Source: Alphaproteobacteria bacterium (GTDB lineage Bacteria; Pseudomonadota; Alphaproteobacteria; Rs-D84). From it: a stretch of DNA of 58,539 nt. This document shows, in pieces, positions 1-58,539 of this stretch. The translations under genes and the position numbers were made by a program. The stretch spans positions 1-58,539 of the forward strand of contig JAFURS010000040.1 of the NCBI GenBank assembly GCA_017471805.1. Direction: 5' to 3'. The notes below the pieces were generated by a model. It made no database searches and was not told the origin of the DNA. It saw only the letters and a list, made by a program, of their open reading frames with translations. How positions within the stretch are numbered: position 1 is the stretch's first letter; each line of letters starts with the position of its first letter.

Positions 1-120
1 GTCAACAAAGCTGTTCGAAGATTGGTAAAATTTGGTGTTTTTTGAATAAGCTGTTTTCGAATATTTAAAATTATTAGAAATCTAAAGAAAAACCTCACTT
101 TTGAAGTTCGGTGTATCTTT

Positions 121-303
121 TGGTGGGAGTGGCTGATTCCCTCGGACTTAGTCCTGCGGGGCATTCGTTAGCGCTCGAACTGCGCTCTGCTTGTTCTTGC
201 TTACTCATTGTCGAACCTGCAATCATACGATTGCGTGTTTCAAATCCATAAACCACATTCACCGAAATAAAAAACACCCCACACAGGGGGTGTTTTTTAT
301 TTC
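121..303 (-). repeat. 183-bp tRNA-linked unit ending in a copy of the tRNA-Tyr 3' end
   Basis: tggtgggagtggctg at 121-135 equals 304-318 (tRNA-Tyr 3' 15 nt incl. CCA). The unit contains GGTTCGA and small hairpins. Confidence 0.7.
264..303 (-). terminator. intrinsic terminator after tRNA-Gly/tRNA-Tyr
   Basis: Perfect 17-bp inverted repeat gaaataaaaaacacccc / ggggtgttttttatttc with a 6-nt loop and U-tracts on both strands. Confidence 0.85.
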
Positions 304-390
304 TGGTGGGAGTGGCTGGATTCGAACCAGCTCAGGCTTAAGCCAACAGATTTACAGTCTGCCCCGGCTCTCCAACTCCGGCGCACGCCC
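304..390 (-). tRNA. tRNA-Tyr(GTA)
   Basis: Cloverleaf on minus strand: anticodon arm GCAGA-CTGTAAA-TCTGT, long variable arm, T-arm GCTGG-TTCGAAT-CCAGC, encoded CCA. Confidence 0.95.
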
Positions 391-396
391 AATCCC

Positions 397-471
397 TGGT
401 GCGGGCAGCGGGAATCGAACCCGCATTTCAAGCTTGGAAGGCTTGCATACTAGCCTTTGTACTATGCCCGC
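397..471 (-). tRNA. tRNA-Gly(TCC)
   Basis: GCGGGCA/TGCCCGC acceptor stem, anticodon loop CTTCCAA, GGTTCGATTCC T-arm, encoded CCA. Confidence 0.96.
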
Positions 472-583
472 AACAAATTGAAAGCCATACGATTATATAC
501 AATATGAAAACAAAATCAAGAAAATATTAACCTCCAAACAAACTTTCCCCACTCTTAACAAAAAAACTTTTCAAGGGAACAAC

Positions 584-1324
584 CTATTCTTTCTTTTGCT
601 GTCTTGCCGCCTGACTAAGGGCATAACTTTTATCACGCAAACATATCCGCATATTATCAAAACATTCCTGAAAATCTTTTTTCTTGGTAATTTTTTTATA
701 GTCCAGACAATCAACATTGTTTGTTTTCGACGTCACAGTACACTTAATAGAATTGACAGTTGTATTATTTAACAAATTAAAATCATTTTCCAATTGCTTG
801 CGCAATTCCAGACTAATATTATCTGCATTACCCGACATATTTGAAATAGTATTCATATTATTATTCAAACACGTCATAACATCCATTGGCAGCAATTCAT
901 TATTACAATTCTTGACCCCTGCCATAAAGATATTACGGTCATTTGACTTAAACGTTGTGCCAGATGAACTATTGGACGATGCGGCCCCTTTTGCCTCTAA
1001 CCCTGTTGTCAAAACAGCTTTTTCCAACTGAACCTTGAAACGTCGAATCATCGCCTCTAAATATTCATATTGCTTGTTCATCTGTTGTGTCATAACAGTT
1101 GTTTTCAACGCCACAACATCCTTCATCAACTGCTTATCCGCCCCTGATGGATTTTTTGTTCCACCGATATTATACACGTGTGTTGAACACAGTGCCAATT
1201 CCGGCACAATTCTATCATTTGTCTCTGACTCGCATCCTGTATCCGCGAATCCCGACGCCATAAACACCCCGCCCATCCCCAGACAGACAAACATCACAAC
1301 AAAAATCTTTTTTATTTTTTTCAT
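584..1324 (-). CDS. exported hypothetical protein, Cys-containing, helical
   Basis: 246 aa ORF with a Sec signal (MKKIKK plus hydrophobic stretch, ASGFA) and 8 Cys after the signal; starts 3 nt after the upstream gene. Confidence 0.8.
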   Translation of the reverse strand: MKKIKKIFVVMFVCLGMGGVFMASGFADTGCESETNDRIVPELALCSTHVYNIGGTKNPSGADKQLMKDVVALKTTVMTQQMNKQYEYLEAMIRRFKVQLEKAVLTTGLEAKGAASSNSSSGTTFKSNDRNIFMAGVKNCNNELLPMDVMTCLNNNMNTISNMSGNADNISLELRKQLENDFNLLNNTTVNSIKCTVTSKTNNVDCLDYKKITKKKDFQECFDNMRICLRDKSYALSQAARQQKKE

Positions 1325-1327
1325 TTA

Positions 1328-3169
1328 TTAAAATTTCCGCAAAAGTCTTTTATCTTTCGAACAACCCCACACACTCGGATTATATTTGGCTAACCCACAC
1401 ATACAATAATCACCAAAACTCAATGCACTTCCATCGTGAACACCACCTGTTTTGATACACTCATTTTGTGCTAATGTCTGCATATAGTTGCCACCTTGTA
1501 AACTGGTCACACACCAGCCGTCCTCCCAAACACCACTACATTCGCAACGACCACCATTCCACGAACCCCAGAAATACAAACAAACATTTTCTTTGTTATA
1601 TTCTGGATTTTTATTTCCTAAATCCCCAAACGATTGCCCCCTATAATCCGTCACACGACCACCCGACAACCACGTTGTTTCCAGATTTTTATCTGTTGTG
1701 CAAATTTTCTTTGGCAATGTTTTTGTCGATACTGCCTTTTGCAATGACTGATAACCCGACGACGTCACGGCACAATACTTTACCCCATCTGGGTCTGGGC
1801 TCAACGACCCTGCAAAGCGATTCCCACCATATATTTCTGGTGCGTCTTGTTCAATAATACGTTCCAACGTTTCAATATCTATCGACGCCTGTTTTTTACG
1901 CCCACGGAAAAATACTGATGATTCCAATGCCGCCGACGCACACCCTATGCGAATCATATCATCACTGTCCCCTGTTTCCGCATACAACCAATTTCGCTGA
2001 ACTTCTTCTTTGTCATCCAATGTTCTTTGCAATACACAGGCCGGACTATCTTCGGCGGGAATAACCTGACCTTCATAACATTCCGCCCCACCGTTTGTTG
2101 TTTTCGACCGACGTGACCTGCGATTCTGACAATTGTCACTATTATATGTTTCCCGTGCCGTAGAAGAACACAAATATTCCCCCCACCGATTACATGACCC
2201 ATTTAACATCATATAAATATCGGTAATATCAACCCCAACCGCCTGGGCTGTAATCAGCGCATCATACAATTCGTTCAACACATCATTATACGGCTCAAAG
2301 AACTGCAATGCCTTGGTCTTGAAAACCTTGACCCGTTTTGGTCCAACACAGTTATTACCCGACATATCACATCCTGCATATTCGAACGCATTTTGCATTG
2401 TTGCTTTCAGTGATTTCAACGCAACCTCGGCCGCCTCTATCTTGGACATAATTTGCCCAGAAACCTGTTGACGTGCCAAAATATCTGCTGCAACGCCCTG
2501 CTGTGCGGCGGCAATCTGTTCATCTGACAAAGCACCTGTTGATGCGGTTGCGCCGCCCGAACCTGTTGCGCCCTGATTATTTGACTGCTTTTCCACGGCG
2601 GCCGCCGTCAACGCTTTTTGTTCATCCAATGCCGCCTGCATTTGTGCCATTTGTTGGGCATTTTGTTGTTGCATTTCATATTGCATTTGCGCCATCTGCT
2701 GTTGCATCTGTTGCAGTTGCGCATTATTTTGTGCCGCCACCGATTGCGCCGCCGCCTGTTGTGCTGCTATTTCTGCCTGCTGTGCCTTATTTGTCGCCGT
2801 TGACACCATCTGTGCAGAAATAAATTCAATCAAATCATCGCCATATTTTTTACAGACTTCATTGCTATTAACACACCCCGAAACAATCGGCCGTGCAATT
2901 TCCATTGTTGTGCAACCCGAACACTTTGGTTGCGCACAGCGCAAAATCAAAGAATTACAATTTCCAAAATCAGCCGTTGGCGCCGCATCCACCGCCCCTG
3001 TTGCCAGCGTCCGATTATTCATCAACTGATTCCAGTTATTATTATTTGTTGCCCCTGAATTTCCGTTCCAGGCGGTTAAATTACTGCCTGCGGTGGTTGC
3101 AACCTGCGCCCCTGCGACAAACGGACACAGACAACATACGAATAACAAAAATTGCTTAAAAAACTTCAT
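1328..3169 (-). CDS. large exported Cys-rich protein with Gln/Ala/Met coiled coil
   Basis: 613 aa; signal peptide ending VAGA; Q/M-rich segment; about 24 Cys in the mature part. No family recognised. Confidence 0.85.
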   Translation of the reverse strand: MKFFKQFLLFVCCLCPFVAGAQVATTAGSNLTAWNGNSGATNNNNWNQLMNNRTLATGAVDAAPTADFGNCNSLILRCAQPKCSGCTTMEIARPIVSGCVNSNEVCKKYGDDLIEFISAQMVSTATNKAQQAEIAAQQAAAQSVAAQNNAQLQQMQQQMAQMQYEMQQQNAQQMAQMQAALDEQKALTAAAVEKQSNNQGATGSGGATASTGALSDEQIAAAQQGVAADILARQQVSGQIMSKIEAAEVALKSLKATMQNAFEYAGCDMSGNNCVGPKRVKVFKTKALQFFEPYNDVLNELYDALITAQAVGVDITDIYMMLNGSCNRWGEYLCSSTARETYNSDNCQNRRSRRSKTTNGGAECYEGQVIPAEDSPACVLQRTLDDKEEVQRNWLYAETGDSDDMIRIGCASAALESSVFFRGRKKQASIDIETLERIIEQDAPEIYGGNRFAGSLSPDPDGVKYCAVTSSGYQSLQKAVSTKTLPKKICTTDKNLETTWLSGGRVTDYRGQSFGDLGNKNPEYNKENVCLYFWGSWNGGRCECSGVWEDGWCVTSLQGGNYMQTLAQNECIKTGGVHDGSALSFGDYCMCGLAKYNPSVWGCSKDKRLLRKF

Positions 3170-3225
3170 TTTCTCTCTACAACCACAATTTTAACATAAA
3201 ATATAAATATATAAAAGCCAATTTT

Positions 3226-3717
3226 TTACATTTTCATACCACTAATTCGCATCATATTACTATGCGCCAGCGCAATTGCAATTGCATCGGCTTCGTCTGG
3301 GGTCTTTGGATTTGCGACCGGCAATAATATTTTTACCATTTTATCTACGGCAGATTTATCTGCGTGCCCTGCCCCGGTCAAAGCCTTTTTTATTTTATTA
3401 GGTTCATATTCAAACACTGGGATTTCTTTGTTTGCAACTGCCACAATGGCGGCGGCACGTGCGTGTCCCAGTATTAACGTCGTCTGTGGATTTTTATTTA
3501 CAAAGGTAATTTCAATACTGCATTCATTGGGACAAAACGTATCACACAGTTCGCTTACCCCCCGAAAAATAGTCGTCAATCTTTCTGCGAACGATAATTT
3601 TGTTTTTGGCAAAATAACCCCACTGGCCACATACTTACGTGAAGCCCCCTCAACATCAACAACCGCCCAACCTGTGTGAATTAGCCCCGGGTCAATACCC
3701 AAAATACGTTTTTTCAT
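3226..3717 (-). CDS. ruvC: Holliday junction resolvase RuvC
   Basis: ILGIDPG, IEITF, KKALTGAGHADK and DEADAIAIA motifs. Confidence 0.96.
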   Translation of the reverse strand: MKKRILGIDPGLIHTGWAVVDVEGASRKYVASGVILPKTKLSFAERLTTIFRGVSELCDTFCPNECSIEITFVNKNPQTTLILGHARAAAIVAVANKEIPVFEYEPNKIKKALTGAGHADKSAVDKMVKILLPVANPKTPDEADAIAIALAHSNMMRISGMKM

Positions 3718-4043
3718 TTTCTAAAACTTATCTTACTAACTGCATCATAACCAAAGTATTTATTTATACGTGCCTTTATTTCATCTGTTCTGTATGACAA
3801 TTGCAACACGAACGCAGGACTTGTTGGTCTAATAACGACATTAAAAGTATTATCACGATTTTTTTTAATTGCCGCCAAGTGTGCGACCGCCGCAATCTCG
3901 GCCCCCATAATTTCATCCCAACGTTGCAGCAAATCAGAATCAGACGCCCGCACCCCAAAAATTTTAATCAGTCCCCCCAACGCCCCAGCAATTGTCTGGG
4001 GACGTTTTAATCTCTCGTTAAATTTTTTATCGTGGCTTGACAT
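3714..4043 (-). CDS. dciA: DUF721/DciA family protein (replicative helicase loader)
   Basis: RWDEIMGAEIA, LQLSY and RINKYFGYDAVSKISF patterns typical of DUF721; ATGA overlap with ruvC. Confidence 0.8.
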   Translation of the reverse strand: MSSHDKKFNERLKRPQTIAGALGGLIKIFGVRASDSDLLQRWDEIMGAEIAAVAHLAAIKKNRDNTFNVVIRPTSPAFVLQLSYRTDEIKARINKYFGYDAVSKISFRK

Positions 4044-5127
4044 AAGAATATTCTTTTGGCATCAGTATAAACATCTGTCCCTGTGCGTGTTGTCCCTGGG
4101 CGAACTTATATGCCTCGTCCCCTTTACCAAAGAAGATATCCGCACGAATCCAGCCACGAATTGCACTACCTGTATCTTGCGCAATCATCAGACGACGGAA
4201 CGCCCGTCCATCTGACAGATTTGTATTAACATACACCGGCAATCCCAACGTATATAAATCATCGTCCATTGCGACACTGCGAATCTTAGACAACGGTGTT
4301 CCCAACTTACCAATCACATCTGGCGGTGTTGATTCATAGAAATAAACATAACGTGGATTTTTATAAATCACATCTTTTGCCAACGTCGGATTTGCCTTCA
4401 AGTGCTGCCACACTGCCTCTGACGAGAATCCCCCCTTTGGTCGAATCCCACGATTACGCAGTTCTTCGCCAATTGACTTAAACGGCATATCATTAACGGC
4501 GGCAAAATTCAATTTAACATCCGTCCCATCTTCCAGACGCAAATTCCCCGACCCCTGGATTTGAATATTTTGCACATCGACAATATTCGCCCAATACAAG
4601 ACACGACCTATCTTATTTTCGACAATATCTTTCTTTGGCACACCCTTATACTTTCGCCCGTCTGTTGGAATCCCCATCAGCGGTTCATTACACTGTGCTG
4701 TCTTCGTGCGACAGGCCGGAATAATTGGCGAATAATATCCTGTATATGTTCCCTTGTCCCCACCATTTTCATTATAAATCTGATACGGTTGAAAATGTGA
4801 TTCAAACCAGGCACGGACCGTTGCGACATCTGCGGACGCACTTGGCAACATTCTGCACTTTTCTGCGAACAGTTCTTTATCTGGGATTAAGCGACCTGTA
4901 TATTGAATTTTTGCCTTGCACGAATTACGAAATGCCTGCAACGCATATCGCACATCATCATCACGCCAGCCTGGCAAATCATTATACGACACCCGCTTAA
5001 AGTTCGACGGAATAACCGAATTATCCCCGGACACCGTTGGCGTTGAAACGTCGCACCCCGCCATAAAAACCAGCACCCCCAGCCCTAACAAGCCCTTAAA
5101 AATCATATTTTTTTGAAAAAAACGCAT
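4027..5127 (-). CDS. mltA: membrane-bound lytic murein transglycosylase A (lipoprotein)
   Basis: Lipobox MAGC; TGYY, IQIQGSG, NPRYVYF, QDTGSAIRG and DIFFGKG motifs. Start taken at ATG 5127. Confidence 0.93.
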   Translation of the reverse strand: MRFFQKNMIFKGLLGLGVLVFMAGCDVSTPTVSGDNSVIPSNFKRVSYNDLPGWRDDDVRYALQAFRNSCKAKIQYTGRLIPDKELFAEKCRMLPSASADVATVRAWFESHFQPYQIYNENGGDKGTYTGYYSPIIPACRTKTAQCNEPLMGIPTDGRKYKGVPKKDIVENKIGRVLYWANIVDVQNIQIQGSGNLRLEDGTDVKLNFAAVNDMPFKSIGEELRNRGIRPKGGFSSEAVWQHLKANPTLAKDVIYKNPRYVYFYESTPPDVIGKLGTPLSKIRSVAMDDDLYTLGLPVYVNTNLSDGRAFRRLMIAQDTGSAIRGWIRADIFFGKGDEAYKFAQGQHAQGQMFILMPKEYSYVKPR

Positions 5128-5239
5128 TTTTATCCCGTCTCCCACTTGTAAAAACTTTTTCTGATGTTATATTAACATAAAACACGGACCAAAGTCCAGA
5201 CATTACATTCGCCAGAATACAATTCGAAGGAGAAAACAA

Positions 5240-5686
5240 ATGGCAAAATTTAGTATCATCTCTCAGTTTTTAAAAGACATTTCATTTGAAAGCCCAAACG
5301 TTCCAGAATTATTTTTCAAATCTGACAACGGCCAGGCAAAACTTGAAATCAACATAGACATTCAGATTAAAGGTGCCGAAAACAATTTGTTTATGGTTGA
5401 CCTGATTACCAAGGTTCATTCGAAATTGGAAAATGGCGACAAATCTATCTTTTTGATTGAATCCACATATTCTGGTCTGGTTCAATTGGGCGAACAGGAA
5501 ATTGACGACGAAACCAAGAAACAAACATTACTGATTGATGTTCCAACATTATTGTTCCCTGCGGTTCGCAGTTTGATTACACGTCTGACATCTGAATCAG
5601 GGTTCCCAACATTTACAATGCAGCCTGTTGATTTTGCACAACTGTATGCGCAAAAGCAGACACAATCTCAACCTGCCCAGGCATAA
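5240..5686 (+). CDS. secB: protein-export chaperone SecB
   Basis: QFLKDISFESPN, PTLLFP, GFP and PVDFAQLY motifs; SD AAGGAG. Confidence 0.95.
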   Translation: MAKFSIISQFLKDISFESPNVPELFFKSDNGQAKLEINIDIQIKGAENNLFMVDLITKVHSKLENGDKSIFLIESTYSGLVQLGEQEIDDETKKQTLLIDVPTLLFPAVRSLITRLTSESGFPTFTMQPVDFAQLYAQKQTQSQPAQA

Positions 5687-5707
5687 CCCAAAATAAAAAG
5701 GCAAAAG

Positions 5708-5737
5708 AAAAAATCCCCAAAATATGGGGATTTTTTT
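5708..5737. terminator. bidirectional intrinsic terminator
   Basis: aaaaaatcccca-aaata-tggggatttttt between convergent genes. Confidence 0.85.
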
Positions 5738-5739
5738 AA

Positions 5740-6477
5740 TTAAAACAATATATTTATTTGAAATCCAACCTGAATGTCATCAGATTCAAATTCAAAATCT
5801 GCGTGTCCAATATATTGTGTGCGTCCATATTGACGAACAACCTTGAAATGCAACCACTCTTGATCAAAATCAGTATCATCGATTGGGTCCTTGTGGGTTG
5901 CCTTGCGAATAGTCAAACCTGTTCCAATCCGCCAATCTGGTGCGGTTCTAAAATAAGCCTCTGGCGAAAAATCCAAGAATGCCACACCACGTGTATCATC
6001 AAACACCCAGGTTGACTTTACCGTTGCCGCCAACGTCAAACCGGCCCATTGCCGTCCAAAACGCAGCCCAACATAATAGGTAGAATCTGCATAATCTGGT
6101 GTTCTGACCTGTGAACTGCCGCCGAATTTAAACCCGAACAAAACATCAGAAATTATATTTGCACTGTTATCCCCTGCATTCGACAGACGATAGACACCAC
6201 CCAAATCAACTGCGGAAAAACCATCTTCCTTGCCATTAAAATCCTGTTGATAGTGAACATCCACCCCAATGGCCAAACGTTCATTCATACCATATGATAT
6301 CGATTGCCCTGCCCGCAAGATATGGTCCCAGTATGTAATTGACGATTGTGTAAAAATTTCTTCTTGTCCCTGCAAAAACAACGGGTCTGACGTATCATTT
6401 GCTAAATCATTTGCATACGCCAGCGACGAAATCGAAACACCGGCACATATCATCAAAAGCGACAAAATTTTTTTCAT
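5740..6477 (-). CDS. outer-membrane beta-barrel protein
   Basis: Signal peptide (AYA), alternating amphipathic strands, C-terminal Phe (GFQINILF). Confidence 0.8.
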   Translation of the reverse strand: MKKILSLLMICAGVSISSLAYANDLANDTSDPLFLQGQEEIFTQSSITYWDHILRAGQSISYGMNERLAIGVDVHYQQDFNGKEDGFSAVDLGGVYRLSNAGDNSANIISDVLFGFKFGGSSQVRTPDYADSTYYVGLRFGRQWAGLTLAATVKSTWVFDDTRGVAFLDFSPEAYFRTAPDWRIGTGLTIRKATHKDPIDDTDFDQEWLHFKVVRQYGRTQYIGHADFEFESDDIQVGFQINILF

Positions 6478-6506
6478 TTTCCCCCTCCCTATACATCATA
6501 TAATGA

Positions 6507-6532
6507 TTGCCCCAAGATAACACCTGGGGCAA
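6507..6532 (-). terminator. hairpin after the large OMP gene
   Basis: ttgcccca...tggggcaa stem; weak U-tail. Confidence 0.5.
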
Positions 6533-6551
6533 ACATTTCAAGTTTTATACC

Positions 6552-7841
6552 TTAGAACTGGAACATAACCTGTAAACCAATTTTGGTTTCTGAATAGTTA
6601 TCAATCTTTGCTGTTCCCAATTCTGTAAATTCGGTCATTTCAACTTTTGAACCATCACTTGCTTCATAGAACGCACCTGGTTCTTTCCAATAGAAACCTA
6701 AATCTTTGCCATCGGCACTGTCATAGAACGCCATTTTTGCATAAAGATTTAATGCGAACCAATCATTTGGTTGCCATCCAATTGCGCCCTTGATACTGCC
6801 CTGATTATGCCAATCATAATCACCAAAGATTGCCTCTACATTCAATGTCCAATCTTCGTTCAAGACACTAAACACACCGGCCCCCGCTTCCAGATACATA
6901 ACACTTGTATCGCCGACCTGGTATGGTAAATACATTGTTGATTCGCCACCCAATGGATTAGTTCCCGTCACACCATTGCCATATGAATTACCATCTAAAT
7001 CAACATACCAACCACGTGCCAAACCATATATTGTTGATGACGCAACCTTGTATCCACCCTTTAATTCAATCAGATAATTATTTGCAATATCTTTTTGATG
7101 CTGGAAATACGCAGACGCAGTTGCAATCCATTTTTCATTATCAACGAAACGCCACTGCCCACCAAATCCGAATAAATTCAGACCATTGTCATCCATTTTA
7201 TCATCTGGGGATTCATCGTCCCATTCGAATTTATATTCATTTGCATCATACTGCAACATTGCCATAATTGCGATACGATCTGTGATACCATAACTAAAAT
7301 CTTCTTTGATTGAAAATCCTGTCATATCCCACTTACCGCCATATCCATTCCAGGCCGTCACAGGATTATCAGACACATCAAAAACTGGCACAGTCTGATT
7401 TATTGTAAAATCATAAGAATTCATATTATAAGACAAATCCGTATGTGACCCAAACATACCTTCCAACGGCTGATAGAACGGATGTGCCAAGAAATATTTA
7501 CGTTTCATCTTGTTCACAACTTTTTCCGACCGTGTTGTCCGTGTTGTTGTCTTACTTGACTTTGCAGACGAAGACCCTGCCCCCTCGTATTGTTTATACA
7601 ATGCGCTACGATTTGCAGGTTTTGAATAATACAAATCACCTGCATCTTTGGATTCATATGTCTTTGTTAACGTGCGTGTTTGATATTTTTCATAGTTAAC
7701 ATTTTCACGTGTTCGTGTGGCGGGTGCGCCTGACAAATCTGCACTGGACCCTGCCCGTGTTCCCCAATTTGTTGCCGCATCTGCATTAACCGCTGCGATT
7801 GCTGCCAACATACCAAAAAAAACAGAACCTAATTTTTTCAT
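6552..7841 (-). CDS. outer-membrane beta-barrel protein with Ser/Thr/Lys-rich N-terminal extension
   Basis: SD AAGGAG before ATG 7841; signal peptide (ADA); aromatic-rich strands; C-terminal GLQVMFQF. Confidence 0.82.
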   Translation of the reverse strand: MKKLGSVFFGMLAAIAAVNADAATNWGTRAGSSADLSGAPATRTRENVNYEKYQTRTLTKTYESKDAGDLYYSKPANRSALYKQYEGAGSSSAKSSKTTTRTTRSEKVVNKMKRKYFLAHPFYQPLEGMFGSHTDLSYNMNSYDFTINQTVPVFDVSDNPVTAWNGYGGKWDMTGFSIKEDFSYGITDRIAIMAMLQYDANEYKFEWDDESPDDKMDDNGLNLFGFGGQWRFVDNEKWIATASAYFQHQKDIANNYLIELKGGYKVASSTIYGLARGWYVDLDGNSYGNGVTGTNPLGGESTMYLPYQVGDTSVMYLEAGAGVFSVLNEDWTLNVEAIFGDYDWHNQGSIKGAIGWQPNDWFALNLYAKMAFYDSADGKDLGFYWKEPGAFYEASDGSKVEMTEFTELGTAKIDNYSETKIGLQVMFQF

Positions 7842-7999
7842 AATAAACAACTCCTTTTAGTGAAATTATATCATAAATATTCATTATAAAAAAGTTAAAA
7901 ACACCAAACGATAAACATTTCACTATACAACCAACCTATGCCCCCACACACATATATTGCATAATTTTTTTGGACTTAGTTTTAGATAAATTGCTATAT

Positions 8000-10306
8000 T
8001 TAGCCTGCAATAATATGCCGCTTATTATTTGCGTCCGGCTCTGACAAGATACCGTCTTGCTCCATACGCTCAATCAAACCTGCCGCTTTATTATACCCAA
8101 TACCCAAACGTCGTTGCAGATATGAAATCGTTGGCTTTTTATCACGAATAACAATCTCTTTGGCCTGCTCATACAGGTCGCCCCCCTTACCACCGGCACC
8201 ACCACCTGAAATTGCCCCTGGCATACCTGGGAATCCGCCTGAATCATCGCCATCTGTGACCCCTTCGGCATACTCTGGTTCACCCTGACTACGCCAATGG
8301 TCGCCAATCTTGTTTAATTCTTCGTCGCTTATATACGCCCCGTGAATACGAACCGCCGGATGTCCACCTTCACTAAACAACATATCCCCCATCGCCAGCA
8401 ACTGTTCTGCCCCCGTTGCCCCCAATGTTGTCATACTGTCGATACGGCTTGCCGCCTGGAACGAAACACGTGTTGGGAAATTAGCCTTGATAACGCCGGT
8501 AATAATCGTCGCATCAGGTCGCTGGGTCGCCATAATCAGGTGGATACCTGCCGCACGGGCCTTTTGTGCAATACGTTGCACAGATAATTCAACTTCTTTG
8601 CGTGCAACCGCCATCAGGTCTGCCACCTCGTCAATAATAATGACCAAGAACGGCATATCTGACAAATCAACTTCCTGTGTTTCAAAAATCAACTCGCCTG
8701 TTTCTGGGTCTGTTCCAACCGGCACCTGATTAGTCACTTTTTCGCCTGCGGCACGTTTTTGCGCAACAATTTCATTATAACTTTCTATATTACGTGCATT
8801 TAATACACGCAACTGCTTGAATCTTTCTTCCATTTCACGCACCGCCCATTTCAGTGCGTTAATTGCCGCCTGTGGGTCCGCCTTTACAATCGGTGTAATC
8901 AGGTGTGGAATATTATCCCAGAACACAAAATCAACACCCTTGGGGTCAACAATCATCAACTTGCATTTATCTGGTGTAAAATGATAAACAATCGACGTGA
9001 TAATAGATTGCACAAACACCGATTTACCCGACCCAGTTCGCCCTGCGATTAACATATGCGGCATTTTTGCCAAATCAAAATACATTGGATTTCCGCCGAT
9101 ATTAACCCCCAACGCCAACGGTATTTTATACTTTGAATTTACAAACAAATCATCTTCCATCAACGACCGATAGCGCACCATTTGACGTTCCAAATTCGCA
9201 ACCTCGACCCCCAAATAATTAGACTTTGGCAATTGCGATATACGGAATTTCTCCACCGCCATTGCACGTGTCATATCCCTATTTGTCTTTTCGATATCAA
9301 CAATCTTCTGTCCTGGTGCAGGTTCAAATTCATACAACGTCACCACCGGCCCTGGCTTAATCGCAACAACCCGTCCCTCAACACCATATTCTGCGAAATG
9401 CGTTTCCATTGCCCGTGCATTTTGCTTTAATTCTGGGGTCACAACATATTTTGCCGCCGCAGACTTTTCCAACAAACGTGGATCTGGCAACTGGTATCCA
9501 GACGACACAGCCCGCACCCGTTTTGGCGCGACAACCGGCACAACCGCAGCCGCCTTGGGCGCATTTTGAACCTTTTGTATTCGCCGTCCTAATAAACCAC
9601 GTTTTGGTTTTTCCTGAACAGGTTCATCTGGGGCAACATCTTCTGCCTCTACATCACTACTCTCGACCACGGCAAAATCACCATCACGCACATCCTGCAC
9701 CGCCCCTGCACTTCGTGGCGACACCAGATGGAACGCCGCCCCAACCCAACGCAACCAACGCACAAACATACGAATTGCCGCCTTAACGTGGGCCCAACGA
9801 ACGTGCAAAATCACGCCCCCCATCCAAAAGAACGCAACCATACACAAAATTCCAACAATCGGCGCCATTGCCCCCAACAATTGCGCTAAATCCATTGCCG
9901 CAATTGCCCCAAACAGACCACCATACACTGCCTTTTGCGAAACCAAGCCAAATCCCGTCGCCCCCAAACAAACCGCAATAAACCCACGCAAGAAATTATA
10001 TTCTGGTGTTGCGCCACAATCCAAACCAATTAACCGTGCCGCCCCCCAACGTGCCACGCATAACAGCACAAAAATCCCTGGAATTGTTCCGATGGCATAA
10101 CGCAACGCCCCCACACACCATCCCATAACCGAATGACTACCAAATGTGCTGGCCACACCAAACCCATCCAAATACGGATTAAAGAACACCAACACCCCCA
10201 GGGCCCACAACGCCACCGCCAAAACGACCGCCCCAACAAATCGCTTTAACAGACTTCTCAGTGCATCTGCCACACTGCCCGGTAAAAATCTAGAATTTCC
10301 TGCCAT
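8000..10306 (-). CDS. ftsK: DNA translocase FtsK
   Basis: N-terminal TM segments, Walker A GRTGSGKS, Walker B IIIDEVAD, ATQRP, gamma domain ISYLQRRLGIGYNKAA. Confidence 0.97.
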   Translation of the reverse strand: MAGNSRFLPGSVADALRSLLKRFVGAVVLAVALWALGVLVFFNPYLDGFGVASTFGSHSVMGWCVGALRYAIGTIPGIFVLLCVARWGAARLIGLDCGATPEYNFLRGFIAVCLGATGFGLVSQKAVYGGLFGAIAAMDLAQLLGAMAPIVGILCMVAFFWMGGVILHVRWAHVKAAIRMFVRWLRWVGAAFHLVSPRSAGAVQDVRDGDFAVVESSDVEAEDVAPDEPVQEKPKRGLLGRRIQKVQNAPKAAAVVPVVAPKRVRAVSSGYQLPDPRLLEKSAAAKYVVTPELKQNARAMETHFAEYGVEGRVVAIKPGPVVTLYEFEPAPGQKIVDIEKTNRDMTRAMAVEKFRISQLPKSNYLGVEVANLERQMVRYRSLMEDDLFVNSKYKIPLALGVNIGGNPMYFDLAKMPHMLIAGRTGSGKSVFVQSIITSIVYHFTPDKCKLMIVDPKGVDFVFWDNIPHLITPIVKADPQAAINALKWAVREMEERFKQLRVLNARNIESYNEIVAQKRAAGEKVTNQVPVGTDPETGELIFETQEVDLSDMPFLVIIIDEVADLMAVARKEVELSVQRIAQKARAAGIHLIMATQRPDATIITGVIKANFPTRVSFQAASRIDSMTTLGATGAEQLLAMGDMLFSEGGHPAVRIHGAYISDEELNKIGDHWRSQGEPEYAEGVTDGDDSGGFPGMPGAISGGGAGGKGGDLYEQAKEIVIRDKKPTISYLQRRLGIGYNKAAGLIERMEQDGILSEPDANNKRHIIAG

Positions 10307-10369
10307 AACGAATATATTTTATCATAAAATTCATAAAAAATCAGGCGATAAATTTTACCGCCTGCATTT

Positions 10370-11050
10370 TTATTTTTTCAGCAACATTCCCTTAACAATA
10401 TCAGCAACCACCATACCGATAAAGGCCCCCAAGATAACATCACTTGGCCAATGCGCCCCTATTGCGACACGTGACAGACCAATAATAATCGCCACGGTCC
10501 ACGTCAACGGCTTGTATTTTGGTGCCAACATTCCAATCATAACCAGTCCTGCAAAACTAATTGCTGTATGTCCCGATGGCATTGAATTAAACGCCCAATC
10601 AAACGACGGCGGAAAGAAACCGGTCATATCTAATGCTTCAAAAAATATAGGTCTGGCCCGTCCAATTAACGTCTTTAAAACCTTAACAACAATCCCTGTT
10701 GTCAAAACGCTGTAAAATATCAAAAACGCAGTATTAGTTTTTGTATTTACGAAAAAGTTGCGCACAAAACCCCAAATCTTAGACAACTTTGTGCATTTCA
10801 AAAAATTACAATCTGTTTTTACGCACTTTTTGACACAAAAAACCATTGCTGCTACAAACGAAGAAAAAATCCACACTTTTCCTGAAAAAATCTGATCAAT
10901 CCAATACCACAACCGACAATCATATTCACGCAAGAACAAGAACAACGGCTTATCAAACCACAAAACCCCACCAAAAACCAACAGACCAGTTATCAGTGCC
11001 GCCCACATCATTTTGCGCCATTTAATAATATTATCATTTGTTAAAAACAT
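10370..11050 (-). CDS. PAP2-family membrane phosphatase (LpxE/PgpB-like)
   Basis: K-x6-RP, PSGH and SR-x5-HWPSD motifs; several TM helices. Start uncertain (11050 or 11083). Confidence 0.88.
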   Translation of the reverse strand: MFLTNDNIIKWRKMMWAALITGLLVFGGVLWFDKPLFLFLREYDCRLWYWIDQIFSGKVWIFSSFVAAMVFCVKKCVKTDCNFLKCTKLSKIWGFVRNFFVNTKTNTAFLIFYSVLTTGIVVKVLKTLIGRARPIFFEALDMTGFFPPSFDWAFNSMPSGHTAISFAGLVMIGMLAPKYKPLTWTVAIIIGLSRVAIGAHWPSDVILGAFIGMVVADIVKGMLLKK

Positions 11051-11072
11051 AACCCACACCCTTGTTTTTAGA

Positions 11073-12578
11073 TTATTCTGCAATCAACCTATTATAAACT
11101 TTTTTATCGGTCAAAATCTTCACAGACACTGCCGTTGCGACCGCATCTTCATCGACCCCACTCGTTATAACTGGGCAACCACTGCGAATATCCTCAGGAC
11201 TAACTTCCATATTTTTATTAAAATCCTTGGCATTAAAATCATTATTTATAACATTCAAGAAAAAAGCATTCTGTTGCTGATTTGTCCGGATATTAGACAG
11301 ACACACAATTGGGAACAATCCCCGCCCATCTATTTTACGCCCCTGCCCCGTCTTAATAGACTTATTCAGCAATTCCAATGCCCCACCATTATTCAAGTCT
11401 ATTACAGATGCAATTCTTGCATTTCCGGCTGTTGGTGTCCCGACCAGCACCCCACGACCATTTTCATAAAACGTCGCAACCAGTGCCTCGGCCGTTCCCC
11501 GTGTTTGATTTGACATCAAAACCACCACCGGCACATCAGTCACCGCATCACCACCTGGAACAACTTCGACTTCGTCCTTGGCAGTCTCGACAATACGCAT
11601 TACCGGCACCTGTCCTGCGAACAAGCCACCTAATTTTGCCGCCGCCCGTTCATCATCACCGGTTGCCGCCCGCAAATCCAGTATAATACCCGTCACATCA
11701 GGATATCGTGCCAATGCCTCGTTCACAATTGCCACCGCCCCATCAGACACCTTATGCACAACTATTTCCAGCAAGCCACCTGTTGGGTCTGCCCTATGCA
11801 CAACGTCCGCATCTGCCAATACAATTGTTGCCCGGCGTAACACCACATCTTTGTCACCATACGGGGTTAACAGTTTAATCTTCGACGTCCCTGAATTAAA
11901 CCCGGTCATAACCGCCGCCAATTCTGCATCAGACATATCCCGCACCAACTGTCCATTTATCTGTGCGATTAAATCCCCTGCCCGAATACCTGCATTATCG
12001 GCCGGTGCGCCTTTATAAATCCCTGTCACACGGAAATTACCACGTTCATCACGCACACCTTCTATTCCAACACTGGTCAAAATTCTGCCATCTTCGGCAA
12101 TTTCTGCCGCCTTGGAAAAGACATAGCGTCCATTTTCATCAACCCCACGTATCAGACTATCAACAACAACCTGATACATTTCACTTTCCGACAAACCACG
12201 TAACCCAGGGTCATACGCCCGCATTTTCAAAATCAAGGCCGTTGTAATTTCGCCAAAACCATTCCAATCTTTTGGCTCTGGCCGTGGAAAATTCGCCACA
12301 ATAGAATCATCCCACACCAAAACAACACGTTCATCAGTTGCAGCAATATGCGCAGATTTATTCAGATTTTCCAGACTTTCAATTGCCACATTCAGATTTT
12401 TCCCAGCCCAATTTACATCATCTAACTTCTGATAAATTTCTGCAAATGTCTTTGAAACCTCGAAAACGGGCAATCCATCTTGGATTGGTTCATCTTCAAA
12501 AAACAGGCTTTCCGCAACAGACGGCTGTGCCACCCCCAGGGCAATAAGTATAAAACACAAGAATTTTTTTAAACTCAT
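11073..12578 (-). CDS. S41/CtpA-like periplasmic PDZ protein lacking the catalytic Ser and Lys
   Basis: Signal peptide; PDZ (APADNAGIRAGDLI); ILDLR; TRGTAE in place of SASASE and TAGNA in place of TFGKG. Confidence 0.85.
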   Translation of the reverse strand: MSLKKFLCFILIALGVAQPSVAESLFFEDEPIQDGLPVFEVSKTFAEIYQKLDDVNWAGKNLNVAIESLENLNKSAHIAATDERVVLVWDDSIVANFPRPEPKDWNGFGEITTALILKMRAYDPGLRGLSESEMYQVVVDSLIRGVDENGRYVFSKAAEIAEDGRILTSVGIEGVRDERGNFRVTGIYKGAPADNAGIRAGDLIAQINGQLVRDMSDAELAAVMTGFNSGTSKIKLLTPYGDKDVVLRRATIVLADADVVHRADPTGGLLEIVVHKVSDGAVAIVNEALARYPDVTGIILDLRAATGDDERAAAKLGGLFAGQVPVMRIVETAKDEVEVVPGGDAVTDVPVVVLMSNQTRGTAEALVATFYENGRGVLVGTPTAGNARIASVIDLNNGGALELLNKSIKTGQGRKIDGRGLFPIVCLSNIRTNQQQNAFFLNVINNDFNAKDFNKNMEVSPEDIRSGCPVITSGVDEDAVATAVSVKILTDKKVYNRLIAE

Positions 12579-12607
12579 AACATCCCCCCTGGTTGTGGCC
12601 CGGCCTT

Positions 12608-13474
12608 TTATTTATTATCAGAATCACGCAAATTAAAGTGATACAGCATAATATTAGAAACATAAATACTGGTGAACGTTCCCATAATTACACTGAAACC
12701 CATTGCATACGCAAATTCACGCAGTATTTGTCCCCCAAATATCGACAATCCGACCATTGCCAACAACGTTGAAACACTGGTTAACATTGTTCGACGCAGC
12801 ATTTCATTAACTGACAAATCGATTAAATCCCCCATTGGCATCTTGTGGTATTTTTTCACATTTTCGTCAATTCTGTCATAGTTAACAATCTTGTCGTTTA
12901 TCGAATAACCAATACCGGTCAAAATAACTGCAATTGCCGTCTGATTAAATTCCAACCCTGTAATTGAAAAGAACCCGAACATCAACACAAAGTCCAAGAA
13001 TAACGAACAAAACGCCCCAACGGCATATCCACCCTTGTATCGAATCCAAACATAGATAGCCATCATAATGAACGCAAACAAGATTGCCAAAATACCGCCA
13101 CGCACCAATTCGCCGCCAATTTTTGGTCCAACGACCTGGACTTGTTCGTATTCAACCTTGTCGCCCAAGATATTTTTAATCTGTGCCACACGTTCGTTTT
13201 GCGCTGCATCAGTCGCCCCTTTTGGCAACCCCAGACGAATTAAAATTGCATTACCATCAACTGCCTGCAATTCTGGATTAAATTCGGCCAACGCATCACG
13301 CATTTGTTCAACACCATAATCTTGAACAACCGGCTTAACTTCCATCGCAATCCCGCCCGAGAAGTCAATTCCATAATTCAACCCCCGCACCAACAGCGAC
13401 AACACCGACAACAAAATCAAGGCCCCCGAAACGATATAAGACACCTTGCGATATTTCATAATATGCAGTTTCAT
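12608..13474 (-). CDS. secF: protein translocase subunit SecF
   Basis: GLNYGIDFSGG, VGPKIG, GYSINDKIV, RTMLTS motifs. Confidence 0.95.
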   Translation of the reverse strand: MKLHIMKYRKVSYIVSGALILLSVLSLLVRGLNYGIDFSGGIAMEVKPVVQDYGVEQMRDALAEFNPELQAVDGNAILIRLGLPKGATDAAQNERVAQIKNILGDKVEYEQVQVVGPKIGGELVRGGILAILFAFIMMAIYVWIRYKGGYAVGAFCSLFLDFVLMFGFFSITGLEFNQTAIAVILTGIGYSINDKIVNYDRIDENVKKYHKMPMGDLIDLSVNEMLRRTMLTSVSTLLAMVGLSIFGGQILREFAYAMGFSVIMGTFTSIYVSNIMLYHFNLRDSDNK

Positions 13475-13494
13475 AACACTACCCCTTTGCACTC

Positions 13495-15057
13495 TTATTT
13501 TTTACCACCGACAAAACTAATTTTTTTGTTTTTGCCGTTCATATACCAATCAACCAACACACGGGTCAGCCACACACAGGTGAACAATGTTGTCAAAATA
13601 CCAATCGACAAAGTCACTGCGAACCCACGAATTGGTCCTGCACCGAACTGGAACAATACCAACCCACAAATCAAGGTCGTCAAATTTCCGTCTAAAACCG
13701 CCTTCATCGCACGATCAAACCCCAGATTTACCGCACGCAACGGCGGTGTTCCTGTCCGCACTTCGTCACGAATACGTTCAAACGGCAACACATTTGCGTC
13801 CACCGCCATCCCCAGCGTCAAAACAATACCTGCGATACCTGGCAATGTTAACGTTGCACCGAACAGGGCCGTCAATCCTACAATCATTCCCAAATTAACC
13901 ATCAGCGAAATCATTGCGATTATGCCGAACCCACGATACACCATCAGCAAAAATATAAAGATAAATATAACACCTGCAATGGCACCAATTTTACCACCTG
14001 CAATTGTATCTGCCCCCAAACCAGCACCAACTGTGCGTTCTTCGATAACCTGTAATGGGGCTGGCAATGCACCACTGCGCAGCAGAACGGCCAAATCCTT
14101 TGCCCCCTGCAATGAAAAGCCACCTGAAATCTGACCACGTCCACCCGGGATTGGTTCACGGATTGTTGGCGCAGACAAAACCTTGCCGTCTAAAACAATT
14201 GCAAACCGTTCGTTCACGTGTTCTGTTGTCAACTTTGCAAATCTACGTGCGCCCGATGCATCGAACACAGTCGTCACAACCGGCATATTATTTTGGTCAA
14301 AATCCGCCTGTGAATCCTTTAACGATTCCCCTGAAACCTCAACACGGGAATATACCGGCACAACCGAGCCTGGTGCATCTATATACGGTAAAAATTCTGT
14401 TCCATTTGGCGCACGTCCTGACTGAATCTGTTCTGGCGACACAGACTCATTAACCAAATGGAATGTCATTTTCGCCGTCTGTCCAATCAAATCCTTGATA
14501 CGTTCTGGATTATCAACCCCCGGCAACTGAACCAAGATATATTTTCCGCCCTGACTTTGAATCGACGGTTCTTTTGTTCCCAATGCGTCGATACGACGAC
14601 GAACGATTTCAATACTGCGTGCCAACGCATCTTGAATCATTTCTTCTTTTTGCTTTTCCGAATAAGACAACTTTATCGTTTTGCCATCTGATTCAATATC
14701 GACCGTATTTCCGAACGCACTTTTCAAGCGTCCTTTTGCATCCCCCACTTCGTCTTCATTACGCACCACCAGCGACACAACACCATCACTATTGCGCAGA
14801 TTTGAAAAACGAATAACCCCTTTATTTCTGTCAATCAACGACGAACGGGTTTCTTCATATAACTGCTGTGTTTTTTCCTGCATCATTGTTGTGGTATCAA
14901 CTTCTAACAACAACTGGGCCCCGCCCTTCAAATCCAACCCCAACGGCACCGGCTCAATCCACGACGGAAAATAAGGCGACAATTTTGGCACCATTGTTGG
15001 CACCGCCAGCAACACACAAAACACCGCCACAAAAACGATTGCTAACTTCTTAAACAT
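13495..15057 (-). CDS. secD: protein translocase subunit SecD
   Basis: LGLDLKGG, RRIDALG, LRSGALP, GMAVDANV motifs. Confidence 0.97.
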   Translation of the reverse strand: MFKKLAIVFVAVFCVLLAVPTMVPKLSPYFPSWIEPVPLGLDLKGGAQLLLEVDTTTMMQEKTQQLYEETRSSLIDRNKGVIRFSNLRNSDGVVSLVVRNEDEVGDAKGRLKSAFGNTVDIESDGKTIKLSYSEKQKEEMIQDALARSIEIVRRRIDALGTKEPSIQSQGGKYILVQLPGVDNPERIKDLIGQTAKMTFHLVNESVSPEQIQSGRAPNGTEFLPYIDAPGSVVPVYSRVEVSGESLKDSQADFDQNNMPVVTTVFDASGARRFAKLTTEHVNERFAIVLDGKVLSAPTIREPIPGGRGQISGGFSLQGAKDLAVLLRSGALPAPLQVIEERTVGAGLGADTIAGGKIGAIAGVIFIFIFLLMVYRGFGIIAMISLMVNLGMIVGLTALFGATLTLPGIAGIVLTLGMAVDANVLPFERIRDEVRTGTPPLRAVNLGFDRAMKAVLDGNLTTLICGLVLFQFGAGPIRGFAVTLSIGILTTLFTCVWLTRVLVDWYMNGKNKKISFVGGKK

Positions 15058-15075
15058 AATTATTACCCTTTCTGT

Positions 15076-15390
15076 TTATTCTACGGACGCTACTGCGTTT
15101 TTATTTACTTCGACCACAACGCCTTTGGCGATTTCGACTTCTATTGTTTTTTCGTTAACCTTTTTAATTTCACCATAAATCCCAGCGGCCATCACTCGAT
15201 TACCGACCTGCAACGAATCCAGCATTTTCTGATATTCTGCCATACGCTTTTTATTAGGGCGCACCATAAACAAATAGATAATTCCGAACACCACAACGCA
15301 ATACAACAGCATTCCCATAAATCCCCCTTGCTGTGTAGCCTCTGGCGCAGTTTGAACAACGTTTTCTACAACATTAACAGTTTGTTCCAT
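15076..15390 (-). CDS. yajC: preprotein translocase subunit YajC
   Basis: Single TM, RPNKKR, LQVGNRV..GIYG; directly upstream of secD. Confidence 0.93.
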   Translation of the reverse strand: MEQTVNVVENVVQTAPEATQQGGFMGMLLYCVVVFGIIYLFMVRPNKKRMAEYQKMLDSLQVGNRVMAAGIYGEIKKVNEKTIEVEIAKGVVVEVNKNAVASVE

Positions 15391-15462
15391 AACAATTCTC
15401 CTTACTTTAATACCCAGACATTAGTAAATCAGACCATAAAAGTAAAGAAAAAATACATTTTT

Positions 15463-17238
15463 CTACAAACGTTCGAACCAAGTATCCATTTCTGATATTG
15501 GGATAAATTTATAGACGGGCCGTCCGTGATTACATTGCCCTGCCCGTTCTGTTTTTTCGATATCCCGCAAAAGAGCATCCATTTGAACCACATCTAACTT
15601 TTGCCCGGCCCGCACAGAATGATGACAGGCATAATTTGCCAATTTCAGATGTAATTTTTCACTCAGTTGCGACGAATGACCATTTTCCCGCACTTCATCA
15701 GCCACCGCCCGCAGGACATCATCCCAATTCAAATCCCAATCGGCTGGTTTTTCAAATATTGCGATTGCCTTATCACCAAACGCATCCACCACCAGACCCG
15801 ACTTTTTCAATTCATCTGCAATATCAACAATTGCCCCCACATCTTCTTCACGCATATTAACCACAATTGGTGTTAACAGGGGTTGAGTCTTGATTTTATT
15901 AGTCCGCAACTTTTCATACGTAATCCGTTCGTGTGCAGCGTGTTGGTCAACCACCACCATATTATCCCCCTTTTGTGCGATAATATATTTGTTTCCGACC
16001 TGTCCAACGACCCGCCCCAACGGCAAATCAACCACTATTGTATTATCGATTCTAGGGTCTGCACCCCCTTCATCTGGCACTTCAATCTTGTTTGCTGCAA
16101 TAACATTGCGCAACAAATCATCATTAACCTGAAAAGACTCTTTTCTAATACCAAAATCAAATTTCACAGGCGCCTGACGTGGAACCGACGAACTTGCAAA
16201 CACCCGCTGCGCTTGGGATTGCGGAGCCGCTGGCACATCTGCTGGCCCCGATACCTTGGGGGCAAGCATTGTCTGCGCCAACCTATCCCGCAAAGTCTTG
16301 ATAATAAACGACCGCACGTGTCCAGGCTCTAAAAAATGCACTTCTGTTTTGGCGGGCGACACATTAACGTCCACCGTATTTGTCGGCACGGTCAAATACA
16401 GCGCACACAGCGGAAATTCACGTGCGTGCATAACATCCATATACGCTGCCCGCAACGCCCCAACTAAAACCTTGTCCTTGACGGGTCGTCCATTAACAAA
16501 CAAATACTGATCCACACTTGACGCCCGTCGCAACGTAGGTTCTGAAATAAATCCCGCCAAACGCATCCCCGTTGATGATTTAGATTCCGCATCCACCTCT
16601 AACATACGGTCACGCACATCTTCGCCCATAACCGAAACAATACGTTCAATTAAATCCTCGTTTTTCTGGAATCGCCACTTGTTATTCAGAACGAACCCAA
16701 CATCAGACCGTGCCATTGCCAACCGCTTTACCACGTCCAGCACCGACATCATCTCGGCCCGGTCCCCACGCAAGAACTTTAACCGTGCCGGTGTCTTGGC
16801 GAACAAATTACGCACCCGAATCCGTGTTCCCGCCTCCCAGTCAGATGGTTTCACTTCCCCTGTTGTTGCATCTATCTGCCAGCCATTTTCATCCATCCCA
16901 TTACAAGTATCGATTGTCATATCAGACACAGACGCAATTGACGGCAAGGCTTCGCCCCGAAAGCCCATAAAATTTATATTCAACAAATCATCATCCGGCA
17001 GTTTTGATGTTGCGTGTCGTGTGATTGCCCGCCTTAAATCATCACACCCCATACCGCAACCATTATCTATGACACTAATCAGGGTTCGTCCACCATCAAC
17101 GACATCGACCATAATCTGGTCAGCCCCCGCATCCAGCGCATTTTCGACCAACTCTTTGACGACACTGGCAGGCCGTTCAACCACTTCACCGGCGGCAATT
17201 TGATTTATTAAATAGTCTGGCAACACCCGAACAGCCAT
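15463..17238 (-). CDS. mutL: DNA mismatch repair endonuclease MutL
   Basis: NQIAAGEVVERP, GFRGEAL, DQHAAHERITYE, ACH and CNHGRP motifs. Confidence 0.98.
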   Translation of the reverse strand: MAVRVLPDYLINQIAAGEVVERPASVVKELVENALDAGADQIMVDVVDGGRTLISVIDNGCGMGCDDLRRAITRHATSKLPDDDLLNINFMGFRGEALPSIASVSDMTIDTCNGMDENGWQIDATTGEVKPSDWEAGTRIRVRNLFAKTPARLKFLRGDRAEMMSVLDVVKRLAMARSDVGFVLNNKWRFQKNEDLIERIVSVMGEDVRDRMLEVDAESKSSTGMRLAGFISEPTLRRASSVDQYLFVNGRPVKDKVLVGALRAAYMDVMHAREFPLCALYLTVPTNTVDVNVSPAKTEVHFLEPGHVRSFIIKTLRDRLAQTMLAPKVSGPADVPAAPQSQAQRVFASSSVPRQAPVKFDFGIRKESFQVNDDLLRNVIAANKIEVPDEGGADPRIDNTIVVDLPLGRVVGQVGNKYIIAQKGDNMVVVDQHAAHERITYEKLRTNKIKTQPLLTPIVVNMREEDVGAIVDIADELKKSGLVVDAFGDKAIAIFEKPADWDLNWDDVLRAVADEVRENGHSSQLSEKLHLKLANYACHHSVRAGQKLDVVQMDALLRDIEKTERAGQCNHGRPVYKFIPISEMDTWFERL

Positions 17239-17251
17239 ATCAAAAATCCTA

Positions 17252-17749
17252 TTATTCTGATTTTTCTTCTATTTTCTCTTCATTTTTGAACGAAACCGAC
17301 AAAATTTCATATTCTTTTTCGCCACTTGGCAACCGCACGATACAGGTATCGCCCACACATCTTCCAATCATTGCCCGCCCAACCGGTGACGTGCAAGAAA
17401 TAACAGTGCGTCCATCTGATTCAACATCAGACAAAATTCTGCATTGTAATTTATTTCCATCTTCGTCTTCTGCGACCACCCGTGCGCCAAACAGCACCTT
17501 GTCCCCTGTCAAAGAATCCACATCTATAACATTTGCATTTTCAACAATCCCTTCCAGGAAACGAATACGGCTATCTATCTGACGTTGTTTTTCACGTGCC
17601 GCACTATAATCTGCATTTTCCGACAAATCCCCCAGCGACCGGGCCCACTGAACAGTTTTCAAAATTTCCGGCCGTTGATTTTCTTTTAAATCTCTCAGTT
17701 CTTTCAACAGGTTATCAAACCCTTCTCTTGAAATAGGCTTTTTTTCCAT
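17252..17749 (-). CDS. greA: transcription elongation factor GreA
   Basis: GDLSENADY and SPVGRAMIG motifs; start at ATG 17749. Confidence 0.95.
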   Translation of the reverse strand: MEKKPISREGFDNLLKELRDLKENQRPEILKTVQWARSLGDLSENADYSAAREKQRQIDSRIRFLEGIVENANVIDVDSLTGDKVLFGARVVAEDEDGNKLQCRILSDVESDGRTVISCTSPVGRAMIGRCVGDTCIVRLPSGEKEYEILSVSFKNEEKIEEKSE

Positions 17750-17799
17750 ATTATTCTTCCTATGTTTGTTCGGCAAAATTATAAGCAATCATTTTAATT

Positions 17800-17828
17800 T
17801 TGCAATTATGAATTTTACAAGGTATAGT
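17800..17828 (+). promoter_or_regulatory. sigma70 promoter of lptG (probably leaderless)
   Basis: TTGCAA-N17-TATAGT, 7 nt before the ATG, no SD. Confidence 0.6.
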
Positions 17829-17835
17829 ATTCATA

Positions 17836-18894
17836 ATGTTTAGGCAAAATATCTTAACTCGTTTTTTAATGCGCCGATTTTTTTCTGGCGTTGGTCTTGT
17901 AATGCTGATTGTGTGCGGCATTATTTTAGCGGTCACATTTGTTGAACGCCTGCCGTCAAACCCAAATGCCTTTGCCGCCCTTTACAAATCCTGGGTGCGC
18001 TTGCTTGAATACGTCCCACTATTTTTACCATTGGCCGTATTTATGGGAACACTACTGACGGCATATAATCTGACTAAATCCAGCGAAAGTATCATTGTAT
18101 CCAGTGCGGGCCTGTCCCCTTTTCAGTCGGCCCGTCCATTTCTAATTGGTGCATTTTTAATTGGCATTTTTGCAACAACGGTTATAAATCCCTATTCTGT
18201 GCATATCAGCACAAATGATATTACCCCTGATAAATTACAACTGATTGACGACACAATCTGGCTGCGTGAAGAATCCGCAAACGGCTATACCACAATGAAC
18301 GCCCACACAATGCACAAGGCTGGCGACATTTTAATATTTGAAAAGGCAACCGTTTACACCCAAACACCTGATTTCAAATTATCCAACCGGATTCAGGCGG
18401 ACACAATAACCCTATCCAACGACGGGCTTTCTGCCCACAATGCGTCCATCTGGGATTCCAACGGCAACATCCGCAAATCAGACTGGCACACAACAACATT
18501 ATTAACCCCCCAGACTGTTCTTGACCGCTATCTTCAACCCGACCAGATATCATTTTGGCAATTACCAGAATTTATTAAACGTATGGAAACAATTGGGATT
18601 CCTGTGCGTGGTCACCGTGTTCAACTATGGACATTGCTGTTCTTGCCACTAACAATGATTGCAATGGCGACACTTGGCGTTGCCTTTTCCCAGACCAAAC
18701 AACGTCGCAATTACAGTTTTGGTGTAAAATTCAGCCTGGGGATTATCACGTGCTTTGCGGTATATTTCCTGGTAAATATGTTTAATGCGATGGGCGCAAC
18801 TGGCGCATTACCACCAATGTTATCTATAATTGCCCCACCGCTGATTATTATTGCCGGTGCTGGAATATTTATAACCAGTTTTGATACAATCTAA
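17836..18894 (+). CDS. lptG: LPS export permease, LptF/LptG family
   Basis: 3+3 TM layout with a periplasmic beta domain; SSESIIVSSAGLS; IWLRE. Confidence 0.85.
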   Translation: MFRQNILTRFLMRRFFSGVGLVMLIVCGIILAVTFVERLPSNPNAFAALYKSWVRLLEYVPLFLPLAVFMGTLLTAYNLTKSSESIIVSSAGLSPFQSARPFLIGAFLIGIFATTVINPYSVHISTNDITPDKLQLIDDTIWLREESANGYTTMNAHTMHKAGDILIFEKATVYTQTPDFKLSNRIQADTITLSNDGLSAHNASIWDSNGNIRKSDWHTTTLLTPQTVLDRYLQPDQISFWQLPEFIKRMETIGIPVRGHRVQLWTLLFLPLTMIAMATLGVAFSQTKQRRNYSFGVKFSLGIITCFAVYFLVNMFNAMGATGALPPMLSIIAPPLIIIAGAGIFITSFDTI

Positions 18895-18909
18895 CCAACG
18901 GAATACGAT

Positions 18910-19044
18910 ATGCCACTAAAAAGAAAAAAGAATCATTCATTTTTGAAAATCTTAATCTGGTTGTTTATTGCAATCGTGATTATTTTAATGCTTATATCGT
19001 TTTCCACCCCGCAACATATGACAGAAATTGTGGTATATCCATAA
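18910..19044 (+). CDS. small single-pass membrane protein (44 aa), not in the ORF track
   Basis: MPLKRKKNHSFLKILIWLFIAIVIILMLISFSTPQHMTEIVVYP; basic N-terminus plus one TM; TAATG overlap with the xerD start. Confidence 0.75.
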   Translation: MPLKRKKNHSFLKILIWLFIAIVIILMLISFSTPQHMTEIVVYP

Positions 19045-19895
19045 TGAAATACATCGACATATTTTTAGAAGCCCTGTCTGCTGAAAAAGGCCGCAGTGAA
19101 AAAACCCTGACCAGTTATGAATCAGATCTTCGTCTGGCCGACGCTGCGATTTCTGGGGGATTGCTAAATGCCGACACAAATGCGCTTCAATCATATCTGT
19201 CACACCTGCCGGACAAGCCGTCATCCATTGCCCGCAAAGCATCTGCCCTGCGTGGTTTTTACAAATTTTTAATGCTTGAAAAAATAATTACCACCAACCC
19301 CAGCAGTGGTCTTGAATTACCGAAACGCAGTCGCAGTCTGCCAAAATATTTATCTGTTGATGAAATTGAATTACTAATATCCAGTGCCGGCGACATAAAA
19401 AATTCGACCCGTTTACGTGCAATGATTGAATTACTTTACGCATCTGGTCTTCGTGTATCTGAACTGTGCGAACTGCCGACAACGGCCATTTTAGGCGACA
19501 AATTACTAATCCACGGCAAAGGTGCCAAAGAACGCCTTGTTCCAATGCACGATGCGGCCATCAACGCATTAAACAAGTGGCTTGCCGTGCGTGTCCCCAT
19601 TGAATCAAAATATGTATTTCCATCAACTGGCAAAACCGGCCACATTACTCGTGACGGTTTTTTCAAGATATTAAAAAAATGCGCAATCTTGGCGGGCATA
19701 TCCCCCGACCGGGTCAGTCCGCACGTCTTGCGCCACTCGTTTGCATCCCACCTATTGGCGGGCGGTGCAAATTTACGTATAATCCAGACAATGCTTGGTC
19801 ACGAAGACATTTCGACCACCCAAATTTACACACACGTATTGCCTGAAAAATTACAAGAAACGATTGAAAACTATCATCCACTATCAAATAAATAA
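19044..19895 (+). CDS. xerD: tyrosine recombinase XerD
   Basis: YASGLRVSEL, GKGAKER, SPHVLRHSFASHLL, LGHEDISTTQIYTHV; housekeeping context. Confidence 0.9.
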   Translation: MKYIDIFLEALSAEKGRSEKTLTSYESDLRLADAAISGGLLNADTNALQSYLSHLPDKPSSIARKASALRGFYKFLMLEKIITTNPSSGLELPKRSRSLPKYLSVDEIELLISSAGDIKNSTRLRAMIELLYASGLRVSELCELPTTAILGDKLLIHGKGAKERLVPMHDAAINALNKWLAVRVPIESKYVFPSTGKTGHITRDGFFKILKKCAILAGISPDRVSPHVLRHSFASHLLAGGANLRIIQTMLGHEDISTTQIYTHVLPEKLQETIENYHPLSNK

Positions 19896-19907
19896 AGGTC
19901 AAAAATA

Positions 19908-20411
19908 ATGATACGAAAATGTGACAAACCAGGCTGCACCAAGGCCGGCACTTGCCGGGCGCCCAAGACACGAGATTTACGTGAATATTGGTTTTTCTGT
20001 CCTGAACACGCCGCCGAATATAACAAGAACTGGAATTACTATGCCAATATGTCCGCCGAAGAAATCGAAGCCGACTGGGAACGTCAGACATTTGGCACAC
20101 CACTAAAAGACAAAGAAACCGCCAAAACAAATGCCACCGACTATGCAAAATTCCTAAACGACTTTATCACGGGCCGCAGCACATTTGATAAAATGCCTGC
20201 TAAAAGCAAACTGCCCACAACGGTCGTATCCGCATTAAAGGTATTTGACCTGACCATATCCGCCACCTGGCGTGAAGTTGGCACAAAATATCGTGCCTTG
20301 GCGAAAAAATACCACCCCGACACCGCAACCAACAAAGAAACCGCCGCCACTGAATTTGCCCGCATTTCAAGCGCATACGAAATTCTAAAAAAACATTTTG
20401 GAAAAAAGTAG
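19908..20411 (+). CDS. J-domain protein with N-terminal Cys/His motif
   Basis: CDKPGC..FCPEH..YNKNWNYY N-terminus; C-terminal J domain with HPD. Confidence 0.88.
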   Translation: MIRKCDKPGCTKAGTCRAPKTRDLREYWFFCPEHAAEYNKNWNYYANMSAEEIEADWERQTFGTPLKDKETAKTNATDYAKFLNDFITGRSTFDKMPAKSKLPTTVVSALKVFDLTISATWREVGTKYRALAKKYHPDTATNKETAATEFARISSAYEILKKHFGKK

Positions 20412-20473
20412 GTTGCACTGAATATATTCCCAAGACTATACTTAATATCATAAACATAGTCTGGGGAATAAAA

Positions 20474-21479
20474 ATGAATAAGATTGACATTGTCTACCTG
20501 TGGGTTGATGGCGCTGATAAAAACTGGCTGCGTGAAAAGACAAAATGGGAACGCCTGGCCAATCCGCAAATGGCCCCTGCCCCTGGGACCGCATCTGCCG
20601 AACGTTATCGTGATAATAACGAATTACTATATTCCCTGCGCAGTGTCGCCCAAAACGCCCAGTTTGTAAATCACATCTATATAATCACCGGCTTTAACCA
20701 GATTCCCAAATGGCTAAACACTAAAAAATCCCAAAATAACGATTATCCCCCACGAAGCAATAATCCCTGCATCTGCCCTGCCGACGTTTAATTCAAACAG
20801 TATTGAAATGTGTATTCCGAACATCCCCGGACTTTCCGAACACTTTTTACTAATGAACGATGACATTTTTTTCAACAAAAAACTATCTGCATCCTTCTTT
20901 TTTGACAGACACGGCCACGCAAAGAACCTTTACGTCCATCGACGGGTAAAATATAAAAACCTGGACCAAATATTAAAGAAATCTAACACCTATCGTTCTA
21001 CAATTCTGTTAAGTGCGAAAAAGATTCACGAAATCTATGGCACAAAGATGTATTCCTATGCCCCATCACACGGCATTGACCCATACCTAAAATCCACCTG
21101 GATTCAGTTTCAAAACCACCCAGAAATCAAAGAATCCATTGAAAAACAAATCCATAACAAATTCCGTCAACGTTGGGAATTTCAACGTTGGTTATTTACC
21201 CTGAACCAGGTCGTTCAAAAACACGCCACATTTCGCCGTTCACACCCGCCCAAAAGTGGCCACAACAAAATTCTGGACACGATATATAATATAACCCACT
21301 GGTTCAGCATACGCCGCTCGTCCTATGTTTGCCCGCACGTATCAGGCCATAAAACATCATTAAAATATGCGGCAATATTTTGCATAAACGATTCCGGCCA
21401 AAACACACCCCAACAACTATCAGAAAACACCGAATATTTATCAAAACGCTTTCCCAACAAATCAGAATTTGAAAAATAA
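20474..21479 (+). pseudogene. Stealth-family phosphoryltransferase split by a +1 frameshift
   Basis: CR1 IDIVYLWVD and CR2 ELLYSLRS in ORF1; LLMNDD and FCIND..FP.KS.FE in ORF2. Removing one A at 20723-20728 restores collinearity with the paralog at 38906. Confidence 0.85.
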
Positions 21480-21518
21480 AAAATGGCTATATCATAAAAA
21501 TATGATATAATCACACCT

Positions 21519-22199
21519 ATGAAGCGTTCTATCTGGTTTTGGCTGTGTTTTGTATTGACTGTCATTTTGGCAATATATTTTGCCACCCGTATAATTATGG
21601 TTGGAATGGGTCACGGTGACATATCACGTGTTCGCAACATTTCTATTTCTGCCGATGGCCGGAACAAGGATTTATCTATGATTGCCAATGCGGCATCTGT
21701 TGCGCCTGGCACCCGCACATATTCTGTGAATCTTGACAATATAAACACACGGATATTGTCCGTTCCTGGCGTTCAAAAATCTGCGGTTCGTCGTCTTGCG
21801 AATGGGAATTTATCTGTTCAGGTATCACTTTACACTGCGATTGCCCTGTGGACTGATGGTGCCAACTATTATCCACTGTCTGCGGATGGCACAATTGTGA
21901 ACACCCCGACCGAAATTCGTGATGAAAATCACATTGTATTTCGTGGTGCGGTCCCGAACGACATATCTGCAATAACCGACGCCGCCCAAAATTTACTTGG
22001 CATACTGGACTATATTGAATGGATTGAAAATCGCCGCTGGAATCTGCATACCACGGGCGGGATTACCATAAAATTGCCTGAACATAACGCAATCAACGCA
22101 ATCAACACACTAATTACAATGAATCAGACGCATCACATTCTGAATCGTAAAATCAGTGTTATCGATATGCGTGACGACGCCCGTATTTTGGTAAAATAA
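21519..22199 (+). CDS. ftsQ: cell division protein FtsQ/DivIB
   Basis: N-terminal TM, POTRA-like VQKSAVRR, RRWNL and IDMRD; precedes ftsA. Confidence 0.9.
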   Translation: MKRSIWFWLCFVLTVILAIYFATRIIMVGMGHGDISRVRNISISADGRNKDLSMIANAASVAPGTRTYSVNLDNINTRILSVPGVQKSAVRRLANGNLSVQVSLYTAIALWTDGANYYPLSADGTIVNTPTEIRDENHIVFRGAVPNDISAITDAAQNLLGILDYIEWIENRRWNLHTTGGITIKLPEHNAINAINTLITMNQTHHILNRKISVIDMRDDARILVK

Positions 22200-22216
22200 A
22201 ACCTAAAAGTCTAAAA

Positions 22217-23992
22217 ATGAACTTGTTTGATTCATCTTTTCTATGCCTGGACATAGGCACATATTGTGTTCGTGGGCTTGCCCACAGGGTTCGTGGTGCG
22301 AACATTGACCGTTCTGCTTTTTTCAGCATAGACAGTTGCGACACGACATTTGCAATCAAGTCTGTAATTGACGAACTTGAAAAGCAAATTGGCGCCCACT
22401 TTGATGGTGCTTATATAACGGGCAACTTTGGTCAATCACATTACGATATGTCGTATCAGCCCCTAAATTGGAACGGGGAACATAAAATTACTGCATCTGA
22501 TATTCGTCATCAAATATCCCAGATAACACCACCTGATGGCTATTTTCCGATGCACATAATCCCACTGCGTTATTATTCCCCCCAGGCAAAAAATATGTTA
22601 ACCCCCATTGGTCATATTGACCACCAACTAATTTCCGTATTTGGGGTTATATCATACCTGCGCGGTGACACCGACAAATTATACGAACACCTTCATAATG
22701 CGCACATACAACCCAGTGCCTTTTACGACCCCCAGTTTTTACAAAATGCAATTTATCGCTCTGAAAAGCAAACAACCCTTTTCATAGACTTTGGTGCATC
22801 ATATACCAGCGCATCCATCTGGACCGACCGTGGACCGGTTTGGCACACAAAAATCGCCCAGGGCGGCAACGCAATAACCAACGCAATCAAGGACACGCTT
22901 AACCTGGACTTTGAATCTGCCAACCGCATTAAACACGCTGTTGCGTCTGTTATGCCCAAGGAAACAGACCGCTTTATTCCTGCGGACCGTGAATATGCCT
23001 TTTCACGCAGCGATGTGAACGACATAATTATTCCTATATTGGTTGACATAATCGCCCAGATAAAGGACCAATGCACCCCATCATTTAAAAAGCATCGTCC
23101 AACCAAAATTGTATTAACAGGTGGCGGTTGCGCAATCGAAGGTCTGCAAAACTTCATTGAAAACGCCTTTGCGGTTGTGACCAACGTTTTACCAAACGAC
23201 GCATCTGTTCGTGCATTATCTGACTATATCTGGCAGATGCAATCCGGCCGTCGCAATCGCTATATTGCCCGCCACAATCGTTGGGCCCGTCGTGCGAATT
23301 GGTTCACCCGCCTGTTCCGCCGTCGTCCAAAGCCTGCAACAAAATTCATTCCAATTATGCCCAGCACATTGTGCTTTGATATGCGTCGTCCAGAAACATA
23401 CAGTCTGTTTAAATCTGGCGGCATATCTATGATACACGTTGACATAATGGACGGGTTTTACGTTGACCGTGTGACGGACAATACCGAACAAATCAAAAAC
23501 ATCCGCTGTCATACAAACGCACACTTGCACGTTCATCTAATGACCGAAAGTCCGGCCGTTTGGGCATCTGATGCAATTTCTGCTGGGGCTGACACGATAA
23601 TTTTATCAACCGGCACATCTGGCCTGCGCAATGCGATAAAAACTGTTCGCAATTCTGGCCGTCGTGTTGGCATTGCCCTGCACCCTGATTCATCAGTGTC
23701 ATTATTAAAACCAATTTTGCGTGACATTGACGAAGTAATGGTTATGTCGGTTGCCCCTGGGGCTGCATCCCAGGCATTTATACCCGACTCTCTTCGCAAG
23801 ATATCTGTATTGGCCGCCACACGCAAAAAATACGGTCTAAAATTCTTAATATCTGTTGACGGCGGAATAACGCCTGAAACAGCAAAATTATGTTGGGACG
23901 CTGGTGCTGATTTATTAGTATCTGGTTCATACCTTGCCCGGTCTACTGATTTTCCACTGGCGGTTCAAAGTTTATTAAAGAAACCAGAATAA
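22217..23992 (+). CDS. ftsA-rpe: FtsA - ribulose-phosphate 3-epimerase fusion protein
   Basis: aa 1-340 actin-like (LDIGT, IDFGASYT, VLTGGG); aa 376-591 Rpe (HVDIMDG, HVHLM, VMSVAPG, VDGGI, GADLLVSGS). Confidence 0.9.
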   Translation: MNLFDSSFLCLDIGTYCVRGLAHRVRGANIDRSAFFSIDSCDTTFAIKSVIDELEKQIGAHFDGAYITGNFGQSHYDMSYQPLNWNGEHKITASDIRHQISQITPPDGYFPMHIIPLRYYSPQAKNMLTPIGHIDHQLISVFGVISYLRGDTDKLYEHLHNAHIQPSAFYDPQFLQNAIYRSEKQTTLFIDFGASYTSASIWTDRGPVWHTKIAQGGNAITNAIKDTLNLDFESANRIKHAVASVMPKETDRFIPADREYAFSRSDVNDIIIPILVDIIAQIKDQCTPSFKKHRPTKIVLTGGGCAIEGLQNFIENAFAVVTNVLPNDASVRALSDYIWQMQSGRRNRYIARHNRWARRANWFTRLFRRRPKPATKFIPIMPSTLCFDMRRPETYSLFKSGGISMIHVDIMDGFYVDRVTDNTEQIKNIRCHTNAHLHVHLMTESPAVWASDAISAGADTIILSTGTSGLRNAIKTVRNSGRRVGIALHPDSSVSLLKPILRDIDEVMVMSVAPGAASQAFIPDSLRKISVLAATRKKYGLKFLISVDGGITPETAKLCWDAGADLLVSGSYLARSTDFPLAVQSLLKKPE

Positions 23993-24001
23993 GAAAGAAA
24001 T

Positions 24002-24033
24002 AAATAAAACACCGCAAAAAACGGTGTTTTATT
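24002..24033. terminator. bidirectional intrinsic terminator
   Basis: aaataaaacaccg-caaaaaa-cggtgttttattt. Confidence 0.88.
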
Positions 24034-24127
24034 TTTGCAAACACAGCGCATTTAGGGATGTGGGTTCGGGCCTTTTGCCAAAGTCCTGATTTTTCGCAAT
24101 GTTCACACTGTGCGTTTTCTTTAACGC
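24002..24127 (-). ncRNA. unassigned structured small RNA (6S-like candidate)
   Basis: Extended -10 TGCTATAAT at 24134-24142; closing stem 24041-24050/24104-24113; central bubble; apical hairpin; ends at a terminator. Confidence 0.5.
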
Positions 24128-24181
24128 ATAACCATTATAGCAATGCGCCCCTGACAAATCCACAGGCAACAATTCCCAGAA

Positions 24182-24580
24182 CTATTGACGCACGATTTTT
24201 CGCCCATCCCCATTTTGTGTTATAAACAAATGAATTGTATTTTCTGGCAACAAATCACGTGCAATTTCCGGCCACTCAATCAACGTTATATCGTTTTGCA
24301 TTGCATATTCCAAACCGATTTCCGTCAATTCAGACACATCTTCGACCCGATATAAATCAAAGTGCGAAATCCCATCATACGATTGCACGATTGTAAATGT
24401 CGGGCTGGGGACAACGGTATCTGCGCCACGCAACGTTTGAATAACAGTTCTTGCAATCTCAGACTTTCCCATTCCCAAATCACCGTGCAGCGCCACCACC
24501 ACTGGTGCCACCAAGGTCTGTGCAAAATTCCGTGCAAAATCCCGTGTTTCTTCTATATTATTCAGAACATATTCTTGCAT
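24182..24580 (-). CDS. tsaE: tRNA threonylcarbamoyladenosine biosynthesis ATPase TsaE
   Basis: GDLGMGKS, SPTFT, HFDLYR, IEWP motifs. Confidence 0.96.
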   Translation of the reverse strand: MQEYVLNNIEETRDFARNFAQTLVAPVVVALHGDLGMGKSEIARTVIQTLRGADTVVPSPTFTIVQSYDGISHFDLYRVEDVSELTEIGLEYAMQNDITLIEWPEIARDLLPENTIHLFITQNGDGRKIVRQ

Positions 24581-24583
24581 TTT

Positions 24584-26578
24584 CTACTCCACCAACAACA
24601 AATCATCTTCTAACTTTCGCACTGTATCACGCAAATGTGCGGCCCGCTCAAATTCTAAATCTTCTGCGGCCTGGTGCATTTGCCGTGTCAGTTTTTTTAT
24701 TTCCTTGCGAATTGAATCCGCATCCATCACCCCACCTGACTTATCATACACAAATTGACGTCCCTTGTCAGTCTTTTCTTGTTTTTCGCCCACCTCGGCA
24801 AAGACAGCCTTTGCCACAGTCTTTGGCACAATTCCGTGTTCTGCATTATATGCCATCTGTTTTTCACGTCTGCGCTCTGTTTCGGTTAATGCCGCCTGCA
24901 TAGAATCTGTAATTTTATCAGCATACAATATTACCCGTCCATTTGCATTACGTGCCGCCCGCCCAATTGTCTGAATCAGCGACCGCACCGACCGCAAGAA
25001 CCCTTCTTTATCGGCATCCATAATTGCGACCAATTCACACTCTGGCACATCCAGCCCTTCACGCAACAGGTTAATCCCAACCAGAACATCAAATTTCCCC
25101 AGTCTTAAATCACGCAGCAATTCAATACGTTCCAACGTTTCAATATCGCTATGCAGATACTTTGCCCTGACCCCATTTTCATTTAAATAGTCGGTTAATT
25201 GTTCTGCCATTTTCTTGGTCAATGTCGTCACCAACACCCGCCCTGGGACAACTTTTTTTACCTGACACAACAAATCATCAACCTGATGTTGTGTCGGTCT
25301 GACTTCGCATACCGGATCCAACAGCCCTGTGGGACGAATAACCTGCTCTGACACGATGCCACCCGCCTGCTCTAATTCCCAGTCTGCCGGTGTCGCAGAA
25401 ACAAATATCGTCTGTGGGCGCAACCTGTCCCATTCATCGAACGTCAACGGTCGATTATCTATACAGGCCGGCAGCCGAAATCCATACTGTGACAACGTTT
25501 CCTTGCGTGCCCTGTCGCCCCGACTCATTGCGCCAATTTGTGGCACCGTCACGTGACTTTCGTCAATAAACAGAACCGCATCACTTGGCAAGTATTCAAA
25601 CAACGTTGGTGGTGGCTGTCCTGGCAACCGCCCTGACAAATATCGAGAATAATTTTCGACCCCCCTGCACGTCCCAGTGCTTTCCAACATTTCAATATCG
25701 AAATTCACCCTTTCACGCAGCCTTTGTTCTTCGACATACTTCATATTTTCGTGAAAATATTCCAACCTTTCTTTCAGGTCTGCACGAATTTGATTCAACG
25801 CCTGCAACACACTTGGCATCGGTGTTGCATAGTGCGTATTTGGATAAACTGCAACTCTGTCCAACTTGCGCAATTTTGCCCCAGTCAAGGTATCAAATTC
25901 CCAAATTTCTTCGATTTCATCCCCCCAGAACGATAATTTCCATCCCCTGTCCTGTGCGTGTGATGGAAAAACATCCAATGTATCGCCCCGCACCCTAAAA
26001 TTACCACGTTCAAATCCTACATCATTACGTTTATATTGAATATCAACCAACGCCCGCATAACATCTTTCATTGCTATTTGGTCACCTGCCATCAGAACCA
26101 ATCGCATCCCGGCATATTGCTCTGGCGAGCCCATACCATAAATAGACGACACACTGGACACGACCACAACATCACGTTCTTCCAGCATTGCCCGTGTTGC
26201 ACTGTGTCGCATACGGTCCAACTGTTCATTTATAGACGCATCCTTGTCAATATATGTATCTGTGGTTGGCATATATGCCTCTGGCTGATAATAATCATAA
26301 TAAGACACAAAATATTCCACGTGATTTTTTGGAAAGAACGACTTCATTTCTGTATATAATTGCGCCGCCAAAATCTTATTAGGTGCCATAATCAAGGCCG
26401 GTCGCCCAAGTTCTGCGATAACATTTGCCATTGTAAATGTTTTCCCAGACCCCGTCACCCCCAGCAACACCTGGGATTGCCGTCCATCATTTACCCCACG
26501 GACCAACTCAGCAATTGCCGTTGGCTGGTCCCCCATCGGTTTATAATCACTTTCAAGATAAAATTGTGCTTTTTTCAT
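24584..26578 (-). CDS. uvrB: excinuclease ABC subunit B
   Basis: GVTGSGKT, SYYDYYQPEAY, DESH, QTIGRAARN, C-terminal UVR domain. Confidence 0.98.
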   Translation of the reverse strand: MKKAQFYLESDYKPMGDQPTAIAELVRGVNDGRQSQVLLGVTGSGKTFTMANVIAELGRPALIMAPNKILAAQLYTEMKSFFPKNHVEYFVSYYDYYQPEAYMPTTDTYIDKDASINEQLDRMRHSATRAMLEERDVVVVSSVSSIYGMGSPEQYAGMRLVLMAGDQIAMKDVMRALVDIQYKRNDVGFERGNFRVRGDTLDVFPSHAQDRGWKLSFWGDEIEEIWEFDTLTGAKLRKLDRVAVYPNTHYATPMPSVLQALNQIRADLKERLEYFHENMKYVEEQRLRERVNFDIEMLESTGTCRGVENYSRYLSGRLPGQPPPTLFEYLPSDAVLFIDESHVTVPQIGAMSRGDRARKETLSQYGFRLPACIDNRPLTFDEWDRLRPQTIFVSATPADWELEQAGGIVSEQVIRPTGLLDPVCEVRPTQHQVDDLLCQVKKVVPGRVLVTTLTKKMAEQLTDYLNENGVRAKYLHSDIETLERIELLRDLRLGKFDVLVGINLLREGLDVPECELVAIMDADKEGFLRSVRSLIQTIGRAARNANGRVILYADKITDSMQAALTETERRREKQMAYNAEHGIVPKTVAKAVFAEVGEKQEKTDKGRQFVYDKSGGVMDADSIRKEIKKLTRQMHQAAEDLEFERAAHLRDTVRKLEDDLLLVE

Positions 26579-26638
26579 TTTTTTATTAACAAAACATAAT
26601 ATAATCCATTATAATAAAAAAACAAGGGACGAGAGAAA

Positions 26639-29113
26639 ATGGCACTAACCCCAAAATGCAAGCGACGAATATTGTGGTCATTACTGTGTGCATTTTGCGC
26701 AATTGTCCTGTGCGCTATTATTATTCCGCCGTTTATCACCCTAAACAGTTTCAAACCTATAATTGAAAAATCCATATACGAACAAATGTTTGTTCCTGCG
26801 AAATTAAATGGGGACATACATTTCAGTCTGGTTGGTGGCGCCACGATTGTTGTTCACGACGTTGATGTTCCAACGGCCCGTATTGGTTCTGTGATGTTGC
26901 ATATTCCATTTTCTGATTTTTTTGACATTGAAAATGCACAACTTGAAAACACAGTATCTGTTTATGATGCCGACATTTCGATTTCAAAACTTGAACCTGC
27001 CTCGTTCAATCACAACATAAACATATACAACAGCACGATTGAATTTCTTGGACGTAAATTTTATGTCATCCGTGCAAAATTCCAAGACGGCGAATTTCAC
27101 GGCACCATTCGCACAGAAAAGCACAAATACGACGTTGAATTTATCGGCGACACATTTCATATCAAGAACAAAAACAACGCCCTTGAAATTACCGGTCAAA
27201 TATACTCAGACGGTTTAATTCGTGGCCACATAAGCCTTGAAACCGATGAAATCAACGACTGGTTTAATTTTTCTGTCCCCAGAATCGACAAAACCATTAA
27301 CGTCAGTGCCAACTTTGAATGGGACGGTGGCGACGGCTATAAATTTACCAACATTCAATCTGACCACATTTCTGGCAACATCGAAATCACCCCTGACGGC
27401 GAACGCATTATCCAATTGGTATCCAACGACCTGGACTTTGACTTTTCGTTCTTAACAACACCGGACACATCATTAAACAAGACAACACTAAATCTGGATT
27501 TATACGGCAAATTACAATTTGGCAACCAAACATTTAACCACCTTCGTGTTATGGCAACATCTGCCCAGAACAAATTACAAATTGGCAATATCCTGGCCGA
27601 CGACATTGCAATCACAGGTGGCACAATAACCCCAAATGGTGCATCAAATATAATGATTACAATGCCTGTAAATAACACAACCGCAATGTGTATATTTTCC
27701 GGCACCCCCAACGATTGGGAATGTTCTGTATTCACATACGGCAACCTATCTGGTTCACTGTCTGTTAATGAATCTGGCTACGATGTTTTTGTTCAATCCA
27801 ACCTGCCAATGCCAAATTCTTCTGAATTATTATCCCTTGCCAAACGATTGGGCAATCACGGCATAATAAACTTTCAATTCTCAGACATTGGTGGTGTATA
27901 TAAAATAAATGACAACAAAATCGACACAACCTATACCTATGCCCAGGACAAAACCCTGTCTTGGCTAAACCTAGATCTGCCATTTTTACCAGACTTCATA
28001 TTAAATGCCCCTGGCGATTTTTCGTGGGACGACGGTATGCTAACCTTTGTTCCATACAATAACCAATGGCAATTATCCACCTATGACAACTATTTTTACC
28101 TGTCCGGCATCAGTTTCAAGACCTGGCTGCCTGAACTAGATTTACAACCCATAAACGATTCAAATTATATAATCACTGGATTTTATTCATCTGGTCGCAT
28201 ATCTAACCTAGAAATCACAATCGACAATCACAAATTCAACGGCAGTTTTTCTGGCAACACCCTGACCCTGCACACCGCTCAGTTATCACTGGACGCAATC
28301 AAAAACCTTGAATACTTTGATAACTTTGCCGAACAAGAATTTTTAACCAATTCCCCTATTTTAATTCCATTTAATCTGCCGGTAAATATTTCCCTGTCGG
28401 CTGACACATTGGTATATGATGGCAACATTTATCAAAATTTCATCTATACCCTGAAACCCAATATCCAGACCTTTTCAATCACAGACTCTGACCGGGGCAA
28501 CATATTGGCAACTATTGAACGTGATAAAACGAACTATGATATATTTGCCCAATTGAACAAGTTCCTAATCAACGGCACACTGCTAAATACAAAAATGCCC
28601 CTTAATATCCAAGATTCAACAATAACCGGCCAAATTCTATTAACAACATCTGGCCAAATTGCCCACGACATAGACTATAATATGACCGGCACACTTGATT
28701 TAACATTTAACGGCGGTAAAATTATTGGAATGTCATTTGATAAATTTTATGCATCCGCCGAAAACATCACATCATTAAATGCCGAATACGCCCTGTCAAA
28801 CGCACTATCTGGTGGCGAAACGGCCCTAAAACAAATGCGGATTATTGGCACCTATGAACACGGAAACTTTATTACCACCCAACCGATTGAAATATCTATG
28901 CGCCACACCAGTGGCATTGGTGGCCTGGCAATAAACGACGGTATGATGACGGCTGAATTTGATTTAACACTGCGTGGCACGGCCCCAACACCTGCAACAA
29001 TCGCATTAAGCATTCTGCCCGACGGCGGTCGTCAGTATTCATTATCTGAAATAATGAAAGACATCGATCCTGGTTTTATGCGTGCATTTGTGAAAACCCA
29101 CGACAAGTTTTAA
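26639..29113 (+). CDS. AsmA-family (lipid-bridge-like) envelope protein
   Basis: 824 aa; N-terminal TM anchor followed by PPFITLNSFKPIIE..LNGDIHFSL; beta-rich throughout; C-terminal AsmA-like region. Confidence 0.7.
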   Translation: MALTPKCKRRILWSLLCAFCAIVLCAIIIPPFITLNSFKPIIEKSIYEQMFVPAKLNGDIHFSLVGGATIVVHDVDVPTARIGSVMLHIPFSDFFDIENAQLENTVSVYDADISISKLEPASFNHNINIYNSTIEFLGRKFYVIRAKFQDGEFHGTIRTEKHKYDVEFIGDTFHIKNKNNALEITGQIYSDGLIRGHISLETDEINDWFNFSVPRIDKTINVSANFEWDGGDGYKFTNIQSDHISGNIEITPDGERIIQLVSNDLDFDFSFLTTPDTSLNKTTLNLDLYGKLQFGNQTFNHLRVMATSAQNKLQIGNILADDIAITGGTITPNGASNIMITMPVNNTTAMCIFSGTPNDWECSVFTYGNLSGSLSVNESGYDVFVQSNLPMPNSSELLSLAKRLGNHGIINFQFSDIGGVYKINDNKIDTTYTYAQDKTLSWLNLDLPFLPDFILNAPGDFSWDDGMLTFVPYNNQWQLSTYDNYFYLSGISFKTWLPELDLQPINDSNYIITGFYSSGRISNLEITIDNHKFNGSFSGNTLTLHTAQLSLDAIKNLEYFDNFAEQEFLTNSPILIPFNLPVNISLSADTLVYDGNIYQNFIYTLKPNIQTFSITDSDRGNILATIERDKTNYDIFAQLNKFLINGTLLNTKMPLNIQDSTITGQILLTTSGQIAHDIDYNMTGTLDLTFNGGKIIGMSFDKFYASAENITSLNAEYALSNALSGGETALKQMRIIGTYEHGNFITTQPIEISMRHTSGIGGLAINDGMMTAEFDLTLRGTAPTPATIALSILPDGGRQYSLSEIMKDIDPGFMRAFVKTHDKF

Positions 29114-29123
29114 TAAAAATTAT

Positions 29124-29471
29124 TTATTGTTTATTTTGCAGAAATTCATCACGTGAAATAACCTGTCCCATTGCATTTGCATAATAAACATATCGTCCAA
29201 CCCGAACACAGTGATAACCATTTGCACAAAATTTTATATTTCTTTGTGCCTGCAACAAGACCCGATTTTTTCCAATTAAATCCGCCCGCACCCCGAACAA
29301 TATTGCCCCAACACGTTGCCAAAACCCATTTGATAAATACGGCGCATACAACACCCCACCCCGCTGTTGCAGACGTGAAAAATTATATCGTTCAAAATGT
29401 GTTTTTAATTTACAGGCTTGATATTGACTCAACCCCATCAGATGACATAACTTGTCTATATTTTTGTGCAT
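29124..29471 (-). CDS. hypothetical basic protein
   Basis: ORF fills the gap between convergent genes; purine-rich leader before ATG 29471. No family recognised. Confidence 0.65.
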   Translation of the reverse strand: MHKNIDKLCHLMGLSQYQACKLKTHFERYNFSRLQQRGGVLYAPYLSNGFWQRVGAILFGVRADLIGKNRVLLQAQRNIKFCANGYHCVRVGRYVYYANAMGQVISRDEFLQNKQ

Positions 29472-29543
29472 AGTATTTTCTCTTTTTACATAATGCACAA
29501 ATTATATATACCCGCATAAAATTCCCAACAGGTATGAATTCAT

Positions 29544-29572
29544 AAAACAAATCCCCCATTTTGGGGGATTGT
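29544..29572 (-). terminator. aspS terminator
   Basis: aatccccca-ttt-tgggggatt stem with a U-rich tail on the minus strand. Confidence 0.75.
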
Positions 29573-29576
29573 GTTC

Positions 29577-31346
29577 CTAGTTCTTTTTTCTAACTTGAAT
29601 ATGAACTTCACGCAACTGTTTTTCAGTCACAGTTGTTGGCGCCCCCATCATCAAGTCTTGCCCACGTTGATTTGTTGGGAAAATCACAACCTGACGCAGA
29701 TTTGGTTCATCCAGCATAATCTGGACCAGTCGGTCCAAACCGAACGCACAACCACCGTGCGGTGGCGCACCATATTGAAATGCGGTATACATACCCCCGA
29801 ACTTTTCCTTAACCACATCTTCGCTGTATCCAGTGATATCAAAACATTTCAACATCACTTCTGGGTTAAAGTTGCGCAATCCACCACTGCAAATTTCTGC
29901 ACCATTTAACACCATATCGAATTGGGCCGCCTTAATATCCAATGGATTTTTTGTATTCAGTTCTTCCAACGTCGCCATCGGATAAGAGAACGGATTATGC
30001 GTGAACGCAATTCCTGTTGGCGATTCTTCATCTTCTTCAAAGAATGGGAATTCTTCTATCCAGCAGAATCTAAATTCTTTTGGATTTATCAGTCCCAAAT
30101 CATCACCCAAACGGTTGCGCAATCTACCTGCGGCCTTGGCGGCTGCATTTTCGGTATCACAGACAAAGAACAAAGACGAATTATCCCCTGCAATTTCACG
30201 CAATTTTGCAATTCGTTCCGCATCTAACTTTTTCGCAACAGGCCCCTTTGCTTCTTCGGCGAATACAATATATCCCAAACCGCCCAGCCCCAGTTCCTTG
30301 ACTGCAAATTCGCCCAATTTATCGAACCAAGAACGTGGTTTATCAGCCGAATTTGGTGCTGGAATTGCACGAACAACGGCCCCATTTTCAATTGCATTTG
30401 CAAAGATTCCAAAATCAGACCCACGGAAAATTTCCGTCACATCACTGATGACAATCGGATTACGCAAATCAGGTTTATCCGAACCATATTTTAACATAGC
30501 CTCGTCAAATGGAATATGTGGGATTTCATCAGCAATAATTGCATCAGGCACAAATTCACGTATCATTTCCGGCATCAGTTTATTACCCACCGCCTGAATA
30601 TCTGGCAGGTCAACAAACGACATTTCCAAATCCAACTGATAAAATTCCAGCAATCTGTCTGCACGTAAATCTTCATCACGGAAACACGGTGCAATCTGGA
30701 AATAGCGGTCAAATCCAGAAATCTGAATAAACTGTTTGAACTGCTGTGGTGCCTGTGGCAACGCATAGAACATACCGTGATGATTACGACTGGGGACGAT
30801 AAAGTCACGGGCCCCTTCTGGGCTGGACGCCGTCAAGATAGGTGTCTGAAATTCAGAAAACCCCATATCCCACATTTTATCACGAATAAATTTCATTACC
30901 CGATTGCGGAACAAGATATTTTTATGCAAACTTTCACGACGCAAATCGATATAACGGTATTTCAAGCGCAAATCTTCGGCAACAGAATCATCATCGCCAA
31001 ACACCTGAAACGGCAAAACATCAGCATTGGTCAACACTTCAAAAGATTCCGCCTGAATTTCGATACCACCTGTTGGGATTTTATCATTAACTGCGGTTGC
31101 GTCACGTGCAACAACCTTACCCACGACCTTGATAACAGATTCCGGGCGCACTTTTTCCAAGACTTCATTACCGCCATCAAAAACCACCTGTGTAATTCCA
31201 TAATTATCACGCAGGTCAACAAACAACAATGCCCCGTGGTCACGCTTACGATGCACCCACCCGGACAAAACAACATTTTCACCAACATTTGTGGTATTTA
31301 ATTCCCCACACGTATGTGTTCTATACTTTGATTTCAAAGATAACAT
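29577..31346 (-). CDS. aspS: aspartate--tRNA ligase (possibly non-discriminating)
   Basis: RTHTCG, RDHG..FVDLRD, PEGARDF, CFRDEDLRADR, PPHGG..GLDR. Start at ATG 31346 after AAGGGA. Confidence 0.98.
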   Translation of the reverse strand: MLSLKSKYRTHTCGELNTTNVGENVVLSGWVHRKRDHGALLFVDLRDNYGITQVVFDGGNEVLEKVRPESVIKVVGKVVARDATAVNDKIPTGGIEIQAESFEVLTNADVLPFQVFGDDDSVAEDLRLKYRYIDLRRESLHKNILFRNRVMKFIRDKMWDMGFSEFQTPILTASSPEGARDFIVPSRNHHGMFYALPQAPQQFKQFIQISGFDRYFQIAPCFRDEDLRADRLLEFYQLDLEMSFVDLPDIQAVGNKLMPEMIREFVPDAIIADEIPHIPFDEAMLKYGSDKPDLRNPIVISDVTEIFRGSDFGIFANAIENGAVVRAIPAPNSADKPRSWFDKLGEFAVKELGLGGLGYIVFAEEAKGPVAKKLDAERIAKLREIAGDNSSLFFVCDTENAAAKAAGRLRNRLGDDLGLINPKEFRFCWIEEFPFFEEDEESPTGIAFTHNPFSYPMATLEELNTKNPLDIKAAQFDMVLNGAEICSGGLRNFNPEVMLKCFDITGYSEDVVKEKFGGMYTAFQYGAPPHGGCAFGLDRLVQIMLDEPNLRQVVIFPTNQRGQDLMMGAPTTVTEKQLREVHIQVRKKN

Positions 31347-31420
31347 TTTGGTCCCTTTTTTTGTAATCCGGGCCCCAAAAAACAAAGTTGAAATTCGGCA
31401 CCCGACTTAATTGTTAACGT

Positions 31421-31525
31421 TCAGGGGCGCAAGTCTAAAATGGCTGCGCGGTGCCACCCTGATTTATAACTTTTACAAAAAAACTCACTCCGTGGTTGTC
31501 AGTCACATCATCGTGCGCTTTTTCA
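31421..31525 (-). promoter_or_regulatory. T-box riboswitch (Asp specifier), minimal architecture
   Basis: Antiterminator UCAGGG-UGGCACC-GCGCAG...UUGCGC-CCCUGA; short Stem I with GA (K-turn) motif and loop ACU-GAC-AAC. Confidence 0.85.
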
Positions 31526-31533
31526 ATATCCCG

Positions 31534-31562
31534 ATATTAGATTAAAAAAATCCCATTTGCAA
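31534..31562 (-). promoter_or_regulatory. sigma70 promoter of the T-box/aspS transcript
   Basis: TTGCAA-N17-TAATAT placing the start site just 5' of Stem I. Confidence 0.65.
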
Positions 31563-31585
31563 TAAAAACTTATCAACCCATACGG

Positions 31586-31650
31586 TGCGTTAACAGTGCC
31601 GTTCCCGCAGTATACTAATGATACACAAGGGAACGGCACCGTTCATAGAT
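31586..31650. repeat. RPE-like palindromic element (partial copy)
   Basis: aacagtgccgttccc-gcagtatactaatgatacacaa-gggaacggcaccgtt; homologous to the copies at 45127-45347. Confidence 0.75.
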
Positions 31651-31656
31651 ATATCA

Positions 31657-32556
31657 TTAGATTCTATTTAAGAAGGCAACTGCATCCATACCTGCCACAC
31701 ACCCTGTCCCGACAGCGGTTGCAATCTGCATTTTTAGTTCGGAATGAACATCGCCTGCGACAAACATACCCGCCGGCAGGGCCGATGGTGCCAACCGCCC
31801 CAACGCATCACGTTTTATATCTTCGGATAAATAATCTGTATTTGCTTCGTGTCCAATGGCGACAAAGACCCCATCAACAACCATTTCTTCGCCGTCTGTG
31901 GTCGTCACAATCAGTTCACCATCTTCGGAATCTGGCTTTGCTGCAATTTTTGCCAGGTCGGTATTAAACAGACATTCAATATTATCACGTGCCTCAACCC
32001 GTTCACGTAAAACCGCCTCGGCCCGGGTAAATGCACCCTTGCGATAAACGATTTTAACCGTCTTTGCTAAATCAGCCAGATACAATGCGTCGTTCAACGC
32101 ACTGTTTCCGCCTCCCAGAACGATGACTGTTTTTCCACTATAAAAGAATCCATCACACGTCGCACAGTATGACACACCCCGTCCCATAAATTCACGTGCG
32201 CCTTCGATTTCCAACTTTCTGGGACTGGCCCCTGTTGCGATAATAACCGTGCGTGCACGATACTCCGTGCCATTATCAGCCACAACGACAAACCCATCTT
32301 GTGCATTACCTGAAACATTTTTTGCAGACACAAAATCCACCACTGCCCCAAATGTTTCACACTGTTTTTGCATAAATTGTGCCAATTCCAGACCACTGCC
32401 GGCCCAACCTGGATAATTTTCCAATACTGCAATTCCTGCGGTCTGTCCCCCCAATCTATCGCCCCCCAGAACTAATGTTTTTTTATTTGCCCGTGCGGTA
32501 TATAATGCCGCTGTTAAACCTGCGGGACCTGAACCTAAAATAATAACATCATACAT
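31657..32556 (-). CDS. trxB: thioredoxin-disulfide reductase
   Basis: GSGPAG, GVSYCATCDG, GGGNSA, FVAGD motifs. Confidence 0.93.
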   Translation of the reverse strand: MYDVIILGSGPAGLTAALYTARANKKTLVLGGDRLGGQTAGIAVLENYPGWAGSGLELAQFMQKQCETFGAVVDFVSAKNVSGNAQDGFVVVADNGTEYRARTVIIATGASPRKLEIEGAREFMGRGVSYCATCDGFFYSGKTVIVLGGGNSALNDALYLADLAKTVKIVYRKGAFTRAEAVLRERVEARDNIECLFNTDLAKIAAKPDSEDGELIVTTTDGEEMVVDGVFVAIGHEANTDYLSEDIKRDALGRLAPSALPAGMFVAGDVHSELKMQIATAVGTGCVAGMDAVAFLNRI

Positions 32557-32632
32557 AATTTACCTTCCTTTACCTGCCCCAGCATAACACAAGGCATAAA
32601 TTCACGCAAACAAAAACCGCACAATGAAAATA

Positions 32633-32661
32633 TTGCATTAAGATTAAAAGTGCTTTATAAT
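32633..32661 (+). promoter_or_regulatory. sigma70 promoter of the serS leader
   Basis: TTGCAT-N17-TATAAT. Confidence 0.75.
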
Positions 32662-32671
32662 ACCAACTGAT

Positions 32672-32728
32672 ATGTCAACAAAATTTGCATATTTTTCATC
32701 TGCATATTCATCCCCGGTTGGGGAATAA
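32672..32728 (+). CDS. putative Ser-rich leader peptide (18 aa)
   Basis: MSTKFAYFSSAYSSPVGE*; 5 Ser codons including two tandem pairs; lies between the promoter and serS. Confidence 0.6.
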   Translation: MSTKFAYFSSAYSSPVGE

Positions 32729-32795
32729 ATCATTTGCAATTTTTTTACTAGAACCTATTATCATTATAAATAAAAATTAACCAAGGAAGACAACA

Positions 32796-34073
32796 ATGTT
32801 GGATATGAAATTTATTCGTGAAAATCCAGACGCAGTAAAAAAGGCCTGCGAATTAAAAGGATTCGAAGATTACACAGACGAAATTTTGGCCCTGGACGCC
32901 CGTGTTCGTGAATTAAAAACAATTACCCAGTCCAAGACCGCCGAAAAAAATAAAATCACACGTGAAATACCAACCGCCACGGACAAAGCACCTTTGATTG
33001 CCGCATCCAAAGAAATTGCGAATGAAATTGCAAACGATATGGCGGAACTGGCTGATAAAGAGGCTCAACTAGACGACCTGTTGCACCGTGTGCCACAAAT
33101 TCCATCTGCGGATGCCCCGATTGGCCGTGACGACAGCGAAAATGTCGAAGTTCGTCGTGTTGGCACCCCACGTGAATTTGACTTTACCCCACGTCCCCAG
33201 TGGGAATTACTGGAAATGAACGGTTGGTGGAAACCTGAAAAGATTGCATCTATCTGTGGCACCCGGACTTACGCCCTGTTTGGCGAAGCCGCCGAACTGG
33301 AACTGGCGATTCAAACATATGTATTACAGAAACTGATGTCCCGTGGTTTTACATTTGTAAATTGTCCATCTATTACAAAGCCCCAAACAATCTTTGACGC
33401 CGGCCATTTCAAAGGCACCGACCAATCGGTTATGGCAAACGACGTATTTATGTTAACCGACACCGACCGTTGTCTGGCAGGCACTGCGGAAATCATCTTA
33501 AATTCCCTGCACAGTGATGAAGTTTTGAACGAAAAAGATTTACCGATTAAATACGCAGGCTTTTCGCCCTGTTTCCGCAAAGAAGCGGGTGCCGCCGGTC
33601 GTGACACCCGTGGAATCGTGCGCATACACCAATTTAACAAGGTCGAACAATACATCTATTGCACACCTGAACAATCTGATGAAATGCACGAACATTTATT
33701 AAACAATCTGTGTGACGTGATGGCTGATTTGGAATTACCATACCGTGTTATTGCCGCCTGCACTGGTGATATGGGCTTTAACAAGGTCAAAATGCACGAC
33801 GTCGAAGCCTGGTTCCCCAGTGAAAACACATACCGTGAATTAGGTTCTTGTTCATCGATTGGCCAATTCCAGGCCCGTCGCACAAACACACGTTTCCGTG
33901 CAAATGACGGTTCAATGCGTTTCTGTGCGACATTGAACAACACCGGCATTGCATTGCCACGTGCAATTGTGCCAGTGATTGAAAACCACCAAAACCCAGA
34001 CGGTTCTGTGAACATTCCAAAATGCTTGCAACCACTGATGGGTGGTCGCACCAAGATTGGTGGAAAGCACTAA
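32796..34073 (+). CDS. serS: serine--tRNA ligase
   Basis: MLDMKFIREN, GTAE, CFRKEAG..GRDTRG..RIHQF.KVE, ELGSCS, TLNNTG.A..R. Confidence 0.98.
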   Translation: MLDMKFIRENPDAVKKACELKGFEDYTDEILALDARVRELKTITQSKTAEKNKITREIPTATDKAPLIAASKEIANEIANDMAELADKEAQLDDLLHRVPQIPSADAPIGRDDSENVEVRRVGTPREFDFTPRPQWELLEMNGWWKPEKIASICGTRTYALFGEAAELELAIQTYVLQKLMSRGFTFVNCPSITKPQTIFDAGHFKGTDQSVMANDVFMLTDTDRCLAGTAEIILNSLHSDEVLNEKDLPIKYAGFSPCFRKEAGAAGRDTRGIVRIHQFNKVEQYIYCTPEQSDEMHEHLLNNLCDVMADLELPYRVIAACTGDMGFNKVKMHDVEAWFPSENTYRELGSCSSIGQFQARRTNTRFRANDGSMRFCATLNNTGIALPRAIVPVIENHQNPDGSVNIPKCLQPLMGGRTKIGGKH

Positions 34074-34074
34074 C

Positions 34075-34102
34075 AAAAAAACGCCCGTTTGGGCGTTTTT
34101 TT
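34075..34102. terminator. bidirectional intrinsic terminator
   Basis: aaaaaaacgccc-gttt-gggcgttttttt. Confidence 0.9.
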
Positions 34103-34568
34103 ATCGTTGAAACTTTTGAAAAAATTTCTTAAATGGTCGAACAAACATATTTGAATTTTGTAATTCTAATATATTATTCAAGCGTCGTGACTCGGCGACA
34201 ATTTTTTTGCCCTGAATTTCATTCTTTCCGTCTGTAATCCAATGGTCAATATATACAGAAATATTATAGAATTGAACATACAAATCGTGGTCGCCCGACG
34301 CCGAAAAAATTGGTTCTACATCTGCAATAATTGCATCCGAAATTCCTTCTTTGCATTTGGCATATTCTGCCAGCGATTTTTTAGGTGCTTTTATCAAGGC
34401 ATCTAATTTCCCCATTGCACCCTGAACATCCTTTTCATATCGTTGATAATATTGTTTTTCCAACGAATTTTCCGACAACCCCTTCAAGGATGTGAACGCA
34501 GACTTAATTGCCAAATAAACTTCTGCAGTTTGCTTAATCTTTATTAATGTTGCATCATAATCTATCAT
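34101..34568 (-). CDS. hypothetical protein (paralog of the upstream gene)
   Basis: 155 aa, helical; DLYVQFYN..IDHW motif; ends KKFFQKFQR. Confidence 0.8.
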   Translation of the reverse strand: MIDYDATLIKIKQTAEVYLAIKSAFTSLKGLSENSLEKQYYQRYEKDVQGAMGKLDALIKAPKKSLAEYAKCKEGISDAIIADVEPIFSASGDHDLYVQFYNISVYIDHWITDGKNEIQGKKIVAESRRLNNILELQNSNMFVRPFKKFFQKFQR

Positions 34569-34577
34569 TTTTTACCC

Positions 34578-35150
34578 CTATCGTTGATATTTTATGTCAT
34601 ACATAAACTGCTTTACTTGTTTCATAACTGGTTTTGCAGATTCTACCTGGGCCAATGCAACCAAACGTTGTGATTGCGCAATAATTTTTTCCGCATCCAC
34701 ATTTGCCGCACATTGAATTGTTGCATCCTTGGACGTGCGTCCATATTCCCAACGCTGAACAGAATTACATAAATTATAAAACTCTGAATGTAAATCACCG
34801 TTTTTTACCGCCCCAAAGAATCCATCCATCTTGCCCAATGCTACTTCGGCCGGACCGTGAACAATATAGAACGCAAACTGCGCATCTTCTGGGGCAACAT
34901 TATTTTCCTTGACCCAGGCATCTGCACGCCCCTGCCAGGCCTGCCAGGTTTTACTGCGTGAAAAATGTTCATCTGGATTTTTTGCAATATTACGCAATTG
35001 AACCATTGAACGACCCGCAGCATAGCGTTTATCAACCGCCGTGCGTTTCCAATTCTTTCTTAATTCGGCACGAAACAAAGAAACCAAACTTTCAAAGCCC
35101 CGCTTTATCGCCAAACGAACATCTTGCTCTGTGAACTTCTGCACCATCAT
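34578..35150 (-). CDS. hypothetical protein (paralog of the downstream gene)
   Basis: SD AAGGAGG before ATG 35150; DLHSEFYN..VQRW motif; ends KQFMYDIKYQR. Confidence 0.8.
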   Translation of the reverse strand: MMVQKFTEQDVRLAIKRGFESLVSLFRAELRKNWKRTAVDKRYAAGRSMVQLRNIAKNPDEHFSRSKTWQAWQGRADAWVKENNVAPEDAQFAFYIVHGPAEVALGKMDGFFGAVKNGDLHSEFYNLCNSVQRWEYGRTSKDATIQCAANVDAEKIIAQSQRLVALAQVESAKPVMKQVKQFMYDIKYQR

Positions 35151-35299
35151 TTTGCCTCCTTTTATTATCTCTTTATAACACTCACACCTACAAATATAGA
35201 CAAAATCAAACAAATGTCAATATTTATGCATAAAAAAGTTGAAAATTCATATTTTTAGTTATACCATATCCCGACAACAAAAATCATAGGGAAATACAA

Positions 35300-37132
35300 A
35301 TGAAGATACGCAACATTGCAATTATTGCGCACGTTGACCACGGCAAGACCACATTGGTTGACAATATGTTAAAACAGGCCGGCACATTTCGTGACAACGA
35401 ACGTGTTGACGAACGTGTTATGGACAGTGGCGACATTGAACGTGAACGTGGCATAACAATTTCTGCCAAACCCACATCTATTCAGTGGGGCGAATACAAG
35501 ATTAACATTGTTGACACACCTGGGCACGCTGACTTTGGTGGCGAAGTTGAACGTATCTTATCGATGGTTGACGGGGTTGTTTTATTGGTCGACAGTGCCG
35601 AAGGTCCCCTGCCCCAAACAAAATTTGTATTATCCAAGGCATTAAAACTAGGCCTGCGTCCGATTGTCTGCATTAACAAGGTTGACCGTGGCGACGCCCG
35701 CCCTGACGAAGTTTTATCTGAAACATTTGACCTGTTTGATAAACTGGGTGCGACCGACTCGCAACTTGATTTCCCGTATTTATATTCTGTTGGTCGTGAC
35801 GGTTGGGCGGTGCGTGACCTGAACGACGAACACAAAGATTTAACACCACTGTTTCAACTGATTATTGACCACGTTCCTGCCCCTGACTGTGGTGGGACCC
35901 GTTGCCAGTTAGACGCACCATTTACAATGCTTGCCACAACCCTAGAAGCCGACCCTTATGTTGGTCGTATCTTAACTGGCAAGATTGAATCCGGCACGGT
36001 CCGTGTTGGTCAATCGGTCAAGGCAATCAACCGCAACGGCGAATTTATTGAAAATGCCAAGATTACAAAAATCATTGAACACCGTGGTGTTGAAAAGATT
36101 TCACGAGAATCTGCATCTGCGGGCGACATTGTTGTAGTAGCGGGCTTTTCCAAAGCGACTGTGGCGGACACCTTGTGTGATCCATCTGTCACCGAACCAA
36201 TTCCTGCGATGCCAATTGACCCACCGACCCTGACGATGACGTTTTTTGTGAACACATCACCATTGGCGGGTAAATCTGGTAAAAAATTAACATCTCGTAT
36301 GATTGGCGAACGCCTGTTCAAAGAAGCCGAAACAAACATTGCCCTGCGTGTTGAGCAAAGTGAAAACAACGAAGCCTTTGAAGTATCTGGTCGTGGCGAA
36401 TTACAACTTGGGATTTTGATTGAAACGATGCGCCGTGAAGGTTTTGAATTATCTGTTTCCCGTCCACGTGTTGTCACAACAACAGACGAAAACGGCAACC
36501 GCTTAGAACCAATCGAAGACGTAGTTATCGACGTTGACGATGAATTTTCTGGTGTTGTAATCGAAAAAATGACCAAGCGCAAGGCTACAATCACAGAAAT
36601 GAAGGCATCAGGTGGTGGCAAAACCCGCATTGTATTTTCCGCCCCATCACGTGGTCTGATTGGTTATCTGTCAGAATTTCGCACAGACACCCGTGGCACA
36701 GGTGTTATGAACCGTGTTTTTGATAAATACGACACATACCGTGGTGCAATTCAACAATACCGCCCAGGCGTATTAGTTTCGATGGAAAAAGGCTCTGCTG
36801 CGACATATGCATTATTTAATTTGCAACCACGTGGCACATTATTCATCGACCCTCAAACAGAAGTATATTCTGGTATGATTATCGGCGAACACAGCAAAGA
36901 AAACGACCTGGAAGTTAATCCGATAAAGGGCAAAGAATTAACCAATATGCGTTCGGTCACGGCTGATGAAAAACTATTCTTGGCCCCACCACGTCGCATT
37001 TCCCTGGAAGAGGCCCTGTCCTATATCCTTGACGACGAATTAGTCGAAGTCACACCGACAACAATTCGCCTGCGCAAGCGTGAACTGGACAGCAACACCC
37101 GTAAAAAACTAAAAAAGCACACCGAAGAATAA
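35300..37132 (+). CDS. typA: translational GTPase TypA/BipA
   Basis: IAHVDHGKTT, DTPGHADFGGEVER, GRGELQL, ELVEVTP..IRLRK. Confidence 0.98.
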   Translation: MKIRNIAIIAHVDHGKTTLVDNMLKQAGTFRDNERVDERVMDSGDIERERGITISAKPTSIQWGEYKINIVDTPGHADFGGEVERILSMVDGVVLLVDSAEGPLPQTKFVLSKALKLGLRPIVCINKVDRGDARPDEVLSETFDLFDKLGATDSQLDFPYLYSVGRDGWAVRDLNDEHKDLTPLFQLIIDHVPAPDCGGTRCQLDAPFTMLATTLEADPYVGRILTGKIESGTVRVGQSVKAINRNGEFIENAKITKIIEHRGVEKISRESASAGDIVVVAGFSKATVADTLCDPSVTEPIPAMPIDPPTLTMTFFVNTSPLAGKSGKKLTSRMIGERLFKEAETNIALRVEQSENNEAFEVSGRGELQLGILIETMRREGFELSVSRPRVVTTTDENGNRLEPIEDVVIDVDDEFSGVVIEKMTKRKATITEMKASGGGKTRIVFSAPSRGLIGYLSEFRTDTRGTGVMNRVFDKYDTYRGAIQQYRPGVLVSMEKGSAATYALFNLQPRGTLFIDPQTEVYSGMIIGEHSKENDLEVNPIKGKELTNMRSVTADEKLFLAPPRRISLEEALSYILDDELVEVTPTTIRLRKRELDSNTRKKLKKHTEE

Positions 37133-37134
37133 AA

Positions 37135-37165
37135 ATAACACCCCAACCTGGGGTGTTATCTTCTG
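37135..37165 (+). terminator. typA terminator
   Basis: ataacacccca-acc-tggggtgttat followed by a pyrimidine tract. Confidence 0.75.
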
Positions 37166-37215
37166 TTATAAAGCCTTTGTTGCAAAAGCAATAAAAATCA
37201 TATACATTATAAAAT

Positions 37216-38064
37216 ATGAAACACAAACGTTTGTTTTTATTTGCCGGCTATGATAAATCTGGCGTGATTGACCCAGCACTGATTCATTACACAAAATCTT
37301 TATCAGAACACGGTGATATTGTCTTGGTTATGGATTGTGATTGTTCTGATTCAGAACTTGAAAAACTTGCCCCATATTGCCTTTACACATCTGGCATTCG
37401 CCACGGAGAATATGACTTTGGCTCATACAAGCGTGCATACACCTGGGCGGCACAAAACTTAACACTGTCCGAATACGAATACGTCTATCTGGTAAATGAT
37501 TCTGTCTATGGGCCACTATATGACATTGCCCCATACCTGGAAAAAATGGAATCACTGGGATGCGATGCATTTGGATTGGTCGCCAATCCACACAAACACC
37601 ACCCACATATTCAGTCTTGGTTTATCGGCACGTGTTGCACTGTATTTTTATCCGACTGGTTTGACACATTTATGCGCTCCATTACTAAATTAAAATCCAA
37701 GGGCGAAATTACCAGCCGATACGAACAAGGATTTTCCAAGGGCATCATTGAACACAATCTGACCTGGCAATGCCTTTACACTATGGCTGGACGTGGTGTG
37801 TATAACAAAGTCAAAAAACTGTATAAGAACAAGATGCCATTTTTGAAGCGTGTTGCATTTTCCCGCAACCACGGCGCATTGGGTGGGCAACTATTATACA
37901 TTTTGAACCATATACCTGATGAAACCCGCATTGCAATCCTTGCGTCTGCGACACGAATTTACGGGATGAAATATATCGACAACCTGCTTACACGCAATCC
38001 TGTAAAAATTTTCATACGCCGACTTCATCACGCCCTATACAAATTATTTATCGAAGGAATATAA
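37216..38064 (+). CDS. rhamnan synthesis F (RgpF)-like protein
   Basis: LFAGYD, EYDFGSYKR, LVNDSVYGP, HIQSWF, RYEQG, MPFLK motifs. Confidence 0.8.
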   Translation: MKHKRLFLFAGYDKSGVIDPALIHYTKSLSEHGDIVLVMDCDCSDSELEKLAPYCLYTSGIRHGEYDFGSYKRAYTWAAQNLTLSEYEYVYLVNDSVYGPLYDIAPYLEKMESLGCDAFGLVANPHKHHPHIQSWFIGTCCTVFLSDWFDTFMRSITKLKSKGEITSRYEQGFSKGIIEHNLTWQCLYTMAGRGVYNKVKKLYKNKMPFLKRVAFSRNHGALGGQLLYILNHIPDETRIAILASATRIYGMKYIDNLLTRNPVKIFIRRLHHALYKLFIEGI

Positions 38065-38068
38065 GCCT

Positions 38069-38902
38069 ATGACCAAACGAATTGCTGCAATAACGATGGC
38101 CCGAAACGACGAATTCTTTTTATCCCGTTGGATAAAGTATTACGGCGACCAAATTGGAACTGAAAATTTATATATCTACCTTGACGGCACCGACCAAGAC
38201 ATCCCTGAAAATTCTGGTTCTGCCCACATAACAAAATTACCCCACACCGATATGTCACGCAGCACTGGCGACAAATACCGTATCGGCCTGATGTCTGATT
38301 TAGCAGAAAAATTATTTGCCAATGGATACGACATTGTAATCGGTTGTGACTGTGATGAATTTTTAATTGTTGACCCTGCGCTGAACACAACACTGTCTGA
38401 GTATTTATCAACCCGAAAAATAAAAACAACATTATCCGGATTGGGATTGGACATTGGTCAGCATCTTAAAAAAGAACAGACACTTGACACATCCAAACCA
38501 TTTTTATCCCAACGTTCATATGCCCTGTTATCCACACGCTATACCAAGCCTGTTGTAATAAATCGTCCTGTCCGTTGGGGCAGTGGCTTTCACAGCATAA
38601 ACGGCCACAACTTTCACATTGACCCAAATTTATATTTATTACACTTTGGTGCTGTTGATATGGATATGCTTGTGACCAAGGCCGCCAACCGTGGTCCCGA
38701 TTGGGTTAACCACCTAAAACGTCGTGGCAACGGCACAATTAACGCCGTCACAGACCGCCACCCCCGTGATGAAAAATGGTTAAAAATTGCCCGCATTATG
38801 CAACGTATATTCCGTCCTATTTATGCACTGGATAAACCTGGTATGTTGGGACTAAAACCCGTTGTAAAAATACCACAACGTTTTATTAAATCAGGGATAT
38901 AA
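38069..38902 (+). CDS. GT-A fold glycosyltransferase (GT2-like)
   Basis: TMARNDEFFL..WIKYY, DCDEFL, WGSGFH motifs. Confidence 0.82.
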   Translation: MTKRIAAITMARNDEFFLSRWIKYYGDQIGTENLYIYLDGTDQDIPENSGSAHITKLPHTDMSRSTGDKYRIGLMSDLAEKLFANGYDIVIGCDCDEFLIVDPALNTTLSEYLSTRKIKTTLSGLGLDIGQHLKKEQTLDTSKPFLSQRSYALLSTRYTKPVVINRPVRWGSGFHSINGHNFHIDPNLYLLHFGAVDMDMLVTKAANRGPDWVNHLKRRGNGTINAVTDRHPRDEKWLKIARIMQRIFRPIYALDKPGMLGLKPVVKIPQRFIKSGI

Positions 38903-38905
38903 AAT

Positions 38906-39913
38906 ATGCACGAAAAAATAGACATTGTCTACCTGTGGGTTGACGATAACGACGACAATTGGCGAACACAAAAAGACAAATGGCTTGAAATTGTCAAGGG
39001 CGAACGTCCTGTATATTCTGATGCCGCCATTGCTGCCCGCTGGCGTGACAATGGCGAATTCAGGTATTCATTGCGCAGTGTTGCCAAATACGCCCCGTGG
39101 GTAAATCATATTTATATCATTACTGGATTTAATCAGGTTCCCAAATGGTTGAACACAAATCACCCAAAAATTACAATTATCCCGCACGAACAAATAATTC
39201 CTGCGGACGCACTGCCAACCTTTAACGCCACAGCGATAGAGATGTGCATTCCAAACATTTCTGAATTATCAGAACGTTTTTTACTGATGAACGACGATAT
39301 GTTTTTCAACCGTCCATTGACACCAGACTTCTTTTACGACGCACAAAATCGTGCCCGTGTTTTATTCAGTAATCATTCCGGCCGCAGCAAAAACATTGGA
39401 GAATGGATGACCCACGTTGATGAATACACCCAAACCCTGATACTGTCCGCCCAACTAATCAACAAGATATTTGACCACGACGTCTATAAATATCGTCCAT
39501 CACACGGCATTGACCCATATTTCAAATCCACCTGGACCGAATGTCGCAATCACCCAATGTTGACTGGTTTAATAGACCGCCAAATTCGCAACAAATTTCG
39601 CACAAATAACGAAATCCAACGTTGGATATTCAACCTGTATGATTTAACCACAGGCCGGGCAAAATTCATACATTCCCGTGCCCGCAAACATTCACGTCAC
39701 AAAATAACCGATTTTATCTATAACACAATATTTACCAGGGCAATAAAGAAATCCCCTGTCTATTGCACAGATGCCCAATCCGCACGCAGTTCATTATTAC
39801 ACGCCCCAACATTTTGCATAAATGATTCACGTGATACAGACGATACGACATTGCAAAACAACGCAAAATTTCTTGCCGAACGTTTTCCTGACAAATGCGA
39901 ATTTGAAAAATAA
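38906..39913 (+). CDS. Stealth-family hexose-1-phosphoryl transferase
   Basis: CR1 IDIVYLWVD, CR2 EFRYSLRS..LPTFN..LMNDD, CR4 FCIND..FPDKCEFEK. Confidence 0.92.
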   Translation: MHEKIDIVYLWVDDNDDNWRTQKDKWLEIVKGERPVYSDAAIAARWRDNGEFRYSLRSVAKYAPWVNHIYIITGFNQVPKWLNTNHPKITIIPHEQIIPADALPTFNATAIEMCIPNISELSERFLLMNDDMFFNRPLTPDFFYDAQNRARVLFSNHSGRSKNIGEWMTHVDEYTQTLILSAQLINKIFDHDVYKYRPSHGIDPYFKSTWTECRNHPMLTGLIDRQIRNKFRTNNEIQRWIFNLYDLTTGRAKFIHSRARKHSRHKITDFIYNTIFTRAIKKSPVYCTDAQSARSSLLHAPTFCINDSRDTDDTTLQNNAKFLAERFPDKCEFEK

Positions 39914-39921
39914 ACACAAAC

Positions 39922-39950
39922 AAGAAATCCCCAAATTGGGGATTTTTATT
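39922..39950. terminator. bidirectional intrinsic terminator
   Basis: aaatcccca-aat-tggggatttt between convergent genes. Confidence 0.8.
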
Positions 39951-40974
39951 CATACTTACACGACTTAATAAAATCACAAATTTTTGCCCGGATTTTTTTT
40001 GCCCACTTTTGCGGTGGCCTGTCCAACGCACCAATTCTTTCCAGATTTTGCAATGCCGCCCTTGCCTGGCCCAGGTCATCATTACTGTCAATGTATTTAA
40101 TTTTACTAAACGCCTTTGCGATGAAATACCATTGAAAATTCCTGGACCACTTTTCCATCTGATACGGCGATGCATTTTCACAATACGCCCGATATGCATC
40201 TTCGATACCAACACACAGACTTTTCATAATCCGCAGTTGCTTTTCCCCTAAAACGATACCACCAAAATTAGGAATATAAAAATACAACGGCAATGGCACA
40301 ATCGTAGTGCGTGGATTACGCAACATAACCCGACTCCACCACGGGAAATCTTCGAACAAGATACCTTTTATAAATGGAATATCTGCAATTAAATCACGCC
40401 GATATAAATTCTTCCACACCTGACAATGCTTAATCAGCCACTTTTTATTTTCTGCATTTGCATTATGTGTTTTTTCAGTCGCATACTGATAAATATCATC
40501 TGTCACACGTGATTTAATTTTTGCCAGATTATATTTTTTATCAAAGCGTCGTGGCACAACATTATCAGTATCCATCCCCAAGAAATGGCGCACCATCAAC
40601 TGTGGCCTGTAAATTCTGTCATATGTGAACGACACAATATCCGACCCATCACGCAACGCAAACGAATATGCAATTTCCATTGTCTGTGGATGAATAAAGT
40701 CATCACTATCCAGATACAAAATATAGTCCCCCGTGGCAACATCCATACCGGCATTTCTTGCATCAGACAGCCCCCCATTTTCCTTGGTCACGATTTTGAA
40801 ACGTCCGTCTATTTTTGCATATTCATCCAAGATTTCCGCACAATTATCAGGACTGCCGTCATTAACACAAATCGCTTCCCAGTCTGAAAAAGTCTGATTT
40901 TTCACACTATCCAAACATCTGCGCAGATATTTTTCTACCTTATAGATTGGAATTATCACAGAAATTGCTGGCAT
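39946..40974 (-). CDS. glycosyltransferase family 2
   Basis: SVIIPIYKVEKYL, NDGSPD, GGLSDARN, DSDD, FED. Start at ATG 40974. Confidence 0.93.
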   Translation of the reverse strand: MPAISVIIPIYKVEKYLRRCLDSVKNQTFSDWEAICVNDGSPDNCAEILDEYAKIDGRFKIVTKENGGLSDARNAGMDVATGDYILYLDSDDFIHPQTMEIAYSFALRDGSDIVSFTYDRIYRPQLMVRHFLGMDTDNVVPRRFDKKYNLAKIKSRVTDDIYQYATEKTHNANAENKKWLIKHCQVWKNLYRRDLIADIPFIKGILFEDFPWWSRVMLRNPRTTIVPLPLYFYIPNFGGIVLGEKQLRIMKSLCVGIEDAYRAYCENASPYQMEKWSRNFQWYFIAKAFSKIKYIDSNDDLGQARAALQNLERIGALDRPPQKWAKKIRAKICDFIKSCKYE

Positions 40975-40988
40975 AACACTATCCCCCA

Positions 40989-41762
40989 TTATCTGAAAAA
41001 GTTAATAATTTTACGCATACGCCACAACCATAACACCTTGTGTTTTTTTGCGAACTGATAGCGATATTGCTTACCGATTTTATATTGCGCCTTGACCTTG
41101 GCGTGATGTTGAGCATCTCGACAATTCAATGCTGAATTTTCATTAAACATATAGTGATAATTTACCCACGGCACACTAACCACTGCATTTGATTTTGCAA
41201 TTGCGTTCAGAACAAACAAAGTATCTTCCTGGGCAATCAGATTTGTATCAAACACCAACTGATTATTTTTAATAAAATCCGCTCTAAACAAATACCGCCA
41301 AACATAAGAATCCGTCAGCGCATACGTCAACCACAACTTATCAACAATCCCCCGCACCAACCTAACATTTTTATAGACAATTGGTTTTGTATATTTGTTA
41401 TCACTAACGAACCCAGACACCGCCATATCGGCCCCCGAATCCAGTGCCAATGTCAGCATTGCCTGAAAATATTCTGGGTCAATCCAATCATCAGCATCCA
41501 GAAAATGAATAAACTGCCCATCTGCATTTTTTATGCCATCATTACGTGCCGCCGACACACCGGCGTTTTGTTTATGAATAACCTTTATTCGTGCATCTTT
41601 CTGGGCATATTCATCCAGTATTGCCGGCGACCTATCTGGACTGCCATCATCTATACAAACCGCCTGCCAATCTTGGAACGTCTGTGCAACCAGACTATCC
41701 AAACATCTGCGCAGATATTTTTCCACCTTATACACAGGAATTATCACAGATACAACCGGCAT
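40989..41762 (-). CDS. glycosyltransferase family 2
   Basis: SVIIPVYKVEKYL, DDGSPD, GVSAARN, DADD, QED. Confidence 0.93.
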   Translation of the reverse strand: MPVVSVIIPVYKVEKYLRRCLDSLVAQTFQDWQAVCIDDGSPDRSPAILDEYAQKDARIKVIHKQNAGVSAARNDGIKNADGQFIHFLDADDWIDPEYFQAMLTLALDSGADMAVSGFVSDNKYTKPIVYKNVRLVRGIVDKLWLTYALTDSYVWRYLFRADFIKNNQLVFDTNLIAQEDTLFVLNAIAKSNAVVSVPWVNYHYMFNENSALNCRDAQHHAKVKAQYKIGKQYRYQFAKKHKVLWLWRMRKIINFFR

Positions 41763-41777
41763 AGAATATCCTTTTTT

Positions 41778-42674
41778 TTACATTTTCAACATTTCTGCTG
41801 CAACGGTCCCCGGCTTTGGATTTTTCGCCTGATGATAGGTTGTTTTTTGAAAGAATGCCCCACTTGTCACCTTGTCAAATTCATCTTTGTTAAAAGGTTT
41901 ATCGTGCCAATCCCACCACAATGCGTGCGTAGGATCTTGGTCAACGTGTGGCATTTTTTCAAAATACTTTTTTGCCCGTGGGTCATTATGAACCATTGTC
42001 TTGAACAATAACTGGTGCATAAAATAATCAAACGGCCCATTTTCGTTTTTCCAGTATTCCAACATCATCGCCCGCCAGGCATCCAACAAATACGCCCCTT
42101 TGCGTGAACGAATAAAACAGTTCTGCATATAACTGTATGGACTGCCGACGTTTTGTCCGGCCATATAAACAAAGAAATCTTCATTTGCAATCCAATCTGG
42201 AATTGGTGCTGTCACGAAACCCGTTGAATCCAACCAATATCCCCCGTGATTATACAGCAATTCGACACGACAAATATCTGCGAAATGTGCGTGTGAAATT
42301 TTACCCGCCTTGCGCTTTTTCATAATTTCCTTTGGCAACGAAATATAATCGAACACCGTCTTTTCATCTAACACCACCAATTCCTGCTTACAGTGTCTGC
42401 GCACACTTCTAAAACAGGCCTTAACTAATTCTGGTGCATTTTCTTCGCCCTGCAACCACAGAGTAAAAATCTTGTCATTTTCATCATTATTTACAACTGG
42501 CCGTTCCTTGATTGCGGCGGCGGCTGGTAAATATCTTTCAAAATATTTTGGGATAACCCGTTCAATCACAGCACTTCGCACGGCCCTTCTGTGTTTTCTG
42601 TCCCGCCAGAACCAATTTAAAATATGCCCTTCTACAACAATCTGCGTCATTGCCCACATACGCTGAAAATTCAT
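41778..42674 (-). CDS. capsular polysaccharide synthesis protein (DXD/GT32-like)
   Basis: LWLQGEENAP, FADICRVELLY..GGYWLDST, DYF..H motifs. Confidence 0.85.
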   Translation of the reverse strand: MNFQRMWAMTQIVVEGHILNWFWRDRKHRRAVRSAVIERVIPKYFERYLPAAAAIKERPVVNNDENDKIFTLWLQGEENAPELVKACFRSVRRHCKQELVVLDEKTVFDYISLPKEIMKKRKAGKISHAHFADICRVELLYNHGGYWLDSTGFVTAPIPDWIANEDFFVYMAGQNVGSPYSYMQNCFIRSRKGAYLLDAWRAMMLEYWKNENGPFDYFMHQLLFKTMVHNDPRAKKYFEKMPHVDQDPTHALWWDWHDKPFNKDEFDKVTSGAFFQKTTYHQAKNPKPGTVAAEMLKM

Positions 42675-42703
42675 AACAAATCCTTTTTTTATTCTAATTT
42701 TAT

Positions 42704-42731
42704 AAAATTACCCCAGCCACAGACTGGGGTA
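42704..42731 (-). terminator. recA terminator
   Basis: taccccag...ctggggta stem with ATTTT tail on the minus strand. Confidence 0.65.
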
Positions 42732-42736
42732 TTATT

Positions 42737-43819
42737 TTATTCATCAACTTCTGTCATTGCATCCTCCTCTTCATCGATTGGACCTGTTGTCATTTCTTCG
42801 GCGATACCGGACGCCCGTGCCATAATCTTATCCAACAAAGCCTGTTGTGCTTCTGGATGGTCCTTTAACCATTGACGTGCATTTGCTTCGCCCTGTCCCA
42901 TACGTTCACTATTATAAGAATAGAAACTGCCGGCTTTTTCAATCAAATCATATTTGACCCCCATATCAAGTATTTCACTAATTCTTGAAATACCTTCACC
43001 ATACATAATTTTGAAATCGACCGTGCGGAATGGTGGCGCAACTTTATTTTTTACCACTTTGACACGTGTTTCATTACCGATAATATTTTCCTTGTCTTTG
43101 ATTTGCCCTGTGCGACGAATATCCAGACGCACCGACGCATAGAACTTTAACGCATTACCACCTGACGTTGTTTCAGGATTACCAAACATCACACCAATTT
43201 TCATACGAATTTGGTTAATAAAGATTAACAATGTATTACTGCGTGAAACAGACCCTGCTAATTTTTTCAAACTCTGACTCATCAAGCGTGCAGTTGTTCC
43301 AACAAAAGAATCGCCGATATTACCTTCTAATTCTGCCTTTGGCACCAGGGCCGCCACACTGTCGATAACCACGACATCAACCGCCCCAGACTTAATCAAA
43401 GTATCTGCGATTTCCAACGCCTGTTCCCCTGAATCAGGCTGTGAAATAATCAGATTTGCAACATCAACGCCCAACTTTTTTGCATAACTTGGGTCCAGCG
43501 CATTTTCTGCGTCTATGTATGCACACGTTCCACCTTTTTTCTGTGATTCTGCAACTGCGTGCAATGCCAACGTTGTTTTACCCGAACTTTCTGGTCCATA
43601 AATTTCAACGATACGTCCCTTTGGATATCCACCAATCCCCAACGCAATATCCAACCCCAAAGACCCCGACGAAATCGCTTCGATATTCTGTTGCGAGCCA
43701 TCACCCATTTTCATAATTGCTTCTTTACCGAATTGCTTTTGAATTTGTGCCAACGCAGATTCCAGTGCTGGATTTTTTGCAGCCAATCCGCTATCTTTCA
43801 CGGCTTCTTTTTTTGCCAT
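42737..43819 (-). CDS. recA: recombinase RecA
   Basis: [43 protein letters not shown]. Confidence 0.99.
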
Positions 43820-43882
43820 ATTTTTCCCCTTTATTTCTATGGGAAATCATACAAGCAAAGATAGTAAAATGCAATAAATTTG

Positions 43883-45070
43883 TTATCTGGGGCGCACCAA
43901 CAGTATTGCGACACTAAACACCCCGACCACCGCCGTCACGCCCCAGACTGCGGCCGTTGTTCCAAACAAAGCAATAACTGCCGCCCCCAATATTGGCGCA
44001 ATAACATTTGGCAGATTTGAACTGGTGCGGAAAACGCCATAGAATTTGGTTTGCTGTGTCTTTTTTGTCCCATCAAAGAACAACAAATCGTGCACAGATT
44101 CCATCAACGCCCCTGAAATCTGCCACGCAACAAAGATTATCAACAACGGCACGCCTGTCATAAATGTTGCCAACACTGACATCACTGCAAACGACCCGAA
44201 CCCCAACACCAGCCATATTGTCTTACCAAACCTGCGTGCGGCCCGTCCCATTACCTCGCTCAGCAATAAATACGGAATAATTCCCAACGTCAAAACCCAG
44301 CCCAAGACACCTTTATCAAAACCGTTTTCGATTACCAAAATCGGCACATACAGCACCCGCATCGCCCGCAAAGAATAATAACCAAAATTTATCACATACG
44401 CCCGCAACATCCCCGGCAGGCGAAAGAACGCCAGCGTATTTTTCCACAATGCCCGAAACGTCTTGCGTGGGTTGACCGGTTTAATTTTTTTATCCTGTTG
44501 CACTATTCCAAAGAACTTGAACAACCACCAGGCCGCAAAATAAATCACCGCCGACGCAAAGAAGGCCGCCCTGTTATCAAATAACCCTGCAATAAAAACC
44601 GCCACCATTGGCGCAAACAAGGCCCCAACATTTAACCACAAATGATACCGTGCATTCAGTCGTGCCATACCAATATTTTTTGAAAAATCAGACATAAACA
44701 ACGGAATCAGCATACCCGACAAAGTAATCGCAACACCTGTTGTATAATCCAATATAATAAACGTGCGTGGCAGTATAGAAAATCTCATCATCGCATAGCA
44801 CGCCGCCATCATCAGCAACACAAAATAAAAAACCCTTACTTTTGAGAACTGACGAAATATTTCATTTGCAAACAACCCAACCACAAAACAGAACACAGAA
44901 TACAACGCCACATACACACCGACAATTGCGGACGACCGAAAAATTTCCAGCAAAACCAGCGAATAAACCGCATTATAAATACCGTCTGCGAAACCCGTGA
45001 ACAGCCCCAGATTTGCGAACGAAAAACCACTAACATTTTTATTTACTGAAATATACTTATCCTGTGCCAT
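43883..45070 (-). CDS. MFS transporter
   Basis: 395 aa, about 12 hydrophobic helices, motif-A-like GRAARRFGK. Confidence 0.8.
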   Translation of the reverse strand: MAQDKYISVNKNVSGFSFANLGLFTGFADGIYNAVYSLVLLEIFRSSAIVGVYVALYSVFCFVVGLFANEIFRQFSKVRVFYFVLLMMAACYAMMRFSILPRTFIILDYTTGVAITLSGMLIPLFMSDFSKNIGMARLNARYHLWLNVGALFAPMVAVFIAGLFDNRAAFFASAVIYFAAWWLFKFFGIVQQDKKIKPVNPRKTFRALWKNTLAFFRLPGMLRAYVINFGYYSLRAMRVLYVPILVIENGFDKGVLGWVLTLGIIPYLLLSEVMGRAARRFGKTIWLVLGFGSFAVMSVLATFMTGVPLLIIFVAWQISGALMESVHDLLFFDGTKKTQQTKFYGVFRTSSNLPNVIAPILGAAVIALFGTTAAVWGVTAVVGVFSVAILLVRPR

Positions 45071-45126
45071 AGTGATAAATTATATCACAAAAAGCCCAAA
45101 AGACCAAACGCAAGGAATCATATTTT

Positions 45127-45347
45127 AATGAAATTAAATAGAATGATTTAGATGCGGACAGTGCCGTCCCCGCAGTGTCCAATAAGTGACATAAGGGAAC
45201 GACACTGTTCACAGATGAATTACCAACAACTAAATGAAATTAAATAGAATGATTTAGATGCGGACAGCGCCGTCCCCGCAGTGTCCATAAGTGACATAAG
45301 GGGACGGCACTGTTCGCAGATGAATTATTATATTTAATTTAGATTTA
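45127..45347. repeat. tandem pair of RPE-like palindromic elements (106-bp period)
   Basis: Copies start at 45127 and 45233, near-identical over about 95 nt; each an imperfect palindrome. The second ends on the yebC stop codon. Confidence 0.85.
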
Positions 45348-46061
45348 GGCAGCGGCAGTAAATACCTTCTGCACATCATCATTTGCATCCAAAGCATCAA
45401 CCAATTTTTCGATTTTGGCATATGCTTCGTCATCTAAATCCATTGGCATATTTGGCAACCAGGTTAATTCGGCCTGTTCTGGTTCACCAAGTTTATCCGC
45501 CAAAATTTTCTGGGCAGTGATAAAGTCTTCGGGCTTTGTGGTTATGATAAAGCCTTCTTCACTTGTTTCCAGATTGTCGGCATTTGCATCCATAATAATT
45601 TCCATCATTTCGTCTTCGGTTTTACCGATGGATGCAGGATACATAATTTGACCGGCACGTGTGAACATAAATACAACACTGCCTTCTTCACCCATATTAC
45701 CGCCGTTCTTGGCAAAAATATTACGAATTTCAGGAACTGTGCGACGTGGATTATCGGTCAGCGCCTCTACAATAACTGGCACTGCACCTGGACCATAGCC
45801 TTCATAGCGAACTGCTTCGTAATTTTCTGTATTTGAACCAAACGCCTTGTCGATTGCACGTTTGATATTGTCATTTGGCATAGAATTTTTACGGGCTGTT
45901 AAAATTGCCAGGCGCAGACGAGGGTTGTTGTCTGGGTTTTTATCGCCAAGTTTGGCCGCCATTGTAATTTCACGTGCCAATTTTGTAAATAATCCACTGC
46001 GTGCAGCGTCGGCAGCACCTTTCTTGTGTTGGATATTATGCCATTTACTGTGTCCAATCAT
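45345..46061 (-). CDS. yebC: YebC/PmpR family protein
   Basis: GHSKWHNIQHKK, NPRLRLA, YEGYGPG, TDNPRRT, DDVQKVF. Confidence 0.96.
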   Translation of the reverse strand: MIGHSKWHNIQHKKGAADAARSGLFTKLAREITMAAKLGDKNPDNNPRLRLAILTARKNSMPNDNIKRAIDKAFGSNTENYEAVRYEGYGPGAVPVIVEALTDNPRRTVPEIRNIFAKNGGNMGEEGSVVFMFTRAGQIMYPASIGKTEDEMMEIIMDANADNLETSEEGFIITTKPEDFITAQKILADKLGEPEQAELTWLPNMPMDLDDEAYAKIEKLVDALDANDDVQKVFTAAA

Positions 46062-46111
46062 ATTTGACCTTTTTATTTATTTAGATTAAAATTACCCCAA
46101 AAGGATAGCAA

Positions 46112-46702
46112 ATGATTGGGAAATTGCAAGGCATAGTTGACTATATTGGTGACGGATTTGTGATTTTATTGGTAAATGGTGTTGGGTATAAGGTCTATAC
46201 GGCAGAATATTTGACACATAAATCGACAATTGAATTGTGGATTGAAACAGTTGTGCGTGAAGATTCAATTCGCTTGTTTGGGTTCACAAGTCTGGCGGGA
46301 CAAAATTTATTTAATATGCTAACGGGTGTTTCAGGGGTCGGACCAAAGGTTGCATTGGCAATTTTAGGGACGATAAATTCTGATATGTTGATGTCTGCAA
46401 TTGCGACCGGTGACGCCAAGACGATTGCAACAGCACCTGGTGTTGGTAAGAAAATGGCCGAAAAAATCATTGTCGAATTAAAAGGAAAGGTTGGTGGGGT
46501 GTCGGCATCGTTGTTTGCGCCGACCCCAGATACGGTGGGGGCATCGTCGGCATTGCCTGATTTGTTAATGGCATTGGAAGCGTTGGGCTATCGCCGACTG
46601 GATATAATTGAAATGGCGCAGAAGTTGGTAAATCAAAATCCAACCGCAGACGTGTCCAAACTGGTCCCATTGGCGTTAAAGGAAATAAGCGGAAATAAAT
46701 AA
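46112..46702 (+). CDS. ruvA: Holliday junction branch migration protein RuvA
   Basis: MIGKLQG, GVGYKV, VREDSIRLFGF, VSGVGPKVA, PGVGKKMAEKII.ELK, ALEALGY. Confidence 0.97.
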   Translation: MIGKLQGIVDYIGDGFVILLVNGVGYKVYTAEYLTHKSTIELWIETVVREDSIRLFGFTSLAGQNLFNMLTGVSGVGPKVALAILGTINSDMLMSAIATGDAKTIATAPGVGKKMAEKIIVELKGKVGGVSASLFAPTPDTVGASSALPDLLMALEALGYRRLDIIEMAQKLVNQNPTADVSKLVPLALKEISGNK

Positions 46703-46714
46703 GAAGTAAATAAA

Positions 46715-48034
46715 ATGAATAATCACGACACAATTTTTGCATTATCATCTGGCCACGGCAAAGCCGGCGTTGCAGTAATTCGCATATCTGGTAATAATTT
46801 ATCAAGAACGTTTGCCCAATTTATAAAAAAATCTGAATTTCAAAATCGTCACGCATATTTTTGTAATCTGACCGATAGCACAGATGAACTAATCGACCAG
46901 TGTTTGGCAATTTATTTTTCTGCCCCGCACAGTTTTACCGGTCAGGATGTTATCGAATTACATACGCACGGTGCGCCGGCTGTAATAAACAAGGTCTTTG
47001 AATATTTAGCGTCATTGGGAATGCGTATGGCAGAACCTGGCGAATTTTCACGTCGTGCATTTTATAATAACAAAATGGATTTGGCGGATGTCGATGGTCT
47101 GGCGGCTTTATTAGATGCCCAAACCGACCAACAAAGAAAACACGCATTGCGTTCTATGCTTGGTCACGACAGTGAAATTTATAATACCTGGCGTGAACAG
47201 ATGATTGAAATATCAGCCTATGCTGCGGCAATACTAGATTATAATTCAGATGATTTACCATCTAATATTAACGACACAATCTATCGTCACACACAAAAAC
47301 TGTATTCCGAAATTAACAATGCCCTGAATCGATACAAAGCATCACGTGCCATTCGTGGCGGAATAAACATTGCGCTGGTTGGCGAAACAAACGTTGGGAA
47401 ATCATCCATATTTAACTATCTTGTTGGAACCAATCGTGCCATTGTATCTGATATTGCTGGCACAACCCGTGATGTAATATCTGCGACATTGGACCTTGAT
47501 GGGTATATGGTTAATTTGTCTGATACGGCGGGCTTGCGTGAAACAGACGATGAAATAGAATCGATTGGCATAGAAAAAACAAAAGACGAAATAGAAAATG
47601 CAGACATTGTTTTGCGGGTCTATACGCCGGAAAACATACCTTTATACCACATTGACGAATCCAGACTTTCCCCACCCAACAGCATAAACATCATAAACAA
47701 ATGCGATACAATCAGCAAGTGCGACAACGAATTTGGTTTATATGTATCTGCCAAGACGGGTCACGGAATGGACACCCTATTAGAAACATTAAAAAGCAAA
47801 ATACATAATTTATTTGACGCTTCTGAAAACACCCTAACAATCAACAGTCGCACTAAACAATTACTTGAAACCGCCCACCAAGAACTAAGATCCGCACTTG
47901 ATTCCGGGGAAAATTACGATATTTTTGCCGAACACACACGTCGTGCATCTGATGCGATTGGAAAAATCCTTGGCACAATAACAACCAACGAAGTCCTAGA
48001 TAAAACCTTTGGACAATTATGCCTTGGTAAATAA
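46715..48034 (+). CDS. mnmE: tRNA modification GTPase MnmE
   Basis: DTIFALSS, SFTGQD, GETNVGKSS, GTTRD, DTAG, NKCD, C-terminal CLGK. Confidence 0.97.
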   Translation: MNNHDTIFALSSGHGKAGVAVIRISGNNLSRTFAQFIKKSEFQNRHAYFCNLTDSTDELIDQCLAIYFSAPHSFTGQDVIELHTHGAPAVINKVFEYLASLGMRMAEPGEFSRRAFYNNKMDLADVDGLAALLDAQTDQQRKHALRSMLGHDSEIYNTWREQMIEISAYAAAILDYNSDDLPSNINDTIYRHTQKLYSEINNALNRYKASRAIRGGINIALVGETNVGKSSIFNYLVGTNRAIVSDIAGTTRDVISATLDLDGYMVNLSDTAGLRETDDEIESIGIEKTKDEIENADIVLRVYTPENIPLYHIDESRLSPPNSINIINKCDTISKCDNEFGLYVSAKTGHGMDTLLETLKSKIHNLFDASENTLTINSRTKQLLETAHQELRSALDSGENYDIFAEHTRRASDAIGKILGTITTNEVLDKTFGQLCLGK

Positions 48035-48064
48035 CCCCACCCCAGACAAGATACTATTATAATT

Positions 48065-48307
48065 TTATCTCAGTGGTGGGAAACAATCGCCACCAATTTC
48101 TGGGCAACAGTTAAACCCTAAATCTGCCATATCGGTATAAACCTCGCCTGGGCAACAACCGTATTTATCGGGATGCGCCCCACCATCACACATTGGCATA
48201 TCACTTGGCGTCAATGCATCACGACTGGCATAGGTCCACATACCCAACAAAAAACCAACCACAAATGCAATTACCACGTATAAACACGAACAAAGATTCT
48301 TTTTCAT
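48065..48307 (-). CDS. small membrane-anchored protein with 6-Cys C-terminal module
   Basis: AAAGGA SD before ATG 48307; one TM; C-x10-CC-x14-CC-x6-C-FPPLR. Confidence 0.8.
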   Translation of the reverse strand: MKKNLCSCLYVVIAFVVGFLLGMWTYASRDALTPSDMPMCDGGAHPDKYGCCPGEVYTDMADLGFNCCPEIGGDCFPPLR

Positions 48308-48359
48308 ACAGATTCCTTTTTCAGCCATTGCCAAGCACCCTTATATAACATATTAAATC

Positions 48360-48992
48360 TTATTTCAACGGCGGGAAACAGTCCGCTTTATTATCATTTC
48401 GTGGACAACACGCAAAAACAGCATTTCCCAAATCCTTGAATAATTCATCACCGCAACAACCAAACTTGTTTGGTTTTGTCCCATCGGCACACAGTCCTGC
48501 ATCCAAATTTGCTAATTCCTGTTCCACTTGTTTTTCTAATTCTGCTAATTCTGCCGCTGCTTTTTCTTCTGGGCTTAATTCTGGCACGGCTGGGGTTTCC
48601 TCAACTACTTCGGCGACCACGACCTGCTCTTCTGGCTTTTGTTCCACCTCGGCTGGTGCCACCTCTATCACAACACGTGATGATGCGGTTGTTCGACGTG
48701 CGGCGGCCCGTCTGGCACACGACCGACGATAATCCGCCTTTAACTTGGTCAATTCTGCAATTACTTCGTCATCTGGATTTGCAACCAGTGCCAATTCCGT
48801 AATTTTCGCCTGAATTTCATTACAGGTCAATCGCACCGCAACAGTTGCCGGTGTCACGACCGCCTCTGTTGCCACTTCAACATCTGCGACTTCCTTGACT
48901 TCTGTTGTTGTGGTATCAGATACAGGCTTTGCATCATCTGCAAACGCATTTATCGACACCAAACATCCCAGCACTAAAAATATTTTTTTCAT
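48360..48992 (-). CDS. exported protein with Cx34C helical hairpin and 6-Cys C-terminal module
   Basis: Signal peptide (AFA); acidic linkers; C-x10-CC-x14-CC-x8-C-FPPLK. Confidence 0.85.
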   Translation of the reverse strand: MKKIFLVLGCLVSINAFADDAKPVSDTTTTEVKEVADVEVATEAVVTPATVAVRLTCNEIQAKITELALVANPDDEVIAELTKLKADYRRSCARRAAARRTTASSRVVIEVAPAEVEQKPEEQVVVAEVVEETPAVPELSPEEKAAAELAELEKQVEQELANLDAGLCADGTKPNKFGCCGDELFKDLGNAVFACCPRNDNKADCFPPLK

Positions 48993-49001
48993 TATTTTTT
49001 C

Positions 49002-49745
49002 CTATTGTTCATTTATGATTTTTTCCACTTCCAAAATAAAGTCTATTGCAGGATTGGTTAATTTTTTTGCAGTTTCAAAAATTTCTTCGGCCGCCGCCTG
49101 CATATTCAAACGTTTGTATGTTTCGACAACCTCTATCGTTTCATCGTTTTCAAATTCATCATCTTCCAGCGCACGTGCAATTTCCAATTCCTGCTTTGCC
49201 AACTCAACATATCTTGCAGTGTTTTCTGGGCAACCACGTTCTGACAAATTCGCATAAATTTTCGCACGTCTTATACGATATTCTGAATCACCACTTGCTG
49301 ATGGCAACTGAGAATTTAATAAATATTCTATCTGTTCACAGGTTGCCTGTGGAATTTCAGACTGTTTCAACACCGCTACAATTTCACTTTCACGATTAAA
49401 CGCATCACGATATTTCTGACTATTTTCTTCACAACCTGCTCTCAGCAACTTTTCATAAACTGCCATATTTTCTTGGTGTGCGGATACATCTTGACTTTCT
49501 ATTGGATACAAACGCTCTAACAATAAATCTTCTATTATTTGACAGGTTTCTTCTGGTTCTGCCCGAATTTCAGACCCAACTTGCGGACTTTCCACAACCA
49601 CATCTGCAACTACCTTTCTGTCTGCACTAAAACCGATACCAACCATAACACCGCAAACAAACAGTGCAACCAATGCCAACGACCCCCATATTTTCTGGGA
49701 CACCGTATGCACAACCTTATACTGTTTTTTATTCTGCTTTTTCAT
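49002..49745 (-). CDS. membrane-anchored protein with two Cys-pair helical repeats
   Basis: One TM; TCQIIE..GCEENSQKY and TCEQIE..GCPENTARY repeats; SD AGGAGG. Confidence 0.82.
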   Translation of the reverse strand: MKKQNKKQYKVVHTVSQKIWGSLALVALFVCGVMVGIGFSADRKVVADVVVESPQVGSEIRAEPEETCQIIEDLLLERLYPIESQDVSAHQENMAVYEKLLRAGCEENSQKYRDAFNRESEIVAVLKQSEIPQATCEQIEYLLNSQLPSASGDSEYRIRRAKIYANLSERGCPENTARYVELAKQELEIARALEDDEFENDETIEVVETYKRLNMQAAAEEIFETAKKLTNPAIDFILEVEKIINEQ

Positions 49746-49769
49746 CACTCCCTCCTATTCTTTTTTATA

Positions 49770-50480
49770 TTATTGCACAATTCCATCACTAATTGTAATT
49801 GTTCTATCTGCCCGTGCAGCCAAATTCATATCGTGCGTCACGAATAACATAGCCATTTTATTTTTACGCACCAAACTCATCAGCAAATCAAACACAGATT
49901 CTGCATTATGCGGATCCAAACTGCCGGTTGGTTCATCAGCCAACAAAATATCAGGATTATTTGCCAACGCCCGTGCGACGGCGGTCCGTTGCTGTTCACC
50001 ACCACTCATTTCTCCGGGCCGATGTGACACACGATGTGCAACATTTGCCGCCCGCAACAACTTCATTGCCCGTGCCATTGCCACATCTTCTGACATACCA
50101 TTTGCCAACATTGGCAACATTACATTTTCCAACGCCGTAAAATCCCCCAGCAAATTATGCCTTTGATAAACAAAGCCGATTTTTTTTCTGCGCACCTGTG
50201 TCCGCATATCTTCGTCCATTTTATGAACAGGCATCCCATTTATCAAAATACTGCCACCACTGGGCCGGTCCAGCAACCCCACACACTGCAACAACGTCGA
50301 TTTCCCAGACCCCGACTGTCCAACCAGTGCAATAATCTCGCCACGATGCAAATCAAACCCGCCACCTTTCAGAATATGCAACGGCTGCCCCCCTTCTACA
50401 AAGGTTCGTTTAATATCCCGCACTGACATAACCACATCTGCGCTTTGTATTTTTGACAAAGAATCCAAAATTTTCGCCAT
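49770..50480 (-). CDS. lolD: lipoprotein-releasing ABC transporter ATPase LolD
   Basis: GQSGSGKS, GFVYQRHNLL, SGGEQQR, ADEPTG, VTHD. Confidence 0.92.
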   Translation of the reverse strand: MAKILDSLSKIQSADVVMSVRDIKRTFVEGGQPLHILKGGGFDLHRGEIIALVGQSGSGKSTLLQCVGLLDRPSGGSILINGMPVHKMDEDMRTQVRRKKIGFVYQRHNLLGDFTALENVMLPMLANGMSEDVAMARAMKLLRAANVAHRVSHRPGEMSGGEQQRTAVARALANNPDILLADEPTGSLDPHNAESVFDLLMSLVRKNKMAMLFVTHDMNLAARADRTITISDGIVQ

Positions 50481-50495
50481 TTATAAACAATCCTT

Positions 50496-51749
50496 TTACT
50501 CGTTTCGCAACACCTCTACCGGGTCTGTATTTGCCGCCTTCCAGGCCGGATACAACGTTGCCAAGAACGCCAACAACACTGCGATTAAGGCAATACCCAA
50601 AACATCTGTCCACACCAACTTTGATGGCAACTCTGACAGATAATATAATTCCGCCGGGAACAAATCCCGTCCTGTCAACCACTGGAAAAACTGTCGTATT
50701 GGTTCAATATAAATTGCAACAATCACACCAAATATTGTTCCAAAGAACGCCCCAATAACCCCGATTGACGTTCCCGACAACACAAAAATTTTCATCATAG
50801 ATTTCCGAGACACACCAAATGTCCGCAACACTGCAATATCTTTGTTTTTATCTTTGACCAGCATTACCAACGACGACACAATATTAAATGCCGCCACAAT
50901 AACAATCAGCAACAAGATTAAGAACATAACATTTGATTCAACCTGCAACGCCCCAACAAATCCCCGGTTTAAATCCCGCCAATCCCGCACCACAAATCCA
51001 TCTGGCAATAAACGTGCCAAACTCTCAACAACTGGCGTTGTATCTTCTGGATTTTCCAAGAACAGGTCAATATGCGTCACACTATTACCAATATTCAGAT
51101 ATTTTTGTGCTGTCTCTAATGGCATAAAGATATACCCAGAATCATATTCATACATCCCCATAAAGAACGAACTCATCACTGGATACGCCATAATCCGTGG
51201 CATTGAACCAAATGGTGTTGGCGTTGCCGCATTTGCAGACACCAACGAAATCTTGTCCCCCATTGTCACTTTTAACGCACGTGTTAACGATGCCCCTGCA
51301 ACCAATTCACCATCTGCGATTGCAGACAAATCCTTGCCATAAATCCGTGTTCCCGTCTGTGCTTTCTTTGCCAAATCAGACATACGAATACCACGTATCA
51401 TTGCGCCTGTATTATTACCATTTGCCGTTGCCATAACCTGTCCTTCGGCAATTGGCACAATACCTGTTGCACGTTCTGCGACAACCTTGTTTTGCTTAAT
51501 TTTATCTATCAAGAAATCAAAATCCCCAATTGCGCCATCTTGATGATAAACCACAACGTGACCATTCATACCAACAATACGTCCCAACAGAGTATCGTGA
51601 AAACCACCCATAACCGACATAACAACAATCAGTGTCGCCACCCCCAACATAATACCAATCAGCGACACCCACGAAATCACAGAACCAAAGCCCCGTTTTT
51701 TTGCGCCCAGATATCTAAAAGCAATTTTTCGTTCCAGTTTTGAAAACAT
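50496..51749 (-). CDS. lolC: lipoprotein-releasing ABC transporter permease LolC/E
   Basis: LGVATLIVVMSVMGGF, AAFNIVSSL, KDIAVLRT, YPAWKAA..DPVEVLRNE. Confidence 0.92.
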   Translation of the reverse strand: MFSKLERKIAFRYLGAKKRGFGSVISWVSLIGIMLGVATLIVVMSVMGGFHDTLLGRIVGMNGHVVVYHQDGAIGDFDFLIDKIKQNKVVAERATGIVPIAEGQVMATANGNNTGAMIRGIRMSDLAKKAQTGTRIYGKDLSAIADGELVAGASLTRALKVTMGDKISLVSANAATPTPFGSMPRIMAYPVMSSFFMGMYEYDSGYIFMPLETAQKYLNIGNSVTHIDLFLENPEDTTPVVESLARLLPDGFVVRDWRDLNRGFVGALQVESNVMFLILLLIVIVAAFNIVSSLVMLVKDKNKDIAVLRTFGVSRKSMMKIFVLSGTSIGVIGAFFGTIFGVIVAIYIEPIRQFFQWLTGRDLFPAELYYLSELPSKLVWTDVLGIALIAVLLAFLATLYPAWKAANTDPVEVLRNE

Positions 51750-51761
51750 CGACCTTAATCC

Positions 51762-53084
51762 TTATTCCCTTAAAAAATCCCGCAAAGCATCACCAATCAA
51801 CTCGTTCGCCCCCGACAAGTCTTTTGCATTATCAACAATTGAAATAACCCGTGGCGACATAAAGACCACCAATTCTGCAAACGGCGACACCAATGTTTCT
51901 GGGGTTGTCACAAACGAATGTGTTGGTATTCCGATAATTACATAGTTATCCCCAACCGTTGATGGGATATTAAACGAACTTAATTCCCCCTGACTTGTGC
52001 GCAAGACTATTTTTGCATCTATCTTATCACGTCCGCCAAAGTCCCCATAAACACCGGTTGCCCCAATAACCAAATCTGTTTCCAATCTTTCTTCACGACC
52101 ACATTGTCCAATATCAAATCTTGACTGCCACCCATTAGGTATCGCAAACGTCCCCTGCGAAATAAGAACAACATTTGCCTGTTGACCTAAAAATTCCTGT
52201 AAAGTCTTGGTGTTGATTTCTGGTCCCACAACCAACGCACGTCCAACCACCCCTGGGATAGACATCTTGATATTTTTTTCACCGAATGCCGGCAACAAAT
52301 TCATCCAAACAATCGGATTATCTGTTCGTGGATAGACACGATACACATCGATATCCCAGGCCAGCATATACTTTTTACCTGAAATATCTGCAATTATTCT
52401 TGCGACTTCTCTTTCTGTCTGATAATTACCTTCGAACACAACCGTCTTGTCTTGCCAATCCACCAACAGATTTCGCATATCTGCCCCGTGCATAGCATCC
52501 AACAACGCCATAATAATTGTTTCATCTTGTGGCATTTTAATCAGCCACTTTCCCCGATGTTTCAAATGCAACTCGCCATTATGTGCATCATAAGAATAAT
52601 ACGCACGTCCCATTTTTGCCATCAACTCGACCGCATCAGACAATGCCCCAGACGAAATTGTTCCTGTAATCTTTTCATACAGTTGTTCATCTTCTACGAC
52701 GGCAATATCTGTCCCTTCCAGCAATTTATCCAACGCCCGTTTTACTGTCAAATCCTTGAAATCATAATCAGACACCTGCAATTCTGGTAATTCGTCCCCC
52801 ACCCCCAGACGTATCATTTCTATTTTTTCTGCTGGCACGACCGACACAACACTTTGATTATCCCAATCTACTTCGCACCGCATTGGCAGTTCTACTGAAA
52901 ACCGACGTGCAGTATCTGTTGTCAAAGCCGCTTTTTTTGGAAAAATCGGCACAGAATTTTCATCTATAACCAATTCGTCTATTACTGTGATATTGTCTAT
53001 AATCTGCACAGGCTTATCCTCTTGCAGGCACCCGACCAGCATTCCACAACACACAACCCACGACAAAACTTTGAACAATTTCAT
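51762..53084 (-). CDS. secretin-like lipoprotein (BfpB/PilN-like, divergent)
   Basis: Lipobox LVGC; N-domain pattern GALSDAVELMA..YYSYD..GELHL; C-terminal ELVVFMSPRVI. Confidence 0.55.
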   Translation of the reverse strand: MKLFKVLSWVVCCGMLVGCLQEDKPVQIIDNITVIDELVIDENSVPIFPKKAALTTDTARRFSVELPMRCEVDWDNQSVVSVVPAEKIEMIRLGVGDELPELQVSDYDFKDLTVKRALDKLLEGTDIAVVEDEQLYEKITGTISSGALSDAVELMAKMGRAYYSYDAHNGELHLKHRGKWLIKMPQDETIIMALLDAMHGADMRNLLVDWQDKTVVFEGNYQTEREVARIIADISGKKYMLAWDIDVYRVYPRTDNPIVWMNLLPAFGEKNIKMSIPGVVGRALVVGPEINTKTLQEFLGQQANVVLISQGTFAIPNGWQSRFDIGQCGREERLETDLVIGATGVYGDFGGRDKIDAKIVLRTSQGELSSFNIPSTVGDNYVIIGIPTHSFVTTPETLVSPFAELVVFMSPRVISIVDNAKDLSGANELIGDALRDFLRE

Positions 53085-53123
53085 ACTACTTTCCTTTTCT
53101 TTTATACTTTATAGCATAAAAAT

Positions 53124-53447
53124 TTAAATATTCATAATCTTTTCAAACTCTTCCAACGTCATTTCATATATCGGCTTTTGCGTAGGTGTCACCAAATCCC
53201 GCACCCGTTCAAACTGTGCAGCGAACCGATTAACCAGCGCAACAATCTCAGGCGACAGATTTTTTTCCTGTGCAATCAAACGCCGTCCATATTCAACAAC
53301 ATATTCCAGAACGTCCGCCCCCCAAAATCGCCCAACATAATTTTCCAACGCAATTCCGCCTTTTTGCACACAAATTGCAGACATCAACATAGCAGTCTGA
53401 TTATAAAAATTTGCCAACTTGATAAATTGCTGAACCGACACAGCCAT
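53124..53447 (-). CDS. hypothetical protein
   Basis: 107 aa; SD AAAGGA; helical. No family recognised. Confidence 0.7.
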   Translation of the reverse strand: MAVSVQQFIKLANFYNQTAMLMSAICVQKGGIALENYVGRFWGADVLEYVVEYGRRLIAQEKNLSPEIVALVNRFAAQFERVRDLVTPTQKPIYEMTLEEFEKIMNI

Positions 53448-53524
53448 ACTATTGTCCTTTCTCTCTTTTTTTTATATTATAAAAACTATTGCCCCATTAA
53501 AGCAATTAAATTATAATATGAAAT

Positions 53525-53911
53525 ATGAGAATAAAAATTCTAAATCTTCTTTTTTGTATAATTTTATCATCGTGCGCATCTGTCAACGGTGGCAGCATAG
53601 ATGACGCCACTGTTCTGAATTGGGAAAACGAAGCGGTCACCACGGAACAATTTGTCCGTGATCATAAATCGTGCCTTGGGATTGACCGCCCTTCGCACCA
53701 GCCACGTTCCCGCCTGGCGAAATTATTATCCCCGAACCAGTCTGCAATGATGCCTGATTGGGATGGTCTTTGGGTGACGTTTCAGTCAAATGAATACCGT
53801 GACGTTGGCCAGCGCAGCCTGATGTCTGTTCCCCGCAACAGTTCATCACGCACCGTTGGTGCATACCGCCGCTGTATGTTCCGCCGTGGATATTTATTAC
53901 GTGCAATGTAA
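53525..53911 (+). CDS. small lipoprotein with conserved Cys pair
   Basis: Lipobox LSSC; QFVRDHKSC and YRRCMFRRGY motifs; promoter TTGCCC-N17-TATAAT 7 nt upstream. Confidence 0.8.
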   Translation: MRIKILNLLFCIILSSCASVNGGSIDDATVLNWENEAVTTEQFVRDHKSCLGIDRPSHQPRSRLAKLLSPNQSAMMPDWDGLWVTFQSNEYRDVGQRSLMSVPRNSSSRTVGAYRRCMFRRGYLLRAM

Positions 53912-53970
53912 ATAAAAAAGATAGAAAACAACCGCCCACCAGCGATTGTTTTATTTTAATGTAAAGCGGA

Positions 53971-54102
53971 TGGTGCCCACAGGGTGCCAGAAATTTATTA
54001 GATATTGCGGATTGTGCAAATTTTACGATGGGCGTGTATTAGACATACACAACCTGAGTAAAATTAAACAAACGCAAAATAGATGATGAATTTCTGGTGC
54101 CC
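53971..54102. repeat. long imperfect palindrome anchored on the tRNA-Thr 3' end
   Basis: 53982-54000 pairs with 54084-54102 (with G-U); inner arms aattttac/gtaaaatt and gtgtat/atacac; tggtgccc repeated at 53971 and 54095. Confidence 0.75.
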
Positions 54103-54168
54103 TAAGCAAGAATCGGACTTGCGACTCGTCCTTACCAAGGACGTGTTTTACCACTAGACTATTAGGGC
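54095..54168 (-). tRNA. tRNA-Thr(GGT)
   Basis: GCCCTAA/TTAGGGC acceptor, CGTCC-TTGGTAA-GGACG anticodon arm, encoded CCA. Confidence 0.92.
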
Positions 54169-54224
54169 AATAAAACTTTTCCAATTATACAGACCGTGTA
54201 TAAAAAATCAAGAATAAAAAGACA

Positions 54225-54887
54225 TTACCATTCAATCGGCGTTTTGCCGCACTTAATCAAGTATTCATTTGCCTGACTAAAATGCCTGCAACCAAAGAAT
54301 CCCCGATACGCTGACAAAGGTGACGGATGAACACATTTCAAGACCAGATTTTTATCACTATTTACAATTGCAGCTTTCTTTTGCGCATAACTGCCCCATA
54401 ACATATAAACAATATTGTCACGCTGTGCTAAAACCCGAATAACCGCATCGGTAAATTCTTCCCAACCACGTCCTGCGTGTGATGCGGCCATATGCGCCTG
54501 AACTGTCAACGTAGAATTAAGCAACAACACACCTTGATTTGCCCAATGTGTTAAATCACCATTTGTGACTGATTTGCGTCCTAAATCAGATTCAATTTCC
54601 TTGTAAATATTTTGCAGTGACGGTGGAATTGGGGTTGGTGGCAACACCGAAAAACAAAGTCCGTGTGCCTGACCTGGTTCGTGATATGGGTCTTGTCCAA
54701 TAATAACAACCTTGACCTGGTCCAACGAACAGTGATTAAACGCATTAAATATATTTTGTGGTGCCGGATAAATCACCTTACCTGCTAAATATTCCCCCCG
54801 CACAAAATCCGTCAATTTGATAAAATAATCCTTATCAAATTCTGAACCCAGCGCATCTTTCCACGACTGTTCTATTTTTACATTCAT
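54225..54887 (-). CDS. ung: uracil-DNA glycosylase family 1
   Basis: GQDPYH, GLCFSV, LLLN, HPSPLS motifs; ATGA overlap with the upstream gene. Confidence 0.97.
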   Translation of the reverse strand: MNVKIEQSWKDALGSEFDKDYFIKLTDFVRGEYLAGKVIYPAPQNIFNAFNHCSLDQVKVVIIGQDPYHEPGQAHGLCFSVLPPTPIPPSLQNIYKEIESDLGRKSVTNGDLTHWANQGVLLLNSTLTVQAHMAASHAGRGWEEFTDAVIRVLAQRDNIVYMLWGSYAQKKAAIVNSDKNLVLKCVHPSPLSAYRGFFGCRHFSQANEYLIKCGKTPIEW

Positions 54888-55528
54888 AACTTTATCAACC
54901 CCTGTTGCAAAGCCTTCCAAAGGACAACATCTATATATCCCCGTGGCAATCCCGTCTGACCTGCCAGATATGCAAACATATCATCACACGCCGCCTTGAT
55001 TTCTGATGACAATTTTGTATTATCGACATCTATTTTTTTACCTGCGAACATACAGCCAAGTCGCTGAATCCAGACATCATACTTCACAACATCTTCGCCC
55101 AGATTTCGTGCCAAATGATTTGCGGTAATTTTTCCAATATGCGGCAATTTTTGCAGATAATTTAATTTTTCATCCAGACTTTCCATCGCATAATACCCAG
55201 AACAAAAATCGACACGATTTTCCCAGATTTTACAGATAGCATTTATTTTATTTTTATTATTAAACAAAAGAATCAGTCCACCGAAATCCGCCCCATTATT
55301 ATTCAAAAAATCCATTATTTGCCGGTGGATTTTTTTTGCTGTTTTTTGTGAAAATCCCCCTGCCAAAATCACATAGGCACACAAGGACGCAAATTCATCA
55401 GGCTTATAAATTTTTCTATTGCCAAGGTTTTGTAAAATCTCGTCAAAAGATTGGTCATCACTATCATGTCCCGCCGCCCGCAACGCCGCATCTAAACCAA
55501 AGAACCAATCATACGAAAAATCAATCAT
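54884..55528 (-). CDS. HhH-superfamily DNA glycosylase-like protein (Ogg2-like)
   Basis: LPHIGKITANHLARNLG..KYDVW HhH plus Asp; C-terminal IDVVLW. Confidence 0.65.
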   Translation of the reverse strand: MIDFSYDWFFGLDAALRAAGHDSDDQSFDEILQNLGNRKIYKPDEFASLCAYVILAGGFSQKTAKKIHRQIMDFLNNNGADFGGLILLFNNKNKINAICKIWENRVDFCSGYYAMESLDEKLNYLQKLPHIGKITANHLARNLGEDVVKYDVWIQRLGCMFAGKKIDVDNTKLSSEIKAACDDMFAYLAGQTGLPRGYIDVVLWKALQQGLIKL

Positions 55529-55887
55529 TCGCGCCTTGCCCCCTTGACCGCCACCATCTGTTCTGGACTAAGGTTTTGTCCATTTTGCGCATCCATCGCA
55601 GAATTCAATCTATCTGTACCAACATTAAGTTGCTGTCTTTGATAATCCCTGACAATACTGCGCATACGATTCACAATTTCGGCAACGCTCTGTTTCATGA
55701 ATCCCGCATCCAGAATCGCCACCAAATCGCTCCGCAATTTTTCAGGCCCTATTTTTTCTATCACCAAAAACTTCTTAACCTGCGTCATCACCTGATACGG
55801 CGACGGATTTTCTCCTGGTCGAACTGTATTCAGCCGTTCCAACAAATTCGCCAATGTATTGAACCACTGTTTTGAATCCTCTATCAT
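55525..55887 (-). CDS. hypothetical protein (120 aa)
   Basis: AGGTGG SD 7 nt before ATG 55887; ATGA overlap with the next gene. Confidence 0.7.
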   Translation of the reverse strand: MIEDSKQWFNTLANLLERLNTVRPGENPSPYQVMTQVKKFLVIEKIGPEKLRSDLVAILDAGFMKQSVAEIVNRMRSIVRDYQRQQLNVGTDRLNSAMDAQNGQNLSPEQMVAVKGARRE

Positions 55888-55888
55888 T

Positions 55889-56062
55889 CTATGCCACCTG
55901 TTTCTGTTGTATAATTGCTGCCATCTGTTCTGGACTAAAATTTTGTCCATTTTCCGCATTCAGTTCATCTTTTTTACTTGGCCTGCATTTAATAATCTTT
56001 GGCAATTCTAATATTGTCACCCCCACATATAAATTCAAGGCGCAGGCAAAAACCTGCGCCAC
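55889..56062 (-). pseudogene. short ORF or gene remnant sharing a C-terminal motif with the next gene
   Basis: Open frame ends NAENGQNFSPEQMAAIIQQKQVA*; 36/39 nt identical to 55554-55592. Start uncertain. Confidence 0.45.
56039..56060 (-). terminator. hairpin after gyrB
   Basis: ggcgcagg-caaaaa-cctgcgcc; weak U-tail. Confidence 0.55.
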
Positions 56063-56066
56063 CTAA

Positions 56067-58466
<2,400 letters not shown>

Positions 58467-58539
58467 TTACAATTCCTTTCTTTTTTCTGTGTAAAACATA
58501 GCAATTTCTGGTATAATTAGCAAGGAAAAAGGGTATAAA

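Follow-up and report, generated by a model that had tools for sequence, protein, structure and literature searches.

FtsA is the membrane anchor of FtsZ, whose C-terminal peptide it binds through subdomain 2B, and stand-alone ribulose-phosphate 3-epimerase (Rpe) forms dimers or hexamers in crystals. Planctomycetes, which lack FtsZ, are not known to have FtsA either. Bacteria without FtsZ include Chlamydia, Planctomycetes and Wolbachia supergroup J, and in the tabulated part of the survey that lists them (Table 2) the FtsZ-less Chlamydia and Wolbachia supergroup J are also without FtsA, the two proteins being present or absent together (PMC10591338). Within the alphaproteobacterial order Rs-D84, most genomes hold the non-oxidative pentose-phosphate genes except transaldolase, and the available part of the account of Ca. 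Enterousia and Rs-D84 from which this is taken makes no mention of FtsZ, FtsA or cell division (PMC12306168). The literature searched contains no report of an FtsA-Rpe fusion, in line with an initial annotation of the present locus, whose author knew of no described example.

Such a fusion is encoded in the window analysed here, a stretch of 58,539 nucleotides from a genome assembly in 57 contigs that is 79.6% complete, and the whole analysis is computational and made on metagenome-assembled genomes. The initial annotation recognised FtsA joined in frame to Rpe in a single 591-aa reading frame behind ftsQ, and Pfam domain matches and the 44 fused family loci described below bear this out; the segment RWARRANWFTRLFRRR (aa 355-370), Met381, HVD (407-409), HLM (440-442) and VDGG (547-550) are located as it described. 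Coordinates are collected in Table 1. The ftsQ product also has a Pfam match to POTRA_1 that falls below threshold (0.0018, scoring 19 bits where the cut-off is 23), and 18 nt separate its stop from the ATG of ftsA-rpe, a start that has no obvious Shine-Dalgarno motif. No ftsZ lies behind ftsA-rpe; on its 3' side are tsaE and uvrB on the opposite strand, with the hairpin sitting between the convergent ftsA-rpe and tsaE. Promoter-like sites between 21300 and 24300 number 8, against 8.1 expected from shuffled sequence, and so carry no information. A Stealth-family gene nearby appears frameshifted.

Table 1. Features of the ftsA-rpe locus, in positions of the window
Feature	Position	Strand	Description or evidence
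Fused ftsA-rpe ORF	22217..23992	+	591 aa plus stop, ATG start
ftsQ, 226 aa, directly upstream	21519..22199	+	Pfam FtsQ_DivIB_C 7.4e-11
FtsA domain, aa 1-340	22217..23236	+	actin fold; motifs D12/G14, D191/G193, G302-G304
Long predicted helix, aa 343-366, strongly cationic	23243..23314	+	DSSP on AlphaFold2 model; alignment to sister-family FtsA C-termini
Linker, aa 367-379, disordered, Lys/Arg/Pro-rich, F-I-P at end	23315..23353	+	model pLDDT
Rpe (beta/alpha)8 barrel, aa 380-591	23354..23989	+	ligands H407, D409, H440, D548
Terminator-like hairpin, T/A runs on both sides	24002..24034		14-pair stem, called on - strand

The fusion is a property of the family to which this genome belongs, Ca. Enterousia and its kin, small-genome gut Alphaproteobacteria of order Rs-D84. 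Intact fused frames of 588-596 aa are found at 24/24 loci of the genus and frames of 564-623 aa at 20/20 loci from 16 other genera (44 loci and 17 genera in all), and the query is matched in 120 of the 121 family genomes and 18/18 genera, in most over residues 1-589 and down to 30% identity. At every one of the 44 loci, 24 from the genus and 20 from the 16 other genera, an ftsQ-like ORF, so identified by position and shared C-terminal sequence, precedes the fused gene. Flags of "1 TAA" or "1 TAG" had been set on three copies (G019, G024 and G089); G019 and G024 are intact 590-aa frames in which the flagged stop is the terminal one. Hundreds of database proteins from several sources have the same architecture, among them a protein cluster with 99-100% identity (P0002) and another 119 fused relatives, 584-598 aa in length, and among the best-scoring 150 of 1.84 billion cluster representatives the 19 proteins of at least 540 aa are fused and all those below are stand-alone Rpe.

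Four independent runs in three other studies have contigs that span the junction, those from DNA at 21400-23719 and 22417-23997 (two studies) and those from RNA libraries at 22888-23459 and 23025-23468 (a third study), with no indels listed; the RNA-library contigs are no proof of transcription or of a single translation product. For the 3 of 276 pairs with unsaturated dS, dN/dS is 0.03-0.24 in FtsA and 0.05-0.15 in Rpe, and by this measure purifying selection acts on both domains. A misassembly, a sequencing error that deleted a stop or a pseudogene in one genome, for which the fused gene itself offers nothing and which could draw only on the fragmented assembly and the seemingly frameshifted Stealth-family neighbour, is refuted for practical purposes by the recurrence of the architecture at 44/44 loci, in 120/121 genomes and in database proteins, by the indel-free contigs of other runs and by purifying selection on both halves.

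The FtsA half is matched by Pfam FtsA (PF14450) at aa 189-320 of the window copy (E 6.6e-10, above the cut-off) and in 42/44 family copies, and SHS2_FTSA is matched in 5/44, the window copy not among them, so that support for the 1C subdomain is structural more than sequence-based. An AlphaFold2 model of the fused protein (mean pLDDT 89.1, pTM 0.60) has a beta/alpha insertion at aa 74-161, in the 1C (SHS2-like) subdomain (about aa 71-164) that stands in place of the 1B of MreB and actin. In Foldseek, FtsA chains rank first (TM on target 0.66-0.76, with 0.76 for FtsA 7q6f) against 0.53 for PilM, and in a search with a profile of 24 genus copies the same solved FtsA (2.8e-17, over query 6-340) outranks PilM and MreB. 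The three actin-fold motifs that had been read from the sequence are all present: D12-I-G14, D191-F-G193 and G302-G-G304 show little or no variation among the 24 genus copies, and D12 is kept in 41/44 and D191 in 40/44 family copies. One other genus (g14) has Tyr in place of the phosphate-1 Asp, and one deep lineage (G049) has lost the ATP motifs. With canonical FtsA from Vibrio maritimus (7Q6F), Thermotoga maritima (1E4G and 4A2A) and S. aureus (3WQT), the fused version shares the actin fold, the 1C insertion, the ATP motifs, a gene position behind ftsQ and a helix after the core at the membrane-targeting position. It is, however, some 30-45 residues shorter, having lost residues close to the N-terminus, within 2B and ahead of the last helix, and differs further in that its helix is internal, a 212-aa enzyme forms the C-terminus and no FtsZ partner is detectable.

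The Rpe half is matched by Ribul_P_3_epim (PF00834) at aa 382-573 over profile positions 4-197 of 198 (E 5.6e-41), as it is in 44/44 family copies; the 24-copy profile matches the solved Rpe 2fli at 6.5e-50, and the model barrel superposes on 2fli with a TM of 0.92, an rmsd of 1.3 and 32% identity. H407, D409, H440 and D548 are all present, so the initial description of a complete barrel that keeps its metal ligands is accurate. These residues, whose His-x-Asp, His and Asp we take to serve as metal ligands and acid/base pair, are intact in 43/44 family copies (the exception is G049) and in 17 of the 19 fused representatives among the best 150 of 1.84 billion. Further residues of note in the domain are S383, G549-G550 and G570-S571. 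The full barrel, the His/Asp/His/Asp ligands and the phosphate-binding Gly loops are shared with stand-alone Rpe from S. pyogenes (2FLI), Synechocystis (1TQJ) and human (3OVP), whereas the fused enzyme has no start of its own, begins its first strand after 13 disordered residues behind the FtsA helix, is presumably membrane-tethered and has a dead site in two lineages.

A separate rpe is not found: a genome-wide Pfam search gives one PF00834 match in the source genome. RpiB is present in 5/5 genomes. Transketolase matches in the genus were weak at first and might have been DXS; Pfam on the source-genome copy confirms a real transketolase, and G008, G016 and G017, genus genomes whose fused Rpe site is intact, give no transketolase match.

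Between the two domains, aa 341-379 have a mean pairwise identity of 35%, with a basic character that is kept genus-wide and a variable sequence. Over its second half, the predicted helix at aa 343-366 can be aligned to the membrane-targeting helix in which stand-alone sister-family FtsA ends, and to this extent the initial annotation, which saw in the segment the former FtsA C-terminal helix now made internal, is borne out. Its description of that helix as amphipathic is weakly supported, since the hydrophobic moment lies above composition-matched shuffles (at most 7/200 reach it) in 5/24 copies only. The main feature of the helix is instead its net charge of +7 to +14, where the tails of sister-family FtsA have -2 to +2, together with a conserved K/R-(I/L)-F motif in the polycationic stretch. 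Behind it, pLDDT drops below 50 at aa 368-374.

It had also been considered that Rpe might be made only from an internal start at Met381. Codon 381 is ATG in 12, TTG in 4, TTA in 5 and GCA in 3 of the 24 genus copies, a start codon in 16/24, and such a start is not a conserved feature. The lack of an obvious Shine-Dalgarno motif before codon 381 says little, since the true start of the frame is likewise without one. An Rpe-only product may arise, by internal start or proteolysis, in the 16/24 copies with ATG or TTG at this codon. One database protein of 209 aa (P0137) begins exactly at codon 381, and is probably a contig-end gene call.

Relatives with separate ftsA and rpe, which had been named as a possible sign of an artefact, are seen in the sister families of Rs-D84; inside the family the loci read are all fused. 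Sister-family genomes with abutting ftsA and rpe have FtsZ and an FtsA that scores as a normal FtsA with SHS2, and they share the order ftsQ-ftsA-rpe, but encode two proteins. In four genomes (G029, G025, G032 and G028) rpe comes directly after ftsA, the ftsA stop touching the rpe start or overlapping it by 1 to 22 nt in another frame, and the ftsA products of 402-426 aa end in a helix of the K-x-W-I-K-E-x-L type; both this tail helix and the N-terminal end of Rpe can be aligned to the fusion junction. In a further genome (G040) an ABC-transporter gene lies between ftsA and rpe, and no FtsA-like ORF occurs in the flanks of distant rpe genes (0/20 loci, up to 3 kb per side and shorter at contig ends).

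Since the sister families hold ftsA and rpe as separate, abutting or overlapping genes, the fusion arose where the genes stood, when the ftsA stop was lost. The ancestor had ftsQ-ftsA-rpe with the rpe start at or within the ftsA stop, an arrangement found in sister families to this day, and a small change deleted the stop and joined the frames. In a tree of Rpe domains the fused copies form one clade (SH-aLRT 100), whose link to sister-family rpe is weakly supported (69), so the case for an origin in place rests on synteny. Judged from the compared sequences, the fusion is genuine, in frame, ancient and vertically inherited.

Key context that the first reading overlooked is that no FtsZ is detectable across the family. 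With Pfam Tubulin at E up to 0.01, FtsZ domains are found in 0/25 genus genomes and 0/121 family genomes, 102 of which are at least 90% complete (control 13/14). FtsZ is present in 14/16 sister-family genomes, and sister families reduced to the same degree reach 1e-35 to 1e-50. A tblastn search with six sister FtsZ proteins against the source genome gives a best E of 0.06, and an order-specific FtsZ profile, taken up to E 1, has no match in 5 near-complete genomes. A DNA pattern for the tubulin signature, which finds the ftsZ gene in 13/14 FtsZ-holding sister genomes, gives 23 matches in 12/24 genus genomes, and the 9 loci inspected are out of frame or Gly/Thr-rich low-complexity sequence, none of them FtsZ-like. 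The neighbours that ftsZ has in three sister genomes sit together on one contig of the source genome, where they are separated by dnaB, an HTH gene and a 213-aa ORF but not by ftsZ.

Much of the remaining division machinery is retained. Two SEDS proteins, 4-5 transpeptidases, MreB and FtsK occur in 5/5 genomes, and FtsQ, an FtsW/FtsI-like pair, RodA and a PBP2-like protein are kept, making two SEDS/PBP pairs; septal peptidoglycan synthases, FtsK, FtsQ and MreB persist, and a search of 121 metagenome-assembled genomes, of which two are single-contig, finds no FtsZ. The FtsZ-less Chlamydia and others likewise keep FtsK, FtsQ, an FtsW/FtsI-like pair, MreB, RodA and a PBP2-like protein. Unlike Chlamydia and Wolbachia supergroup J, however, the family has not lost FtsA and ZapA along with FtsZ, FtsA being kept as the fusion and ZapA in 24/25 genus genomes, and unlike the intracellular groups it is gut-associated, widespread in ruminants, horses, birds, termites and people, and not known as intracellular. 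ZapA is an FtsZ-binding protein, and its retention is odd if FtsZ is truly gone. It could mean that an FtsZ is still present, too divergent for these searches or on a replicon missed by binning, and that the fused FtsA anchors it as usual, which would also fit the retention of FtsA, FtsQ, FtsK and the FtsW/FtsI-like pair in genomes that are all metagenome-assembled. We consider this very unlikely given the strength of the tubulin signal in equally reduced sister families, the empty order-specific profile search, the inspected signature matches, the ftsZ-flanking genes brought together without ftsZ, and two single-contig assemblies (G102 and G070) among the FtsZ-negative genomes. In the absence of a detectable FtsZ the fused FtsA cannot do textbook FtsZ anchoring, and an unusual mode of division may be in use.

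The reading that we favour, at a probability of roughly 60%, is a genuine, vertically inherited two-domain protein of the family in which a membrane-held, active Rpe is joined to a divisome FtsA that acts independently of FtsZ. The Rpe domain would be the cell's ribulose-5-phosphate 3-epimerase, serving the non-oxidative pentose-phosphate route with transketolase and RpiB; the FtsA part would keep it at the membrane, and the two domains would act as beads on a string. FtsA would still bind ATP, the membrane and probably the late divisome proteins FtsQ, FtsK and the FtsW/FtsI-like pair, working without FtsZ in a division driven by peptidoglycan synthesis, with MreB also available. The further proposal of the initial annotation, that Rpe is tethered to the divisome and may couple pentose-phosphate state to division, we treat as inference. 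What makes the case worth following is that these bacteria, in which no FtsZ is found, keep a conserved, selected FtsA and have it solely in fused form, joined to an enzyme of central metabolism. If confirmed, this would be an FtsZ-independent division lineage outside Planctomycetes-Chlamydiae and the intracellular symbionts, and a natural system for FtsA's own role, such as recruiting or activating FtsQ and FtsW/FtsI or serving as a polymer scaffold.

If FtsA instead lost its role in division together with FtsZ, what remains could be a relic that serves as an N-terminal membrane anchor, or as a leader for expression or folding, of an essential Rpe. The FtsA half does evolve faster, with a mean identity of 53% in the genus against 70% for Rpe, and with 22-53% against 35-67% identity to the window copy among the 20 copies from other genera; its Pfam score is 39.9 bits against 97.6 bits plus SHS2 for sister-family FtsA, and g14 and G049 no longer have the ATP motifs. 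Of the subdomains, the FtsZ-binding 2B shows the lowest conservation in the family (0.28) and the highest across sister families (0.29, compared with 0.23-0.28), a weak difference that we dropped as evidence since it is too small. A relic is nevertheless hard to reconcile with the dN/dS of the FtsA half, with ATP-binding residues that are invariant or nearly so in the genus, with a gene that stays behind ftsQ at all 44 loci, and with 340 residues of conserved actin fold that a mere anchor would not need, and we think it improbable.

Favouring the membrane-held active enzyme with an FtsZ-independent FtsA leaves one set of sequences that sits uneasily with it. Two deep lineages with 31% mutual identity (G049/P0133 and P0142) keep the full fused ORF with their Rpe ligands replaced; different metal ligands are lost in each, the Rpe fold is still recognisable (Pfam 7e-27 in G049), and no transketolase is found in G049. 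Taken at face value these sequences question the beads-on-a-string arrangement, and a fused frame retained around a dead site hints at a structural role. The candidate oligomerisation module for a divergent FtsA that the initial annotation had raised has one line of support, these two divergent lineages that keep the fused barrel after loss of catalytic residues.

One could accordingly imagine a functional coupling in which, after FtsZ was lost, the Rpe barrel became an oligomerising or spacing module that clusters membrane-bound FtsA into a division scaffold, with catalysis as a second, dispensable function. Fusion and absence of FtsZ coincide in the same family (18/18 genera fused, none with FtsZ), and two genomes of Rs-D84 outside the fused family that are without FtsZ (G027 and G034) are also without FtsA and Rpe, so that FtsA without FtsZ is seen only in fused form; the FtsZ-less bacteria tabulated in the survey cited above are without FtsA too. 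But fusion and FtsZ loss fall on one shared branch and amount to one event, not a correlation. The Rpe site is moreover intact in nearly all copies, Rpe is the better conserved half, as for a plain enzyme, and the low pTM of 0.60, in spite of the high pLDDT, does not point to a fixed interdomain arrangement. We regard such a coupling as unlikely. Division without FtsZ by an FtsA scaffold, with the fused Rpe as a self-associating structural module and possibly a pentose-phosphate sensor, is to us a doubtful proposition; if true, a structural Rpe module would explain why FtsA survived the loss of FtsZ only when fused and why the barrel was kept after catalysis was lost, and the protein may then exemplify an enzyme barrel becoming a structural part.

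The public annotation of the fused protein is "ribulose-phosphate 3-epimerase" only. No second FtsA was found in 5 genomes, and annotation as Rpe alone conceals the sole FtsA homologue that these genomes have.

The best reading of the 591-aa ORF in the window is a bifunctional protein joining FtsA to ribulose-phosphate 3-epimerase (Rpe), which would have arisen from neighbouring genes, become fixed in the common ancestor of family Rs-D84 and be working in cells without detectable FtsZ. The in-frame ORF with its FtsA and Rpe parts was confirmed, and the details quoted in the initial annotation all lie at the positions given there. Pfam places FtsA (PF14450) at residues 189-320 (E 6.6e-10) and Ribul_P_3_epim at residues 382-573 (E 5.6e-41), and a profile of the 24 genus copies matches solved Rpe 2fli (6.5e-50) and, over query residues 6-340, solved FtsA 7q6f (2.8e-17), with PilM and MreB ranking lower. 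An AlphaFold2 model built from the 24 genus sequences (mean pLDDT 89.1, pTM 0.60) begins with an actin fold that contains a 1C-like insertion; a long helix spans residues 343-366, disorder follows (residues 368-374 have pLDDT below 50), and from residue 380 onward the chain forms a (beta/alpha)8 barrel. FtsA chains top its Foldseek ranking (TM on target 0.66-0.76 vs 0.53 for PilM), and Rpe chains match the barrel with TM 0.83-0.92.

Coordinates of the fused ORF, its neighbours and related features elsewhere
Feature	Location	Strand	Remark
fused ftsA-rpe ORF	22217..23992	+	single ORF, 591 aa
ftsQ	21519..22199	+	fused ORF starts 18 nt past its end
hairpin	24002-24034		downstream of fused ORF
tsaE, then uvrB	past hairpin		convergent with fused ORF
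FtsK (alpha, motor, gamma domains)	window 8000-10306	-	12 kb upstream of ftsQ
first Stealth-family ORF	20474-20791	+	CR1 and CR2
second Stealth-family ORF	20808-21479	+	CR2 and CR4
ORF	1328-3169	-	613 aa
ORF	6552-7850	-	432 aa
ORF	26639-29113	+	824 aa
ORF	19044-19895		looks XerD-like
ZapA (PF05164, 4.9e-11)	G000:C7:31917-32177	+	window's genome, outside window
phage-like set	L152 = C7:7500-19000		window's genome
fused ORF of G049	L119:1531-3300	-	Rpe metal ligands and FtsA ATP motifs replaced
ABC transporter (ABC_membrane + ABC_tran)	L022:3493-5295	+	600 aa; between ftsA and rpe in G040; one f3 locus read

The fused protein is matched over its full length in 23 of the 24 other genomes of the genus at 48-74% identity (the remaining genome is 70% complete), and one intact fused ORF of 588-596 aa lies behind ftsQ in all 24 genus loci, the window's included. 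Family-wide, the fused query matches 120 of 121 genomes and all 18 genera, mostly over residues 1-589 and at identities down to 30%, and in each of 20 loci from 16 other genera an ftsQ-like ORF is followed by one fused ORF of 564-623 aa. PMC12306168 assigns Enterousia to Rs-D84 at both order and family rank and puts genome size under 1 Mb. A word-indexed protein search gave 779 matches, the best 120 of which come from several sources, all measure 584-598 aa, carry both Pfam domains and are labelled by NCBI solely as 'ribulose-phosphate 3-epimerase'. The best 150 matches among 1.84 billion cluster representatives include 19 fused proteins of at least 540 aa, below which all are stand-alone Rpe of about 210-230 aa. 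DNA contigs from other runs (21400-23719 and 22417-23997) span the junction with no insertions or deletions listed, as do RNA-library contigs (22888-23459 and 23025-23468), which may derive from DNA and, as contigs, cannot prove one single transcript. A misassembly or other artefact is refuted by the intact ORFs at 24 genus and 20 other loci and by the independent contigs across the junction, and the fusion is real in all loci read.

Gene order in sister families of the same order points to its source. In four sister-family genomes rpe (195-235 aa) lies directly behind ftsA (402-426 aa), touching or overlapping it by 1-22 nt, and ftsQ often precedes the pair. In alignments, the short K-x-W-I-K-E-x-L type helix at the end of sister FtsA falls on the conserved K/R-(I/L)-F section of the fused helix, and the N-termini of sister Rpe fall on F-I-P-I-x-P-S in the fused protein. 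Since the genes abut and these ends align, fusion would take no more than removal of the ftsA stop codon and a slight frame adjustment. In the Rpe-domain tree the fused domains group in a single clade with SH-aLRT 100, pointing to one origin; the tree does not settle that clade's link to sister-family rpe, and the flanks of 20 distant rpe loci held no FtsA-like ORF. The pair is not always contiguous: in one genome of family f3 (G040) an ABC-transporter gene separates ftsA from rpe, and in four others of f3 the two lie about 2 kb apart.

Both halves appear to be maintained. In the genus Rpe is the better conserved half (mean pairwise identity 70%, vs 53% in FtsA) and the helix and linker vary most (35%); dN/dS is 0.03-0.24 (FtsA) and 0.05-0.15 (Rpe), based on the 3 of 276 genus pairs with unsaturated dS. 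Within the genus the ATP-motif residues do not vary, nor do the Rpe ligands H407, D409, H440 and D548; across 17 genera, 43 of 44 sequences have the full Rpe residue set, 41 keep FtsA D12 and 40 keep FtsA D191. A check for a separate rpe in the window's genome found the fused protein as its sole PF00834 match, alongside a true transketolase and RpiB; a few genus genomes (G119, G141, G136, G065 and G011) carry an extra stand-alone Rpe-family ORF. Rpe made only from an internal start such as Met381 had been raised as an alternative. Codon 381 is ATG in 12 of the 24 genus copies, TTG in 4, TTA in 5 and GCA in 3, so initiation at this codon cannot generally yield a separate Rpe.

That the fusion is a frozen accident is possible, and the divergent family members bear on what the barrel does. 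In genome G049 (98% complete) the fused ORF persists at 589 aa with Rpe S383, H407, D409 and D548 and FtsA D12, D191 and G193 all replaced; no other Rpe and no transketolase were found in it. The database protein P0142, 31% identical to the G049-like P0133, has lost Rpe H407, H440 and D548 and keeps its FtsA motifs, so that the losses are partly different sets with D548 in common. These fused ORFs stay intact (575-589 aa) and, from their residues, look like pseudo-enzyme forms; in genus g14 a Tyr replaces the phosphate-1 Asp of FtsA. Loss of Rpe catalysis where the pathway is lost fits a working enzyme in the rest of the family, and a barrel outlasting catalysis hints at a structural role for Rpe.

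The segment between the domains had been described as an amphipathic membrane-targeting helix, now internal. The first part stands insofar as residues 343-366 are predicted helical and homologous to the FtsA tail helix of sister families; amphipathicity fares less well, the hydrophobic moment exceeding that of shuffles in just 5 of 24 genus copies. Net charge is +7 to +14, while the tails of sister FtsA range from -2 to +2, and the likeliest reading is a polybasic, partly hydrophobic membrane-binding element.

Domain searches of 25 genus genomes detected neither FtsZ_C nor the tubulin/FtsZ GTPase domain in any of them, vs 14 of 16 positive sister-family genomes; the GTPase domain was found in 0 of 121 family genomes, 102 of them at least 90% complete and two single contigs; the control was positive in 13 of 14 model genomes. 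Six sister FtsZ reached at best E 0.06 by tblastn against the window's genome, and their profile had no match at E up to 1 in five near-complete genomes. The tubulin signature, searched as a DNA pattern, marks ftsZ in 13 of 14 FtsZ-holding sister genomes; of its 23 matches at genus loci, the 9 inspected were out of frame or in Gly/Thr-rich low-complexity stretches. The genes flanking ftsZ in three sister genomes share one contig in the window's genome, with dnaB, a double-HTH gene and a 213-aa ORF between them instead of ftsZ. All genomes are metagenome-assembled, so ftsZ could lie on an unbinned replicon. The FtsZ partner ZapA is retained in 24 of 25 genus genomes, the window's included, and in FtsZ-less G027 (family f4) and G034 (family f2), which runs against a clean story of FtsZ loss. 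In these two genomes (92-93% complete) FtsZ, FtsA, Rpe and transketolase were not found, their PF14450 matches being MreB, a pattern suggesting that other lineages of the order have lost the FtsZ/FtsA pair more completely; FtsA without FtsZ is thus seen only where it is fused to Rpe.

That the fusion is part of an FtsA-based, FtsZ-independent division machine is possible but rather unlikely. Family genomes keep two SEDS proteins, 4-5 transpeptidases, MreB and FtsK, and no second FtsA was found in those examined. One SEDS gene adjoins a transpeptidase; the second lies 1.8 kb from another in G000, G054, G070 and G102 and about 19 kb away in G056. We found no published account of the fusion or of FtsZ absence in this group, within an incomplete coverage of the Enterousia literature.

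Upstream of ftsQ, a Stealth-family (capsule phosphotransferase-like) protein is split over two adjacent ORFs in different frames, which looks like a frameshift or assembly error; in L009, the one other genus locus reaching that far, a DnaJ-domain gene sits directly against ftsQ and no Stealth gene intervenes. Three window ORFs (824, 613 and 432 aa) matched no Pfam model at a threshold of E 1e-5, the XerD-like call comes from sequence inspection alone, and other genes are ordinary housekeeping (MutL, SecD, S41 protease, LptF/G, AspRS, BipA). The phage-like set on contig C7 of the window's genome comprises a Terminase_6N-like ORF, a T7-terminase RNaseH-like ORF and a head-tail connector/portal gene and is syntenic across families of the order (L148, L150 and L151). 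The gap between the terminase-N ORF and the portal gene holds ftsZ in sister families; in the window's genome the space between the two terminase-like ORFs is occupied by dnaB, the double-HTH gene and the 213-aa ORF. The set may be a domesticated, GTA-like element.

Follow-up and report, generated by a model that had tools for sequence, protein, structure and literature searches.

The 5' leader of aspS in the analysed window, a stretch of 58,539 nucleotides from a small gut alphaproteobacterium, is a real, drastically shrunken T-box riboswitch with a core of about 103 nt (31523-31421). It is probably a functional, strongly reduced T-box by which tRNA-Asp is sensed, with accessibility of the SD (Shine-Dalgarno) sequence for the ribosome as the most likely output. 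The promoter, Stem I, specifier and antiterminator of the original prediction were all read from the sequence on the minus strand, at the positions first given, and are listed in Table 1 with the remaining features. The linker is 16 nt in length (“about 15 nt” in the original prediction). The sigma-70-type promoter is a weak candidate, suggested by a match at 8 of 12 consensus positions (4+4); a promoter scan did not flag it. Among the best sites in relatives, TTGCAA is the commonest -35 sequence (28/103), and the end of the -10 sequence is located 25-32 nt upstream of the K-turn UGA in 56 of 103. In the runs searched over 29300-32800 (two metatranscriptome, two other), RNA contigs cover parts of aspS and of a trxB-like gene, not 31243-31597. 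Such contigs display neither ends nor levels, and therefore say nothing for or against transcription of the leader.

Table 1. Features of the aspS leader and its surroundings in the window.
Feature	Position	Strand	Details
Candidate sigma-70-type promoter	31534-31562	-	TTGCAA 31562-31557, 17-nt spacer, TAATAT 31539-31534
Ultrashort Stem I	31479-31523	-	base helix, K-turn-like GA motif, 4-bp upper stem, 9-nt loop
Stem I base helix	31523-31513 AAAAAGCGCAC with 31488-31479 GUGAGUUUUU	-	11 positions, one G.A mismatch
K-turn-like motif	bulge GAU 31512-31510; GA 31509-31508 versus GA 31490-31489	-	
Stem I upper stem	UGUG 31507-31504 with CACG 31494-31491	-	4 bp
Stem I terminal loop	31503-31495 ACUGACAAC	-	9 nt, contains the specifier
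Specifier codon GAC (Asp)	31498-31500	-	purine A31497 next
Linker	31463-31478	-	16 nt, predicted single-stranded, conserved purines AAAAG-UUAU-AA
Antiterminator/antisequestrator	31421-31462	-	helices A1 and A2, 11-nt loop
Helix A1	UCAGGG 31462-31457 with CCCUGA 31426-31421	-	
Helix A2	GCGCAG 31449-31444 with UUGCGC 31432-31427	-	
T-box bulge UGGCACC	31450-31456	-	UGGC would pair with tRNA 3' end GCCA
Conserved hairpin between antiterminator and SD	31368-31405	-	5' arm with GGUGCC 31402-31397; 3' arm 31380-31368
Shine-Dalgarno AAGGGA	31352-31357	-	CCA 31350-31348 next
aspS start AUG	31346-31344	-	
aspS, aspartate--tRNA ligase, 589 aa	29577-31346	-	NF001750, 742.5 bits, cut-off 443

Several hallmarks of the standard T-box family (RF00230) can be observed in the leader. 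The antiterminator carries a 7-nt bulge of the form UGGNACC between helices A1 and A2, both of which covary, and the segment AUCAGGGUGGCACCGCG..CGCCCCU aligns to the RF00230 antiterminator consensus with high posterior probability. The codon before aspS is GAC, and each of 127 leaders has either GAC or AAC. At its base, Stem I appears to hold the GA (K-turn) motif as defined for T-box Stem I, in the form of a 3-nt bulge with GA opposite GA. Two other hallmarks are missing. There is no elbow platform, Stem I ending in its loop four pairs above the K-turn, and there is no Stem III, the linker being devoid of any predicted or conserved helix; all that is left are the purines AAAAG..AA, which usually sit on either side of Stem III. 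Regarding Class II T-boxes (actinobacterial ileS), the ultrashort Stem I with the specifier in its terminal loop is shared, whereas Stem II with its S-turn and the IIA/B pseudoknot (F-box) are absent in both the window and the family. The absence of Stems II and III had been predicted and is upheld by a linker of which only the flanking purines are left. As far as can be judged from the sequence, codon-anticodon and UGGC-GCCA pairing are the only recognisable tRNA contacts, platform, Stem II, IIA/B and the Stem III helix all being missing, and the leader would bind uncharged cognate tRNA in the manner of a T-box.

A search of the window with RF00230 at its gathering threshold returned no T-box match. 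Under an E-value threshold the leader reached 23.7 bits (E = 0.0022 on 401 nt), short of the gathering score, which is 93. Only the antiterminator part of this alignment is placed correctly; its Stem I portion was discarded, as it had been assigned to an unrelated hairpin located behind the trxB-like gene. Such a score would suit a chance resemblance or another RNA family, as would the single-sequence fold of the window leader, which displays no extra stability over shuffles (z -0.20). That the leader is not a T-box is nevertheless hardly credible, being contradicted by conservation, covariation, the match to G73 and the existence of intermediate forms; those from the same order, with Stem II and a IIA/B F-box and scores of 41-46 bits, link the mini form to ordinary T-boxes.

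Conservation of the element is extensive. In loci of the same genus picked by AspRS homology alone, GGTGGCACC is found upstream of aspS in 24 of 24, and in 25 of 25 leaders picked in the same way both the K-turn UGA with GA and the bulge UGGCACC are invariant; in the wider leader search the bulge was fixed by the pattern. A covariance model detects one copy per genome in 106 of 107 genus genomes, and likewise in 117 of 121 family genomes. Its sole match in the genome of the window is the aspS leader, at 94.8 bits, with the next best at E ~0.8. The helices are paired in 91.5% of alignment cells, in comparison with 37-53% when slid, and 441 double-change cells are observed against 120 after shuffling. 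Compensatory changes occur in 14 of 22 pairs of the leader helices, among them all six inner pairs of the Stem I base helix and three of six in each of A1 and A2. Covariation in orthologous leaders, on which the original prediction had been made to depend, is therefore present. The linker purines, which the search pattern left free, are also conserved (of 126 rows: A71 123, A72 118, G73 118, A76 125, A78 126, A79 125). An extension of A1, in which GUUAUA of the linker would pair with downstream UUUAAC, was dropped, as GUGAUA variants are uncompensated and no such helix is predicted.

The specifier fits the enzyme encoded downstream. The leader search pattern did not constrain its first base, yet of 127 distinct leaders 102 have GAC and 25 have AAC, while CAC and UAC never occur. 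An AspRS tree (118) gives at least 17 switches between G and A. In 126 of 126 rows the next base is a purine, in line with the rule for T-box specifier codons. Neither tRNA-Asp nor tRNA-Asn was found in the assembly of the window (34 tRNAs), nor in 152 further loci, and the tRNAs were therefore taken from a genome of the same genus (G003), where tRNA-Asp(GUC) and tRNA-Asn(GUU) both end in G73-CCA, matching UGGC. The N = C that had been expected of UGGN for tRNA-Asp is matched by these tRNAs, and the agreement of gene (by profile match), specifier and discriminator, on which T-box identity was proposed, holds with the added weight of conservation and covariation. No asnS scored above the cut-off in the genome of the window or in any of 41 genus genomes, while gatB is present in the former (479.7 bits). 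The product of aspS is probably a non-discriminating AspRS; restriction of the specifier to GAC and AAC fits an enzyme that charges both tRNA-Asp and tRNA-Asn. During sensing, the anticodon GUC of uncharged tRNA-Asp would pair with GAC in the terminal loop of the K-turn hairpin and the tRNA 3' end GCCA with UGGC of the antiterminator bulge, whereas the AAC specifier that a fifth of related species carry would be recognised by tRNA-Asn. That Asp and Asn specifiers are freely exchanged upstream of a single gene offers a readout of a non-discriminating AspRS.

Regarding the output, no terminator was found between the antiterminator and the start codon by scan or by reading, and no stem with a U-tract lies within 31420-31347. 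The original prediction was correct in this respect, and control is therefore probably translational, through access of the ribosome to the SD. A hairpin between antiterminator and SD, with no U-tract after it, is predicted in 113-115 of 127 leaders. Its GGUGCC is the perfect complement of GGCACC in the bulge and occurs in 110 of 114 hairpins, the partner arm taking the form of 60 different 7-mers; its two C's, which lack a partner in 34 and 46 of 113, are nevertheless nearly invariant. In the genome of the window, GGTGCC is found before just 1 of 319 long ORFs, where AAGG is the commonest motif (107/319). Furthermore, duplex prediction indicates that the CCA following the SD could pair with UGG of the bulge. 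In folding calculations with the antiterminator formed, 78 of 127 leaders leave the whole SD unpaired, and at least three SD nucleotides are paired in 108 of 113 when pairing of bulge and GGUGCC is forced. For the window and most of its genus, the fold with antiterminator and hairpin is the predicted minimum (in the window -31.7 vs -27.0 kcal/mol), and by energy alone the switch would therefore sit ON. Pairing of bulge and GGUGCC gives a state whose energy is a median of 2.6 kcal/mol higher than that of the antiterminator fold; it is at least as favourable in only 25 of 113. In actinobacterial ileS T-boxes, the sequestrator uses the 3' strand of the antisequestrator. Sequestration of the AGGG of the SD by CCCU, as originally proposed, was obtained in part: the folding program picks this pairing with helix A1 blocked, but it comprises just 4 bp and lies a median of 4.1 kcal/mol above the antiterminator fold. 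On these models GGUGCC:bulge appears the better candidate for the competing (OFF) pairing, and is favoured here. The released hairpin arm is hardly more complementary to the SD region than composition would give (median z -0.77; z > 0 in 31 of 112), so that this pairing is kept only as an inferred step. It should be noted that bulge, GGUGCC and SD are nearly invariant, and covariation therefore cannot test the pairing of GGUGCC with the bulge or those of the SD. In six short leaders, whose SD reads GGGACC or GGGUCC, the hairpin is missing and no good complement of the bulge is present.

Directly observed are the element itself, the extent to which it is conserved and covaries, the agreement of codon with gene and discriminator, the lack of further stems, and the complementary segments; from these we infer tRNA binding, the assignment of ON and OFF, and a relay from GGUGCC to the SD. 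When no uncharged tRNA occupies the bulge, GGUGCC could leave its hairpin and pair with the bulge, after which the freed C- and U-rich hairpin arm, CCCU of A1, or both could cover the SD region. The predicted energies might also be taken to mean that the conserved fold no longer switches in the genus of the window, with an SD that is always open and a fold kept for another reason, such as mRNA stability or tRNA docking, since antiterminator plus hairpin is the predicted minimum, with the SD unpaired, in 88 of 113 leaders and no clear competitor pairing is seen. Such a loss of switching is improbable. The specifier remains confined to Asp and Asn codons in spite of its repeated flips, the purines after the codon and in the linker are conserved though left free, the bulge is invariant in leaders picked by AspRS homology alone, and GGUGCC is constant against a variable partner arm, all of which suggests that selection acts on the reading of tRNA as well as on an alternative pairing.

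Sequestration is clearer in the sister genera, where the SD region is itself the complement of the bulge (GGUGCCA, GGUGUC and similar). The minimum-energy fold pairs bulge and SD region in 8 of 8 short leaders, with a gain in stability of 1.3-9.1 kcal/mol over the fold that leaves the bulge free. Only in these genera is an SD:bulge sequestrator clearly seen, and the SD there is predicted to be sequestered without tRNA. The aspS T-boxes from other families of the order and class (L028, L030, L031 and L236) resemble the window in gene, in an ultrashort Stem I with a GAC or AAC specifier, in the UGGC bulge and in having no terminator. Unlike the window, these leaders have retained Stem II together with the IIA/B F-box CCGUUA (L236 also Stem III), reach 41-56 bits with RF00230 as opposed to 23.7, and on reading have no downstream GGUGCC element. 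In an E-value scan of seven relatives' loci with RF00230, only three order-level leaders matched, with E up to 0.01; leaders from CPR and Eubacteriales gave no match.

The mini T-box design is not unique to the phylum of the window, being also found in genomes of CPR/Patescibacteria. Those leaders have the same architecture, a K-turn hairpin with the specifier in its loop followed by an antiterminator, without Stem II or III. Their linker is about 20-25 nt in length, ending in AAAUCAGGGUGG or similar, compared with 16 nt in the window. They regulate an archaeal-type AspRS or ThrRS: L221/L144 and L048 precede a non-discriminating aspS, and L222 precedes thrS. An ordinary terminator hairpin with its U-tract closes these leaders, which, unlike the window, lack the GGUGCC element. 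One Eubacteriales MAG holds a near relative of the mini T-box in which Stem III is kept, also with an ordinary terminator. Of the other pattern matches, L036 and L056, inside GC-rich coding-like sequence, look like chance and were rejected, as was L306, a plain hairpin without a T-box; L072 has a TrpB-like gene downstream.

The terminators of these core-sharing CPR and Eubacteriales forms raise the question of whether the T-box of the window, while sensing tRNA in the same way, acts through non-canonical or Rho-dependent transcript release or tRNA-dependent mRNA decay, with the hairpin as a processing or stability element. The weakness of SD-covering pairings in the genus of the window is compatible with such an output, as is the A/U-rich single-stranded leader RNA flanking a stable hairpin. 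It is nonetheless unlikely: the region before the start codon has no stem with U-tract, A-rich sequence follows the hairpin in the leaders read, the leader is C-poor and gives no hint of a Rho loading site, and in the sister genera the SD:bulge sequestrator is the minimum-energy fold. With control of SD access as the preferred output, a more specific picture may tentatively be drawn. In a T-box of about 100 nt that relies on two short tRNA pairings, the bulge UGGCACC might double as an anti-SD, and GGUGCCA in the mRNA might mimic the tRNA acceptor end at the ribosome binding site, tRNA and mimic competing for the same seven nucleotides; in the genus of the window, the mimic would have moved to a relay hairpin upstream of a new SD.

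An alphaproteobacterial host, the other point at which the original prediction could have failed, is supported by the AspRS sequence. It is 95-97% identical to the AspRS of MAGs titled Candidatus Enterousia sp., and the named close relatives of the window are Candidatus Enterousia and Alphaproteobacteria MAGs. Identity to 60 other alphaproteobacterial genera is 47-61%, in comparison with 40-49% in the sample of Bacillota-type phyla; the class sample includes G355 (flagged unpublished, 54% AspRS identity), without which the range is unchanged. These identities agree with the claim of a T-box in an unexpected phylum, to which the CPR leaders add a further occurrence of the mini design. The standard T-box model found none above its cut-off in 151 genomes from 150 genera, a sample bearing on the Alphaproteobacteria. 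In the literature searched, no relevant T-box paper came up for Alphaproteobacteria by title and abstract, none came up for the candidate phyla radiation/Patescibacteria, and minimal, smallest or compact T-boxes yielded only unrelated contexts, a listing in the TBDB tables being possible in each case. According to the available text of its description, TBDB left out sequences <100 nt, and its class II model was run genome-wide on Actinobacteria alone (PMC7778990). Given these limits and an RF00230 score far below threshold, such leaders have probably been missed systematically.

Our results suggest that tRNA may be sensed with much less RNA than is present in the T-box types described so far. 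A natural family without the long Stem I platform or Stem II, kept in more than 100 species, is at hand, and with an RNA of about 100 nt the minimum that tRNA sensing requires can be put directly to the test. The range of T-boxes is extended to the Alphaproteobacteria and, with the side observations, to CPR bacteria. Moreover, a small tRNA-responsive switch would be useful for design and engineering.

In current accounts, as far as the available text of PMC7583486 goes, a T-box cannot hold its tRNA without either Stem II or the platform of a long Stem I. T-boxes of the glyQS type, in the same text, are like the window in having no Stem II or IIA/B, in the K-turn at the base of Stem I and in the discriminator bulge, but keep a long Stem I with elbow platform, Stem III and an intrinsic terminator, all of which the window lacks (PMC7583486). 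The actinobacterial translational ileS T-boxes, with an ultrashort Stem I (Sherwood et al. 2015 as cited in PMC7583486) and represented by the M. tuberculosis constructs T87/T166/T229 (PMC12647780), are compared here on the portions of these sources available. They share with the window the specifier in a short Stem I terminal loop, the missing elbow platform, the UGGN discriminator core, the absence of a terminator and presumed control of SD access. They differ in keeping Stem II, the IIA/B pseudoknot and Stem III, and in a sequestrator described as terminator-like, whereas the best candidate competitor in the window pairs with the bulge itself. The window further departs from them in its Asp/Asn specificity, in its phylum and in the size of its core, about 103 nt in comparison with 166 nt.

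Re-reading of the aspS leader on the minus strand confirmed all coordinates of the original prediction, as listed in the table. The base helix of Stem I comprises 11 positions with one mismatch; above it, a 3-nt bulge, GAU, is followed by GA opposite GA, which we take to be the K-turn/GA motif of T-box Stem I. An upper helix of 4 pairs (UGUG with CACG) carries a terminal loop of 9 nt, ACUGACAAC, with GAC at 31500-31498. In the antiterminator, the two helices are A1 (UCAGGG with CCCUGA) and A2 (GCGCAG with UUGCGC), and the bulge consists of the 7 nt UGGCACC (31456-31450). An 824-aa ORF (26639-29113, plus strand) adjoins aspS and has no NCBIfam match at E <= 0.001.

Features of the aspS leader and neighbouring genes in the window
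Feature	Position	Strand	Basis
Promoter-like pair, weak	TTGCAA 31562-31557 and TAATAT 31539-31534	minus	reading of sequence
Stem I hairpin	31523-31479	minus	reading of sequence
Linker, 16 nt	between Stem I hairpin and helix A1	minus	reading of sequence
Antiterminator-shaped element	31462-31421	minus	reading of sequence
Second hairpin, between antiterminator and Shine-Dalgarno (SD) sequence	31405-31368	minus	reading of sequence
SD AAGGGA	31357-31352, preceded by A-rich spacer	minus	reading of sequence
Start codon AUG	31346	minus	reading of sequence
aspS ORF, bacterial-type aspartate--tRNA ligase	31346-29577	minus	NF001750, 742.5 bits vs cut-off 443
Thioredoxin-reductase-like (trxB-like) gene	31657-32556	minus, upstream of aspS	gene annotation
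serS	32796-34073	plus, divergent; 240 nt from trxB-like gene	gene annotation

Comparative evidence that the element exceeds chance is decisive. Among loci of the first comparison set, chosen by AspRS homology alone, all 24 same-genus genomes have GGTGGCACC 60-140 nt ahead of the start, as do 3 of 4 readable order-level loci (L029 is without the motif; L032 is cut and unreadable). Invariant across an alignment of 25 sequences were UGA and GA of the K-turn, the specifier's AC and the entire T-box core, and RNAalifold recovered both Stem I and the antiterminator, 12 of the 25 pairs being compensated. One genome per species was scanned with a pattern in which TGA, G, AC, C, GA and the T-box core were fixed and covarying positions left free, which gave at least 120 loci; among those listed, 111 have AspRS directly downstream, 69-97% identical to that of the window, and 3 end too early for the downstream gene to be judged. 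When a 22-pair structure was applied to 127 distinct leaders, 91.5% of cells were paired compared with 37-53% in slid controls, double-change cells numbered 441 against 120 in shuffles, and compensatory changes occurred in 14 of the 22 pairs; covariation in orthologous leaders, on which the original prediction was to be judged, is present.

Standard annotation would miss the mini T-box. At the Rfam gathering threshold the whole window yielded three tRNAs only and no T-box. At an E-value threshold, the proposed search with RF00230, the Rfam T-box family, reached 23.7 bits, short of the cut-off of 93 (E 0.0022 on 401 nt), with the antiterminator alone placed properly and Stem I assigned to an unrelated hairpin that lies behind the trxB-like gene. 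This long inverted repeat (31590-31650, minus strand; ACGGUGCCGUUCCC, about 22 nt, GGGAACGGCACUGU), taken for Stem I in the alignment, directly follows the trxB-like stop and is probably the terminator hairpin of that gene, though without a clear U-tract after it; it also gives weak microRNA-family matches. The folding stability of the single leader sequence was no better than that of shuffles (z -0.20). A covariance model built from the alignment of distinct leaders (R1) gave exactly one strong match in the window's own genome (94.8 bits; next best E ~0.8), and a single match in each of 106 of the 107 genomes of the genus and 117 of the 121 of the family. Chance resemblance to a T-box was excluded on conservation, covariation and the intermediate forms of relatives described below. 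A scan of the other synthetase leaders, also proposed, found none in the 793-kb assembly that matches the Rfam T-box model or R1, and aspS therefore seems to be the sole T-box-controlled gene of this genome.

Of the 127 leaders, 102 carry GAC as specifier and 25 carry AAC; CAC or UAC occurs in none of these, although the first base was free in the search pattern, and a purine directly follows the codon in 126 of 126 rows. GAC and AAC were exchanged at least 17 times on an AspRS tree of 118 leaders (FastTree, without support values; 9 leaders dropped as short fragments). No asnS above cut-off was detected in the own genome, where gatB is present, or in any of 41 genus genomes. Given this lack of asnS and the presence of gatB, the window AspRS is probably non-discriminating, and either tRNA-Asp or tRNA-Asn would then report on AspRS. 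Neither tRNA was found in the own assembly (79.6% complete); in the same-genus genome G003, tRNA-Asp(GUC) and tRNA-Asn(GUU) both end in G73-CCA, the complement of UGGC, so that the predicted agreement of gene, specifier (GAC) and discriminator holds with these tRNAs. An asnS-model paralogue of ~445 aa is present in 8 of the 41 genus genomes (118-248 bits, below cut-off). Among relatives, loci L300 (genome G148), L301 (G154) and L305 (G036) have a mini or Stem-II-bearing T-box before a shorter class IIb synthetase-like gene, not bacterial aspS, the N-terminus of which is unlike the MLSLKSKYRTHTCGEL type. ARAGORN placed tRNA-Phe c[3462,69] and tRNA-Met [6420,9] of the own genome (contigs C14 and C52) at odd coordinates across contig ends, probably because contigs were treated as circular.

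The alphaproteobacterial host was also corroborated. Among the matches listed, the closest AspRS among named loci (95-97%) came from MAGs titled Candidatus Enterousia sp., filed in NCBI under Alphaproteobacteria incertae sedis, and most other loci were titled Alphaproteobacteria bacterium or uncultured Rickettsiales, with animal guts as the source. Since the window AspRS is closer to 60 other alphaproteobacterial genera (47-61%) than to AspRS sampled from the phylum to which a Eubacteriales MAG belongs (40-49%), aspS itself looks native, not imported along with the leader. RF00230 gave no match above cut-off in 151 genomes from 150 alphaproteobacterial genera, and one weak match. In the available portion of PMC2494555, the T-boxes of Proteobacteria in earlier surveys are only those before leuA of Geobacter and Pelobacter.

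As in the original prediction, neither scan nor reading revealed a stem and U-tract terminator between antiterminator and start, and translational control of the window aspS is likely. The own genome usually has AAGG as its SD (107 of 319 long ORFs). Folding predicts a hairpin between antiterminator and SD for 113-115 of the 127 leaders, at -8 to -23 kcal/mol. Its 3' arm varies, with 60 different 7-mers; its 5' arm reads GGUGCC, with G or A next, in 110 of 114, and the two C's hardly vary even though 34 and 46 of 113 predicted hairpins leave them unpaired. Exactly complementary to GGCACC in the bulge, GGUGCC forms 7 pairs with UGGCACC when the following purine is included, and resembles, in GCC(A/G), the tRNA end GCCA. 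GGUGCC is a likely competitor for the bulge in the window: on leaving the hairpin it could pair with the bulge, and the SD could then become covered, the step from GGUGCC to the SD being one that we infer.

In the window's genus the antiterminator-plus-hairpin fold is the predicted minimum (-31.7 kcal/mol in the window). The bulge:GGUGCC fold costs 4.7 kcal/mol more in the window and a median of 2.6 more overall, and matches or beats the antiterminator fold in 25 of 113. In the former, 78 of 127 leaders leave the SD fully open; in the latter, at least 3 SD nucleotides are paired in 108 of 113. When the A1 5' strand and bulge were blocked, CCCU of the A1 3' strand paired with AGGG in most leaders, the pairing that the original prediction suggested, and at least 3 SD nucleotides were paired in 123 of 127, at a median cost of 4.1 kcal/mol. 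Complementarity between the freed hairpin arm and the SD region was barely above composition (median z -0.77, n=112; z < -2 in 24, z > 0 in 31). In the window SD region, GGGACCA, duplex prediction allows UGG:CCA plus CC:GG with the bulge. The folding energies suggest a leader that is conserved in fold and no longer switches, which we consider improbable and which is opposed by the selection pattern on specifier, bulge, linker purines and GGUGCC. Regulation by transcript release or decay rather than SD access, for which the terminators of candidate phyla radiation (CPR) and Eubacteriales cousins speak, is slightly less improbable. Six leaders of relatives (L013, L020, L060, L108, L112, L136) have 1-2 copies of an inserted hairpin of ~30 nt (UCCCACUUCGC, few nt, GUGGGA) between the conserved hairpin and the SD, which looks like a small repeat element.

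Each of the 8 short leaders examined from sister genera in the window's family has GGUGCCA, GGGUGCCA, GGUGUC, GGUGC, GGAUGCCA or GGUGUU as the SD region itself. In all eight the minimum-energy fold joins this region to the bulge, and it is favoured by 1.3-9.1 kcal/mol over the fold that leaves the bulge free. Of the 319 long ORFs of the own genome, only 1 is preceded by GGTGCC. In these models the sister-genus leaders would follow the usual T-box logic, OFF by default, with uncharged tRNA favouring the antisequestrator. The predicted competitor here pairs with the bulge, whereas in known translational T-boxes its partner is the antisequestrator's 3' strand.

Stem I ends at the specifier loop and the elbow platform is thus absent. 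No conserved helix was found between Stem I and A1 in the window or, with RNAalifold, in the 25-sequence alignment, which bears out the proposed absence of Stems II and III. The linker purines are near-invariant (AAAAG, 4 nt, AA; 126 rows) and correspond to the RRRNG..AA flanks of Stem III in the TBDB introduction (PMC7778990, available portion) and, in the M. tuberculosis ileS T-box, to a GAG conserved in the linker (PMC12647780, available portion). The core spans ~103 nt, smaller, as was predicted, than described classes, the latter source giving T166 as the ileS core construct and T87 as the decoding domain alone. With RF00230, relatives from other families of the order reach 41-46 bits, and their alignments show that distal Stem I is deleted while Stem II and the IIA/B F-box CCGUUA are retained. 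Such a fuller form, with an AAC specifier, also precedes aspS in G420, a further genome of the Alphaproteobacteria. Since these retain the fuller form, the window's family represents the end of a reduction series.

CPR MAGs share the mini design before non-discriminating AspRS (L048, L144/L221) and thrS (L222); the variant is therefore wider than the window's genus, which makes it less unique and of more general interest. A model match at E <= 0.001 was obtained in 13 of 151 genomes of a CPR phylum sample, and the Rfam scan at E <= 0.01 did not recover L222, L221/L144 or L048. These CPR elements span 85-105 nt, with the same K-turn hairpin and antiterminator and ordinary terminators; L144 (AAC) and L048 (GAC) precede an archaeal-type aspartate--tRNA(Asn) ligase, and L222 (G208:C6:17444-17544; ACC specifier, UGGA) precedes thrS (533 bits). 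In a Eubacteriales MAG, the leader L073 lies before hisS (502.8 bits) and combines an ultrashort Stem I, the loop of which contains GAC, with a Stem III, an antiterminator bearing UGGC and a classical terminator, but lacks Stem II; the arrangement resembles an operon of the hisS-aspS type that tRNA-Asp would read. No earlier description of such a mini T-box was found in the portion of the literature that was searched.

The element of the window has the T-box sequence with its bulge, a specifier followed by a purine, a discriminator match and the GA motif, and is judged to work like a T-box. It lacks those features by which the described architectures are defined, namely a long Stem I, Stem II with IIA/B, Stem III and a terminator, and falls below the Rfam threshold. 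The actinobacterial ultrashort-Stem-I class is nearest, but that class has a Stem II domain; because the core features are present and this domain is absent, the sequence argues that the mini element is a new structural variant of the T-box.
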